In this document: positions 1 through 46,404 of the stretch, piece after piece | Position numbering within the stretch: position 1 is the stretch's first letter | Layout: the number at the start of each line of letters is the position of its first letter | NCBI GenBank assembly: GCA_020053945.1 | Contig: JAGVME010000032.1 | Coordinates: forward strand, 1-46,404 | Reading direction: 5' to 3' | Source: Gammaproteobacteria bacterium | Lineage (GTDB): Bacteria > Pseudomonadota > Gammaproteobacteria > Ga0077554 > Ga007554 | Length of the DNA stretch: 46,404 bases | Program-made: the position numbers and the translations under genes | The notes under the pieces: model-generated | What the model was told of the DNA's origin: nothing | The model's database searches: none | Seen by the model: the letters and a program-made list of their open reading frames with translations, nothing else

Positions 1-50
1 AAGCTGCTGATCAAGTAGTCTGTGTATAGTTCAAGGTTTTGTTTGTCCAT
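1..50 (-). CDS. Transposase N-terminus (partial)
   Basis: Manual translation MDKQNLELYTDYLISS; too short for the ORF track. Confidence 0.65.
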   Translation of the reverse strand, partial: MDKQNLELYTDYLISS

Positions 51-96
51 AGGCTTTAGTATGCCATCATCAGTGAGGGGGGCTGCGTAACATCAG
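1..96 (-). mobile_element. Left end of an IS701-family-like insertion sequence (partial, runs off the window)
   Basis: The minus strand reads CTGATGTTACGCAG (terminal-repeat-like, 96-83), then an ATG at 50 encoding MDKQNLELYTDYLISS, which I recognise as resembling IS701-family transposase N-termini. It abuts the truncated hydrolase gene. Confidence 0.7.
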
Positions 97-803
97 TTAC
101 TTACAAAGCGGGCGATACGACGCTGAAAGGTTATCTGGTCTACGACAACAGCATTGCGGGCAAGCGCCCGGCGGTATTGGTGGTGCATGAGTGGTGGGGA
201 CAGAATGAATATGCCCGCAAACGCGTGCGGATGCTCGCTGAACTGGGCTATACAGCGCTGGCGGTGGATATGTATGGGGATGGCAAGCAAGCCGACCACC
301 CAGAACATGCAGGCAAGTTCGCGGGTGAGGTAATGAAAAATAGGGAGATAGCCACGGCGCGCTTCCAGGCGGGAAGGCGCATACTCCAAGAACATGCCAC
401 CGTAAACCCAGAAAAAATTGCCGCGATCGGTTACTGTTTCGGCGGCACTATTGTGCTGGAAATGGCGCGGCTGGGAACCGATGTAAATGGCGTAGTGAGC
501 TTTCACGGTAGCCTGGGCACCGCTCATCCCGCTCAGCCGGGGAGCGTCAAGACCAAGGTATTGGTGCTTAACGGTGCCGCTGACCCCTTTGTGCCAGCGG
601 AGCAGATTGCGCAATTCAAGAAAGAAATGGATGGCGCGGGCGTGGATTATAAATTCATCTCCTATGAAAGGGCAAAACACGCATTCACCAACCCGGAGGC
701 TGATACGTTCGGCAAAAAATTTAACATGCCCCTTGAATATAATGCCCGGGCTGACGAACAATCTTGGGCGGAAATGCAACGATTCTTCAAGAAAATATTC
801 TGA
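96..803 (+). pseudogene. Dienelactone hydrolase family protein, 5'-truncated
   Basis: HEWWG, GYCFGG nucleophile motif and HAFTNP are present. Homology extends upstream of 177 (VTYKAGDTTLKGYLVYD) to about 96, but there is no in-frame ATG before the TAG at 57-59. Confidence 0.75.
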
Positions 804-816
804 GTCTTTTTTAATT

Positions 817-846
817 GTGGGGAGGGAGAAGGCCCCCCTCCCCACC
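817..846. repeat. GC-rich palindrome, possible terminator or REP-like element
   Basis: gtggggaggg ... ccctccccac inverted repeat just after the hydrolase stop. Confidence 0.5.
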
Positions 847-963
847 CATTCCCCAACCAGGAGTGGGAATTATTACTCGCTGATTAAAAAACAATCTCCC
901 CTCCCCCTTCGCCCGCGTGGCGTAAGCCGACCAATCTCAAGTTTGAGTCGCGTGTGTCGTTAT

Positions 964-1001
964 CCCCTGTGTCCGCAACATTCGATTCCACGACACAGGG
1001 G
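964..1001 (+). promoter_or_regulatory. Hairpin overlapping the mshE ribosome-binding site
   Basis: cccctgtgtc (964-973) pairs with gacacagggg (992-1001); ATG at 1007. Confidence 0.4.
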
Positions 1002-1006
1002 TGCTT

Positions 1007-2710
1007 ATGCCACGGCCAAAAACGGTCCGACTCGGTGAAATTCTGGTACAGCAAGGGCTGCTGTCCGAAGAGCAGGTGTCGCTTGCGATTGCCGAACAAA
1101 AACGCTCTGGGCGCAAACTGGGGCGGATTTTTGTCGAAAATGGTTTTGTCACGGAAGAGGCTATCTCCGGGGCGTTGGCCAAGCAGTTGGATATCCCCTA
1201 CATCAATCTCAAACAATACAACGTCAATCCCGAGTTAGTACGCCTGCTGCCTGAAACCCAAGCGCGGCGGTTTCGCGCCATGGTAATGGAAGACCGGGGC
1301 GCGTCGCTGTTAATTGGCATGGCGAACCCCACCGATCTGTCCGCCTACGATGAGATTGCGCGCCTGATGAAGAAGGCAGTTGATCTTGCGGTGGTGAACG
1401 AAGGCGAGCTGCTGCAGACCATTGACCGCATGTACCGCCGCACGGGTGAAATCACTGACTTCGCGCGTGAGCTGGAGCAAGATCTGGGCGATACGGTGAT
1501 GGATTTTGGCGGCCTAGGAGTGGCGCCTGGCCAGGAAGAAGCGCCCGTTGTTAAATTACTGCAATCGGTGTTTGAGGATGCCACCCAGGTGCGCGCCTCC
1601 GACATCCACATCGAGCCGCAGGAAGGCAAACTGCACATCCGTTTCCGCATTGATGGCATGATGCATCTGCAAACCGAATCCGATATGAAAATTGCACCGG
1701 CGCTGGCGTTGCGCCTCAAGTTGATGTCATCTCTCGATATCTCTGAAAAACGGCTGCCGCAAGATGGCCGTTTCGTCATCAACGTAAAGCAGCAGAAAAT
1801 TGACGTGCGTATTTCCACCATGCCGACACAACACGGCGAATCCATTGTGATGCGGCTGTTAAACCAGAGTGGCGGCGCCCTCAGGCTGGATTCGATTGGC
1901 ATGCCCAAAGGTATGGTTGAACGGTTCCGCGCCATTATCCGGCGCCCCAATGGCCTGGTATTGGTGACGGGGCCGACGGGTAGCGGCAAGACCACGACGT
2001 TGTACGGCGCGCTGTCTGAGCTTAATACCCGCGAAAGAAAACTCATCACCGTGGAAGACCCCGTGGAATACCGCCTACCGGGAATTAACCAGGTACAGGT
2101 CAACGACAAAATTGAACTTACATTTGCCCGCGTGCTACGCGCGGCATTGCGCCAAGATCCGGATGTGGTGCTGGTGGGCGAAATGCGCGACCAGGAAACC
2201 GCGCAGATCGGCATGCGGGCCGCGATGACGGGGCATCTGGTGCTTTCTACTTTGCATACCAATGATGCGGCGAGCACGCCGATCCGCTTACTGGACATGG
2301 GCGTGCCGCGCTATATGGTGGCTACGTCCATCCAGGCGGTGCTGGCGCAACGGTTGGTACGCAGGATATGCGAAAGCTGCCATGAAGACCATCCGTTGAA
2401 GCCTAATGAACACCAATGGCTGAAAGCGGAACTAAAAGATGCCGTGGATACAGCCAAATTCTTCCATGGGCGTGGCTGTACCCATTGCAATGGCACGGGT
2501 TACCACGGCCGCACGGGGGTATACGAAATGCTTGAAATAACTGAAGCGGTGGCGGATGCCGCCAACCATCCTGATCCCGCGCATTTCCTCAAAGCCGCCC
2601 ATGCCCAAATGGCGGGGGAGACCTTGCGCAGGCATGCAGTCGCCTTGGCAATAGCGGGAAAAACTACCGTGAGCGAAGCGATGCGCATCAGCAACCAGTT
2701 TGAAGATTAA
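1007..2710 (+). CDS. mshE: MSHA pilus assembly ATPase (GspE/PilB family) with MshEN c-di-GMP-binding N-terminus
   Basis: Tandem RLGxxL...Q motif, Walker A GPTGSGKTT, LRQDPD, CxxC zinc motifs; msh context. Confidence 0.93.
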   Translation: MPRPKTVRLGEILVQQGLLSEEQVSLAIAEQKRSGRKLGRIFVENGFVTEEAISGALAKQLDIPYINLKQYNVNPELVRLLPETQARRFRAMVMEDRGASLLIGMANPTDLSAYDEIARLMKKAVDLAVVNEGELLQTIDRMYRRTGEITDFARELEQDLGDTVMDFGGLGVAPGQEEAPVVKLLQSVFEDATQVRASDIHIEPQEGKLHIRFRIDGMMHLQTESDMKIAPALALRLKLMSSLDISEKRLPQDGRFVINVKQQKIDVRISTMPTQHGESIVMRLLNQSGGALRLDSIGMPKGMVERFRAIIRRPNGLVLVTGPTGSGKTTTLYGALSELNTRERKLITVEDPVEYRLPGINQVQVNDKIELTFARVLRAALRQDPDVVLVGEMRDQETAQIGMRAAMTGHLVLSTLHTNDAASTPIRLLDMGVPRYMVATSIQAVLAQRLVRRICESCHEDHPLKPNEHQWLKAELKDAVDTAKFFHGRGCTHCNGTGYHGRTGVYEMLEITEAVADAANHPDPAHFLKAAHAQMAGETLRRHAVALAIAGKTTVSEAMRISNQFED

Positions 2711-2715
2711 AAAGA

Positions 2716-3951
2716 ATGCCATTTTTTGCTTATAAAGCCAGAAACGCCCAGGGCGCATTAGTGGAAGGTGTGCTGGAAGATGCGGATAGCGGCGGCGTGG
2801 CAAATCAGCTTTTTACTAACGGCGTCACGCCGATTGAAATTGTCCTGACCAAAAAAACTGTCAAAGGCGATGGCATCGGGCAGGGATGGTGGGAAAAGTT
2901 TTCGGCAGAAAAAGTACGCTCCATTGACGTGCAGCTTTTCAGCCGCCAAATTTATACGCTGCTTAAAGCGGGCGTACCTATCATGCGCGGGCTGGCGGGC
3001 TTACAGGAATCCGCCATCAACAAATCTTTTGCGAAAATCCTGCAGGATGTCCGCGAATCGCTGGAATCGGGACGTGAGCTTTCCGCGGCCATGCATCGCC
3101 ACCCCGAGGTGTTTTCCCATTTTTATATCAGCATGGTACGGGTTGGAGAAATGACGGGGAAAATGGATGAAATTTTTCTGCGTCTGTTTGATCATCTCGA
3201 ATTTGAGCGCGACATGCGTGAACGGGTACGCACAGCATTACGCTACCCGATGTTTGTGGTGATTGCCATGGCGATAGCCATGCTGGTGATTAACCTGTTT
3301 GTGATTCCGGCGTTTGCCAAAGTGTATGCAGGCTTTAATGCCGAATTGCCGTTGATGACAAAAATACTTATCGCTAGCTCTAATTTTACAGTTAATTTCT
3401 GGCCGCTGCTGTTGGTAATGGCCGTAGGTGGCACGATTGCCTTCAAGACATATATAGCCACAGCCCAGGGCGCGTACCGCTGGGATAAATTCAAAATGCG
3501 TATTCCGATTGTGGGGAAAATAATTTTAAAGGGCACCATGGCACGCTTTGCCCGCAGTTTCGCCCTCGCCAGCCGTAGCGGCGTGCCCATCGTGCAAGCC
3601 CTTAAAGTTGTGGCAAAAACGGTCGATAACAAATACATAGAAAGTTGCGTGGAACAGATTCGTGACGGCGTCGAACGCGGCGAGAGCATTTTGCGCACGT
3701 CCGTAGCCACTGGTGTGTTTACCCCGGTAGTGCTGCAAATGATTGCGGTGGGCGAGGAAACCGGGGAAATGGATAACCTCATGGAAGAAATCGCCAGCAT
3801 GTATGAACGCGAAGTTGATTACGAGTTGAAAACGCTGTCATCACAAATTGAACCGATCCTGATTGTCGGGCTGGGAATTTTAGTGCTGATTCTGGCATTG
3901 GGTGTGTTCCTGCCGATCTGGGACTTGGGCAAGGCGGCGATGCATAAGTGA
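2716..3951 (+). CDS. mshG: MSHA inner-membrane platform protein (GspF/PilC family)
   Basis: Two T2SSF repeats, QMIAVGEETG motif; follows mshE. Confidence 0.92.
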   Translation: MPFFAYKARNAQGALVEGVLEDADSGGVANQLFTNGVTPIEIVLTKKTVKGDGIGQGWWEKFSAEKVRSIDVQLFSRQIYTLLKAGVPIMRGLAGLQESAINKSFAKILQDVRESLESGRELSAAMHRHPEVFSHFYISMVRVGEMTGKMDEIFLRLFDHLEFERDMRERVRTALRYPMFVVIAMAIAMLVINLFVIPAFAKVYAGFNAELPLMTKILIASSNFTVNFWPLLLVMAVGGTIAFKTYIATAQGAYRWDKFKMRIPIVGKIILKGTMARFARSFALASRSGVPIVQALKVVAKTVDNKYIESCVEQIRDGVERGESILRTSVATGVFTPVVLQMIAVGEETGEMDNLMEEIASMYEREVDYELKTLSSQIEPILIVGLGILVLILALGVFLPIWDLGKAAMHK

Positions 3952-3954
3952 TGT

Positions 3955-4497
3955 ATGCAAAGACAGCGTGGGTTTACTCTTTATAGAAACGGCTTCACCT
4001 TGCTCGAACTGGTGGTGATGATAGCAGTAATCAGCGTGCTGGCAATCATTTTGTTAAATCGGCTTTGGTACTATCAAGAAGTCGCCGAAAAGACCGCTAT
4101 GGAAATGACGGTAATGAATATGCGCAGCGGCTTGCGGTTACGCATCGCTGACTTGATGACGCAAGACCGGATGGGCGAGGCCGCGCAACTGGCCCAGGAA
4201 AACCCAATTAATTGGCTAGAAAATCCGCCACCGAATTATATGGGGGAGTTGAACAATCCCAAGCAGGGCGCCCTTATGCCGGGGAGTTGGTATTTTGATA
4301 CGGGGCAACAGGAGCTGGTGTATCTGTTGCAGCATAACAGATTTTTAAAGCCTGGCATGGGTGAAAACCTGGAGGGGAAAAATGCCCTTCGTTTCCACGT
4401 AATTGCAGTGGGGAACCCACGGAAAAATGGGAACGGCACTGTACATAAAATAGAGGGCATCACCTTGGTGCCGGTTACACAGTATCACTGGTTTTAG
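3955..4497 (+). CDS. MshF-like prepilin-type protein
   Basis: GFTLLEL N-methylation motif; position after mshG. Confidence 0.7.
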   Translation: MQRQRGFTLYRNGFTLLELVVMIAVISVLAIILLNRLWYYQEVAEKTAMEMTVMNMRSGLRLRIADLMTQDRMGEAAQLAQENPINWLENPPPNYMGELNNPKQGALMPGSWYFDTGQQELVYLLQHNRFLKPGMGENLEGKNALRFHVIAVGNPRKNGNGTVHKIEGITLVPVTQYHWF

Positions 4498-4528
4498 AAT
4501 TTAGCATTTATATTTAAGGAGCAAAAGG

Positions 4529-5005
4529 ATGCGCAACAAACAACACGGTTTCACTTTAATCGAACTGGTCATCGTCATATCCATCATTGGAATTTTGGCT
4601 GCGGTGGCCTTGCCACGGTTCATTAATTTGCAAGTCCAGGCGCGCACGGCCAAGGTGCAGGCTATTTTTGGCTCTATTAAATCAGCCGCCGCTCTTGCCC
4701 GCGCCAATTGCATAGTCGATCTGGCCGGACTTACCTTACCAGCCACCTGCACAGCAACAGCAGGAACCACCAATATGGACGGCACGGCCGTGACTATGGT
4801 CAATCAATACCCCGCAGCAACGGCTGCGGGAATCATTGCGGCGGCACAATTGAATGCGGCTACAGATGGGATCACCATTACAGCGGGCAATCCGATCCTG
4901 ATTGATGTCAATGGAGGCACCTCACCTAACTGCCGCATTTCATATACAGCCGCAACCGCAGGCCCCATTACTCCGGCCATTACATTAACCACTACGGGGT
5001 GTTAG
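4529..5005 (+). CDS. MSHA type IVa pilin (MshB/MshA-like)
   Basis: [25 protein letters not shown], paired Cys, RBS aagga. Confidence 0.85.
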   Translation: MRNKQHGFTLIELVIVISIIGILAAVALPRFINLQVQARTAKVQAIFGSIKSAAALARANCIVDLAGLTLPATCTATAGTTNMDGTAVTMVNQYPAATAAGIIAAAQLNAATDGITITAGNPILIDVNGGTSPNCRISYTAATAGPITPAITLTTTGC

Positions 5006-5096
5006 AAGAATGTGACGGCACTAAAGGTAAAGTTAAATAAGAGTTCTTAATTGTATACCATACATAGTAATTTTTTTATTAGTCAGGAGATAAGTC

Positions 5097-5546
5097 ATGC
5101 GTAATGAACAGAAAGGTTTTACTTTAATTGAGTTAGTGGTGGTGATCGTCATTCTCGGAATACTAGCCGCTGTGGCAGTGCCGAAGTTCGTAGACTTGAG
5201 TGGTGAAGCACGCTTGGCGACGACTCAAGGGGTAGCAGGTGCTCTAGCCTCTGGCAGCGTTACTAACTATGCCGCTGATCTCGCAAAAGGTCAGGCTCAA
5301 GGGGCAACATTGGCTTCTGCAACCGCAAAAACAGGGATCGCTGATACATCGGGCGGATGCACCCCCACTGTAGCCACATCCCTGATGCAGGCAGGTGGCG
5401 TCACTTTTGCTGCTTCTGGTGCGGGTACTTATAATGTGAGCGGCGGTACTGCCCCAACAACCGTAGGCGCAACTACTACCTGCACCGTGACCAACAACGA
5501 TGACACAACCAAAACAGCGACTTTTTCTTTGCTAGGAGCAAAATAA
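5097..5546 (+). CDS. mshA: MSHA type IVa pilin, probable major pilin
   Basis: [25 protein letters not shown]; AT-rich upstream region, RBS aggag, downstream stem-loop. Confidence 0.75.
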
Positions 5547-5591
5547 TCACATCTTCGAGGTAGTTTACCAGCCTCGTGAAAATGTGATTTT
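5545..5591 (+). terminator. Stem-loop after the pilin gene (terminator, attenuator or mRNA stabiliser)
   Basis: aatcacat..cgagg pairs with cctcg..atgtgatt, followed by T residues. Confidence 0.45.
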
Positions 5592-5619
5592 ACATGCAAA
5601 CTTCTGAAGGTAGTGGGCG

Positions 5620-6108
5620 ATGATTGACCAGAGCTTTCCACTACCCAAAGGTGAGCATGGCTTTACCCTCATCGAGCTGATTGTGGTAATGATGATCATC
5701 GGCATTCTTGCGGTAGCCGCGCTGCCGCGATTTGTTGATAACCAGTCATTTCATACCCGCGGGTTTTATGATGAGACATTGGCGGCGCTGCGTTACGCAC
5801 AGAAAGCCGCCATTGCCCAACGCCGTAACGTATGTGTAACCCTCACCTCCACCACGGTGACGCTTACGATTGCCAATGCGGCGGGGAATGCTGCACCGTG
5901 CAATACCCCACTTTCGAGTCCCACAGGGGTCGCTCCTTTTTTAGTGAGCGCCCGTCCGGGCATTAATTTTTCCGGCGTGTTTTCCAATTTCAGTTTTAAT
6001 GCGTTGGGTAAACCCAATCCCGATACGGCGGTATCACTGAACATTGTGGGTGACGGCACAGCACGGACGATTACGGTGGAGCGGGAAACGGGTTATGTCC
6101 ATTCTTAG
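5620..6108 (+). CDS. mshC: MSHA minor pilin MshC
   Basis: GFTLIEL, LRYAQKxAIA, C-terminal ETGYVH. Confidence 0.8.
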   Translation: MIDQSFPLPKGEHGFTLIELIVVMMIIGILAVAALPRFVDNQSFHTRGFYDETLAALRYAQKAAIAQRRNVCVTLTSTTVTLTIANAAGNAAPCNTPLSSPTGVAPFLVSARPGINFSGVFSNFSFNALGKPNPDTAVSLNIVGDGTARTITVERETGYVHS

Positions 6109-6125
6109 CGCTTTTCTGTGTTTCC

Positions 6126-6190
6126 TGTCATCTCGACCGCAGGGAGAGACCTTAATAATCTTAAGATCTCTCCCTGCGGTCGAGATGACA
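6126..6190. repeat. Perfect 24-bp inverted repeat (REP/MITE-like)
   Basis: tgtcatctcgaccgcagggagaga (6126-6149) and its exact reverse complement (6167-6190). Confidence 0.85.
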
Positions 6191-6209
6191 ATTAAATAGA
6201 TCGTTTCTT

Positions 6210-6794
6210 ATGAAACACACTACCAGAAAAAACGGATACAAACAGGCAGGGATTTCCCTGATTGAACTGGTGATGTTCATTTTGATTGTTAGCGTGGGTA
6301 TAGTCGGCATCCTGTCAGTGATGGACATTACGACCAAAGCCAGTGCGGACCCGATGCTGCGTAAACAAGCGTTGTCTATCGCTGAATCTTTACTCGAAGA
6401 AATCCAATTACAACCCTTCACCTTCTGTGACCCAGACGATGCAAATGCGGCGACCGCAACCAGTACCGCAGGCTGCGCAACAACCGCAGAAGTGGCGCCG
6501 TTGGGGCCGGAAGCGGGTGAAACGCGCTATGCGGCACCCCTGTTTGACAATGTGAATGACTATCACAACTTTAGCTTGCCTGCGCCGCCCGGCATCCGTG
6601 ATATTACGGGTGCAAATATTAGTGGGCTTGCGGGATATTCTGCCACTGTCACCGTCGCTGAAATCCCCTTGGGCGCCATTCCAGCGGCAGCATCCCTGTT
6701 TATTACCGTTACTGTCACCCCGCCCTCAGGGGCTGCCGATAATGTGATGCTCAGTGGGTATCGCACGCGCTATGCGCCCAGGGCCGTGCCATGA
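6210..6794 (+). CDS. mshD: MSHA minor pilin MshD
   Basis: GISLIEL, SADP..KQALSIAESLLEEI, FDNVNDY, GYRTRY. Confidence 0.85.
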   Translation: MKHTTRKNGYKQAGISLIELVMFILIVSVGIVGILSVMDITTKASADPMLRKQALSIAESLLEEIQLQPFTFCDPDDANAATATSTAGCATTAEVAPLGPEAGETRYAAPLFDNVNDYHNFSLPAPPGIRDITGANISGLAGYSATVTVAEIPLGAIPAAASLFITVTVTPPSGAADNVMLSGYRTRYAPRAVP

Positions 6795-7597
6795 CACCCC
6801 CTACTATGATAAAGCAAAAAATAAGCGTCCAAAAAGGATTCACGTTGATAGAAGCGGTGATGGTGATCACCATCACCGGCATCATCGCATCAATGGTGGC
6901 GGTATTTATTGCGTCCCCCGTCAAAGGGTATTTCGATAGCGCGCGGCGCGCGGAATTGAGCGACACCGCCGATACGGCGATTCGGCGGATTTCGCGGGAT
7001 GTGCATTTAGCCTTGCCCAACAGCGTGCGGATAGCAAGCCCCCAGGTAATGGAATTCCTGCAAACCCGCACCGGTGGCCGTTATCGGACCGATGGCATTG
7101 ATGGGCTGGATTTTACCAATCCCACCGATACAACCTTTGATGTGCTGGGCCCGGCTGTTACATTGATTGCGGGCGATCAAATTGTGATTTACAACCTGGG
7201 GATTCCTGGCGCAGATGCTTATGTTGGCAATAATCGGCGCGCATATAACGGTGCGGGAGGCAGCGTAACCAACGTACCGATTATTTCAACCAGCGCCTTC
7301 CCGCTTGATTCCCCCGGCCATCGCTTTCAAGTCGTGGATACGCCGGTAACCTATATTTGTGACATACCTGCGGGTACTTTGACGCGCTACTGGGGCTATA
7401 CCATCGTCGATCCTCAGCCTAATCCTCCCTCAGGAGGTAACAATGCGCTGCTGGCAAAGAACGTGAGTAATTGTACTTTCACCTACACACAAGGCGTCAC
7501 CGAACGCAGTGGTCTGGTTTCGATACAGCTTGCGATCACGCAAGACAATGAAACAGTGAACCTTTACCATGCGGTGCAAGTCAGCAATGTGCCCTGA
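6791..7597 (+). CDS. mshO: MSHA minor pilin MshO
   Basis: GFTLIE, ALPNSVR, C-terminal VSNVP. Confidence 0.85.
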   Translation: MTPPTMIKQKISVQKGFTLIEAVMVITITGIIASMVAVFIASPVKGYFDSARRAELSDTADTAIRRISRDVHLALPNSVRIASPQVMEFLQTRTGGRYRTDGIDGLDFTNPTDTTFDVLGPAVTLIAGDQIVIYNLGIPGADAYVGNNRRAYNGAGGSVTNVPIISTSAFPLDSPGHRFQVVDTPVTYICDIPAGTLTRYWGYTIVDPQPNPPSGGNNALLAKNVSNCTFTYTQGVTERSGLVSIQLAITQDNETVNLYHAVQVSNVP

Positions 7598-8033
7598 ACC
7601 GCCGCATACCATCCGACACTACCGTGGCCACTCGGGTGGATTTGCCATCGTTTCCGCTATTTTCCTGTTGGTGATATTAACCTCCCTGGGCGCGTTCATG
7701 GTTACCTTTTCCACCGCACAACACGCCACCTCGGCCCAGGATGTGATCGGCACCCGCGCCGCGCAGGCTGCACGCGCGGGAATCGAGTGGGGTAGCTATC
7801 AGGTGCTGACCCCTGTTGCTGCGCCTGCTGCAGCCGCATGCACCATTAACCCATTAGCGCTGGCAGGGAATCTGGCAGGCTTAACCGTCGTTGTCGCATG
7901 CACCGCCTCGGGGCCATTTGTTGAAAATGGAAACTCAATAACTATTTATAACATTACTTCCACAGCGAGCTCTGGCACGGTGGGCAGTATCACGTATGTG
8001 GAACGGCAATTTCAGGCGACCCTTAGCCGGTAA
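7587..8033 (+). CDS. mshP: MSHA minor pilin MshP
   Basis: GFAIVSAIFLLVIL, AARAGIEWG, YVERQ; start codon uncertain. Confidence 0.8.
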   Translation: MCPEPPHTIRHYRGHSGGFAIVSAIFLLVILTSLGAFMVTFSTAQHATSAQDVIGTRAAQAARAGIEWGSYQVLTPVAAPAAAACTINPLALAGNLAGLTVVVACTASGPFVENGNSITIYNITSTASSGTVGSITYVERQFQATLSR

Positions 8034-8053
8034 TCAGGCGCAGAGGAGCCACT

Positions 8054-11000
8054 ATGAAAATGTCAAAAATCAAATCATGGGAAATAAAAATGACTGGCAT
8101 CGCGACTTCAAAAACCCGTTGCTTACACCCGCTGATCCATCCTGTTTTTGGCGTGTTGCTGGCGTTATTGCCTAGCATTACCCTTGCCGCGTGGTTTGAT
8201 ACTACCTGGAATTACCGTATTCCGGTCAACGTACCTGCGGGCGCAAGCGTAAACAGCACCATCAAAGTGGACGTGGATTTCAACGCGTTACTGACAGCGG
8301 CGGGAGCGGCGGGTACATTTGACATCAACTCACCCCGTGTCGTGCGCCCAAATGACGCCGTGAGCGCGATCCAGGAATTTACGGATGCAGTGTATGCCGG
8401 CGCGACTGACGCGACTGGCGATGGCCAGGGCGAAGTACGATTTATTTTGCAGGATGCGGGTCCGGCCACTTACTATTTGTATTTTGACATCACGGCAAAT
8501 GGTCCCAAAGCTGTGAATCCGCAGACGCCGATCAACGGCAATTTTGAAAAAGGTGCCACAGGAACAACCACCCCGCAAAGCTGGAATGCACCGACCAAAA
8601 CCAATACCAATATGGATGCCCAGGTCAGGCCCAGTGAATCCCCAAACATCACGGGCATTCCCGCGGGCTCGATAGATAGTCCAAAAGTCACTGATGGCTC
8701 GCCTAATACTGGACAATTTTCCTATCTTATGGGCTATCGTAGTGCGGGAAGCATGGTAGCAGGGAACCCCGGTGTAACGTTCACCAAAACCATCGCCGTG
8801 CCTTCCACCAACTTTGGAACATTGGCCGTGCGGTGGCGTCCGGAAGGCTGGGACAGCTCTGCCAATGGCGCGACGGGCTTTGATTTCTTACGGATTGACA
8901 TCCAAGGCACTACCACAACCGAGATTGTTGGCCCAACGGCCGGAAATTATGTACTCCGTCCCTTCAGCCCGAATTTCACAACAAATGCTGCAAGCACAAC
9001 GACACCTGGTTACAGGCAATACAACGGTTTTGACTGCAGTACGAATAATATTCATAGGTACGGAATGACGATTGCTTGCGAATCCGAACCCTGGTTTACC
9101 CAAACTGTAAGCCTAGCCGCCTGGGCAGGACAAACCATTACGCTACGTTTCCGCTTTTACAGTGATGGCGCCAATGACCGCACCTGGTTCCACATTGACG
9201 ATATAGAATGGAGCGTAGCCACCGCCTCATTGGGCACGCCAGAACCACGCGTAATTAATCCCGGTGGATTCAATGCGCTGGAAGTGGGAGTGGCCGCCTT
9301 TCCGTTAGCGGGCGCCATCATCAAGACCAAGGTCGCGGCAACCAGTTTCAACCTCGACCTGGTAGCGCTGGATACCGCCAAAACAGCCATACTCACCACG
9401 TTCACTGGAACGGTAAAAGTCGAACTACTGGATGCCAGTCCCGGCGGGGCGCTTGACGCAAACGGTTGTAATGCAAGTTGGGCAACCATTCAGACATTGG
9501 CGACCAACCCAAATTTTGCGGCGGCGGATAATGGTCGCAAGACGGTGGGATTCAGCGAAAACAATGTTTGGCCCAATGTGCGGGTGCGTATCACATTTCC
9601 CGCCTCTGGGGTAGCTACCGCGATCGGATGTTCGACCGATAATTTTGCGGTACGGCCCAGCGGCTTGGTGAGCGTCAATGCAACGGATAATACCTGGGCT
9701 AGCGCCGGTACTACCCGAACCTTGGCCAATGGCGGCGCGGGCGGAGGCAATGTACACAAGGCAGGACAACCATTCACATTGCGCGCCACTGGCCAAAATG
9801 CCTCAGGCATCACGACCAGCAATTACAATGGCAGCCCCACGGTCCAAACGCTCACCTGCACGCTTCCCACGCCTACCTGCGCCAATGGCGTATTGACACC
9901 CGGCACCTGGAGTGCTGCCAGTGGCATTGTGACGACCACTACCGCCGCTTATTCCGAAGCGGGTTCATTTAATTTGACATTGGAAGACCAAACCTTTGCT
10001 GCCGTGGACAGCGCTGATTCCACGCTTCTGGAGCGCACCATCCCACAAGCGGCAGCCATCACAGTTGGCCGCTTTATCCCGGACCATTTTATAATCGCAA
10101 CCAACAACACCCCTGTCTTCAAGACTTTTAACGTAGCGGACAGTGCCTGCTCCACCCTGCCCCGCTCGTTCACTTATGTCGGCCAACCGTTCGGCTATGT
10201 TACTCCCCCCCAGGCATTGGTAACTGCGCAAAACGCCGCAAATGCCACCACGACCAATTACCGGGGAAATCTTTGGAAAATTTCGAGCACGGCCCCATCT
10301 GACATAACCCAGACCTACACGCATAACCCTGTAAAAACTCTTGACACAACATTAACCGGCCTGCCTACGGTCACGCCCAACAACGATGGCACTGGCACAG
10401 TTACCGTCAATACCGCCGATGTGATTGGCTTTACCCGCAACCTGACAACGCCGGATGCGCCGTTTATCGCCGATTTGTCACTTTCCATGAGCGTCGTGGA
10501 TGACAGTGAAGCGGGTGCGAACCAAGGGACTATCACCACTACAGCTCCGGGAGCCGTGTTCAACGGCGGCGGCAGCGGTATCGCCTTCGATTCTGGTAAC
10601 GCATTCCGCTATGGCAGGTTGAAACTTGCCAACACCCACGGCTCAGAGTTGCTGAATTTACCGGTTCCGATGGAAGCACAGCACTGGAACGGAACCACTT
10701 TCGTCACTAATACGGCAGATCATTGCACCACAATTGTGCCGGGCAATATCTTGCTAAGTAATCCGCGTAAAAGTTTGTTGGTCGGCGAAACAGGGATCAC
10801 CGTCAGTGGTGCGTTCCTTAATGGACGATCTACAAATTTCAGGCTCAACAAACCCAGCGGCGGGGATGGCATTTACAACGGCAGCGTGGATATCTGTGTC
10901 GATTTAGGTGTAGATACGCCATCAGCGGCGGCACCCCTGTGCGTTGCAACCACCCCCGCCAACCAACCTTGGCTGCAAGGAAAATGGTCTGAAACTAATT

Positions 11001-11083
11001 ACGATGACGACCCGGTGGCGCGCGGCACTTTTGGTATCTACAAAAATGCCAATGAAATTATTTATATGCGGGAAATCTACTGA
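8054..11083 (+). CDS. mshQ: MshQ-like large pilus-associated adhesin (DUF6701-like C-terminus)
   Basis: Signal peptide, Thr/Gly/Ala-rich beta domains, GRFIPDHF, FRYGRL..N.HGSE, terminal IYMREIY. Confidence 0.8.
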   Translation: MKMSKIKSWEIKMTGIATSKTRCLHPLIHPVFGVLLALLPSITLAAWFDTTWNYRIPVNVPAGASVNSTIKVDVDFNALLTAAGAAGTFDINSPRVVRPNDAVSAIQEFTDAVYAGATDATGDGQGEVRFILQDAGPATYYLYFDITANGPKAVNPQTPINGNFEKGATGTTTPQSWNAPTKTNTNMDAQVRPSESPNITGIPAGSIDSPKVTDGSPNTGQFSYLMGYRSAGSMVAGNPGVTFTKTIAVPSTNFGTLAVRWRPEGWDSSANGATGFDFLRIDIQGTTTTEIVGPTAGNYVLRPFSPNFTTNAASTTTPGYRQYNGFDCSTNNIHRYGMTIACESEPWFTQTVSLAAWAGQTITLRFRFYSDGANDRTWFHIDDIEWSVATASLGTPEPRVINPGGFNALEVGVAAFPLAGAIIKTKVAATSFNLDLVALDTAKTAILTTFTGTVKVELLDASPGGALDANGCNASWATIQTLATNPNFAAADNGRKTVGFSENNVWPNVRVRITFPASGVATAIGCSTDNFAVRPSGLVSVNATDNTWASAGTTRTLANGGAGGGNVHKAGQPFTLRATGQNASGITTSNYNGSPTVQTLTCTLPTPTCANGVLTPGTWSAASGIVTTTTAAYSEAGSFNLTLEDQTFAAVDSADSTLLERTIPQAAAITVGRFIPDHFIIATNNTPVFKTFNVADSACSTLPRSFTYVGQPFGYVTPPQALVTAQNAANATTTNYRGNLWKISSTAPSDITQTYTHNPVKTLDTTLTGLPTVTPNNDGTGTVTVNTADVIGFTRNLTTPDAPFIADLSLSMSVVDDSEAGANQGTITTTAPGAVFNGGGSGIAFDSGNAFRYGRLKLANTHGSELLNLPVPMEAQHWNGTTFVTNTADHCTTIVPGNILLSNPRKSLLVGETGITVSGAFLNGRSTNFRLNKPSGGDGIYNGSVDICVDLGVDTPSAAAPLCVATTPANQPWLQGKWSETNYDDDPVARGTFGIYKNANEIIYMREIY

Positions 11084-11187
11084 AATAATTTGAAGTGCCG
11101 ATAGTACCAGTGGGGAATGTGGAATCCATTAGTTTTTAACAAAGGTATCCAACTTTAAATAACTTTTTATTGAAATATTAACAACGA

Positions 11188-12777
11188 GTGGTTATGGATT
11201 TTCTCAGGAAAACGACAAGGACGGCTGGATGGATGGCTATTAACTGCCAGGATGGCGGTGTTTATGTCGCGCATATCCAGCGTGCCGCCAACACCCTGCC
11301 AGAAGTGACCCTGGCAACTTTTCATGGCAGCAGCGACCCTTCTGTAGCCGCAACACTGATAAAATCCGCGAAAGAATGGCGCGCGAACCGCTACGTGTGC
11401 ACCACCTTGGTGGCTGGCGGCGAATATCAGGTATTACCGGTGGAAGCGCCCAATGTACCTGCCGAAGAATTGAAAACAGCGGTCCGCTGGCGCCTCAAGG
11501 ATATGCTCGACTACCCTGTCGACGAGGCCACACTGGATATCATGAACATCCAGCAGGATAAAAATACCCCGGCTAAAAATAAACCCATGTATGCCGTTGC
11601 GGCGCGATCTAAATCCATAGAAGCGTGCCAGTCTTTATTTGGGCAAGCCAAAATTGCTTTACACGCCATTGATATTCCTGAAATGGCACAGCGTAATATT
11701 GCCATGTTGCTGAAAGCGGAAGACCGGGGTGTAGCGCTGCTGTCATTCAATGCCGAAGGTGGGCTTCTCACCATTACTTTTGCCGATACACTTTACCTGT
11801 CGCGGCGCATTGAGGTCACCCTGTCCCAACTTACGCAACTTGGCGATGAACAGAAAAACGCCTGCTATGAAAAAATTACCCTGGAACTGCAACGTTCTTT
11901 GGATTATTTTGACCGCCAGTATAATTTCATTACACTGTCAAAACTGGTGCTGGCACCCTTGGCTGAGGCGGGCGCGGGCTTGCAGGAATACATGGCCACC
12001 AACCTGTATATTCCGGTGGAAATATTAAACCTTGAAACCATTCTCGACTTTTCTAAAGTACCGGCATTGAAGGATCCTAAGCAGCAGCAACGCTATTTTA
12101 TGGCGCTGGGCGCCGCGCTGCGTGATGAAGGGCAGACATCCATCAGCCTCTACAATCCACTGCTGCTGAAACAGAAAAATTATTTTCCCGCCCACACCAT
12201 GGCCCAATCACTTGGCCTTATTTTCATTGGAATTATGCTATTTTATGGGTATGCCCGCCACTACGTTGCCGAAATGAAAAAACAGGCGGCACAAAGTATT
12301 GAAATGCACGGTTCCACCCAGGCCAAACTGGCGCAATTGACCACCGCGCCGGGCGCAGCCACCACCAGTAAACTATTGGAAAATGAAGTGGCGCAATCAG
12401 AAATGCAACTCAAAGCGCGCCGCCAGATTTTGGAAATGATAAAAAAAGGCAATCTCGGCAACACGCAGGGATTTTCAGAATACCTGCGTGCCTTGTCGCG
12501 GCAAACTACAGAGGGGTTATGGATCACGCGCTTCCAGGTATCCGGGGCCGGGGACGACATGATGATCAGCGGGCGTACCTTGCAGCCTGATCAAGTACCG
12601 GTATTCATCCATCAGCTTAAACAAGAAAAAGTGATGGCTGGAAAAACCTTCGGCCTATTGGAAATGCACACGCCCGCGGTGGTTAATGGTGAAGTTAATG
12701 CTGGGAATACACGCGCGCCACCCCCCCCGCATATCGAATTCAATTTGCATAACACCCCGCCGGGGCAAGCGCAATGA
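11188..12777 (+). CDS. mshI: MSHA biogenesis protein MshI (PilM-like plus PilN-like domains in one ORF)
   Basis: AVRWRLKDML, LELQRSLDYF, TM segment, GLWIT. Confidence 0.85.
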   Translation: MVMDFLRKTTRTAGWMAINCQDGGVYVAHIQRAANTLPEVTLATFHGSSDPSVAATLIKSAKEWRANRYVCTTLVAGGEYQVLPVEAPNVPAEELKTAVRWRLKDMLDYPVDEATLDIMNIQQDKNTPAKNKPMYAVAARSKSIEACQSLFGQAKIALHAIDIPEMAQRNIAMLLKAEDRGVALLSFNAEGGLLTITFADTLYLSRRIEVTLSQLTQLGDEQKNACYEKITLELQRSLDYFDRQYNFITLSKLVLAPLAEAGAGLQEYMATNLYIPVEILNLETILDFSKVPALKDPKQQQRYFMALGAALRDEGQTSISLYNPLLLKQKNYFPAHTMAQSLGLIFIGIMLFYGYARHYVAEMKKQAAQSIEMHGSTQAKLAQLTTAPGAATTSKLLENEVAQSEMQLKARRQILEMIKKGNLGNTQGFSEYLRALSRQTTEGLWITRFQVSGAGDDMMISGRTLQPDQVPVFIHQLKQEKVMAGKTFGLLEMHTPAVVNGEVNAGNTRAPPPPHIEFNLHNTPPGQAQ

Positions 12778-13463
12778 CGGCGCTGCGGCCGCAACTGCAA
12801 CGCCTTACGGAGCGCATCAACACGCTAGCCCTGCGCGAGCGGGTGCTGATCTTTATGGCGGTGGCACTGGCACTTATCGCCGCCCTGTATGGCGCGTTAA
12901 TAGATCCCCTGTTGAAACACCAGCGGCAGGTGGCGCAAGAAATCACCGCAACCCAAGGGAAAATAACGGATCTGCACCGCCAAATCCAAGCGCAGCTAGC
13001 GGCAGGGAATGTCGACCCGAATGCCCCATTGAAGGCACGCCTCGAACAGCTCAAAACAGACTCCACCCGCCTCAACCAAGACTTACATGACTTCAAAAAC
13101 GGGCTGATTACACCGCAGCAAATGCCCATGTTGCTAAAAGATATTTTGCGCAACCATCATTCCTTGCGCCTTATTTCCATGAAGACCCTGCCAGCGCAGC
13201 GCCTCAGCGAAAATAAGGATGACGCTAAAACCACAAACAATACTGCCACTCCTGAAGCTGAAATAGGCGCCTACAAACATGGTTTCGAGATTACGTTGCA
13301 AGGTGGATATCTGGATATGTTGGGATATTTGTCCGCCATTGAGGCCTCACCCTGGCGGGTATTTTGGGGGAGCGCCCATTTGGATGCCAGCACTTACCCA
13401 AAAACCTTGCTGACAATCAAGCTCTATACCTTAAGCATGGACCAAGAGTGGTTAATATTATGA
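12774..13463 (+). CDS. mshJ: MSHA biogenesis protein MshJ
   Basis: LRERVLI, YKHGFEITLQGGY, YTLSMD. Confidence 0.85.
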   Translation: MTALRPQLQRLTERINTLALRERVLIFMAVALALIAALYGALIDPLLKHQRQVAQEITATQGKITDLHRQIQAQLAAGNVDPNAPLKARLEQLKTDSTRLNQDLHDFKNGLITPQQMPMLLKDILRNHHSLRLISMKTLPAQRLSENKDDAKTTNNTATPEAEIGAYKHGFEITLQGGYLDMLGYLSAIEASPWRVFWGSAHLDASTYPKTLLTIKLYTLSMDQEWLIL

Positions 13464-13873
13464 ACATCAGCGTAGTTATGGCAAGCGGCGGGGTATTGAT
13501 CAATAAACTGCAAACACGCGCCTTCTTATGTTTTTGTATTGCGTTGACCCTTCTGCCTTGCCACATGGCGAAGGCGGAAGTTTTTCGTGACCCTACCCGG
13601 CCACCCAACGTGCGGCCCGTCGCACTGGATAAAGAAACTGGAATAACGCCAAGCGGCCTGCAATTACAGGCGATAATCATTTCAGAAAACCGCCGTTCAG
13701 CAATTATTGGCAACCGCAGCGTCCATATGGGAGATAGCATTGGTGGCGCGAAACTTATCAGCATCAATGAAAGCGAAGTGGTATTGAAAACAGGTGGAAA
13801 ATTACAAATACTAAATCTCTTTCCAATCTCCTCAAAACGCCAACCCTCAAGCGATCGGGCCGTGACGCGCTAA
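13460..13873 (+). CDS. mshK: MSHA biogenesis protein MshK
   Basis: DPTRPP motif; ATG overlaps the mshJ stop. Confidence 0.8.
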   Translation: MNISVVMASGGVLINKLQTRAFLCFCIALTLLPCHMAKAEVFRDPTRPPNVRPVALDKETGITPSGLQLQAIIISENRRSAIIGNRSVHMGDSIGGAKLISINESEVVLKTGGKLQILNLFPISSKRQPSSDRAVTR

Positions 13874-13897
13874 GCTAAATAAATGTAACGCTAAAAA

Positions 13898-15643
13898 ATG
13901 GAACATACAGCTATGCAAACATATAATTTTTATAGTCCCAGCGGCGGGGAACCAGCCTCAGTATCCGCCAGGATTAAAACATATATTCTTGGCTGTATAT
14001 TCATGGCGGTTACCGGCTGCGCCACGCACCCCGCGCAAGGCACAGGGGCACTTGACCATATCAATACTGAACTCAACAGCGCCCTTGGCGGCAAACCCGC
14101 CACCGCGCCTTCAGATGCCGCCGTGGGCGCCGCATTACTGCCACCCCTCAAGATTGAACTCCCGAAATCCAGCCAATCACCCAAACCAGCGTTGGAACAG
14201 AAGTTTGACCTTGCCGTCAACAAAGCGCCTGCCCAGCAGATATTCATGGACATTGTTTCAGGAACCCCCTATAGCATGCTGGTGCATCCGGAAGTAGTAG
14301 GAACCCTGTCGCTGAACCTCAAAGATGTCACGGTGTTTGAAGCACTGGACGCCATCCGTGAAATGTATGGCTATAATTACAAAGTGGAAGGCAACCGGAT
14401 TTTCATCCAGCCATTGACCATGCAGACACGCATGTTCAAAATCAACTATATTGCCGGACAGCGTAAGGGCAGCTCTGAGATACGTGTTGTTTCCGGTTCG
14501 GTGAGTGATGTGCCCTCCTCCTCCGGCACTACCGCTTCGGGTTCCTCTAGCCCCGGCAATACCGCCAGTCAAGCCGTAGAAACCAGCCGGATCACCACTA
14601 CCACAGACAGTGACTTCTGGAATGAACTGAAAGTGTCACTGGCCTCTATCGTTAATGACAAAGACGGCCATCATGTAGTGCTCAACCCGCATTCGGGCAT
14701 GGTGCTGGTGCGCGCCATGCCCACTGAAATACGGCAGGTGGAAAGTTACCTGAAAGCCATGCAATTGATAGTTGACCGCCAAGTGATGCTGGAAGCAAAA
14801 ATCATTGAGGTGCAACTTAATGATGGACATCAAACGGGCATTAACTGGGCTGGTTTTAACAAAAATAACCAACATGGATTTTCGGTGGGCGCCAATCCTG
14901 ATAGCTTCTTGGTGCCGGGCGGCCTGCCCGTAGCAGGAAGCACGCTGGGGAGCATATTGGATACCAGTGCAACCGGCAGGTTGCTCAATATTGCGGTCCA
15001 TTATTCCAATTTTGCCGGGCTGCTGTCGTTTCTTGATACCCAAGGCACGGTGCATGTGCTGTCTAGCCCACGGATTGCCACCATAAATAACCAGAAAGCC
15101 GTGCTCAAAGTCGGCACCGATGATTTCTTTGTCACCAACGTCAGCTCAACCACTACGACCGGCAGCGGGAGCGCCTCGTCAACGCCGAATGTTACCCTGC
15201 GGCCCTTTTTCTCGGGCATTGCGCTGGATGTAACGCCGCAGATTTCGGAAGATGGGCAGATCACTTTGCACATCCGGCCTTCTGTCAGCCAGGTTACTGA
15301 GCAACAGAAAGTCATTGATCTTGGCACCTCAGGCAGGATCAACCTGCCCCTGGCGTCAAGCACCATCTCAGAAACAGACAGTATCGTGCGCGTTCAGGAT
15401 GGGCATACCGTAGCCATCGGTGGATTGATGCGGCAATCCATGAATGACGGGCAATCTAAAGTGCCTTTCGTGGGCGATGTGCCCCTGTTAGGCGCGCTGT
15501 TCCGCAGCACTAAGCAAACCACCCAAAAACGGGAACTGGTAATTTTGCTGAAAACAACGGTAGTGCAAGGTGACAGTGACTGGACGCAAGATTTGCTGCA
15601 AACACGTGAGCGCATCCAGAAAATGCAGGGTGGCGCCCAATGA
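13898..15643 (+). CDS. mshL: MSHA secretin MshL
   Basis: Lipobox AVTGC, QVMLEAKIIEV, LSSPRI, NNQKAVLKVG, PFFSGIALDVTPQI. Confidence 0.92.
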   Translation: MEHTAMQTYNFYSPSGGEPASVSARIKTYILGCIFMAVTGCATHPAQGTGALDHINTELNSALGGKPATAPSDAAVGAALLPPLKIELPKSSQSPKPALEQKFDLAVNKAPAQQIFMDIVSGTPYSMLVHPEVVGTLSLNLKDVTVFEALDAIREMYGYNYKVEGNRIFIQPLTMQTRMFKINYIAGQRKGSSEIRVVSGSVSDVPSSSGTTASGSSSPGNTASQAVETSRITTTTDSDFWNELKVSLASIVNDKDGHHVVLNPHSGMVLVRAMPTEIRQVESYLKAMQLIVDRQVMLEAKIIEVQLNDGHQTGINWAGFNKNNQHGFSVGANPDSFLVPGGLPVAGSTLGSILDTSATGRLLNIAVHYSNFAGLLSFLDTQGTVHVLSSPRIATINNQKAVLKVGTDDFFVTNVSSTTTTGSGSASSTPNVTLRPFFSGIALDVTPQISEDGQITLHIRPSVSQVTEQQKVIDLGTSGRINLPLASSTISETDSIVRVQDGHTVAIGGLMRQSMNDGQSKVPFVGDVPLLGALFRSTKQTTQKRELVILLKTTVVQGDSDWTQDLLQTRERIQKMQGGAQ

Positions 15644-15698
15644 GGGGGCTGGCAAAAATAACCGCCTGCCGCGCCTGTAGGGCAAGCGGAAGTTAACC

Positions 15699-16583
15699 AT
15701 GTACCTTACCCACTTCGGTTTTTCTGAAGCACCGTTCGGCATCACGCCGGACACTAGTTTCTTCTTTGCCTGCGCGGATTATCAACAAGCCCTCAATACC
15801 TTGTTGGTTGCCGTTAATGAGGGTGAAGGGTTTATCAAAATCACAGGGGAAGTAGGCACAGGTAAAACCCTGCTATGCCGGCAATTCCTGGCAAGCATCA
15901 ATAATGATTGCGCTGAGGGACAGCAACGCTTCATCACCGCCTACATCCCCAACCCATACCTGGAACCACGCACCCTGTTGCTGGCACTTGCCGAAGAACT
16001 CGGCATTGTGCTGCGCAAAGATGCCGATCAACACCAATTGCTCAAATCACTGACGCTTTCGTTACTGGATTTTTCCCAGCAGGGCAAGCAGGTGGTATTG
16101 TGTCTTGATGAAGCGCAGGCGATGCCGATGGAAACCCTGGAGGCGGTACGCCTGCTCAGCAACCTGGAAACGGAAAAACGCAAACTGCTGCAGATTGTGT
16201 TATTTGGCCAACCCGAACTTAATCTGCGGTTACAGCAGGACTCGATACGCCAATTAAACCAGCGCATCACATTCCATTACCATCTTTCACCCTTGAACCG
16301 CCGTGACCTGGACCATTATCTTGCCCATCGCATCAGCATTGCACAAGGAAACACTGGGGTAAAATTTGCCAATGGCCGGTTGTTTAGCGGCCATGCCGTA
16401 CGCCTCTTGCATGTAGCGAGCGGCGGCATTCCCCGGCTCATTAATATTCTTGCGCATAAGGCGTTGATGCTAACTTATGGAGAAGGCAGGCAACAGGTTG
16501 AGGCACGCCATATACGTGCCGCCGCACGGGATACGGAAGCCGCTAAACAGGACCTGTGGCGTTGGCTGGCGATGCTGCAATGA
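15699..16583 (+). CDS. mshM: MshM (ExeA-like AAA ATPase)
   Basis: GEVGTGKT, DEAQ, LFGQPEL, GIPRLIN. Confidence 0.9.
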   Translation: MYLTHFGFSEAPFGITPDTSFFFACADYQQALNTLLVAVNEGEGFIKITGEVGTGKTLLCRQFLASINNDCAEGQQRFITAYIPNPYLEPRTLLLALAEELGIVLRKDADQHQLLKSLTLSLLDFSQQGKQVVLCLDEAQAMPMETLEAVRLLSNLETEKRKLLQIVLFGQPELNLRLQQDSIRQLNQRITFHYHLSPLNRRDLDHYLAHRISIAQGNTGVKFANGRLFSGHAVRLLHVASGGIPRLINILAHKALMLTYGEGRQQVEARHIRAAARDTEAAKQDLWRWLAMLQ

Positions 16584-17827
16584 GCATCATCAATCAAATG
16601 TTGCGCGATCTGGAAAAGCGCCGCCCACAAGGTGTGACGCCTGGTGCGCAAGGAACAATAATGGGCCCGCCCGGTGTGGTAGGTAATATCCTGCTTACCT
16701 CCCCGGCGAAACGTAGCCCGTGGCGTGGCGCGCTGTGGATCTTGCCATTACTGGCCCTTGGCCTCTCTATTGGGATATTGGTAATTCGTCCCACCACTCT
16801 TGAAACGATGGGGATGACGCCACCCGCCCGCGTGATGCCCAACACCTCCACACTACCAAACCAACCTATTCCAGTACGGCCTGTGTCAGGCTCCATGATG
16901 CAGGGCAACCCATTGCCCATACCATCCCCCGTGATCATACCTGAACCTGAATTGGCCACAAAAGATAATAACGCAATAACCTCCATGGTGCCGACTGAGG
17001 CAACACCACCACCGATAACACCTCTACCTCTACTGCCGATGGGATCCCTATCTGCGCCAGGATCGGGTACCCCGCTCAACCCGGTACCATTGCAATCGGT
17101 TGCCGTAGAGAAGAAGCTTCCATCTATCGCTCCGTCAGTGCCCACGCAATTACCTGACAAGCAGCTTCGTACCTCTTCAGAAGAAGCCGCTGATGCAAGC
17201 ATCCCCAATAAACGCATCAAAGAAACCACGCCCGGCCAGCAAGCCGAAAACGAGTACCGCAAGGCAGTGGGATTATTGCAACAGGGACGGATGGCGCGCG
17301 CAATGGAAATCCTCGCCCAGGCACTGCAACTGGATGGCAGTCACGCCGCCGCACGGCAAACCCTGGTGGGTTTGCTGGTGGAAACAAAACGTTTTGATGA
17401 AGCGGAGCAGCGGTTGCAGGAAGGTTTAAAAGTTGACGCGGGCATTGATGCGAACCGGCCTGGCCTGACGATGATGCTGGCACGGCTGCAAGTGGAACGG
17501 GGCGACGCCCATGCCGGATTGGAAACACTGCAACGTGGTTTACCTGACGTACAAGAAAATGCGGCGGAACATGCCGACTATCAAGCATTCCTCGCCGCGC
17601 TTCTACAACGCGAAGGACAGCATGGGGAGGCCATCGGCCATTACCTTCAAGCCCTGCGCAAAACGCCCCAGGCAGGGAAATGGCTATTGGGGATTGGCAT
17701 CTCGCTGCAAGCGGAAAACCGCATGCAGGATGCCCAGGATGCCTTTGCGCGGGCCAAGGCATCCAATACCCTCAGCCCTGAACTGCTGGCGTTTGTGGAA
17801 CAGCGGTTAAAACAGATTAAGCGGTAA
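16580..17827 (+). CDS. mshN: MshN TPR protein
   Basis: MSIINQMLRDLEKR start, TM segment, Pro-rich linker, C-terminal TPRs. Confidence 0.85.
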   Translation: MSIINQMLRDLEKRRPQGVTPGAQGTIMGPPGVVGNILLTSPAKRSPWRGALWILPLLALGLSIGILVIRPTTLETMGMTPPARVMPNTSTLPNQPIPVRPVSGSMMQGNPLPIPSPVIIPEPELATKDNNAITSMVPTEATPPPITPLPLLPMGSLSAPGSGTPLNPVPLQSVAVEKKLPSIAPSVPTQLPDKQLRTSSEEAADASIPNKRIKETTPGQQAENEYRKAVGLLQQGRMARAMEILAQALQLDGSHAAARQTLVGLLVETKRFDEAEQRLQEGLKVDAGIDANRPGLTMMLARLQVERGDAHAGLETLQRGLPDVQENAAEHADYQAFLAALLQREGQHGEAIGHYLQALRKTPQAGKWLLGIGISLQAENRMQDAQDAFARAKASNTLSPELLAFVEQRLKQIKR

Positions 17828-17832
17828 AAACC

Positions 17833-18876
17833 TCACAACCAACTCATGGTCTGCGGCGGCATGGCTTTTTCCATTTCCATCACCGCCTGTTTCCATGCGG
17901 GGGCGGCATGCAGCTGCGTGCGGGTAATGGCATGGCGGCCATGCATGCGCATCAAGCGGAAGTGTGATGCGGGATCATTGTGGATACGCATACCGTCAAG
18001 GAGTTGCGCCATGGCGGTGAAATCATTACATGACAACACCATGTCACATCCCGCATCCAGTGCGGCATGGGCGCGGTCCACAATATTGCCTGCCACGCTG
18101 GCGCCTTCCATTTCCAGGTCATCACTGAAAATCACACCTTGAAAACCCAGGCGCTTGCGCAGCACTTCCTGCATCCAGAACGGTGAAAATCCCGCAGGCT
18201 CAGGGGCGGCTTGCGGGTAGATGACATGTGCAGGCATGATGCCTGCCAGGCCAAAGTGCACCATGCGTTCAAACGGCACTACATCTTCCAGATAAATGTC
18301 ATTGTAGCTGCGGTCATCCAGCGCAATGGCTATATGTGAATCTGGCGCCACGGCCCCGTGCCCCGGAAAATGCTTGCCCGTCGCCGCCATTCCCGCACGC
18401 TCCATGCCGATCATAAACGAGTGGGCAAGATCCGCGACAATTTCCGGGTTACGATGAAACGCACGGTCACCAATTACGCCGCTGACGCCATAATCAAGAT
18501 CCAATACCGGCGTAAAACTGAAATCCACGCCCACTGCCCGCAGCTCCACTGCCATCAACCAGCCAATAATGTCAGCCAGGTGTTTAGCGTGTTTGATGTC
18601 GCGCTCATACAGCACGCCCAGTTCGCGCATCGGTGGCAAGCGCGTAAATCCTTGGCGAAAACGCTGCACGCGCCCACCTTCATGATCCACCGCCACCAGC
18701 AAGTGTGGCTCACGTAACGCGTGGATATCGGCCACCAAGGCCGCGACCTGCTCTGGGTCAGCATAGTTACGCGTAAACAGAATCACGCCACCCACTTGCG
18801 GATGCCGCAGCATTTCGCGCTCTTGCGCGGTGAGCACCAACCCGGATACACCGAGCATGAGAGGGCCTAGAGACAT
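17833..18876 (-). CDS. nagZ: Beta-N-acetylhexosaminidase (GH3)
   Basis: DHEGGRVQR, KHFPGHG..DSH, FSDDL. Confidence 0.95.
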   Translation of the reverse strand: MSLGPLMLGVSGLVLTAQEREMLRHPQVGGVILFTRNYADPEQVAALVADIHALREPHLLVAVDHEGGRVQRFRQGFTRLPPMRELGVLYERDIKHAKHLADIIGWLMAVELRAVGVDFSFTPVLDLDYGVSGVIGDRAFHRNPEIVADLAHSFMIGMERAGMAATGKHFPGHGAVAPDSHIAIALDDRSYNDIYLEDVVPFERMVHFGLAGIMPAHVIYPQAAPEPAGFSPFWMQEVLRKRLGFQGVIFSDDLEMEGASVAGNIVDRAHAALDAGCDMVLSCNDFTAMAQLLDGMRIHNDPASHFRLMRMHGRHAITRTQLHAAPAWKQAVMEMEKAMPPQTMSWL

Positions 18877-18895
18877 TATTGGGTAAACTCCACTA

Positions 18896-18926
18896 TTGTC
18901 ATTTCTCGCGTTGGGAGAAATGACAA
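18896..18926. repeat. 12-bp inverted repeat between mltG and nagZ
   Basis: ttgtcatttctc / gagaaatgacaa; same TGTCAT...ATGACA ends as 6126-6190. Confidence 0.6.
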
Positions 18927-18955
18927 CTCATCTATTCTGAGCGTCAGCATGGGAG

Positions 18956-19999
18956 TCACGAACCTCCCAACTGATATTTTCTCACGGCATTATTATGCTC
19001 TTGCAGCGTTTCAGAAAAATAATGCGTGCCATTGCCACGCGCGACGAAATACAGTGTTTCTCCTGGCGCAGGGTGCAATGCGGCATGAATCGCACCACCC
19101 CCTGGCATGGCGATTGGCGTCGGCGGCAGGCCTCTGCGCAAATAGGTATTATAGGGGGTATCGGTTTGTAAATCACGCTTGCGCAGGTTGCCGTCGAAGC
19201 TATCGCCCATGCCGTAAATCAGAGTAGGATCCGTCGCCAGCGCCATTCCGAGGTTCAGGCGCCGCACAAATACACCCGCGATTTGCGCACGTTCTTCAGC
19301 CGCACCCGTTTCGCGCTCGACAATAGATGCCATGATCAGTGCTTCATAGGGTGTTTTATAGGGGACGGTGCTATCACGTTGCGGCCATTCACTGGCCAAG
19401 CGTTGTTCCATCATGCGGTAGGCGCGTTGCAAGAATGCCACGTCACTAAAACCCCGTGAAAAACGATAGGTGTCGGGATAAAAACGCCCTTCGGGATGTT
19501 GGTCAGGCCAACCCAGCCTAGCCATGATCTGGCTGTTAGTAAGTCCCGACAAGGTATGCGTGATGACGGGGTGAGCATTGATCGCTGCCATCATTTGCTT
19601 GAACGTCCAGCCTTCCACCAGTGTCAGCGAATACTGCACCACTTTACCCGCCGCCATGTTATCCAGTAATTGACCCGCTGTCATGCCGGGAGCCAGCGCA
19701 TATTCGCCGGCCTTAATAATATACGCCTTGTTTTGGATCTTGCCCTGAAAAAGCGCCCACCACACCAGGTAGGTGGGGCGGCTCAACAGGCCGCGGCTCC
19801 CCAGGTCACGCGCCACATCACGCAGGGTAGCGCCAGATACTACTGTATACGACAGGGGCGGCGCATCGCCGCCATTCACATCGGCCGGAATATTCAATGG
19901 CGTTTCGGCGACGCTGCTAATGTCCATATAAACCCATACACCAGCAAAACTACCGATGAGGAGAAAGATGCCGACCAGTTTTAAAAAAATATTGCTCAT
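18956..19999 (-). CDS. mltG: Endolytic transglycosylase MltG (YceG)
   Basis: EGRFYPDTY, ASIVERE, PYNTY..GLPPTPI; start overlaps the pabC stop. Confidence 0.93.
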   Translation of the reverse strand: MSNIFLKLVGIFLLIGSFAGVWVYMDISSVAETPLNIPADVNGGDAPPLSYTVVSGATLRDVARDLGSRGLLSRPTYLVWWALFQGKIQNKAYIIKAGEYALAPGMTAGQLLDNMAAGKVVQYSLTLVEGWTFKQMMAAINAHPVITHTLSGLTNSQIMARLGWPDQHPEGRFYPDTYRFSRGFSDVAFLQRAYRMMEQRLASEWPQRDSTVPYKTPYEALIMASIVERETGAAEERAQIAGVFVRRLNLGMALATDPTLIYGMGDSFDGNLRKRDLQTDTPYNTYLRRGLPPTPIAMPGGGAIHAALHPAPGETLYFVARGNGTHYFSETLQEHNNAVRKYQLGGS

Positions 20000-20844
20000 G
20001 ATACAGCGCTGTCCCGCAATTTTGCCATGATATCTGAGGTTATCGGTCCATTCACCTGAAAACTGCACCCCGGAATACCCATGATTTCACGCACTGGCCA
20101 TATCCCAATCACGCTATTGCACAAAAATACCTCGTCAGCCGAAATGACCTCTTCTAACGCCAGGGCGGCAATGGCGCTCGGTATACCTGCCGTACGCGCA
20201 TAGGCCAAAATCCAGCTACGCATCACACCCGCCACGCCACACTGCGATACATCCGGTGTTAACAATTGCCCGTTGCGCACCACAAACAGGTTAGTCATCG
20301 TGCCTTCAATTACGTTACCCTGAATATCGAGCATCAAGCCTTCCGGCACATTCGCATCATCCCATTCACTGCGCGCCAGCACCTGTTCCAGGCGATTAAG
20401 ATGTTTGATGCCTGCTAGCGCTGGATTCCACCCCAAACGCGTGGCACACACACGCACTGCCACACCTTCACTCCAGAAAGCCATGGGGTAATCCGGCCAG
20501 GGGTAGAGCGCCAAGATGCGCGTAACCTGAGCGGATAAGGGCGGTGGCGCCCGGTAGCCGCGTCCGCCACTACCACGAGTGATGATGATTTTCAGCACGC
20601 CCTGCGTTTCACCACTACATAACGATAGCGCCTCGCTACGCAGCAGCGCCAGATCAGGCCCAAGGAAATTAGGAAAGTTCAAGCGTTGGCAACTCAACCG
20701 CAAACGCTGCATGTGCCTATCCCACAGCGCAGGCTCACCGTTGATCACCGCAAAAGTTTCAAACAGGCCATCGCCATAGTGCAGACCGCGATCATGCACA
20801 TCAATGCAATTAGCAGGAACGCCATTGACCAGGGTGGTCGTCAC
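19996..20844 (-). CDS. pabC: Aminodeoxychorismate lyase
   Basis: DRGLHYGDGLFET, KHLNRLEQV, EGTMTNLF. Confidence 0.93.
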   Translation of the reverse strand: MTTTLVNGVPANCIDVHDRGLHYGDGLFETFAVINGEPALWDRHMQRLRLSCQRLNFPNFLGPDLALLRSEALSLCSGETQGVLKIIITRGSGGRGYRAPPPLSAQVTRILALYPWPDYPMAFWSEGVAVRVCATRLGWNPALAGIKHLNRLEQVLARSEWDDANVPEGLMLDIQGNVIEGTMTNLFVVRNGQLLTPDVSQCGVAGVMRSWILAYARTAGIPSAIAALALEEVISADEVFLCNSVIGIWPVREIMGIPGCSFQVNGPITSDIMAKLRDSAVS

Positions 20845-22421
20845 CCACTCGCCCCCAGCGCCAACAACAACCCCCGCGCCTTGGCGCGTGTTTCCTGTAA
20901 CTCGGCGTCAGGAACGGAATCCGCCACAATCCCCGCGCCGACACGAAATTGCACATCACCATTTTCCACCAGCATGGTACGAATCAAAATATTCAGGTCC
21001 ATATTTCCATTATGATTCAGGTAACCCATTGCGCCAGTATATGGCCCACGTGGCGTCTGCTCCAGCTCGGCAATGATTTCCATGCAGCGCACTTTGGGGC
21101 AGCCCGTAATGGTGCCACCCGGAAACACCGCGCGTATCACTTGCCCCGGCGTCACCTCAGGGCGTTTAATGCCGCGCACATTGGAAACAATGTGATGCAC
21201 ATGGGCGTACGATTCCAGCACCATCAATTCATCCACCTGCACGCTACCGGGTACGCACACACGACCCAGATCATTACGTTCCAGGTCGATCAGCATCACA
21301 TGCTCGGCACGTTCTTTCGGATGCGCCAGCAACGCCTGTGACAACGCAACATCTTCATCACCCATCCCGCGCGGACGTGTACCGGCAATCGGCCGCACCT
21401 CAATGACATCACCCTGCACCCGCACCAGACGCTCGGGCGACGAACTCAAAATCGCGCTGGCCGCTCCCGGCGTCGTGCCTCCTGCGTCGTACATGGATGT
21501 ACAAGTGTCGCCAGAAGCAGGATACTGGAAGCGATCGGCACTAGCAGAACCCTTCGCTTCCGCTCTTCCCTGTGCGTCGCCCTTATAGAGCGCGACACCC
21601 GCAAACGGCGCGGGATTGTTTTTCCGCAAGCCCTGGTAAAGTTGCATATAACTTACATCAGGCGCCAACGTGGCGCGATATCCCCGCGACAAATTTACCT
21701 GAAACACATCGCCTGCCACGATATATTCCTTAATACGCCGCACACCGTCCAGAAAACGCGTGGGATCATCCTCCTGCAGTGCGCTTATCGGCGCGGCCAC
21801 TTCGGCGTGAGGTTCCACTGTTAAATGCTCAAGGTCATGCGCCATCCTATCGAGCAATACTGCATCTTCAGCCACAAGGAAGGTGCATTGGACATGATGA
21901 TCAACAATCACTGCCGCGGGAATACGTGTAGCAAACGCGATGGGCAGCCGTGATGTGCTGAGCGGCTCCTGCCCGCTTAGCTCCTCCCGCGCTTCCCCGT
22001 GCGTTTCGGCGCCGGCCAATGCCAAGCGCGGCTCAATTTGCGCTGCCAACCCATACCCCAGATAAATAAACCAGCCGCCGGAAAACGGCAACACAGGGTC
22101 CACCTCAGTAGATGACAGCGCCGCCTCATGCGCCCACGCATCGTCCAGTGCCTGCAAAAAATTCGCCGCACCGGGGACGAAGGGAGCTGCGAGCGCCAGA
22201 GAAGACGGGGACCCGGAAGTGGCAGAAACGTGGGACGTGGCATTACCCGCCAACACCAAGGTTTTGCCAGGAAAGGCGAACAGTATGTCATAACGCGCAG
22301 GCAGGATGCCGGGAGCGGCCGACGTACCATGCGCCACACTTTCGAGCAAAAAAGGGTAGCGTTCGGCATGGGCGCCATGCAAACGCAGAAGATCAGGATA
22401 GATAGGTAGTTGACGTATCAC
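20841..22421 (-). CDS. pabB: Aminodeoxychorismate synthase component I, with in-frame repeat insertions
   Basis: FQVNLSR, SSPERL, PIAGTRPR, EHVMLIDLERNDLG, ITGCPK; next to pabC. Confidence 0.88.
   Translation of the reverse strand: MIRQLPIYPDLLRLHGAHAERYPFLLESVAHGTSAAPGILPARYDILFAFPGKTLVLAGNATSHVSATSGSPSSLALAAPFVPGAANFLQALDDAWAHEAALSSTEVDPVLPFSGGWFIYLGYGLAAQIEPRLALAGAETHGEAREELSGQEPLSTSRLPIAFATRIPAAVIVDHHVQCTFLVAEDAVLLDRMAHDLEHLTVEPHAEVAAPISALQEDDPTRFLDGVRRIKEYIVAGDVFQVNLSRGYRATLAPDVSYMQLYQGLRKNNPAPFAGVALYKGDAQGRAEAKGSASADRFQYPASGDTCTSMYDAGGTTPGAASAILSSSPERLVRVQGDVIEVRPIAGTRPRGMGDEDVALSQALLAHPKERAEHVMLIDLERNDLGRVCVPGSVQVDELMVLESYAHVHHIVSNVRGIKRPEVTPGQVIRAVFPGGTITGCPKVRCMEIIAELEQTPRGPYTGAMGYLNHNGNMDLNILIRTMLVENGDVQFRVGAGIVADSVPDAELQETRAKARGLLLALGASG
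21460..21579. repeat. Nested composite of the 51-bp repeat, in frame inside pabB (120 bp)
   Basis: Plus-strand unit at 21485-21535 inside a minus-strand unit; removing it restores YKGSAILSSSPE. Confidence 0.85.
22294..22327 (+). repeat. Partial 51-bp repeat in the pabB 5' region
   Basis: cgcgcaggcaggatgccgggagcggc followed by cgacgtac; encodes SAAPGILPAR. Confidence 0.65.
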
Positions 22422-22471
22422 TTTAAGGGCTTTTCTAACATAGGAAGCATGTTGTCATGTTGCTGGAGGCA

Positions 22472-22564
22472 GCCGCTCCGGCTGCTGCGCCGCCCATGGA
22501 TGGGCCAGTGTCGCCAGAAGCAGGATGCTGGAAGCGACTGGCACTAGCACATCCGTGTACGTCG
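22472..22564. repeat. Nested composite of the 51-bp repeat, leuS-pabB intergenic
   Basis: Plus-strand unit at 22488-22538 inside a partly deleted minus-strand unit. Confidence 0.85.
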
Positions 22565-22628
22565 AGTGTCAAAATACTGAAGAATGGGGGTGATAACAAG
22601 TAATGACGCCTTCCATTGCACAAACAAG

Positions 22629-25176
<2,548 letters not shown>

Positions 25177-25204
25177 ATTGATCAGTCAACATGACAATAG
25201 GGTG

Positions 25205-26083
25205 TTAAGGCTCATTCTCATACGGTGACAGCTTGAGCGTTTTCAGGGCTTTTTTCAGGCCATCGAGGCTAATGGCTTCTACAAAGCCATCAATACCGGC
25301 TTCTTTGGTCGCGGGGTCTTTGGCTTTTACGGCGAGCGCCGCCGCTTTTAATTTTTCCGCCAATGCGGCATCCACATGTTCTGTCGCCATTAAAAACCAT
25401 TCGGGATACAGGTTCGTGCTATGTAAATGCGGTAGCTCATCATGTTTTTGATCCAATACCACAATTTTGCGCAAGTCGATCAAACCAGCTTTTGCCATGC
25501 TCTCCAGCACGCCACTCCTGACCAAGCCCGCATCCATCATCCCTAGCTCTACTTCCAGCGGAATTTCATCCTGGCGGCGCGCTTCTTTGAACAGGGCAAA
25601 ATCCTTGTGCGGGTCAATACCTTTTTTCATCAAATGATACGCCTGAAATACATACCCCCCCGCCGAAGTGCCAATTTGATAGCCCATGACTTTTTTACCT
25701 TTCAAGTCGGCGACACGCATAATACCACTGCGCTGGCTGGCAATAATAACCCCCGCAAAATAAGGCGTGCCCTGCGCTTTCACCGTTGCCAAAGGTTGCG
25801 CATGGTATTTCTCAGCGACAATCACGGCCGACACGGGATTAACCAACGCAAAATCCACATCGCCATTGCCAATGGCCTCGGTAATTTTTGCGGGGGCATA
25901 CGGCATGATCAGGATATCCTTGCCGATTTTAACGCCAAGTTGTTTAACCAGGGCTTGCCACTTGGCGGTTTCCACCGAACCCCGCGGCGCATTGATGGCC
26001 AGCTTGACCGTATCAGCCTGGGCCACGCCCCAGCATACGCCAAACAGCATAATAACCATCGGACCAAAAAAACGGATCTTCAT
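25205..26083 (-). CDS. PhnD/phosphonate-binding-like periplasmic substrate-binding protein
   Basis: Signal peptide, DFALVNP, SAGGY, DAGLVRSGVLE, LYPEW. Confidence 0.75.
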   Translation of the reverse strand: MKIRFFGPMVIMLFGVCWGVAQADTVKLAINAPRGSVETAKWQALVKQLGVKIGKDILIMPYAPAKITEAIGNGDVDFALVNPVSAVIVAEKYHAQPLATVKAQGTPYFAGVIIASQRSGIMRVADLKGKKVMGYQIGTSAGGYVFQAYHLMKKGIDPHKDFALFKEARRQDEIPLEVELGMMDAGLVRSGVLESMAKAGLIDLRKIVVLDQKHDELPHLHSTNLYPEWFLMATEHVDAALAEKLKAAALAVKAKDPATKEAGIDGFVEAISLDGLKKALKTLKLSPYENEP

Positions 26084-26246
26084 AAGGTGTTCATCTCAAA
26101 ATTTCCATCCATTTTAACTTTTTATTTTACCTCAGGAGGAGGCTTGATGGGCGTATATGCCCTGCCAGTATAAAAAATGCCCGGGTTTTCTATACCTATT
26201 GGCGTATGATACCCTATATTACCTGATGACTCTTAAGGATATTGCC

Positions 26247-26744
26247 ATGAAGCCGCGCAACGAAAAACATCTGCACGCCTATGACCATATGATGGAACAG
26301 GTGAAAACCCTGGCGGATCATCTGGGCTATCAAAACCTCAAGCATGCCATCCAGATTGCCAAAAATAACGCCGTGGAAGTGGGTGAGTTGACACGTGAAG
26401 AGGCCGAGCTCATTGGTGATTACCTGATGCGTGACCTGGAAGACGCGGGCCACTATCTGGCGGATAATGGCGGCGAACTGAAAGATTGGTTGCGTTTCGA
26501 TTTGGAACTGATTGAAGAACGTTTGCTGGAGATGTTTGCGCTGGCGGCAGACAAAACCAAACTGGAGTTCATGCAACTCGCCGAACGTGCAAGGCGCGCG
26601 GACGAATACCACACCGGCAGTATTACCAGCATTGGGACTTTGGAGTGTACAAACTGCGGCGAGCTATTGCGCTTTCATGCCACCAGCCACATTCCCCCCT
26701 GCCCAAAATGCCATGGCAGCGTTTTCAGGCGGGTTACGGCGTAA
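26247..26744 (+). CDS. Zinc-ribbon protein (DUF1451-like)
   Basis: ADKT, YHTG, CTNCG...CPKCH; RBS aagga. Confidence 0.8.
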   Translation: MKPRNEKHLHAYDHMMEQVKTLADHLGYQNLKHAIQIAKNNAVEVGELTREEAELIGDYLMRDLEDAGHYLADNGGELKDWLRFDLELIEERLLEMFALAADKTKLEFMQLAERARRADEYHTGSITSIGTLECTNCGELLRFHATSHIPPCPKCHGSVFRRVTA

Positions 26745-28023
26745 TTACGGGGAGATGCCTGTTTCGTTCGTCATGGGGTGCCGCAGGTTCACCGCGCGCC
26801 ACATAGGTGGCGGCCACCAGATCACCCGTCACGTTTAGCGCGGTGCGGCACATGTCGAGAAAGCGGTCGATGCCCAAAATCAACGCCAGCCCTTCAACGG
26901 GAATGCCGAAGGTCACCAGGATCATGGCAATCACGGGCAACGAACCCGCGGGGATGCCTGCCGTGCCAATACCGCCCAGCACACAGATCACCATGATCAG
27001 AAACTGCTGGCCCAGACCCAGCTCCACACCAAACAACTGCGCAAGGAATAATACCGTGACGCCTTCAAACAATGCTGTGCCATTCTGGTTCATGGCAGAG
27101 CCTGCGGTGAGCACAAAACGGCTAACGTGGCGCGGCAGGTTCAAGTTTTCTTCAGCAACCTTGAGCGCCGTCGGCAAGGTTGCGCTGGAAGATGCCGTGG
27201 CAAATGCGGTGACCATGGCAACGCGCACACTGCGAAAAAACATCAGGGGTGATCGCCCGCCGAGAAAGCGGATCGCCAATGGGTACACCACAAACATTTG
27301 CAGACCCAGGCCCAGCAACACAACGCCCACATACGACATCAGATACGGTAATAGCTCGGTGCCGAGCCGCGCCGTCATGGTGAAAATCAATGCGGCAACA
27401 CCGTAGGGCGCAAGTTTTAAAACGCCATGGATCAGCGTCATGCTCACATCATAAAGACCTTCTATCGTTTCACGCAGGCGCAACGCGCCGGGGGTTTGCG
27501 TAAACGATAAGCCCACGCCGAAAATCAGCGAGAATAAAATCACGCCGATCATCTCGCCATTCGCGGCGGCCTTGATCGGGTTATCGGGAAACATCGCCAC
27601 CAGCAATGCCACGCCTGTGGTGTCGGGCGGTTTGGGCACGGTGAGCGTCGCACTGTTGGCCGTGGCCAAGCTGCGCAATTCTTCTGGCAAACCGGCGCCG
27701 GGGCGTATCAAGTTAGTCAACGCCATGCCGATCAATACGGCAATCAATGACGCCACCACGGTATAACCCAGTGTACGCGCGCCCATCCGCCCCAGATGTT
27801 TTACGTCCAGCCCGCAGATGCCAATCACCAGCGCCGAGAACAGCATCGGGATCACCAACATGAACAACAGGCGCAAAAAAATCTGCCCCGCAGGCAGGGT
27901 GATATTATCCACCACCCACGGCAACCACACCGTGTCATGCGCCAACGTTTTGACCACTAAACCCAATCCACCGCCGATTACCAGGCCAATGAGAATTTTC
28001 GCGCTTAAGCTGGCCTTATACAT
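26734..28023 (-). CDS. Dicarboxylate/amino acid:cation symporter (DAACS, GltP-like)
   Basis: TASSSATLP, MNQNGTAL, GIDRFLDMCRT; likely start ATG at 28023. Confidence 0.88.
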   Translation of the reverse strand: MYKASLSAKILIGLVIGGGLGLVVKTLAHDTVWLPWVVDNITLPAGQIFLRLLFMLVIPMLFSALVIGICGLDVKHLGRMGARTLGYTVVASLIAVLIGMALTNLIRPGAGLPEELRSLATANSATLTVPKPPDTTGVALLVAMFPDNPIKAAANGEMIGVILFSLIFGVGLSFTQTPGALRLRETIEGLYDVSMTLIHGVLKLAPYGVAALIFTMTARLGTELLPYLMSYVGVVLLGLGLQMFVVYPLAIRFLGGRSPLMFFRSVRVAMVTAFATASSSATLPTALKVAEENLNLPRHVSRFVLTAGSAMNQNGTALFEGVTVLFLAQLFGVELGLGQQFLIMVICVLGGIGTAGIPAGSLPVIAMILVTFGIPVEGLALILGIDRFLDMCRTALNVTGDLVAATYVARGEPAAPHDERNRHLPVITP

Positions 28024-28973
28024 CAATTCTCCGCCAGCACCATTTCCAGTGCCGCCCTCCAATCGGGAAACGTGATGCCGAAGGTCTGCGCCAGTTGTTC
28101 GTTGCTCAACACTGAATAGGCAGGACGTGCGGCAGGTGTCGGGTAATCGTTGCTGGGAATAGGTTGTAATTGCGTGGTTGCACCCTCCAAAATGGCATTG
28201 GCAAAGCCGTGCCATGATGTTTGACCTGCGCAGCTCATGTGATACACGCCGCTGTGCTGCCGGATATAACCGGTCACACTCGCCGCACAGGGACGTGCAA
28301 GTGTCGCGGAAGGCAGGATGCCGGTAGCGACCGCCGCACCGGCATAATCGGTAGCGTTGTCCCGACCTCGATCCAACCCTTGCGCGACAATTTGCGCCGT
28401 CGCCTCGGCCAGCAGCCGACACCAAGTGGGCGCGCCGACCTGGTCATCAACCACTTTCAACAGTGGCCTTTCACTGGCTAGACGTTGCATGGTCAGCAAA
28501 AAGTTTTTGCCACGCCGTCCATACACCCAGGCGGTGCGCAGAATAAGGTGCGGCACATCCACGGCCTGAATGGCGCGTTCACCCGCCAGCTTGGAGCTGC
28601 CATAAATGTTTTGCGGATTCGGGATATCCTGTTCGGTATAGGGCGTATTTTTGCTGCCATCAAATACATAATCTGTGGAATAGTGTATTAATGCCGCGCC
28701 GAGGCGTTGTGCTTCTTGCGCCAGAATCCCCGGTGCGGTGCCGTTAATCGCCAGCGCCAGTGCCGGCTCGGTTTCAGCTTTATCCACCGCCGTATACGCC
28801 GCCGGGTTGACAATTAAATTCGGCTTTACCTCACCGCAGATTTTTCTTATCGCGTCAGGGTTGGCCAGATCCATGTCGGCCTGCCCCAGCGCGATGACCT
28901 CACCCAAGGTGGACAAGGTGCGTTGCAGTTCCCAGCCTACCTGACCGTTTTTCCCGGTGAGTAAAATTCTCAT
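28023..28973 (-). CDS. rmlD: dTDP-4-dehydrorhamnose reductase, with in-frame repeat insertion
   Basis: GKNGQVG, AAYTAVDKAE, STDYVFDG, YGSSK. Confidence 0.93.
   Translation of the reverse strand: MRILLTGKNGQVGWELQRTLSTLGEVIALGQADMDLANPDAIRKICGEVKPNLIVNPAAYTAVDKAETEPALALAINGTAPGILAQEAQRLGAALIHYSTDYVFDGSKNTPYTEQDIPNPQNIYGSSKLAGERAIQAVDVPHLILRTAWVYGRRGKNFLLTMQRLASERPLLKVVDDQVGAPTWCRLLAEATAQIVAQGLDRGRDNATDYAGAAVATGILPSATLARPCAASVTGYIRQHSGVYHMSCAGQTSWHGFANAILEGATTQLQPIPSNDYPTPAARPAYSVLSNEQLAQTFGITFPDWRAALEMVLAEN
28281..28331 (+). repeat. 51-bp repeat unit in frame inside rmlD
   Basis: cgccgcacagggacgtgcaagtgtcgcggaaggcaggatgccggtagcgac, followed by a repeated cgccgcac. Confidence 0.85.
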
Positions 28974-29518
28974 GGAAACGCCTCGGCCGCCTTAAACGGA
29001 ACACCCACTGCATCTTTGGCAGATAACGCGGGCGCGCCGGACAACGGCCAGTCTATGGCAAGGTCAGCATCATTCCATAACAAAGAGCGCTCATACTGCG
29101 GCGCATAAAAATCCGTGGTTTTATAGAGAAATTCAGCATGGTCGGACAATACCAGAAAGCCGTGGGCAAACCCTTTGGGTACCCACAACATGCGCTTGTT
29201 GGTGGCCGACAGGTGCATACCAACCCACTGGCCAAACGTGGCAGATGCACGGCGCATATCCACAGCCACATCATATACTTCACCCACCACCACCCTCACC
29301 AGCTTGCCTTGTGGCTGCTGGATCTGGTAATGCAATCCGCGCAACACATTCTTCGCGGAACGGGAATGGTTGTCCTGCACAAAGCGCTCGGTGATGCCAG
29401 CCCCGTCCGCCAGTTTTTTCTCGTTGTAGCTTTCATAAAAAAAACCACGCTCATCACCAAACACCTGAGGTTCGATAATCAACAAATCTGGAATTGCTGT
29501 TTTTTGTATTTGCATCAT
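28970..29518 (-). CDS. rmlC: dTDP-4-dehydrorhamnose 3,5-epimerase
   Basis: DERGFF, QDNHSRS, LRGLHYQ, GFAHGF. Confidence 0.95.
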   Translation of the reverse strand: MMQIQKTAIPDLLIIEPQVFGDERGFFYESYNEKKLADGAGITERFVQDNHSRSAKNVLRGLHYQIQQPQGKLVRVVVGEVYDVAVDMRRASATFGQWVGMHLSATNKRMLWVPKGFAHGFLVLSDHAEFLYKTTDFYAPQYERSLLWNDADLAIDWPLSGAPALSAKDAVGVPFKAAEAFP

Positions 29519-29529
29519 TCACCCGACCT

Positions 29530-30405
29530 TTAAAAAATCCGTTCTTTCAATAACCCGAGCAAATAGGCGCCATAACCATTCTTTGCCAAGGGCTGCGCCA
29601 AGGCTTCCAATTGGCTGGCGCTGATGTAGCCTTTGCGGTAAGCGATTTCTTCGGGGCAGGCGATCTTGAGTCCCTGACGCTTTTCGATGGTCTGGATAAA
29701 CAGCGATGCTTCCAGTAACGATTCGTGCGTGCCGGTATCCAACCACGCCATGCCGCGCCCCATCACTTGCACATCCAGTAAACCCTGCGTGAGATAGTGA
29801 CGATTGACATCGGTGATTTCGAGTTCACCGCGTGGCGAAGGACGGATGGCGCGGGCAATATCGACGACCTGATTATCATAAAAATACAGGCCTGTGACCG
29901 CATAACGCGATTTCGGAACGGTGGGCTTTTCGACGATGCTGAGGGCTTTGCCAGCCGCATCAAACTCAACGACGCCATAGCGCTCAGGGTCTTGCACCGG
30001 GTAGGCAAAGACGGTGGCGCCCGTTTTCTTTTGCGCGGCGTCCAGCAGTTGTGGCGATAAATCATGGCCGTAGAAAATATTGTCGCCCAACACCAGCGCA
30101 CATGAACCGTCACCAATAAAATCACTGCCAATAATAAATGCCTGTGCGAGGCCATCGGGCGAGGCTTGTACCGCATAGGTGATGCTGAGTCCCCACTGCT
30201 GGCCATCCCCCAACAATTGTTCAAAACGCGGCGTGTCCTGGGGGGTGGAAATGATGAGAATATCGCGGATCCCCGCCAGCATGAGGGTAGTCAGCGGATA
30301 ATAGATCATGGGTTTATCATAAACCGGCAACAATTGCTTGGACACCGCCTGGGTGACGGGATACAAACGGGTGCCGGAACCCCCGGCGAGAATGATGCCT
30401 TTCAT
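29530..30405 (-). CDS. rmlA: Glucose-1-phosphate thymidylyltransferase
   Basis: [34 protein letters not shown]. Confidence 0.96.
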
Positions 30406-31604
30406 GGAATGGCTCCTGGGTTGTGGGGGGTATTTGTGCCGGTTCGGTTGGCATAATTCTGCGCCACCCAGTGCTGGTAATTGCCGCTGGTGACATTCCC
30501 TACCCAAACTTTATTGTCCAGATACCAGCGCACGGTCTTGCGCAAGCCGGTTTCGAAGGTTTCCTGGGGCACCCAGCCCAGGTCGCGCGCGATTTTGCGG
30601 GCATCAATGGCATAACGGCGGTCGTGGCCGGGACGGTCTTTGACGTAGGTGATGAGTGATGCGTGGGGGACATGCGCCGCATCAGGGCTATATTCATCAA
30701 GAAGGGCGCACACGGTATGCACAACATCGAGGTTGGTTTTTTCATTCCAGCCACCAATGTTATAAACCTCGCCAATTTTGCCCTGGGCCAATACGGCACG
30801 GATCGCCGCGCAGTGATCCCCCACATACAACCAGTCGCGGACATTTTGGCCGTCGCCATACACCGGCAAAGGGCGGCCTTGGGTGGCGTTAAGGATCATC
30901 AGGGCAATGAGCTTTTCCGGAAATTGGTACGGGCCGTAGTTGTTGGAGCAGTTGGTGGTTAAGGTGGGCAGGCCGTAAGTGTGGTGATAGGCGCGCACCA
31001 GATGATCGGAAGCGGCCTTGGAAGCGGAGTATGGGCTGTTTGGGGCGTAGGGGGTGGTTTCGCTGAACGGCGGATCCTGCGCGCTTAGGGAGCCGTAAAC
31101 TTCGTCGGTGGACACATGCAGGAAACGGAACGCGGCTTTTTCATCGCCCGCTAAAGTGTTCCAGTAAGCGCGCGCCTCTTCGAGGAGATTAAAAGTGCCT
31201 ACAACATTCGTTTGGATAAAATCGCCGGGGGCGTGGATAGAACGGTCGACATGGCTTTCTGCGGCAAAATTCACTATCGCGCGGGGGCGGTGGGTAGCAA
31301 GTAACTGCCGCACCAACACCCGGTCGCCAATATCACCTTGCACAAAAATATGCCGGGAGTTACCCTGCAGGCTGGTCAGGTTATCCATATTCCCGGCATA
31401 GGTCAGCTTGTCCAGATTCACGACTGAATCCGCCGCACACGGAGGTGCCAGTGGCGTGGAAGGCAGGATGCCGTGAACGGCCGCCGCACACGGAGGTGGC
31501 AGTACTGCCCCAGGCCGGGTGCCGGAAGCGTCCGCCTCCTGGGCGATCCAGTCCAACACAAAATTCGACCCAATAAAGCCTGCACCACCTGTGACTAGAA
31601 TCAT
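30402..31604 (-). CDS. rmlB: dTDP-glucose 4,6-dehydratase, with a 34-aa in-frame repeat insertion
   Basis: [39 protein letters not shown]. Confidence 0.95.
31431..31532 (+). repeat. Two tandem 51-bp repeat units in frame inside rmlB
   Basis: cgccgcacacggaggtg at 31431 and 31482, cgcc again at 31533 (period 51). Confidence 0.88.
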
Positions 31605-31674
31605 CCCCGTTTCCTCCTTTTGTTGAAATTCCATAAACATCCCCTACCCCTACCCTTCAGGCAGGAGGCATATT

Positions 31675-31708
31675 CCCTGTTATTTGTGCGGTGCCGCAAA
31701 TGACAGGA
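31675..31708. promoter_or_regulatory. Imperfect hairpin upstream of rmlB
   Basis: cctgttatttg ... caaatgacagg. Confidence 0.3.
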
Positions 31709-32088
31709 AATGATGATAATCAACGCTGAGCCAAAATGGTTGCCCTGAGGAACCGAATAAATTTAACCCATGCAAAATTAACTACTTTTAAATCAGCACC
31801 TCAGGATCATTCAACAATTTATCTTAAGCAATAGTTTAGCATGTTGCCTACCTTCGGCTGGATCATTTCCAACGCCTGAGGCAAAGGCAAGCCACCGCGA
31901 TGAGGCGAAACTTCAATTATTTTTAAGGGTTATGCATTTTTTAAAATTCGCATCTGGCTAAAGTATAACCGCTTTCTGCCGCTAACCTAATCAAGAGTAT
32001 TTCTTTGACCTCCTTAATATTAGAATTTACTAACACTAAGAGAGTTGCCTTTAGCCGCAGATGGGCGCTACTCATACCAGGATAGATA

Positions 32089-33105
32089 ATGCAGAATCTC
32101 AGCAAAAAACTATTGATGTGGCTACCGGGATGCATTTTGCTGGCGTTCAATACGGCATCCCTGGCCGCAGATTTTTCTTTTAACTGGACACGTCAGACTT
32201 CCCCCTCCTTTAATTTCGGCTATCTCAACTGTAACCGGGGAGATGGATCCAGTAATTGCGGCCTGGGTTTCGGCAGCGATGCCGACAAAACACCGTTCCT
32301 TCAAGAAGAAGTCACCATTGGCGGGGTAAATTATTTTCATGTGATCATAGGCGCCACGGATAGCGCCGGTAATCCCATCAACCCAACCACAGACAATCTG
32401 TCGACAATTCCCTTTGCCCAGGAAGTCTTCATCCAAATCCAGTCGGGCACCGACTGTAATGCTACCGCCTGCTCTTTCAGCGGTGGGGATATACAATCAG
32501 GCTTTGGTGGGGGGGGCAGCGGTGATGATCCTTTACGTAACAATGTGGCCTTTACCGGCAACGCTACTGGCTTTCCTACCCGCATGGGAATGAAACAAGT
32601 AATCAATGAATCTGATATGGCGCAAACTTTCCTTAAGCACAGCCTTGCCCTTAAACCCAAAATCACGCAAACCATCACCACCGCTGACATGGTAGCCAAC
32701 TTCGGCCTGGATATGACCAACAGTAATTACAGCACCAATACTACCCCCGGGCTGATCACTAATACCGTTACCTTGATCGGCGCCAACGCTGGCATACAGG
32801 GCAATTTCGATGCCACTGCCGCCGCTACAAATTTCACTACGGCCAATGCGCAAATCTCCAACATCACCGGTGGACGCTATACCTATGTTGCAGGCTCGGG
32901 TTGGAATGGCATGACGACAACATTCACGCCCGGCACCTACACATACGTAGATAATGGCAGCGCTAATTTGACGACGCTGGACTGGAACGCGTTCCGCTCA
33001 CCGACAGATAATTTTATGCGGTTCGGCACTACCCCTGGAACCCGTCTGCGGGGAGGAAGTGACTGCAAGAGCGGCGGAGCGACAACGCCTCCCGCTGGCT
33101 GCTAA
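32089..33105 (+). CDS. Hypothetical secreted protein (Gly/Thr/Asn-rich, 6 Cys in the mature region)
   Basis: Signal peptide ending SLA-A, RBS agga; no family recognised. Confidence 0.75.
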   Translation: MQNLSKKLLMWLPGCILLAFNTASLAADFSFNWTRQTSPSFNFGYLNCNRGDGSSNCGLGFGSDADKTPFLQEEVTIGGVNYFHVIIGATDSAGNPINPTTDNLSTIPFAQEVFIQIQSGTDCNATACSFSGGDIQSGFGGGGSGDDPLRNNVAFTGNATGFPTRMGMKQVINESDMAQTFLKHSLALKPKITQTITTADMVANFGLDMTNSNYSTNTTPGLITNTVTLIGANAGIQGNFDATAAATNFTTANAQISNITGGRYTYVAGSGWNGMTTTFTPGTYTYVDNGSANLTTLDWNAFRSPTDNFMRFGTTPGTRLRGGSDCKSGGATTPPAGC

Positions 33106-33173
33106 ATCGCACATCCATCAGCATGACGGGAAAGCTGAATCCGACGGATGGAGATTAACCGGGCAAAGCTAAC

Positions 33174-33698
33174 TCAATGAGGTGGTTTCTGCATTAATTT
33201 GTCAGTGTAGGCCATGGCCACGGCCGACACCACGAAGGTAAGGTGGATGATCACTTGCCATTGCATGGTTTTTTCATCAAGGTGTGGGGCATTGATAAAA
33301 GTTTTGAGGAGGTGAATGGAGGAAATGCCAATTAAAGCCATGGAGAGTTTGATCTTCATGGTACTGGCGTTGACATGGCCCAGCCATTCGGGATGATCAG
33401 GATGGTCTTCTTTATAAAGCCGTGAAACAAATGTTTCATATCCGCCAATAATTACCATAATCAATAAATTGGCGATCATCACCACATCAATCAAGCCCAA
33501 CACGATGAGCATTATCTCGGTTTCACCGATAGTAGCGGTTTTCACTACAAGATGGGCAAGTTCTATCATGAAATGATAAACATAGACCCCTTGCGCGATG
33601 ATCAACCCCACGTAGAGGGGCGCTTGCAGCCAGCGGCTCCAGAAGATAAAGGTACGCAATAGATTCATTGATTGTGAGGAGGGAGCTTTATTTTCCAT
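33174..33698 (-). CDS. TIGR00645/UPF0114 (YqhA-like) membrane protein
   Basis: [30 protein letters not shown]. Confidence 0.88.
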
Positions 33699-33731
33699 AA
33701 AAATATTGTAGTGATTATCCTGTGGGTTTCG

Positions 33732-34748
33732 TCATTCTACCTTATTTGATGAGGCCCGCACCACCATATCCAACGCGGCCTGAAGCGCTGCCTCCAAGCT
33801 CCCGGTGTCAGCCTCGCCGGTTCCCGCCAGATCCAGCGCCGTGCCATGGTCCACGGAAGTACGAATCATCGGCAAGCCCAGCGTAATATTGATGGCGCGG
33901 CCAAAACCGGCGTATTTGAGCACCGGCAAGCCTTGGTCGTGGTACATTGCCAAGACGGCGTCTGCGGTTTGTAAATACTTGGGGATGAATAAAGTATCGG
34001 CCGGCAACGGGCCTGTAAGCCGCATCCCCACTCCCCGCAATTTTTCCAGCACAGGCGCAATAACCTGAACCTCTTCGGCGCCCAGGTGGCCGTTTTCGCC
34101 AGCATGGGGATTCAGCCCGCAGACTAAAATATGCGGGTCATCCACCCCCAGCCGGGCGCGCAGGTCATGGTGCAACACGCGCAACACCGCCTCCAGGCCC
34201 TGCGGGGTAATGGCGTCGGCCACATCGCGCAGCGGCAAGTGGGTGGTGGCTAGCGCCACCCGCAACCCGGGCACCGCCAGCATCATTACCACTTGCGGAG
34301 CCTGGGTAAAATCCGCCAAAAATTCCGTATGGCCGGTGAAGGCGATGCCCGCGTCATTAATAATGCTTTTTTGCACCGGCCCGGTAACCAAGGCATCACA
34401 CTGACCACCCAGGCACGCGGCACCCGCGACCCGCAATGTCTCCAGCACATACGGCGCGTTGGCCCGATTTAACTTGCCGCATTGCACAGGCGCGGCCAAG
34501 GGCACGGGCACTACCTTAAGCGTGCCAATACCGTGCTTTGTCCCCATCCGGCAACGCGACTGCATGGCATCGGCATCCAACACTTGTAATTGCAGCGGCA
34601 AGCCCAACTGCCGGGCACGCTGCGCCAGCAAATCAGGGTCGGCCACTACCACCAGCTCGGCATCCCACGGCCGCTGGGCGATGCCTATGCACAGGTCGGG
34701 GCCGATGCCGGCGGGTTCACCGGGGGTGAGGGCGATGCGGGGGATCAT
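33732..34748 (-). CDS. pdxA: 4-hydroxythreonine-4-phosphate dehydrogenase
   Basis: [33 protein letters not shown]. Confidence 0.96.
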
Positions 34749-34809
34749 GGCTTAGGATTATCCTAAAAACATCAGTTGGAACCTACAGCGAGCGTCCATG
34801 TTTTTAGGA

Positions 34810-36162
34810 TTATGAAGCCGCACCATCAGTGCGATATTCCACATACGCTTCATCGCGCAGGCGCCGCAGCCAGTTTTGGTATTCTTCTTCGATCTTGCGG
34901 CTGCGTAACGCTTCCTGGGCCTGGTTACGCGTATACTCTTCAGTATTGTCATGCTCACGGCGTTCTTGCACCTGCACAATGTGCCAGCCAAATTCACTCT
35001 TGAATGGGGAGCTGACCTGTCCAGGTTGCAAGCCATTCATGGCCTCTTCAAAAGCGGGCACCATATCACCCGGGCTTACCCAATCCAGGCTACCGCCTTT
35101 TGCGGCGCTGATTGTGTCATCGGACACGCTACGCGCCAGTTCGGTGAAATCCTCGCCTTTTCTGATGCGTTGCGCCAACTGCTCCAAACGGATGCTGGCG
35201 TCATCGTCGGTAACCAGTTCAGAGGTGCGGATTAAAATATGCCGTGCCAAGGTTTGCGTGACCGTATGGCGCTTGCCGCCCCGGTAATCGAGCAGTTTAA
35301 TGATATGAAAACCGCTTGGGCTACGGATAATGCCGCTTAACGCCCCAACCTTCATGCTAAGCGCCTGGGCAGCGAATAATGAGGGTAATTGCCCCGCGCT
35401 CCGCCAGCCCAAATCACCGCCTTCGAGCGCCTGCTGGCCATCGGACACGGCGATTGCCGTTTCTTTAAAATCAGCGCCGCTTTCTGCCCCACTATCTACT
35501 TTGGCTTGCAATTTTTCGAGGACTTTTTCAGCTTTTCCCCGTGTCGCCTGCAATTGCTCAGGCGTGGCGGCTTCCGGCAAGGCGATTAAGATATGCCCCA
35601 AACGGTACTCGTCGTCTGATTTGCCTTGGCGTGCCTGCGCGGCAAGAAACTGTGAAACTTCCTGGTCCGTCACGGCGACGCGGCTATCTACCTGACGCTG
35701 GCGTAGCCGTGTGACCGTAATCTCGTCACGGATGTCTTCGCGGAATTTATCAAAACTGAAACCATCTTTTTCAAGCACGGCGCGAAATTCGGTTAATGAC
35801 AATTTATTTTGCGCGGCAATCCTGTTAATGGCCCGGTTCAATGTGTCATCATCCACGCGTATGCCCGTATTGGCGGCCAACTGCAACTGCAAACGGCTGG
35901 AAATCAACCGTTCCAGAACCTGTTTTTGCAAAACCTCCTCCGCCGGAGCGGGGGTGTTTTGCTGGCGCAATTGCTGTTTGATGACAAGCGTCCGGTCATC
36001 CAGCTCACTGCGCGTAATCACCGTATCATTGACGATAGCCACAATGCTGTCTATTTCCACCCGGGTGCCAGAGGGCGATGAAGAGGGGGCGGCCGCTATC
36101 GCCAGTGGGGACGCCAGTTGGGATAGTAGCAACGCCAAACCTAACAACATTTTCTGAATCAT
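34810..36162 (-). CDS. surA: Periplasmic chaperone/PPIase SurA
   Basis: IVAIVND.VIT, two parvulin domains (GGDLGW, GFHI; GGSLDW, FGWHI); lptD-surA-pdxA synteny. Confidence 0.93.
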   Translation of the reverse strand: MIQKMLLGLALLLSQLASPLAIAAAPSSSPSGTRVEIDSIVAIVNDTVITRSELDDRTLVIKQQLRQQNTPAPAEEVLQKQVLERLISSRLQLQLAANTGIRVDDDTLNRAINRIAAQNKLSLTEFRAVLEKDGFSFDKFREDIRDEITVTRLRQRQVDSRVAVTDQEVSQFLAAQARQGKSDDEYRLGHILIALPEAATPEQLQATRGKAEKVLEKLQAKVDSGAESGADFKETAIAVSDGQQALEGGDLGWRSAGQLPSLFAAQALSMKVGALSGIIRSPSGFHIIKLLDYRGGKRHTVTQTLARHILIRTSELVTDDDASIRLEQLAQRIRKGEDFTELARSVSDDTISAAKGGSLDWVSPGDMVPAFEEAMNGLQPGQVSSPFKSEFGWHIVQVQERREHDNTEEYTRNQAQEALRSRKIEEEYQNWLRRLRDEAYVEYRTDGAAS

Positions 36163-36181
36163 TTACTTTGAACCCTCTTCC

Positions 36182-36212
36182 TAACCCTCTCCCACCTTAC
36201 GGGAGGGGGTTA
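36182..36212. repeat. Palindromic intergenic repeat between lptD and surA
   Basis: taaccctctccc / gggagggggtta. Confidence 0.55.
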
Positions 36213-36233
36213 AATATATAATTGGACACTCGC

Positions 36234-38489
36234 TTAAGGCTCATCCTGATAGCCTAAAATACCACGTTCCAGCACCGTTCTAACGGATTGTCCGACACTC
36301 ATCAGGCCTTTGAGTTCCAATTGCATAAGCAGCGACCCGCTCATCTCCCCGGTTGAGGTCAGATTGCGGCGGTTGACTATGGTAAACGCCCAGCAGCAGC
36401 TATTATATTCCAATCCTGCCAGTGATTCTAAAATACGGTTGTCCGGCAAGGAATAATACCAGCGGCCGATGAAGTTCCACTGCCGGTGCAAGGGGAAAAA
36501 GGCCGATATGTCAACCTGGTCAGATTGATCGCGGCGGTACCGGTAAGCCAGGTTAAGAATACTGTTTTTATGCGGATTATATTTCATCTGCAGCGAGCCG
36601 CGTTCAATCTGTTCAAGGTACGGATTCCAGTAGGCATCCGCCGTGGCTCCCCAGTTGCGCGATAACGCGGCCGCGGCCTCTGCCACCACATCTGAAGAAG
36701 GGCGCGTTTCTATAGCGCCACCCGGAAACACCACTCGCCGGTCTTGAAAATAATAAATTTGCCCCAGGCTGAGCCGCATATACTCCACCCCACTGTCCTG
36801 CCCGAGGACCCGCGTGGTAAGCGCCGCACTGGCTTGATTGGCATCACCGACACGGTCCACCCCGCTAAAGCGATTGTCGCGAAACAGTTGTAAAAAATTA
36901 AAATCCATGACGCCGCTGTCAAATACCGGCAAAGCTGACTGGTCGCGGTAAGGTGCGTACAGATAAAAAAGGCGCGGTTCTAGGGTGTGCACTAAGGAGC
37001 CCTTCCCTTCCCCGTCACGGCCCCACGCCATATCACGCTCGAGAAAAAGGCCATTATCCAGCGTGACCACCGGCACAGTGCGTGTCAATGCGGAGGCTGT
37101 GCCGGGCGCGGGATTATTGAGGCCATAACGCGTATAGCGCAGGCTCACCCGGGGTATCACAAACCCTGCCGCACGCTGGAGCGGCCAACTCAGCTCAGGT
37201 TGTAAATCCAGGCGTGACCCGGTGAGGCGATCCTCCTGGTCGAAGCGTACCCATTCACTTTGCAGGCGATACGCCATCCCCGTATCAAACTGTGCTTCAT
37301 CCACCGGTTTATCATAGGTAAACACCATTTGTGGAACACGCCGATAAGGGCGCGCGGCTGAGGGCACGGTATTGTCCACCGGCTGAAAACCCTGCACGCG
37401 CCCCAGAAAATAAATATTTTCCCGCAGATAACTGAGGTCAAGACGGCGCTCCATATGGGTAACGCTGGCGATGTTCAAGCCACTGCCAAAATTACTCAGG
37501 TAATCTTTATCGGATACATAATTAAAAAGCAAATCGCTGTTCCAGTACGGCGTAAGATTAACCCTATGCTGGTAAGCGGCGGCCAGGCGATCTTTGCCGT
37601 ACAGCTTGTCGCCCGACAAATAGCCGACATTCATCTGCCCGCCGCTGCCACGGTTAAGGTAACGGAACTCCGTATCCACTAACACACCGCGCTCCGTCAT
37701 GATGCGCGGCGTAACGGTAGCGTCCCGGTGTGGCGCAAGGTTCAGGTAATAAGGGATACGCACATCGATGCCCGATAGCGATGAGGTACCAATCTGCGGA
37801 ATCAGAAATCCGGTTTTGCGCGCATTGGTAATCGGAAAAGAAATATACGGAATATATAAAAACGGCACGCCCATAAAGCGCACTGTGGCATTGTAGGCTT
37901 CACCCATACCGCTCTCTTGATCAAGCTTCACGCGCGGCGCTTTTAACAGCCAGGCTTCGCGGCCGGGGTCACAGGTGGTATAAGCCGCGCCTTTCAGCCG
38001 CGTTACGTTCGCATTATCCCTGATAACAACCCGGGCACTGCCGCGCGCATGCTGTTCCGCAAAACGAAACCGGGCATTATCAAAATGGCCTTTTTCGGTT
38101 TCCAGCTCCACAAAACCCGCATCACCCGTCACCTCCATCACATCACTTTGATAGTGGACATTGCCATTCGCCTCAGCGGTATCTTTGGCTTCATCATAAA
38201 TAACCGTATCCGCCGCCAGTTTCTCTGTCGCACGGCGCAGTAAAACATCACCGCTAAATACCGAAAGGCTATCATCGCGCATCACCGCGTTATCTGCATC
38301 CACCACCGTGGGGAACTTTTCTGGGGGAGAGGGGGTCAGGCTGCGCGGTTTGGGGGCGGCATGGGTATGGCATAACGCCCAGGAGGCCTCACTCGACAAA
38401 GGTGTGGCGGCAGAAACCGCGGTCATAGAAACCCATAGCCCAAAAAAAAGGCAGCATTGGCCTGCGCGTGTGGATAAAGGATAGTTCAC
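36234..38489 (-). CDS. lptD: LPS assembly protein LptD
   Basis: YTTC, RKTGFLIP, PYYLNLAP, TLEPRLFY, NRFSG.DR, YNSCCW. Confidence 0.93.
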   Translation of the reverse strand: MNYPLSTRAGQCCLFFGLWVSMTAVSAATPLSSEASWALCHTHAAPKPRSLTPSPPEKFPTVVDADNAVMRDDSLSVFSGDVLLRRATEKLAADTVIYDEAKDTAEANGNVHYQSDVMEVTGDAGFVELETEKGHFDNARFRFAEQHARGSARVVIRDNANVTRLKGAAYTTCDPGREAWLLKAPRVKLDQESGMGEAYNATVRFMGVPFLYIPYISFPITNARKTGFLIPQIGTSSLSGIDVRIPYYLNLAPHRDATVTPRIMTERGVLVDTEFRYLNRGSGGQMNVGYLSGDKLYGKDRLAAAYQHRVNLTPYWNSDLLFNYVSDKDYLSNFGSGLNIASVTHMERRLDLSYLRENIYFLGRVQGFQPVDNTVPSAARPYRRVPQMVFTYDKPVDEAQFDTGMAYRLQSEWVRFDQEDRLTGSRLDLQPELSWPLQRAAGFVIPRVSLRYTRYGLNNPAPGTASALTRTVPVVTLDNGLFLERDMAWGRDGEGKGSLVHTLEPRLFYLYAPYRDQSALPVFDSGVMDFNFLQLFRDNRFSGVDRVGDANQASAALTTRVLGQDSGVEYMRLSLGQIYYFQDRRVVFPGGAIETRPSSDVVAEAAAALSRNWGATADAYWNPYLEQIERGSLQMKYNPHKNSILNLAYRYRRDQSDQVDISAFFPLHRQWNFIGRWYYSLPDNRILESLAGLEYNSCCWAFTIVNRRNLTSTGEMSGSLLMQLELKGLMSVGQSVRTVLERGILGYQDEP

Positions 38490-38620
38490 AGTTCCGCCAT
38501 ATTGATTGGGAATGGACTTAAATTGGGCGGAATAAAATTAAACCTAGATTTTCCAATAGCCCTGTACTACGGCCGCACCAGGCGCTGAATCTGCGCGGTA
38601 AAAATTCAATTGCCAACTGC

Positions 38621-38734
38621 GCACGGGGAGTGGACCCCTCGCTACGCTCTCCCCGTGCTTGCTCAAGGGGGAGAATCACGATTCTCCCCCTTGAGAATCC
38701 CCCATCGCCTTGTCCCCGCAGCTTGCTGCGGGGA
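38621..38734. repeat. Cluster of three tandem palindromes between purF and lptD
   Basis: 38621-38658, 38662-38695 (16-bp arms), 38713-38734. Confidence 0.75.
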
Positions 38735-38808
38735 ATTTCAAGATTAAAAAAAACCTGTCACCGTAGAGTGACTACGCCTCCTCTTATTCTGGTGTGCCCC
38801 TGTCGGGC

Positions 38809-40326
38809 TTAGGATACATTATACAAATCAATCATGGACGCTTCGGCATCACGGATTTGCGCCATTTTATTCAAATCACTGCGGCGCTGTTCGAGATGGT
38901 CGAGATACTCTTTAGTCACATCCCCCGTCACATATTCACCCGTAAATACCGAGGCATCAAAACGCTCCAGCCGGGGATTGCCTTTGCGCACTGATTCTAT
39001 CAGGTCGGCAAGATCCTGGAATATTAAACGGTCGGCGCCAATTTCTGTCGCCACTTCCGCATCGCTTCGGCCATGGGCAATGAGCTCCACCGCAGCGGGC
39101 ATGTCAATACCATAAACATTGGGATAACGCACGGGCGGGGAGGCAGAAGCGAAATAGACCCTACGGGCACCTGCTTCACGCGCCATTTGAATTATTTGTT
39201 GCGAGGTGGTGCCGCGCACAATCGAATCATCGACCAATAACACATTTTTGCGCTTGAATTCGAGGGGGATCGGGTTAAGTTTCTGGCGCACGGACTTCTT
39301 GCGCTGCTTTTGTCCGGGCATGATGAAAGTGCGGCCAATGTAGCGGTTTTTAATAAATCCTTCCCGGTAATTTACATTGAGGCGATTGGCGAGTTGCAGC
39401 GCGGCGGTGCGGCTGGTATCCGGGATGGGGATGACAACGTCAATGTCATGATCCGGCCATTCGCGGAGGATTTTATCGGCAAGTTTGTCGCCCATCCGCA
39501 GGCGCGCTTTATATACCGATACGTCATCAATAATCGAATCCGGGCGCGCCAGATAAACATATTCAAAAATACAGGGCGTATACACCGGAGCGTCTGCGCA
39601 TTGGTGTGTATGCAAACGGCCTTCCAGATCCACCGTAACAGCTTCACCTGGGGCAATGTCGCGGATACGCTGAAAGCCCAACGCATCGAGGGCGACACTT
39701 TCAGAGGCGATCATATATTCCGCGCCGACGTCGGTATCACGCTTGCCAAATACGACCGGGCGTATGCCATAGGGATCGCGGAAGCCCACAATGCCATACC
39801 CTGCAATTAATACCACCACGGCATAGCTACCGCGGCAACGGCGGTGCACACCCGCCACCGCATTGAAAATATCACGCTCACTTATTTTGAGTTTGCCTTG
39901 CGCCTGTAATTCATGGGCGAAAATATTCAGCAGGATTTCAGTGTCGGAATCCGTGTTGATGTGGCGGCGGTCTTCAATGAAGAGCTCTTGCTTAAGTTGC
40001 GGGGCATTGGTCAGGTTGCCGTTATGCGCAAGCGCGATGCCAAACGGTGAATTGACATAAAAAGGTTGCGCCTCGGCAGAGTTAGAACGTCCGGCGGTAG
40101 GGTAGCGTGTATGCCCAATGCCCATGTTACCGCGCAAATTCATCATGTGCCGTGAACGGAACACATCCCGCACCAGGCCGTTATCCTTGCGTAGATAAAA
40201 CTTGCCGTTGGCATCACACGTAACGATGCCTGCGGCGTCTTGCCCGCGATGTTGCAGCACGGTGAGCCCGTCATACAGGGACTGATTAACATTGCTGGTG
40301 GCGATGATACCGATAATGGCGCACAT
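38809..40326 (-). CDS. purF: Amidophosphoribosyltransferase
   Basis: N-terminal Cys, [23 protein letters not shown]. Confidence 0.97.
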
Positions 40327-40370
40327 GGGGGGGTTACCTACTGTTGTAAACCAGGATGGTCCGAAATAAT

Positions 40371-40871
40371 TTAACGGTGGAATCTTTCAATAAAACTACG
40401 CGCGGCGCCGTGCGGCAACACGTCGCCCACCCATACCAGCAGCGTTTGAAAATAATCGACAAATATAGAGGCTTCCCACCACGGCGCGCGCACCAGGGGT
40501 GTCACATTCATTAGCATCACCAGCACGGCAATGATAACCACGCCACGCGCCAACCCAAAAAACATGCCGATGGAGCGGTCGAGGCTGCTCAGGCCGGTTT
40601 TGCGTACCAACTTGCTAATGATGTAGCTAATGACCCCGCCAAGGACCAAAGTCACCAAAAAAAGAATCACAAATGACATCACCAGCCGCGGCGAGGATGC
40701 CGTTATGACATCAACAAAAAGATCGGCAAGTTTAGGCGTATATTCGAGCGCCACCCAGAACGCCAGCACCCATACCAATAGCGACAATACTTCGCGGACA
40801 AAACCGCGCAACACACCCACCAGCACGGAAAGGCTGATGATGGCGAAAATGGAAATGTCGACCCAACTCAT
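40371..40871 (-). CDS. cvpA: Colicin V production protein CvpA
   Basis: [20 protein letters not shown]; upstream of purF. Confidence 0.9.
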
Positions 40872-41179
40872 GTCCAATTCACGCCTGGCTCTAAGCATGA
40901 AGCTGGCGCATCATTGCGCCCCGTAGTCACTATCCATGGATACCGCAAAAAATCACCCTGCATTTAAAACAATCAAATACCGTATTGCTGTGCACTGACC
41001 ACAATGCCCACGTGCGCTGAAAACGATTTTTTAGCCCACTGAAAAACCCTTATTTTAGCAAATTGCGCACGATTTGACAAAGAAAGGAAACCACTGACGA
41101 AGGGATTATGGGAATCCCTAAAAATTCGATCGCCGTGCAGAGGATCACACGCGATAAGCCAATAGTTACAAAGGCTTGT

Positions 41180-41259
41180 GCCCTTCTAATCGGCAGCCCC
41201 AAAGTTGCGCCGCTTCGCTATGCAGCTTTGGGGCCTGCGAATTGACGGACTTGTCAGGC
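41180..41259 (-). other. Degenerate integron attC-like site
   Basis: The minus strand reads GCCTGACAAGTCCGTCAATTCG..., overlapping the arsM stop. Inner palindrome ccccaaagctgc/gcaactttgggg; no R' GTTRRRY box. Confidence 0.45.
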
Positions 41260-42286
41260 GGCTTTGATCGCCTCAATGGTGGCCGATACCACGTATTCCG
41301 TGATATCCGTTCCTGGCGCCCAATCCCGGATGAATGATTTACTTTCGTCTTTTGGGGCTACGCATAATTCTGTAAATCCACTCGCCCGCAACATTGCTTC
41401 GACTTCCGATACCCTGGAAGCACCGGCCATACAGCCTGTGTAAAGCGCCCTATCATGCCGGACCGCCTCCGGCAACTCGGCGAAGGCGACGATATCCGAA
41501 ATTGCCAACCGCCCCCTCCGGCTTCAAGACCCGATACGCCTCACTGAATACACGGGACTTATCGGGCGAGAGATTGATGACACAGTTTGAAATAATCACA
41601 TCGACGGTGTCATCCGCCACGGGTAAGCGCTCGATTTCGCCGAGGCGGAATTCAACGTTCTGGTAGACGCTCTTTTCCGCGTTATCCCGCGCCTTAGAAA
41701 CCATCTCAGGCGTCATGTCGACGCCGATCACATGGCCTAAATCGCCTACCTGACGCACGGCAAGAAAGCAGTCGAACCCTGGGCCGCTGCCAAGATCAAG
41801 CACCGTTTCGCCGGGCTTCAGGTTTGCTATCGCCTGCGGGTTACCGCACCCCAACCCCATGTTCGCGCCCGCAGGCACAGAATGGATATCCTCGGCGGTG
41901 TACCCGAGCCGCTGTGACACGGTAGCAGTGTTGACCAGCGGCGCATCGCAGCACCCCTGGCCAGCGCCACACCCCGCATCCCCCGCCGCCACGCGGCCAT
42001 ATTGTTGGCGCACAGCCTGACGTACGCTGTCGTTTGAAAAACTATCTCCATTTTTCGAGATAACGACGCTTATTTCTTCTGGCAGTGGGCTACTGGTGCA
42101 GGCAGAAGGTGAAGTGCTTGCTTGAACTGGCGCAGTACCACAACCGCAGCCTTCTGCGCCGATGGCTTTCGCTTCGGCATCTTTGACGCAACAAGCCACG
42201 ACACCCACGGGTGCCGGTCCACCACAACATCCTTCTCCCGTCGATACTGCGTTGTCATCTTTTTTCGGTTGCTTTAACGTGCTCAT
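41254..42286 (-). pseudogene. arsM: Arsenite S-adenosylmethyltransferase, split by a +1 frameshift
   Basis: GLGCGNP, LDLGSGPG.D, ISNCVINL, then AISDIV..YTGCMAGA in the next frame. One extra G in a G5 run (plus-strand C5 at 41512-41516). Confidence 0.8.
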
Positions 42287-42330
42287 AATGTCTCCTGTCG
42301 TTTAGGGATATGCCATACCTCATATCTAAA

Positions 42331-42355
42331 GACGGGGATGCAGCGAAAAAGACGC
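42331..42355 (-). promoter_or_regulatory. Candidate ECF-sigma promoter for arsM
   Basis: Minus strand GCGTC-N16-CGTC; CGTC is a common ECF -10 core. Confidence 0.35.
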
Positions 42356-42365
42356 AAATATTCGA

Positions 42366-42902
42366 TCAATCGCAGCCGCACTTGCGGTTTTTGTCGCGCG
42401 GCTCATACCCGGTGATGCCACCGCGTCCGGTTTCTATATCACAGCACTCCAGCAAACGCTGACGTAGCTTTTCGCGTCCGCGTTGTACCCTGGATTTTGC
42501 TCCGGAGAGGGAAATACCCAGACGGGTGGCCACCTCTTTCTGGGGCAAGCCCTCCACCTCTGATAATACAAGGGCTGATTGGTAAATCTCTGGAAGATCC
42601 GCGATCAACGGCTGAAGGCAGGTCGCCAACTCGGCGACATAATCACGCTCTGGCTCCGGTGCAGCAAGTTCATCAGGAAGCTCATGCCACGGTTTGAGCG
42701 ACCGGTAGTGGTCGGCAATGGCGTTTGCGGCAATACGGAACAACCAGGCGGCGATGCTACCCGGTGATTTGACTGTATGCAGGCTCGTATGCGCCTTGAC
42801 GAACACCTCTTGGAGAATGTCGTCGACGGCATCGTGTTCTCGTACGCGTTGGGCAATATAGCCACGTAACCGGGCCTTGTATTCTTGCCAGAAATCAGGC
42901 AT
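42366..42902 (-). CDS. sigZ: ECF RNA polymerase sigma factor, SigZ-like
   Basis: DDILQEVFVK, WLFRIA.N, SGAKSRVQRGR, LLECC; start could be further upstream (up to 43007). Confidence 0.8.
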   Translation of the reverse strand: MPDFWQEYKARLRGYIAQRVREHDAVDDILQEVFVKAHTSLHTVKSPGSIAAWLFRIAANAIADHYRSLKPWHELPDELAAPEPERDYVAELATCLQPLIADLPEIYQSALVLSEVEGLPQKEVATRLGISLSGAKSRVQRGREKLRQRLLECCDIETGRGGITGYEPRDKNRKCGCD

Positions 42903-43041
42903 CGTCTTGGCGCTGTCATTGTGGGTGATGCTGCTTTTGACTCCTTTCACTGAGGCCTTTGCGGTCTTCATGGGTTTTAAGAAACGGGTCGATCTTGTGG
43001 CTGACACGGTCGAGCTTTTCTTTTGGGGACGCGTTGTTTAT

Positions 43042-43791
43042 TTACCCCTGCTTACTCACCGCGCATGGCCCCTTAAATTCCTCCGGCACATTGGGTGGGC
43101 ACTCCCCGCACTGTAGGTTGCCGGGCACGGCAAATTCCATTTTTTTTGGGTAAGGTAAATTCAAATTCTGCATGATGCTAACAAATTCCTGCGCGGTTTT
43201 ACCACCGAGCCGCGGGTTACGGGTTTTTTCCTGGCCGATGGTGGATATTTGCCGTTGGCTATAATCATGCGCGGGATACACCAGGGTTTCGTCGGGCAGG
43301 GTAAAGAATTTTTTCTGGATGGATTCGTAAAGCGTGGCGGCATCACCGCTTTGAAAGTCAGTGCGCCCGCAACTATCAATCAATAACGCATCGCCCGTGA
43401 ACAGCAATGTGTGTGTGCCATTGTCGAGCAGATACGCATGATGCGTATCGGTGTGGCCGGGCGTGAACAGCGGATGGATTTCAATCGTGCCGACACGGAA
43501 CAGTTCGCCTTCGCGCAGTCCAACATCACGGCAGGTGATGTTATCAAGCGCCGGCCCGGCGATTTTGCTGCCCAGTAAATATTTTAATTTGCGCGCGCCG
43601 GTGAGATGGTCGGCGTGGATATGGGTTTCTACGCAATAAGCGAGCTTCAGCCCGAGTTCCTGTAGTACGCGCTGATCGCGTTCTACGGTTTCGACTACCG
43701 GGTCAATGAGCACCGCTTCTCCGGTATCACGGCAACCCAGCAGATAAGTGTAGCTTGATGAATTGGGTTCGAATAATTGCTTGAATATCAT
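43042..43791 (-). CDS. MBL-fold persulfide dioxygenase (ETHE1-like)
   Basis: SSYTYLL, ETHIHADHLTG, CGRTDFQ, YPAHDY, NPRL, AVPGN..CG. Confidence 0.85.
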   Translation of the reverse strand: MIFKQLFEPNSSSYTYLLGCRDTGEAVLIDPVVETVERDQRVLQELGLKLAYCVETHIHADHLTGARKLKYLLGSKIAGPALDNITCRDVGLREGELFRVGTIEIHPLFTPGHTDTHHAYLLDNGTHTLLFTGDALLIDSCGRTDFQSGDAATLYESIQKKFFTLPDETLVYPAHDYSQRQISTIGQEKTRNPRLGGKTAQEFVSIMQNLNLPYPKKMEFAVPGNLQCGECPPNVPEEFKGPCAVSKQG

Positions 43792-43809
43792 ATTTAATCT
43801 TGGCTCCGG

Positions 43810-45030
43810 TTATTTAGGCGACCATTCCAGATGCAGTGTCTGTGCCCACGCCTGCGTCAAAACATCTTTGATGTCCTGCGGTGTCACCGCCGTTAATTGC
43901 GCCAAACGCTCTTCCATCGACCAGTGATGCTGTTGATAGATCGCCTCGCGGGCCAATCGTTCCATGCACTCTTCAGGGTCATCTTCCGCAATCAGCATGC
44001 TGGCGCGCAAATGATCGCGCGATATTTCCAACTCATCGGCGGCCGGGCCATCACGCATCAGTTGTTGCAGCGCATCTTCCACCGCGCGGCGGCATTCGTC
44101 AACACGCCCGGGTTCGCAGGCGGTTTGGATCATCCATAGGCCGCTGTCGGAATATAAATCCAAACGTGATTGTATGGAGTATGCCAGGCCACGCTGTTCA
44201 CGAATTTCCTGAAACAAGCGCGACGATGCGCCACCGCCCAGCAGGTGGTTGGCGACCACCAGGGCGGGATAGTGTGCGTTGTCGGTCAGCGCGGGGGCGT
44301 TCATGGCCCATACCAGGTGGCTTTGCGCCAGATCTTGCTGGGCGCGGTCGTGGCCTGCCTGGAAACGGGGCGCCCAAGAGGGTGGCCGCTCACCCGTGGG
44401 CAAATGGGCAAGGGGGGAGCAGGCGTGTATCAGGGCGGCGTGGTCAACGGCGCCGGCTGCTACCACCCACAAACGGCCACCCGTCAGCAGGTCACGCAGG
44501 TAAGTGTGCAACGCGGCGCTGGTGGCGTTTTCGATGACCGCCTCACGGCCCAAAATTGGCCAGCCCAGGGGATGATCGGGCCAGACCCGCTCCACAGCGG
44601 TTTCTTCGATGGCTTCTTCAGGGGTATCGGCGATCATCGCCACCTCTTGTAGCACTACCTCGCGCTCGATCCCCATGTCTTGCTCATCGAAACGCGGATG
44701 GGTCAGCATCTCAGAAAATAACCCAAGCAATTCATAAATGTACTGTTTTGGCACCAAGCCATGCAGGGCGGTGAGCTCACGGCCAGTATGGGCGTTGATT
44801 TGTCCGCCCATGGCTTCAAAGCGGCGCGCCAGACCCAGCGCGCTGTGCGTGGCGGTGCCTTTGAATAGCATGTGTTCCAGCAAGTGCGCATAGCCGGTTT
44901 GCGTCGGCGTTTGATGGCGGCCACCGTTGAGGATCCACACCCCCAGCGACGTGCTGTGCGCGGTGGGCAGGGTGCAACTGATAATGGTCACGCCATTGTC
45001 CAGGCGTGTGGTATTGATGTCAGGGGTCAA
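43810..45030 (-). CDS. M16-family zinc peptidase
   Basis: HLLEHMLFKGT inverted zinc motif, SSRLFQEIREQRGLAYS; TTG start. Confidence 0.88.
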   Translation of the reverse strand: MTPDINTTRLDNGVTIISCTLPTAHSTSLGVWILNGGRHQTPTQTGYAHLLEHMLFKGTATHSALGLARRFEAMGGQINAHTGRELTALHGLVPKQYIYELLGLFSEMLTHPRFDEQDMGIEREVVLQEVAMIADTPEEAIEETAVERVWPDHPLGWPILGREAVIENATSAALHTYLRDLLTGGRLWVVAAGAVDHAALIHACSPLAHLPTGERPPSWAPRFQAGHDRAQQDLAQSHLVWAMNAPALTDNAHYPALVVANHLLGGGASSRLFQEIREQRGLAYSIQSRLDLYSDSGLWMIQTACEPGRVDECRRAVEDALQQLMRDGPAADELEISRDHLRASMLIAEDDPEECMERLAREAIYQQHHWSMEERLAQLTAVTPQDIKDVLTQAWAQTLHLEWSPK

Positions 45031-45062
45031 ATTGGTATTGTCCTTAGGTTAAACCTGAAATA

Positions 45063-45230
45063 TAGGGCACTTCTAAAAATTCGATCAAGGCGCGAGGGCA
45101 AGGCGCCATGATATAGTAAGGGTGCGCGAAAAAGCGCAGTGTACACGTAGTACATGAGCATTTTGAGCGCCCCCTGTATAAAAGGGCAACGCCGCCATCG
45201 TGGCTTCAGCGAATTTCTAGAAGTGCCCTA
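45063..45230. mobile_element. MITE-like palindromic element with 21-bp terminal inverted repeats
   Basis: tagggcacttctaaaaattcg / cgaatttctagaagtgcccta (1 mismatch), TA at both ends, internal imperfect palindrome. Confidence 0.8.
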
Positions 45231-45360
45231 TGGCCAAAATGATAGCCTACACTGTTTTGGGGGCTAGGCCACCCCCCTGGTTTATGGAATAATGGTGAAC
45301 AGGATTTAAGTATTGTAGGGCAGTTGGCGATTCGGGTTAAATAAGGCACAACAGGTGAAC

Positions 45361-46377
45361 ATGATGGAAGACAACAAGCGCAAGGCGCTCAGTGCAGCGC
45401 TGAGCCAGATTGAAAAGCAATTCGGCAAAGGTTCCGTGATGCGCATGGGTGACGGCGGTGTCACGCGTGATATTGGGGTGATCTCCACCGGCTCCCTGGG
45501 CTTGGATATTGCACTGGGCATCGGCGGACTGCCGCGCGGACGCATCGTGGAAATCTACGGCCCGGAGTCTTCCGGTAAGACTACCCTGACCCTGCAAGTG
45601 ATCGCGGAGGCACAGAAGCTGGGCGGCACAGCGGCGTTTGTTGACGCAGAGCATGCCCTTGATCCCACCTATGCGAAAAAGCTCGGCGTCAATGTCGATG
45701 ATTTACTGGTATCGCAGCCGGATACCGGCGAACAGGCGTTGGAAATTGCCGATATGCTGGTGCGCTCTGGCGCGGTAGATGTGGTTGTCATCGACTCGGT
45801 GGCGGCGCTTACCCCCAAGGCTGAAATCGAAGGCGAGATGGGTGATTCGCACATGGGCTTGCAGGCGCGCCTGATGTCGCAGGCGCTGCGCAAACTCACC
45901 GCCAATATTAACCGCTCCAACACCATGGTGATCTTCATCAACCAGATCCGCATGAAGATCGGCGTGATGTTTGGCAGCCCCGAAACTACCACGGGCGGTA
46001 ATGCGTTGAAATTTTATGCTTCAGTACGCTTGGACATTCGCCGCACTGGCGCCATCAAGCGCGGTGATGAAGTGGTGGGCAGTGAAACCCGCGTTAAAGT
46101 GGTGAAAAACAAAGTAGCGCCGCCGTTCAAGGAAGCTTGTTTCGAAATTCTTTATGGCGAAGGCATTTCACTGCAAGGCGAGCTGGTGGAGTTGGGTGTA
46201 ACACACGGCTTCGTTGAAAAATCTGGCGCTTGGTATAGCTGTGAAGGTGAGCGCATCGGCCAGGGTAAAGACAATGCGCGCATTTACCTCAAAGAGCATC
46301 CCGCGCTGGCACGCAGCATCCAAATTGGTTTCGTGCGACGCCTTGACATAGGTGCCAATGCCGCCAAACCACAGTAA
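45361..46377 (+). CDS. recA: Recombinase A; last ~18 codons aberrant
   Basis: [36 protein letters not shown]; homology ends near 46320. Confidence 0.95.
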
Positions 46378-46404
46378 ATCAACTTCCGCGCCAAGCAGCG
46401 CATG
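46315..46404 (-). other. Internal fragment of large NAD-specific glutamate dehydrogenase
   Basis: The minus strand translates [30 protein letters not shown], a conserved motif of large NAD-GDHs. Confidence 0.8.

Follow-up and report, generated by a model that had tools for sequence, protein, structure and literature searches.

How does a 120-bp stretch, in which one copy of a short repeat lies inverted inside another, come to stand within an enzyme gene whose reading frame stays open? The question is raised by a pabB-like ORF (aminodeoxychorismate/anthranilate synthase component I family) at 20841..22421 on the minus strand of the window, by which we mean the whole stretch of 46,404 nucleotides that was analysed. 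The ORF is intact and encodes 526 aa, of which residues 221-514 match Pfam Chorismate_bind (E 1.4e-85); the 120-bp block, at 21460-21579, lies in frame within this domain and leaves the pabB frame open across the whole insert. If residues 282-321 are taken out, YKG is joined directly to SAILSSSPE, and alignments with the orthologues of relatives break at residues ~281/322. Exactly the 120 bp are missing from all six aligned relatives, so that their removal restores pabB, as the sequence-only reading had proposed. The empty site in the relatives reads GCGCTG^(C/T)..., with an ambiguity of at most 1 nt, and the relatives' pabB loci hold units of their own at other places. A metagenome contig, X4, also has the site empty, 123 nt being skipped and 3 other letters standing in their place.

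The block consists of an outer unit on the minus strand, interrupted by an inner unit on the plus strand. The 3' part of the outer unit (model positions 27-51, minus strand) occupies 21460..21484 and, like the rest of the block, is absent from 6/6 relatives; it is followed by the inner unit of 51 nt at 21485..21535 (plus strand; nhmmer model 1-50, E 5.6e-11), inverted with respect to the outer one. By sequence reading, 21536..21579 (minus strand) holds the 5' part of the outer unit (model positions 1-26) and an additional 18-nt module. When the inner unit is deleted, the flanks 21460-21484 and 21536-21579 rejoin into a minus-strand unit scoring 28.1 bits, with the junction after model position 26, just as had been claimed from the sequence. 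The common length of 51 nt suggested earlier applies to the inner unit, but the outer one measures 69 nt owing to the module, which lies in the loop of hairpin 1 at ~21548-21565 (boundaries +/-2 nt) and is found after model position ~15 in 10 other units. The inner unit belongs to a rare subtype, with a second hairpin AGCA..(T/A)CT and a CGTC start. We interpret the block in pabB as a composite of a non-coding, non-autonomous miniature mobile element, and we give a rough probability of 0.72 to this explanation as a whole, that is, jointly to the element, the nest and the spread of composites.

A second composite, at 22472-22564, has the same build, with the inner unit inverted and the junction again after outer position 26. 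Its inner unit of 51 nt, at 22488..22538 (plus strand; nhmmer 1-51, E 1.6e-10; covariance model R1, 72.5 bits), is of the same rare subtype as 21485-21535 and sits in the leuS-pabB spacer. The 5' part of its outer unit (model positions 1-26, minus strand) covers 22539..22564, with an nhmmer match to model 1-25 at 22564-22540 (E 0.0078), while the 3' part at 22472..22487 (minus strand), 9 nt shorter than the model and too short and divergent for nhmmer, was read by eye. The variants that the two composites had been said to share are real: there is a 19-nt exact match between 21505-21523 and 22508-22526, against 0.01 expected, and a direct repeat of 73 nt has 84% identity. A remnant of an older unit junction (model ~31-51, then the first bases of a unit) was recognised by the repeat families in the N-terminal region of pabB, at 22299..22328 on the plus strand (nhmmer model 31-49, E 0.004, on L001).

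The 51-nt unit is the commonest repeat of this 2.14-Mb draft genome, with ~140-160 copies. Iterated nhmmer on the genome gave 161 matches at E<=0.01 and 138 at E<=1e-4, covariance model R1 gave 138 copies, and the top 14-mers of the genome all derive from the unit, one unrelated word excepted; because all genomes used are drafts or MAGs and repeats break contigs, such counts are lower bounds. The unit is built of two similar halves of ~25 nt, each with a CG start and a short hairpin with a GGA loop (CA-N-GGA-TG and CA-GGA-TG, on stems of 5 and 4 bp). Among 66 distinct sequences, the hairpin-1 pairs 5/18, 6/17 and 7/16 are changed on both sides in 5, 28 and 21, and the covariation score of this hairpin was reached by 0/500 shuffles. 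The tag is mostly CGAC or CGCC, with A at position 3 in 34/66 distinct sequences and CGTC as a minority form at most. The ends, CGACG... and ...GCGAC, do not form an inverted repeat; together with empty sites of at most 1 nt ambiguity, this led us to reject the unit as a MITE.

For a bacterial repeat it is unusual that most copies of this family lie within genes, in about a hundred open frames besides pabB in a 2-Mb genome. Stop-free spans of at least 150 aa contain 100 of 124 units, the same share as for random 51-mers (2520/3000), and one composite copy, on C124, lies in a 799-aa open frame. Units occur in all six reading frames, and with respect to genes 56 are sense and 44 antisense in this genome (22 vs 11 in other taxa). 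The length is a multiple of 3 in 109/120 model-complete matches (51 nt in 77 units, 66 in nine, 69 in seven, 84 in three and 102 in nine, besides 57, 117, 153 and 171). Since these frames are largely stop-free and the unit is 17 codons long, most copies persist in genes as in-frame peptide inserts. In pabB, this amounts to 40 residues of repeat-derived peptide in the catalytic domain of an essential-pathway enzyme with its frame still open; more generally, spurious 17-residue inserts from units inflate protein-family diversity.

Two families of repeats offer a comparison here. Rickettsia palindromic elements are selfish repeats that lie in frame in genes that stay open; they are ~100-150 bp long and occur only in Rickettsia, and we know of no description of their self-nesting at fixed coordinates. 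By description, our unit is like them in its in-frame insertion into genes that stay open, as in the intact pabB and the 109/120 lengths divisible by 3, and differs in being shorter and in occurring outside Rickettsia. The mycobacterial MIRU are ~50-bp units at dispersed loci and in short tandem arrays, with an unknown dispersal mechanism; the likeness in length, dispersal and tandem growth again follows a general description, and MIRU, unlike the unit, are intergenic within operons and restricted to mycobacteria. The Rickettsia elements are also mentioned in PMC3733652.

The family is not confined to the present genome. Exact matches to its 32-nt core occur in at least 118 stretches, which come from many Gammaproteobacteria, and an identical core is shared by dozens of distantly related members of the class, including the cultivable Methylomonas and Nitrosomonas eutropha; such a distribution points to horizontal spread. 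Plain 51-mers make up 114 of the 126 model-complete matches in other taxa.

Comparisons between species suggest how units enter new sites. Clean presence or absence of 51 or 102 nt without duplication was observed at L003, L192, L163, L178 and both C78 composites; single units and tandem pairs, the latter being common, are themselves present or absent between species, and the empty sites (pabB, C78 and others) show no target duplication above 1 nt. The sequence-only reading had supposed that the element targets a CG in its own sequence. This holds in part: clean empty sites, whose sequences are varied, have no CG at the insertion point, nor has AGG^CAGG, the commonest main-subtype nest junction, but there is a real preference for C, often as CG or CGNC, immediately 3' of the unit. 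CG follows 30/66 strict solos (8% expected), and the right flank of the solos has C at +1 in 52/66 and CGNC in 20/66 (2.5% expected); on the left, T stands at -2 in 32/66. Units are thus pasted in precisely, in either orientation, without terminal inverted repeats or target duplication, at sites with a weak general preference of about C-N-T-G/C ^ C-G/A.

To find nests in the genome at large, we deleted each unit, joined its flanks and scanned for a unit spanning the junction. Such a unit appeared after 16 of 82 deletions of real units, as compared to 2 of 2000 random 51-nt deletions. Fifteen of the 16 rejoined nests are credible, and all of them have the inner unit on the opposite strand, after position 26 (4) or 33 (11). 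Two further nests were found by eye, and the total of 17 nested inner units, all inverted, divides into 5 after outer position 26 and 12 after position 33; a third nest site lies in hairpin 1. One candidate, C56:13161, has a tandem unit as its right flank and was excluded from the counts. In the rejoining test, a nest in either orientation was detectable wherever it lay 5 nt or more from the ends of the rejoined outer match, and within this range no other nest coordinates came up beyond one weak 4.1-bit match at position 11. Inverted position-33 nests are also present in unrelated assemblies (L026, L057).

The subtypes indicate that these nests arose many times. Those at position 33 are A-in-A (3), B-in-A (3) and A-in-B/C-type (6), and the five at position 26 carry three different inner subtypes; such mixed inner and outer subtypes imply repeated independent insertions into units, which bears out the earlier suggestion that the site is a hotspot. 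In 13/15 pairs, the inner unit outscores its outer unit against the model, which would be expected of younger inner units. The site orthologous to C52:5045 holds an unbroken outer unit in the sister species G001, and this is the only one of ~seven orthologous comparisons with the outer-only intermediate; the polarity of this case, insertion in G000 rather than precise loss in G001, would follow from the younger look of the inner unit.

What fixes the coordinates might be found on the reverse strand of the unit, which would hold favoured sites after TCCTG (between 33 and 34, or between 26 and 27 in CAGGAGG variants) and after TTGTG (hairpin 1). Read in the orientation of the inner unit, ...TCCTG^C is indeed a recurrent junction, and ...TTGTG^C is that of the third site. 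A unit would then be a preferred target, though solely for copies that come in inverted relative to it, which would yield inverted nests at fixed coordinates. By a matrix built from the flanks of 66 solos alone, the best site of a CAGGAGG-variant unit is the reverse-strand one at position 26, and in a B-type unit the reverse-strand one at position 33 comes second. The preference that this matrix describes is weak, with ~1.5% of random genome sites scoring >=4 bits, and the commonest A-type nest site (position 33) is not among its top six; something beyond a short motif must focus insertions on units.

One might also suppose that units insert anywhere, and that only inverted insertions at position 26, at position 33 or in hairpin 1 survive selection, for example for open frames. 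Most units are translated, so frame and stop constraints do exist, and a CTAG variant of the unit closes frames +1 and -2. Yet the intergenic composite 22472-22564 uses the same coordinates, constraints on frame act modulo 3 and cannot pick out 3 of 50 positions, and the rejoining test, open to both orientations, gave nothing elsewhere except the weak match at position 11. We consider selection a very improbable cause and infer that the hotspots reflect insertion preference. Fixed, inverted-only nests would then be a footprint of the inserting machinery, telling which strand and which short sequence it uses, and they also say that internal interruptions do not stop mobilisation.

The other possibility raised at the outset, that the composite was copied as a block, holds as well as the hotspot: of the 33 matches listed, 21 cover both junctions, and these come from 7 of 12 family genomes. 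Species also differ in having or lacking entire composites at pabB, two C78 sites, L161 and L156. The composite C124:26120-26239 has 91% identity across the full 120 nt, although units of one subtype are ~90% alike and high identity between composites is partly expected from independent nests; G007:C12, from another genus, holds a 118-nt composite copy with the same 18-nt module. Block copying is secure only where copies have rare variants in common, as in the pabB/C124/G007 lineage, which combines the outer unit, the 18-nt module and the rare inner subtype. Since nesting spares both ends of the outer unit, the composite may still be mobilisable and able to found a lineage of its own.

Could the pabB composite instead have been built in place, by an outer unit, then an inner one at the hotspot, plus the 18-nt module? 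Insertion into resident units at the hotspot demonstrably occurs, and at C78:26111 a module was added in place (G004 is empty, G002 has a 51-nt unit and G000 has 66 nt, the difference being a 15-nt module). The metagenome contig X3 (4412 nt) leaves the window's arrangement inside the pabB block. It can be placed in two ways (side of 25-35 nt), one of which equals loss of the inner unit only; having two placements, this contig was kept out of the evidence. Against stepwise assembly speak the completely empty site in 6/6 relatives and in X4, the recurrence of the same three-part composite, rare inner subtype and module included, at another place of this genome and in another genus, and the parsimony of one event over three at one codon. 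In-place assembly thus seems unlikely to us, and the most probable course is that all 120 bp reached pabB together in a single insertion.

A further alternative turns the history round and takes the composite as the native full-length element and single 51-nt units as its deletion derivatives, by analogy with REPIN doublets and REP singlets. Several genomes do have multi-copy composite blocks, in most orthologous comparisons the composite is either there in full or missing, without intermediates, and the sole outer-only case could formally be a precise loss. Contiguous units, however, outnumber nested inner ones here by 86 to 17, plain 51-mers dominate in other taxa (the 114/126 above), and single units and tandem pairs come and go between species. 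Inner and outer subtypes differ in 9/12 position-33 nests, the junctions fall at three different coordinates, the units are interleaved and form no palindrome, and singles would need an exact 51-nt excision at each coordinate. Hence, a native full-length palindrome is largely refuted, and we regard it as the least probable of the histories considered.

Having come to a mobile element that enters its own copies, we looked for what might move it. The genome has 6 Y1/RAYT-like genes (Y1_Tnp matches), 4 of them above the NCBIfam RAYT cut-off. None of the 6 is flanked by the 51-nt unit, the nearest unit being ~840 nt from the C43 gene, and the unit was rejected as a REPIN/RAYT system on this ground; by reading, the flanks of several of these genes have other low-copy hairpin-like repeats. 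The C43-type protein, one of the six Y1 genes and the one profiled across 31 genomes, showed no relation to the number of units: it has no match in G009 and G010, which contain 49 and 47 units, while G006 and G008, both with a match, contain a single unit each. IS200/IS605-type elements usually show a replication-strand bias (lagging-strand template); for the units, no such bias was seen when local GC skew (+/-10 kb) served as a proxy in this draft (53 vs 49, 17 ambiguous). IS200/IS605-derived elements and REP/RAYT (REPIN) systems (PMC6006769, PMC2817692, PMC8266576) resemble the unit in their subterminal hairpins, lack of terminal inverted repeats and of target duplication and tandem or nested growth, perhaps also in a short preferred flank, and differ from it in that the unit has no flanked cognate Y1 transposase, no replication-strand bias and a weak target motif. 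Our leading guess, which is a tentative one, is that a trans-acting single-strand-DNA transposase of the HUH/Y1 type acts on the hairpins.

Dispersal might also do without a dedicated transposase, if replication or repair switched template at hairpin-stalled forks by means of 1-4 nt of microhomology, the nests being recurrent switch sites. No target duplication and, in the Y1 flanks checked, no linked enzyme were found; the 5' end of the unit often shares microhomology with the right flank (the C at +1 and CGNC counts given above), tandem pairs are common, and a replication-strand bias is lacking. On the other hand, insert boundaries are base-exact in many independent events and show no left-side microhomology, and the identical 32-nt core in distant taxa together with the covarying stems argues for recognition by a conserved factor. 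Strand switching at hairpins should moreover give perfect palindromes instead of interleaved nests. We find template switching improbable.

The closest described relatives by appearance are the REPs. Di Nocera, De Gregorio & Rocco (2013; PMC3733652) describe GTAG- or CGTC-tagged REPs as small hairpin repeats of high copy number, mainly extragenic, with some in frame inside genes; each consists of one palindrome of 20-40 bp that bears an unpaired tag, GTAG or CGTC, on one of its ends. In the same paper, CGTC REPs have no flanking dedicated transposase, CGTC families 3 and 4 have 9-bp stems, and some REPs are inserted in other palindromes. The unit is like such REPs, as portrayed there, in its small high-copy hairpins, its in-frame copies in genes, its tag-like start (CGNC, with CGTC in the pabB copy) and, as in CGTC REPs, its lack of a dedicated transposase in the flanks. 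It differs from that portrayal in having 51 nt with two different hairpins on 5- and 4-bp stems in place of a single 20-40-bp palindrome, a tag that is mostly CGAC or CGCC with no CCA tail, 81% of its copies in long open frames, and nests that are interleaved rather than head-to-head dimers. The consensus motifs of the unit were not found in the supplements of PMC3733652, the 14-nt core motifs (both strands) were in none of the papers searched, and nothing specific turned up in the literature on repeats that are in-frame, intragenic or 51 bp long. We thus found no printed description of the 51-nt unit in the literature searched, subscription journals and bioRxiv supplements being outside its scope. 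Rfam gave sub-threshold chance matches only (mir-4716, gyrA RNA) for 21300-22700. A Neisseria-type uptake sequence was discarded as a clue to identity, as GCCGTCTGAA occurs only twice.

The GGA loops invite a different comparison. The SELEX consensus for CsrA/RsmA sites, as reported in PMC7652899, is RUACARGGAUGU; the majority hairpin 1 of the unit (consensus of 87 units) agrees with it at 12/12 positions, with GGA in a short-stem loop, and hairpin 2 presents CAGGAUG, so that there are two sites 25 nt apart. The unit differs from CsrA/RsmA hairpins in lying on either strand of genes, by the sense and antisense counts given above for this genome and for other taxa. No Rfam CsrB/Rsm match was seen in the stretch scanned (21300-22700). 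CsrA itself is present in this genome and in 27/31 genomes, with or without units, and is therefore uninformative. It is tempting to see in the unit a mobile cassette with two binding hairpins of the CsrA/RsmA type, whose conserved, covarying stems and GGA loops are kept because CsrA binds the sense copies, though we hold this to be quite doubtful. If it were true, a horizontally spreading repeat would wire dozens of genes, coding regions included, into the Csr network, or else dispersed units would act as a CsrA sponge; nesting and tandem growth would tune the number of sites, and we would have a mobile element carrying regulator-binding sites rather than genes.

Finally, we would like to comment on the other units of the window. 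A solo 51-nt unit lies at 28281..28331 (plus strand) inside overlapping minus-strand open frames; with 27 further bases it is missing from two relatives, which differ by 78 nt in a variable stretch where the exact empty site is not readable. Repeat and profile searches found a head-to-tail pair (2 x 51 nt) at 31431..31532 (plus strand) inside the minus-strand ORF 30402..31640; in G002, flanking alignments leave ~102 nt of the window unmatched there, one alignment showing the left flank only. The 51-nt units break MAG assemblies at contig ends, and metagenome contigs from four sequencing runs break inside the repeats. Deletions between unit copies are apparently possible as well. One metagenome contig, X2, joins 21503 to 22507 at a depth of 2.9, which may reflect a genuine deletion from one inner unit to the other, or else the arrangement of another strain.

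The pabB-like gene of the window (20841..22421, minus strand, 526 aa) belongs to a draft genome of 2.14 Mb in 155 contigs (54% G+C, completeness 85.6%), and its frame is open through positions 21460-21579, where one 51-nt two-hairpin repeat unit lies inside another. Its neighbours leuS (22629..25085) and the pabC-like and mltG-like genes, all on the minus strand, were named from their translations, while a domain check of the pabB product alone placed a chorismate-binding domain at residues 221-514. Without the 120 bp of 21460-21579, the protein reads directly from ...YKG into SAILSSSPE. Exactly these 120 bp are absent from pabB in all six relatives aligned (four congeneric species and two others from the family), and the empty site, GCGCTG^(C/T)..., leaves an ambiguity of at most one base and shows no duplication. 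The sequence-only reading held that removing the inner unit rejoins a minus-strand one, and it was right: in silico deletion of the plus-strand 51-nt unit (21485-21535) makes the flanks restore such a unit, joined after position 26 of the unit model. The outer unit measures 69 nt owing to an 18-nt module (about 21548-21565) that occupies its hairpin-1 loop. A block of like build had also been seen at 22472-22564; it lies in the leuS-pabB spacer, and there a plus-strand unit (22488-22538) indeed follows position 26 of a minus-strand outer unit whose 3' part is short by 9 nt. The variants said to be shared by the two inner units are real as well: both represent one rare subtype and match exactly over 19 nt, against 0.01 such matches expected.

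The pabB of the window also holds decayed unit-like remnants, with a junction remnant at 22299-22328. In 9 of the 11 loci of relatives scanned, pabB has its own units elsewhere in or around the gene, so that this gene region is struck repeatedly. Metagenome contigs add a few observations. One of them, of a relative, also has the pabB site empty, and another misses the second composite and the spacer around it, both being weak evidence since they come from contigs. In a contig from run X4, 4 other letters stand in place of a further stretch of pabB, 21960-22013. A low-depth contig from run X2 fuses 21503 to 22507, i.e., the two inner units, omitting 1003 bp, a join that would cost pabB its N-terminal half. 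The contig may stem from cells in which the two composites recombined, or else show how a different strain is arranged.

Throughout the genome, an iterated nhmmer search (E<=0.01) returned 161 matches to the unit, and a covariance model 138 copies (at most 150 candidates scored per genome). One word excepted, the most frequent 14-mers of the genome are unit sequence; a second abundant word, CAGGCTGTTGAAAA, with 31 copies genome-wide, belongs to a different repeat family. In an alignment of 87 units, for which the search pattern fixed hairpin 2, the unit consists of two similar halves, each starting with CG and forming a short hairpin with a GGA loop. Three stem pairs of hairpin 1 vary in both partners in 5, 28 and 21 of the 66 distinct sequences, a covariation score reached by none of 500 shuffles. 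In the genome at large, hairpin 2 takes the forms GGCA..TGCC, AGCA..TGCT and GCGCA..TGCGC. The length is divisible by three in 109 of 120 model-complete matches. Longer copies owe the excess to nested units or to a module, one of 15 nt placed after position 33 (16 cases) or a related one of 18 nt within hairpin 1 (10 cases). Both modules enter units at the hotspots also taken by nested units; the 15-nt module is purine-rich, and the module looks as if the 3' end of the unit had been copied with a stutter. Units and random 51-mers lie in equal share (100/124 and 2520/3000) within stop-free spans of 150 codons or more, with all six frames used, so that units do not avoid genes; of the ten copies with a length indivisible by three, seven fall outside such spans. 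Several units lie at contig ends (C6:1-98, C65:6-54, C122:37-85, C103:28-74, C9:70-105), and units also mark contig breaks in a relative, G004. Evidently, MAG assemblies fall apart at these repeats, and copy numbers and array lengths are therefore underestimated.

Nesting proved to be a recurrent habit confined to fixed sites. When 82 contiguous units with enough flank were deleted singly and the joined flanks scanned, 16 deletions produced a junction-spanning unit, one of which (4.1 bits) was weak and discounted, while random 51-nt deletions did so in 2 of 2000 cases, one of them within a real nest. All 15 remaining units are on the opposite strand, interrupted after position 26 (4) or position 33 (11). 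With two further nests recognized by eye (22488 in the window and C130:7246), the total is 17, all inverted and none direct, which we ascribe to the absence of CCTG from the unit's forward strand. Followed along the inserted unit, the junction sequence is ...TCCTG^C at position 33 as well as 26, but ...TTGTG^C at a third site, in hairpin 1, where 7 divergent inverted units are found. The latter form a second composite lineage of seven nearly identical copies (C43:1680-1781, C155:18907-19008, C19:26711-26810, C6:2037-2136, C152:13096-13196, C18:2952-3068, C153:8764-8862), in which the inverted C-type unit has a 3-nt loop in its first hairpin and a 4-nt loop in its second. One block of 171 nt on C50 is triple-nested, and position-33 nests also occur in two unrelated assemblies (L026, L057).

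The sequence-only reading had left a choice between a hotspot and the copying of a composite as a block, and both turned out to operate. Independent, repeated insertion is borne out by the mixed combinations at position 33 (inner in outer: main type in main 3, B-type in main 3, main in B- or C-type 6) and by three inner subtypes at position 26. As to the order of events, the inner unit outscores the outer in 13 of 15 pairs, under a model that favours the main type and penalises module-bearing outer units. At the site orthologous to C52:5045, the outer unit stands without an insert in the sister species G001; this unit is degenerate in both genomes, and the inner unit of our genome is near consensus. 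Block copying, for its part, is borne out by a composite at C124:26120-26239 that is 91% identical to the pabB block across 120 nt, with the rare inner subtype and the module in common. Among 33 matches listed from 12 genomes of the family, 21, from 7 genomes, span both junctions, including a 118-nt copy in another genus. Composites are also wholly present or absent between species at pabB, two C78 sites, L161 and L156. From the whole-block differences and the copied composites, we conclude that the pabB block most likely came in as a single 120-bp piece, its lineage having started as a nest.

The claim that the element targets a CG stood only in part. The base 3' of the unit is C in 52 of 66 strict solo units, the following dinucleotide is CG in 30 (8% expected) and the following tetranucleotide CGNC in 20 (2.5% expected), with T at -2 in 32. 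This C(R) after the unit is part of the target in four of seven readable empty sites. No clean empty site carries CG at the insertion point itself. A matrix derived from solo units alone finds its best sites on the unit's reverse strand, position 26 first (CAGGAGG variants) and position 33 of the B-type second, and misses position 33 of the main type. It is far too weak to account for the roughly one insertion in six that falls in a unit; a further factor directs insertion to units, for example their structure or a protein that they have already bound.

Clean presence or absence of 51 or 102 nt, with no duplication, was found at L003, L192, L163 and L178 and for two C78 composites. A single site, C78:26111, exists in three states: empty in G004, a 51-nt unit in G002, and a unit extended by the 15-nt module to 66 nt in our genome (C78:26111-26176). 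By covariance model (at most 150 candidates scored per genome), genomes of the genus carry 138, 38, 137, 138 and 149 copies, those of a second genus of the family 17-63 and of a third 1 each; outside the family, 18 of 19 families sampled have 0-2 copies and one has 13. The exact 32-letter core pattern occurs in at least 118 stretches of a species-representative collection. The 80 core matches listed represent about 57 assemblies, counted by accession prefix, and their carriers include Methylomonas, Nitrosomonas eutropha, Thermomonas, Gilvimarinus, a Solemya symbiont, Acidiferrobacterales and many other Gammaproteobacteria; a few oddly labelled ones (Halobacteria, Phycisphaerae and Klebsiella MAGs) may be binning errors. 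Plain 51-mers make up 114 of 126 model-complete matches in core-pattern loci of other taxa.

The RPEs of Rickettsia are in-frame elements, and they come next nearest to our family after intragenic REPs and CGTC-tagged REPs. The latter likewise have no dedicated transposase (PMC3733652, a paper that also cites the RPEs). Unlike REPs, the unit is neither a single 20-40-bp palindrome nor mostly extragenic; unlike MITEs, it has neither inverted ends nor a target duplication; and unlike REPtrons, it flanks no RAYT. Its core motif was printed in no paper found in the open-access literature. Units of this kind make up a widely spread and apparently undescribed family of mini-elements of a REP/RPE-like sort, with the unusual habit of residing inside genes and inserting into itself at fixed sites, the nests then spreading as units.

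As for its mobilisation, the family resembles IS200/IS605 and REP/RAYT systems with their single-strand HUH (Y1) transposition: it inserts precisely, makes no duplication, has no inverted ends, prefers a short flank sequence and keeps conserved hairpins near its ends. Six Y1-transposase-like genes are present in the 2.1-Mb genome (C131:2673-3236, C8:7934-8473, C7:35377-35955, C143:25146-25850, C43:146-838, C29:19879-20613), four of them clear RAYTs and two divergent; several have their own low-copy hairpin-like repeats in the flanks, by our reading. None of the six is flanked by the unit, the presence of the one profiled does not follow unit copy number, and units show no replication-strand bias (53 vs 49). 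We therefore give HUH transposition a probability of only about 0.3 as what might move the units; template switching during repair, or a further enzyme class, may do so instead.

Finally, we would like to comment on the hairpins themselves. Units (e.g., 28281-28331) have GGA in the loop of both hairpins. The majority hairpin 1 agrees at 12 of 12 positions with the CsrA SELEX consensus RUACARGGAUGU, as quoted in PMC7652899, and hairpin 2 shows CAGGAUG 25 nt downstream of hairpin 1. Our boldest reading, of low probability, is that the unit might be a mobile cassette of two putative CsrA/RsmA-type binding hairpins. The genome does have csrA, at C5:5655-5810, and a nested composite (C5:3327-3427) is some 2.2 kb away from it. 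Unit orientation relative to genes is weakly sense-biased, 56 to 44 in our genome and 22 to 11 among the 33 decidable of 109 external loci.

What the first reader, a model, noticed from the sequence alone, without database searches (positions are those of the whole stretch)
21485..31532. Repeat units carry two covarying GGA-loop hairpins matching the CsrA/RsmA binding consensus
Seen: hairpin 1 varies as gtac-atggat-gtac, gccc-atggat-gggc, gcac-agggac-gtgc and gcac-acggag-gtgc. Hairpin 2 varies as ggca-gga-tgcc and agca-gga-tgct, inside an outer gtcgc/gcgac or gccgc/gcggc stem. Stems change in a compensatory way while GGA is mostly kept. Established: CsrA/RsmA dimers bind two GGA hairpin loops, consensus (A/U)CANGGANG(U/A), and CsrB-type sRNAs repeat CAGGAUG. 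Full copies in rmlB/rmlD have the GGA face antisense to the mRNA. The inverted unit at 22539-22564 puts GUACACGGAUGUGC on the leuS-pabB sense strand. Inference: the unit may be a mobile CsrA-binding cassette, or be derived from a Csr sRNA. Alternatively the hairpins are ssDNA recognition signals for mobilisation.
Basis: partly seen in the sequence, partly recalled or inferred. Interest (0 to 1): 0.72.

Follow-up and report, generated by a model that had tools for sequence, protein, structure and literature searches.

The report
Mobile 51-base CsrA-loop in-frame insert
The repeats are copies of a 51-base (17-codon) DNA unit, present about 190 times in this genome and mostly inserted in frame inside ordinary genes, whose two hairpin loops match the binding site of the RNA regulator CsrA, so it is likely a selfish mini-element that would bind CsrA when transcribed, rather than a control site evolved for these genes.

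Summary
Observation confirmed. The hairpins belong to a 51-nt unit with 191 hits in 146 clusters in this genome and none in a reversed control. Stems covary. A loop-blind search finds GGA in 87 of 104 hits against 0-2 in shuffles. Both loops fit C-A(N)GGAN-G, usually 21-23 nt apart, and csrA is present. Relatives lack the pabB (120 nt, nested), rmlD (72 nt) and rmlB (102 nt) inserts. Across the genus, 56 of 59 coding-site length differences are multiples of three. GGA is kept equally in sense and antisense copies, with only a mild sense excess, so the loops look inherited from spreading copies, not tuned per gene. It occurs in many Gammaproteobacteria and was nearly undetected in 201 Burkholderiales, which mostly lack csrA. 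No linked transposase or reverse transcriptase was found, and CsrA binding is untested. It behaves like Rickettsia palindromic elements and resembles the TwoAYGGAY core, but fails the TwoAYGGAY and REP membership tests. Eight literature searches did not find it; this scan noted the same 51-base element before in other genomes.

The parts
21460..21579 (-). 69-nt variant unit (51 plus an 18-nt insert in hairpin 1) on the pabB sense strand, split by a nested copy; whole insert 120 nt = 40 codons, in frame
   Evidence: CM hit; absent from pabB of G001-G004 and G009; coordinates
21485..21535 (+). 51-nt unit nested in the host unit, antisense to pabB
   Evidence: a contig of run X2 skips it, net 51 nt (table 5c)
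22294..22319 (+). Eroded remnant (hairpin 2 and right end) in the 5' part of pabB, in frame
   Evidence: weak CM hit 22294-22317, E 0.066; other species carry different remnants or nothing at this site
22472..22564 (-). Split host unit between leuS and pabB, sense to both: left half 22539-22564 with an intact hairpin 1, shortened right half 22472-22487
   Evidence: a contig of run X2 lacks 22476-22626
22488..22538 (+). 51-nt unit nested in the intergenic host unit
28281..28331 (+). 51-nt unit inside rmlD, antisense; net insert 72 nt = 24 codons against relatives
   Evidence: G001 and G004 lack it
31431..31481 (+). 51-nt unit inside rmlB, antisense, first of a head-to-tail pair
31482..31532 (+). 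Second, decayed 51-nt unit of the rmlB pair; pair = 102 nt = 34 codons
   Evidence: 9 of 9 aligned orthologues lack the 102 nt; contigs of runs X2 and X3 lack this copy
20841..22421 (-). Host gene pabB-like (aminodeoxychorismate synthase component I)
   Evidence: NF006563 over cut-off
22629..25085 (-). leuS, upstream of the intergenic copies
   Evidence: TIGR00396 over cut-off
28023..28973 (-). Host gene rmlD
   Evidence: TIGR01214 over cut-off
30402..31640 (-). Host gene rmlB; insert lies after the first helix of the Rossmann fold (position inferred from the GxxGxxG motif)
   Evidence: TIGR01181 over cut-off; PDB 1g1a aligns on both sides of the insert

Best explanation
The unit is a 51-nt two-hairpin element that has inserted precisely, without target duplication, at about 150 sites of this genome, two thirds of them in reading frames that stay open; it is likely moved in trans as a folded single strand by a HUH/Y1-type transposase, and its CsrA-type loops would bind CsrA when transcribed in sense without being a control site for the host gene. 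Shown: copy number, boundaries, in-frame insertion, polymorphism between relatives, covarying stems, loop consensus, csrA presence. Inferred: the 17-codon length and stop-poor frames let copies survive in tolerant protein loops, which then decay by in-frame deletion; the loops are kept because spreading copies need them, not because each gene does. The mobilising enzyme is a guess (about 40% for HUH/Y1); CsrA binding of sense copies is about 65% likely.
For: 81 of 86 strict matches are exactly 51 nt although both loops vary in length, with compensating indels; longer variants are 66, 69 and 84 nt. Length is a multiple of 3 in 92 of 95 coding copies versus 26 of 35 intergenic ones, p 4e-4. Against 1.19 of 2.9 Mb of G002, 56 of 59 coding empty/filled differences are multiples of 3 and 29 are exactly 51; 16 of 17 in the direction where the gene was called on the empty allele. 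Empty sites read N|C with no duplication; flanks of 234 non-nested copies show only a weak preference, C at +1 in 185. Six pabB orthologues carry different inserts or remnants at different sites. Copies nest in each other and form 51-nt tandems. Pattern counts range from 0 to 172 among 12 genomes of the family. GGA retention: sense 52/54 and 50/54, antisense 37/38 and 36/38. G.T outnumbers A.C 49 to 20 on the GGA strand, in sense (17:8) and antisense (16:3) copies alike (copies not independent). Insertion without duplication at hairpin-bearing ends is what IS200/IS605 and REP systems do (recalled).
Against: No enzyme is linked. The four RAYT-like genes whose flanks I could read sit between other palindromes, GTAG-tagged where checked; none of 43 Y1 genes from 11 genomes has the unit at its ends and no Y1 clade is confined to element-rich genomes (one further Y1 locus, L259, has a copy about 155 nt upstream); no recurring neighbour among 121 metagenome and viral loci. 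No leading/lagging strand bias: 55:53 in G000, 24:39 in G002 pieces, where Y1 enzymes usually show one (recalled). Element-target covariation exists but follows no clean pairing rule. A mild sense excess (pooled 95:61, p 0.008; tandem intergenic 25:11) leaves room for RNA-level selection. With 12-nt flanks both GGA are unpaired in only 28 of 92 predicted folds, against 76 of 92 without flanks.
Confidence: 0.55

Rival explanations
1. The GGA loops are only DNA signals read by a transposase on single-stranded DNA, and the match to the CsrA site is coincidence.
For: No target duplication and hairpins at both ends; nearly random orientation and equal GGA retention on both strands; GNA and GNNA loops are very stable in DNA hairpins (recalled); RNA and DNA folding energies do not separate the strands.
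Against: The free and fixed positions follow the RsmE pattern, fixed A and GGA with variable N (PMC7652899, passages); two such loops lie inside the 10-63 nt CsrA bridging range; multi-copy genomes were all csrA-positive and the unit was nearly undetected in 201 Burkholderiales; an unrelated repeat in the same genome carries the same loops.
Confidence: 0.2
2. The copies are kept by the host as dispersed CsrA sites that tune mRNA stability or act together as a sponge.
For: Loop consensus and spacing; mild sense excess; three orthologous copies shared with G002 differ at 1 of 153 nt against 46 of 420 in flanks; precedent for an mRNA-derived RsmA binder, RsmU (PMC7694677, passages; there GGA mutation did not abolish binding or function).
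Against: Most sites are species-specific: 56 empty versus 13 shared among G000 clusters compared; the three conserved sites were picked for equal length and the other ten shared sites differ or hold other subtypes; old copies decay; over 40% of coding copies face antisense; two csrA-positive relatives have 0-1 copies.
Confidence: 0.13
3. The element spreads through an RNA intermediate that CsrA binds and protects, and is written back by a reverse transcriptase.
For: G.U-compatible pairs favoured on the GGA strand regardless of orientation; high diversity, 103 distinct sequences in 106 copies; distribution follows csrA at order level.
Against: No RVT_1 match in G000 (86% complete), G094 or G099; one each in G002 and G009, with no copy nearby; no promoter, processing or RNA data.
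Confidence: 0.08
4. The unit is a fragment of a CsrB/RsmY-type small RNA gene that became mobile.
For: CAGGAUG-type loops of both 5 and 6 nt, as in Csr sRNAs (recalled).
Against: No Csr/Rsm family hit at E up to 5 in the window or E up to 1 in nine loci; fixed two-hairpin design with a conserved linker across many orders.
Confidence: 0.04

Closest known systems
Rickettsia palindromic elements (RPE; PMC10969869 and PMC3733652, passages read)
   Same: Short palindromic selfish DNA inserted in frame in unrelated protein genes; no dedicated transposase known for the CGTC-type members.
   Different: 51 nt rather than about 150 nt for RPE-1; two CsrA-type hairpins; Gammaproteobacteria; two thirds of clusters (99 of 146) in reading frames, in all six frames, so no conserved peptide.
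TwoAYGGAY RNA motif (Rfam RF01731; PMC4333381 and bioRxiv 10.64898/2026.09.22.753630, passages; PMC2864571, supplement hits)
   Same: Two successive hairpins with CsrA-type loops, the second with a purine-rich internal loop; variable copy number; Csr/Rsm binding and mobility proposed but unproven.
   Different: No enclosing basal stem, 51 nt against 115-168; loops ANGGAN or AGGAN; mostly intragenic (about 10% for TwoAYGGAY in the preprint); neither model finds the other.
GTAG and CGTC REP elements with RAYT/TnpA-REP (PMC3733652, passages)
   Same: Small hairpin repeats with an unpaired 4-nt 5' tag (here CGHY), nesting and clusters, some intragenic.
   Different: Two hairpins with 4-5 bp stems instead of one 5-13 bp stem; tag is mostly CGCC or CGAC; not flanking RAYT genes; mainly intragenic.
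CsrB/CsrC/RsmY/RsmZ sponge RNAs and RsmU
   Same: C-A(N)GGAN-G hairpin loops spaced for a CsrA dimer.
   Different: Not a transcription unit; two sites only; dispersed, both orientations; no Rfam match.

Membership tests
TwoAYGGAY (RF01731) | Match to the Rfam covariance model | tested here: not met
   No hit in window or G000; the model did ring in 7 of 150 genomes. Model R1 scores at most 12 bits on 12 TwoAYGGAY loci versus 62-73 on full window copies.
TwoAYGGAY (RF01731) | Two hairpins with AYGGAY-type loops | tested here: met
   Met loosely: loops are ANGGAN or AGGAN; AGGGAT 24, AGGAT 24, ATGGAT 22 of 128.
TwoAYGGAY (RF01731) | Common basal stem enclosing both hairpins | tested here: not met
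   Empty sites fix the unit at 51 nt with no outer stem; 5 of 7 folded TwoAYGGAY loci show a long one.
GTAG/CGTC REP with RAYT | GTAG or CGTC tag followed by one 5-13 bp palindrome | tested here: not met
   Tag is CG[ACT][CT], position 3 A 114, C 56, T 9 of 179; two short hairpins.
GTAG/CGTC REP with RAYT | Copies flank a RAYT gene | tested here: not met
   no Y1 gene bracketed by the unit; one locus has a single copy upstream. CGTC repeats also lack this link (PMC3733652).
GTAG/CGTC REP with RAYT | Cleavage and strand transfer by a HUH enzyme | not testable with these tools
   Needs biochemistry.
Rickettsia palindromic elements | In-frame insertion in unrelated genes | tested here: met
Rickettsia palindromic elements | Sequence homology to an RPE family | not tested
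   No RPE sequences were fetched; published sizes and tags differ.
Classical MITE of a DDE insertion sequence | Terminal inverted repeats and target-site duplication | tested here: not met
   No duplication at empty/filled sites; ends are not inverted repeats.
CsrA/RsmA binding site | ANGGAN or AGGAN loop closed by C-G | tested here: met
   128 of 137 for hairpin 1; 80 of 104 loop-blind hits for hairpin 2.
CsrA/RsmA binding site | A-U pair next to C-G (SELEX RUACARGGAUGU) | tested here: inconclusive
   40 of 137 copies meet (A/U)CANGGANG(U/A), 2 the full SELEX consensus; G-C is commoner in this genome.
CsrA/RsmA binding site | csrA in the host | tested here: met
   G000:C5:5655-5810, 91 bits.
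CsrA/RsmA binding site | GGA-dependent binding in vitro or in vivo | not testable with these tools
   No binding or RNA data available.
Csr/Rsm sponge sRNA | Independent small RNA gene matching CsrB/C or RsmX/Y/Z models | tested here: not met
   most copies lie inside coding sequence.

The most novel reading that the evidence does not exclude
A widespread class of 17-codon mobile elements that depends on the host regulator CsrA for its life cycle: a CsrA dimer clamps the two loops of the excised or transcribed unit and protects or delivers it, so the element spreads only in csrA-bearing lineages, while seeding CsrA sites and new peptide loops into hundreds of housekeeping genes.
Probability: 0.2. 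Interest if true: 0.8.

Novelty: new variant of a known kind. Interest (0 to 1): 0.5.

Why it matters
It extends in-frame selfish palindromes, best known from Rickettsia, to free-living Gammaproteobacteria, with a fixed 17-codon unit, paired empty and filled alleles and visible decay into short protein loops. How such elements move is an open question, and a 51-nt unit that is polymorphic among close relatives, with single copies in named species (Thermomonas, Gilvimarinus, Nitrosomonas eutropha), makes it testable. It also ties the unproven idea that TwoAYGGAY-like repeats bind Csr/Rsm proteins to a minimal two-site unit. For annotation, it explains spurious 17-40 residue insertions in core enzymes.

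Tried and rejected
Rfam scans of the window and nine loci: only tRNAs, a group II intron end and noise. RF01731 in G000: none; the control set was silent, so one search was run as a positive check. Search for split (autonomous) elements by orphan halves in G000 and G002 pieces: in the part of the output shown (cut), orphans were nested, variant or truncated copies, none bracketing a gene. Y1 link: none. Y2 (IS91) family: 0 of 5 genomes, but the control was silent, so absence is not shown. RVT_1: 2 of 5. Replication-strand bias: none. Guide-target pairing: covariation without a clean rule. Phage or plasmid carriage: 1 match in viral contigs, none in plasmids by a short blastn query. csrA co-occurrence across 150 family representatives: 13 of 130 csrA-positive versus 0 of 20 csrA-negative with two or more matches, p 0.22, not significant; the 130 include the unpublished genome G054 (csrA-positive, no match). 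The Burkholderiales contrast is one lineage: 35 of 201 had a pattern match at about control level, two genomes had 2-3 matches that I discarded by eye for lacking the stem, and only the N. eutropha copy was a clear unit. Strong conservation of shared copies: biased sample, not used as support. Sequencing runs: no RNA holder listed. Gene calls in G000 are from my own hexamer script, not a published tool. Literature searches found no description of this unit; most subscription papers and preprint supplements were not searchable.
Full report
What is there. The window holds five plus-strand 51-nt units (21485, 22488, 28281, 31431, 31482), two minus-strand host units split by nested copies (21460-21579, 22472-22564) and a remnant at 22294. 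The alignment consensus is CGACGnACAGGGATGTnCAAGTGTCGCGGGAGGCAGGATGCCGGGAGCGAC: a 4-nt unpaired tag, hairpin 1 (4 bp, loop ANGGAN or AGGAN), a 4-nt linker, and hairpin 2 (5 bp outer stem, purine-rich internal loop, 3-4 bp inner stem, GGA loop). The host genes are pabB, rmlD and rmlB, and one pair lies between leuS and pabB.

An HMM finds 191 hits in the 2.14-Mb genome and none in the reversed genome, in 146 clusters. A search blind to both loops returns 104 hits, 87 with GGA in loop 1; shuffles give 13-20 hits with 0-2 GGA, and only one of the 17 hits without GGA is a recognisable mutated copy. On 85 aligned copies 96.5% of cells pair and 7 of 12 pairs show double changes, beyond all 500 shuffles and all slid controls. 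These copies are related and part of the set came from a pattern search, so this is strong but not a probability.

It is a mobile insertion. Nine of nine aligned rmlB orthologues lack the 102-nt pair, five pabB orthologues lack the 120-nt nested insert, and the two rmlD orthologues that my script extracted, of four found, lack 72 nt. Contigs from two metagenome runs skip exactly 51 nt at the nested pabB copy and at the second rmlB copy (laid at 85% likeness, so they may be related strains). Against 1.19 Mb of the 2.9-Mb sister genome G002, sites with alignable flanks gave 85 empty/filled pairs and 13 shared sites. Junctions are clean, with no duplication, usually before a C. Copies nest in each other and form tandems. 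Pattern counts run from 0 to 172 within the family.

It is built to fit reading frames. 81 of 86 strict matches are exactly 51 nt although loop lengths vary, and variants add 15 or 18 nt. 99 of 146 clusters lie in predicted genes (my own gene calls). Length is a multiple of three in 92 of 95 coding and 26 of 35 intergenic copies. Coding-site differences are multiples of three in 56 of 59 cases, 16 of 17 in the non-circular direction. All six frames are used, so no peptide is conserved. pabB of six genomes shows independent inserts and shortened remnants at several sites, which I read as birth in frame followed by in-frame erosion. Elsewhere copies sit in open frames of dnaG, pcnB, purH, tgt and uvrA homologues among others (35 of 74 frames scanned had a Pfam hit).

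The CsrA question. For: hairpin 1 fits C-A(N)GGAN-G in 128 of 137 full copies and the two GGA are 21-23 nt apart in 102 of 116, inside the 10-63 nt bridging range and matching the fixed A and GGA with free N positions described for RsmE (PMC7652899, passages). csrA is present. All 13 other family representatives with two or more matches have csrA. In 201 Burkholderiales csrA matched in 2 and only one clear copy was seen, inside an hsdM-like gene of N. eutropha. G.T pairs outnumber A.C pairs 49 to 20 on the GGA strand. Against: the family-level test is not significant (p 0.22) and the Burkholderiales are one contrast; csrA-positive relatives G006 and G008 have 0-1 copies; coding copies are 70 sense to 53 antisense, singletons 45 to 33 (p 0.21), with GGA kept equally; pooled sets give a mild sense excess of 95 to 61; only 40 of 137 copies meet the strict consensus; with flanks, both GGA stay open in only 28 of 92 predicted folds. 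In this window every intact two-loop copy faces antisense. The simplest reading is that the loops are a property of the spreading unit and that sense copies would bind CsrA as a by-product.

The mobilising enzyme was not found. Y1 transposases occur in element-rich and element-poor genomes alike, none is bracketed by the unit and no clade tracks it. Reverse transcriptase was found in 2 of 5 carriers, not in G000. No neighbour recurs in 121 further loci, and there is no replication-strand bias. I still rank a HUH/Y1 enzyme acting in trans first, from precise ends, no duplication and terminal hairpins (recalled properties), at about 40%.

Comparison. It works like Rickettsia palindromic elements and CGTC REPs, which also enter genes in frame and lack a dedicated transposase (PMC10969869, PMC3733652; passages). 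It looks like the two-hairpin core of TwoAYGGAY, for which Csr/Rsm binding and mobility are proposed but unresolved (PMC4333381; bioRxiv 10.64898/2026.09.22.753630; passages; PMC2864571, supplement hits only). It is not a member: no RF01731 hit, no basal stem, and at most 12 bits with the reciprocal model. Eight searches did not find this unit in print; the preprint's closed supplements describe TwoAYGGAY variants that I could not see. Earlier notes of this scan describe the same 51-base element in other genomes; I had reached this reading before seeing them, and they are not independent support.

Verdict. Observation confirmed, interpretation partly supported. A new variant of coding-compatible palindromic mobile elements carrying CsrA-type loops; mechanism of movement and CsrA binding remain untested. 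Interest 0.5.

Noticed in passing
L203:1501-1550 and L216:1477-1526 (G029): Two 50-nt copies differing at 2 positions sit antisense at the same place near the 3' end of two divergent integron-type integrase genes (PF00589 plus PF13495) and interrupt them.
   Followed up: partly
L240-L242 (G078): Three 51-nt copies lie at the same site in related Y1-like transposase genes (identified by motif, no Pfam hit); another copy lies in an IS91-like gene in L147.
   Followed up: partly
L066, L085, L086, L104, L144: Five loci fall in tgt homologues, several with the copy at nearly the same site: a hot spot or an old shared insertion.
   Followed up: no
G000 C8, C9, C14, C53, C75, C122: Related units with a CGCC-ATGGAT-GGCG first hairpin and a different second hairpin nest inside the 51-mer in either orientation.
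   Followed up: partly
G000 C4, C7, C16, C19, C31, C39, C50: An unrelated repeat with GTTGAAAA/TTTTCAAC inverted arms also carries ANGGAN hairpins, so CsrA-type loops recur in at least two repeat families of this genome.
   Followed up: no
window 21543-21566 and many genome copies: 15-nt and 18-nt GCGAAGC-containing inserts lengthen units to 66, 69 and 84 nt, always by whole codons.
   Followed up: partly
element position 14 and 3 versus target positions -2, -1, +3: Element bases covary with target bases beyond within-group permutation (0 of 400), without a clear pairing rule.
   Followed up: partly
L054, L060: Two records titled as archaeal MAGs carry the unit and two csrA matches each at 66-95 bits; likely mislabelled or contaminated.
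   Followed up: no
G000 C7, C8, C131, C143 (L004-L007): Four short RAYT-like genes are flanked by their own palindromes, GTAG-tagged.
   Followed up: partly
window 22421-22629 versus G001-G004, G009: Relatives have a different gene (fabF-like by its C-terminal motif, recalled) upstream of pabB instead of leuS, so the intergenic copies sit at a rearrangement junction.
   Followed up: no
window 3955-7597: Several genes share a type IV pilin-like N-terminal motif, seen as repeat families D3 and D4 (label recalled).
   Followed up: no
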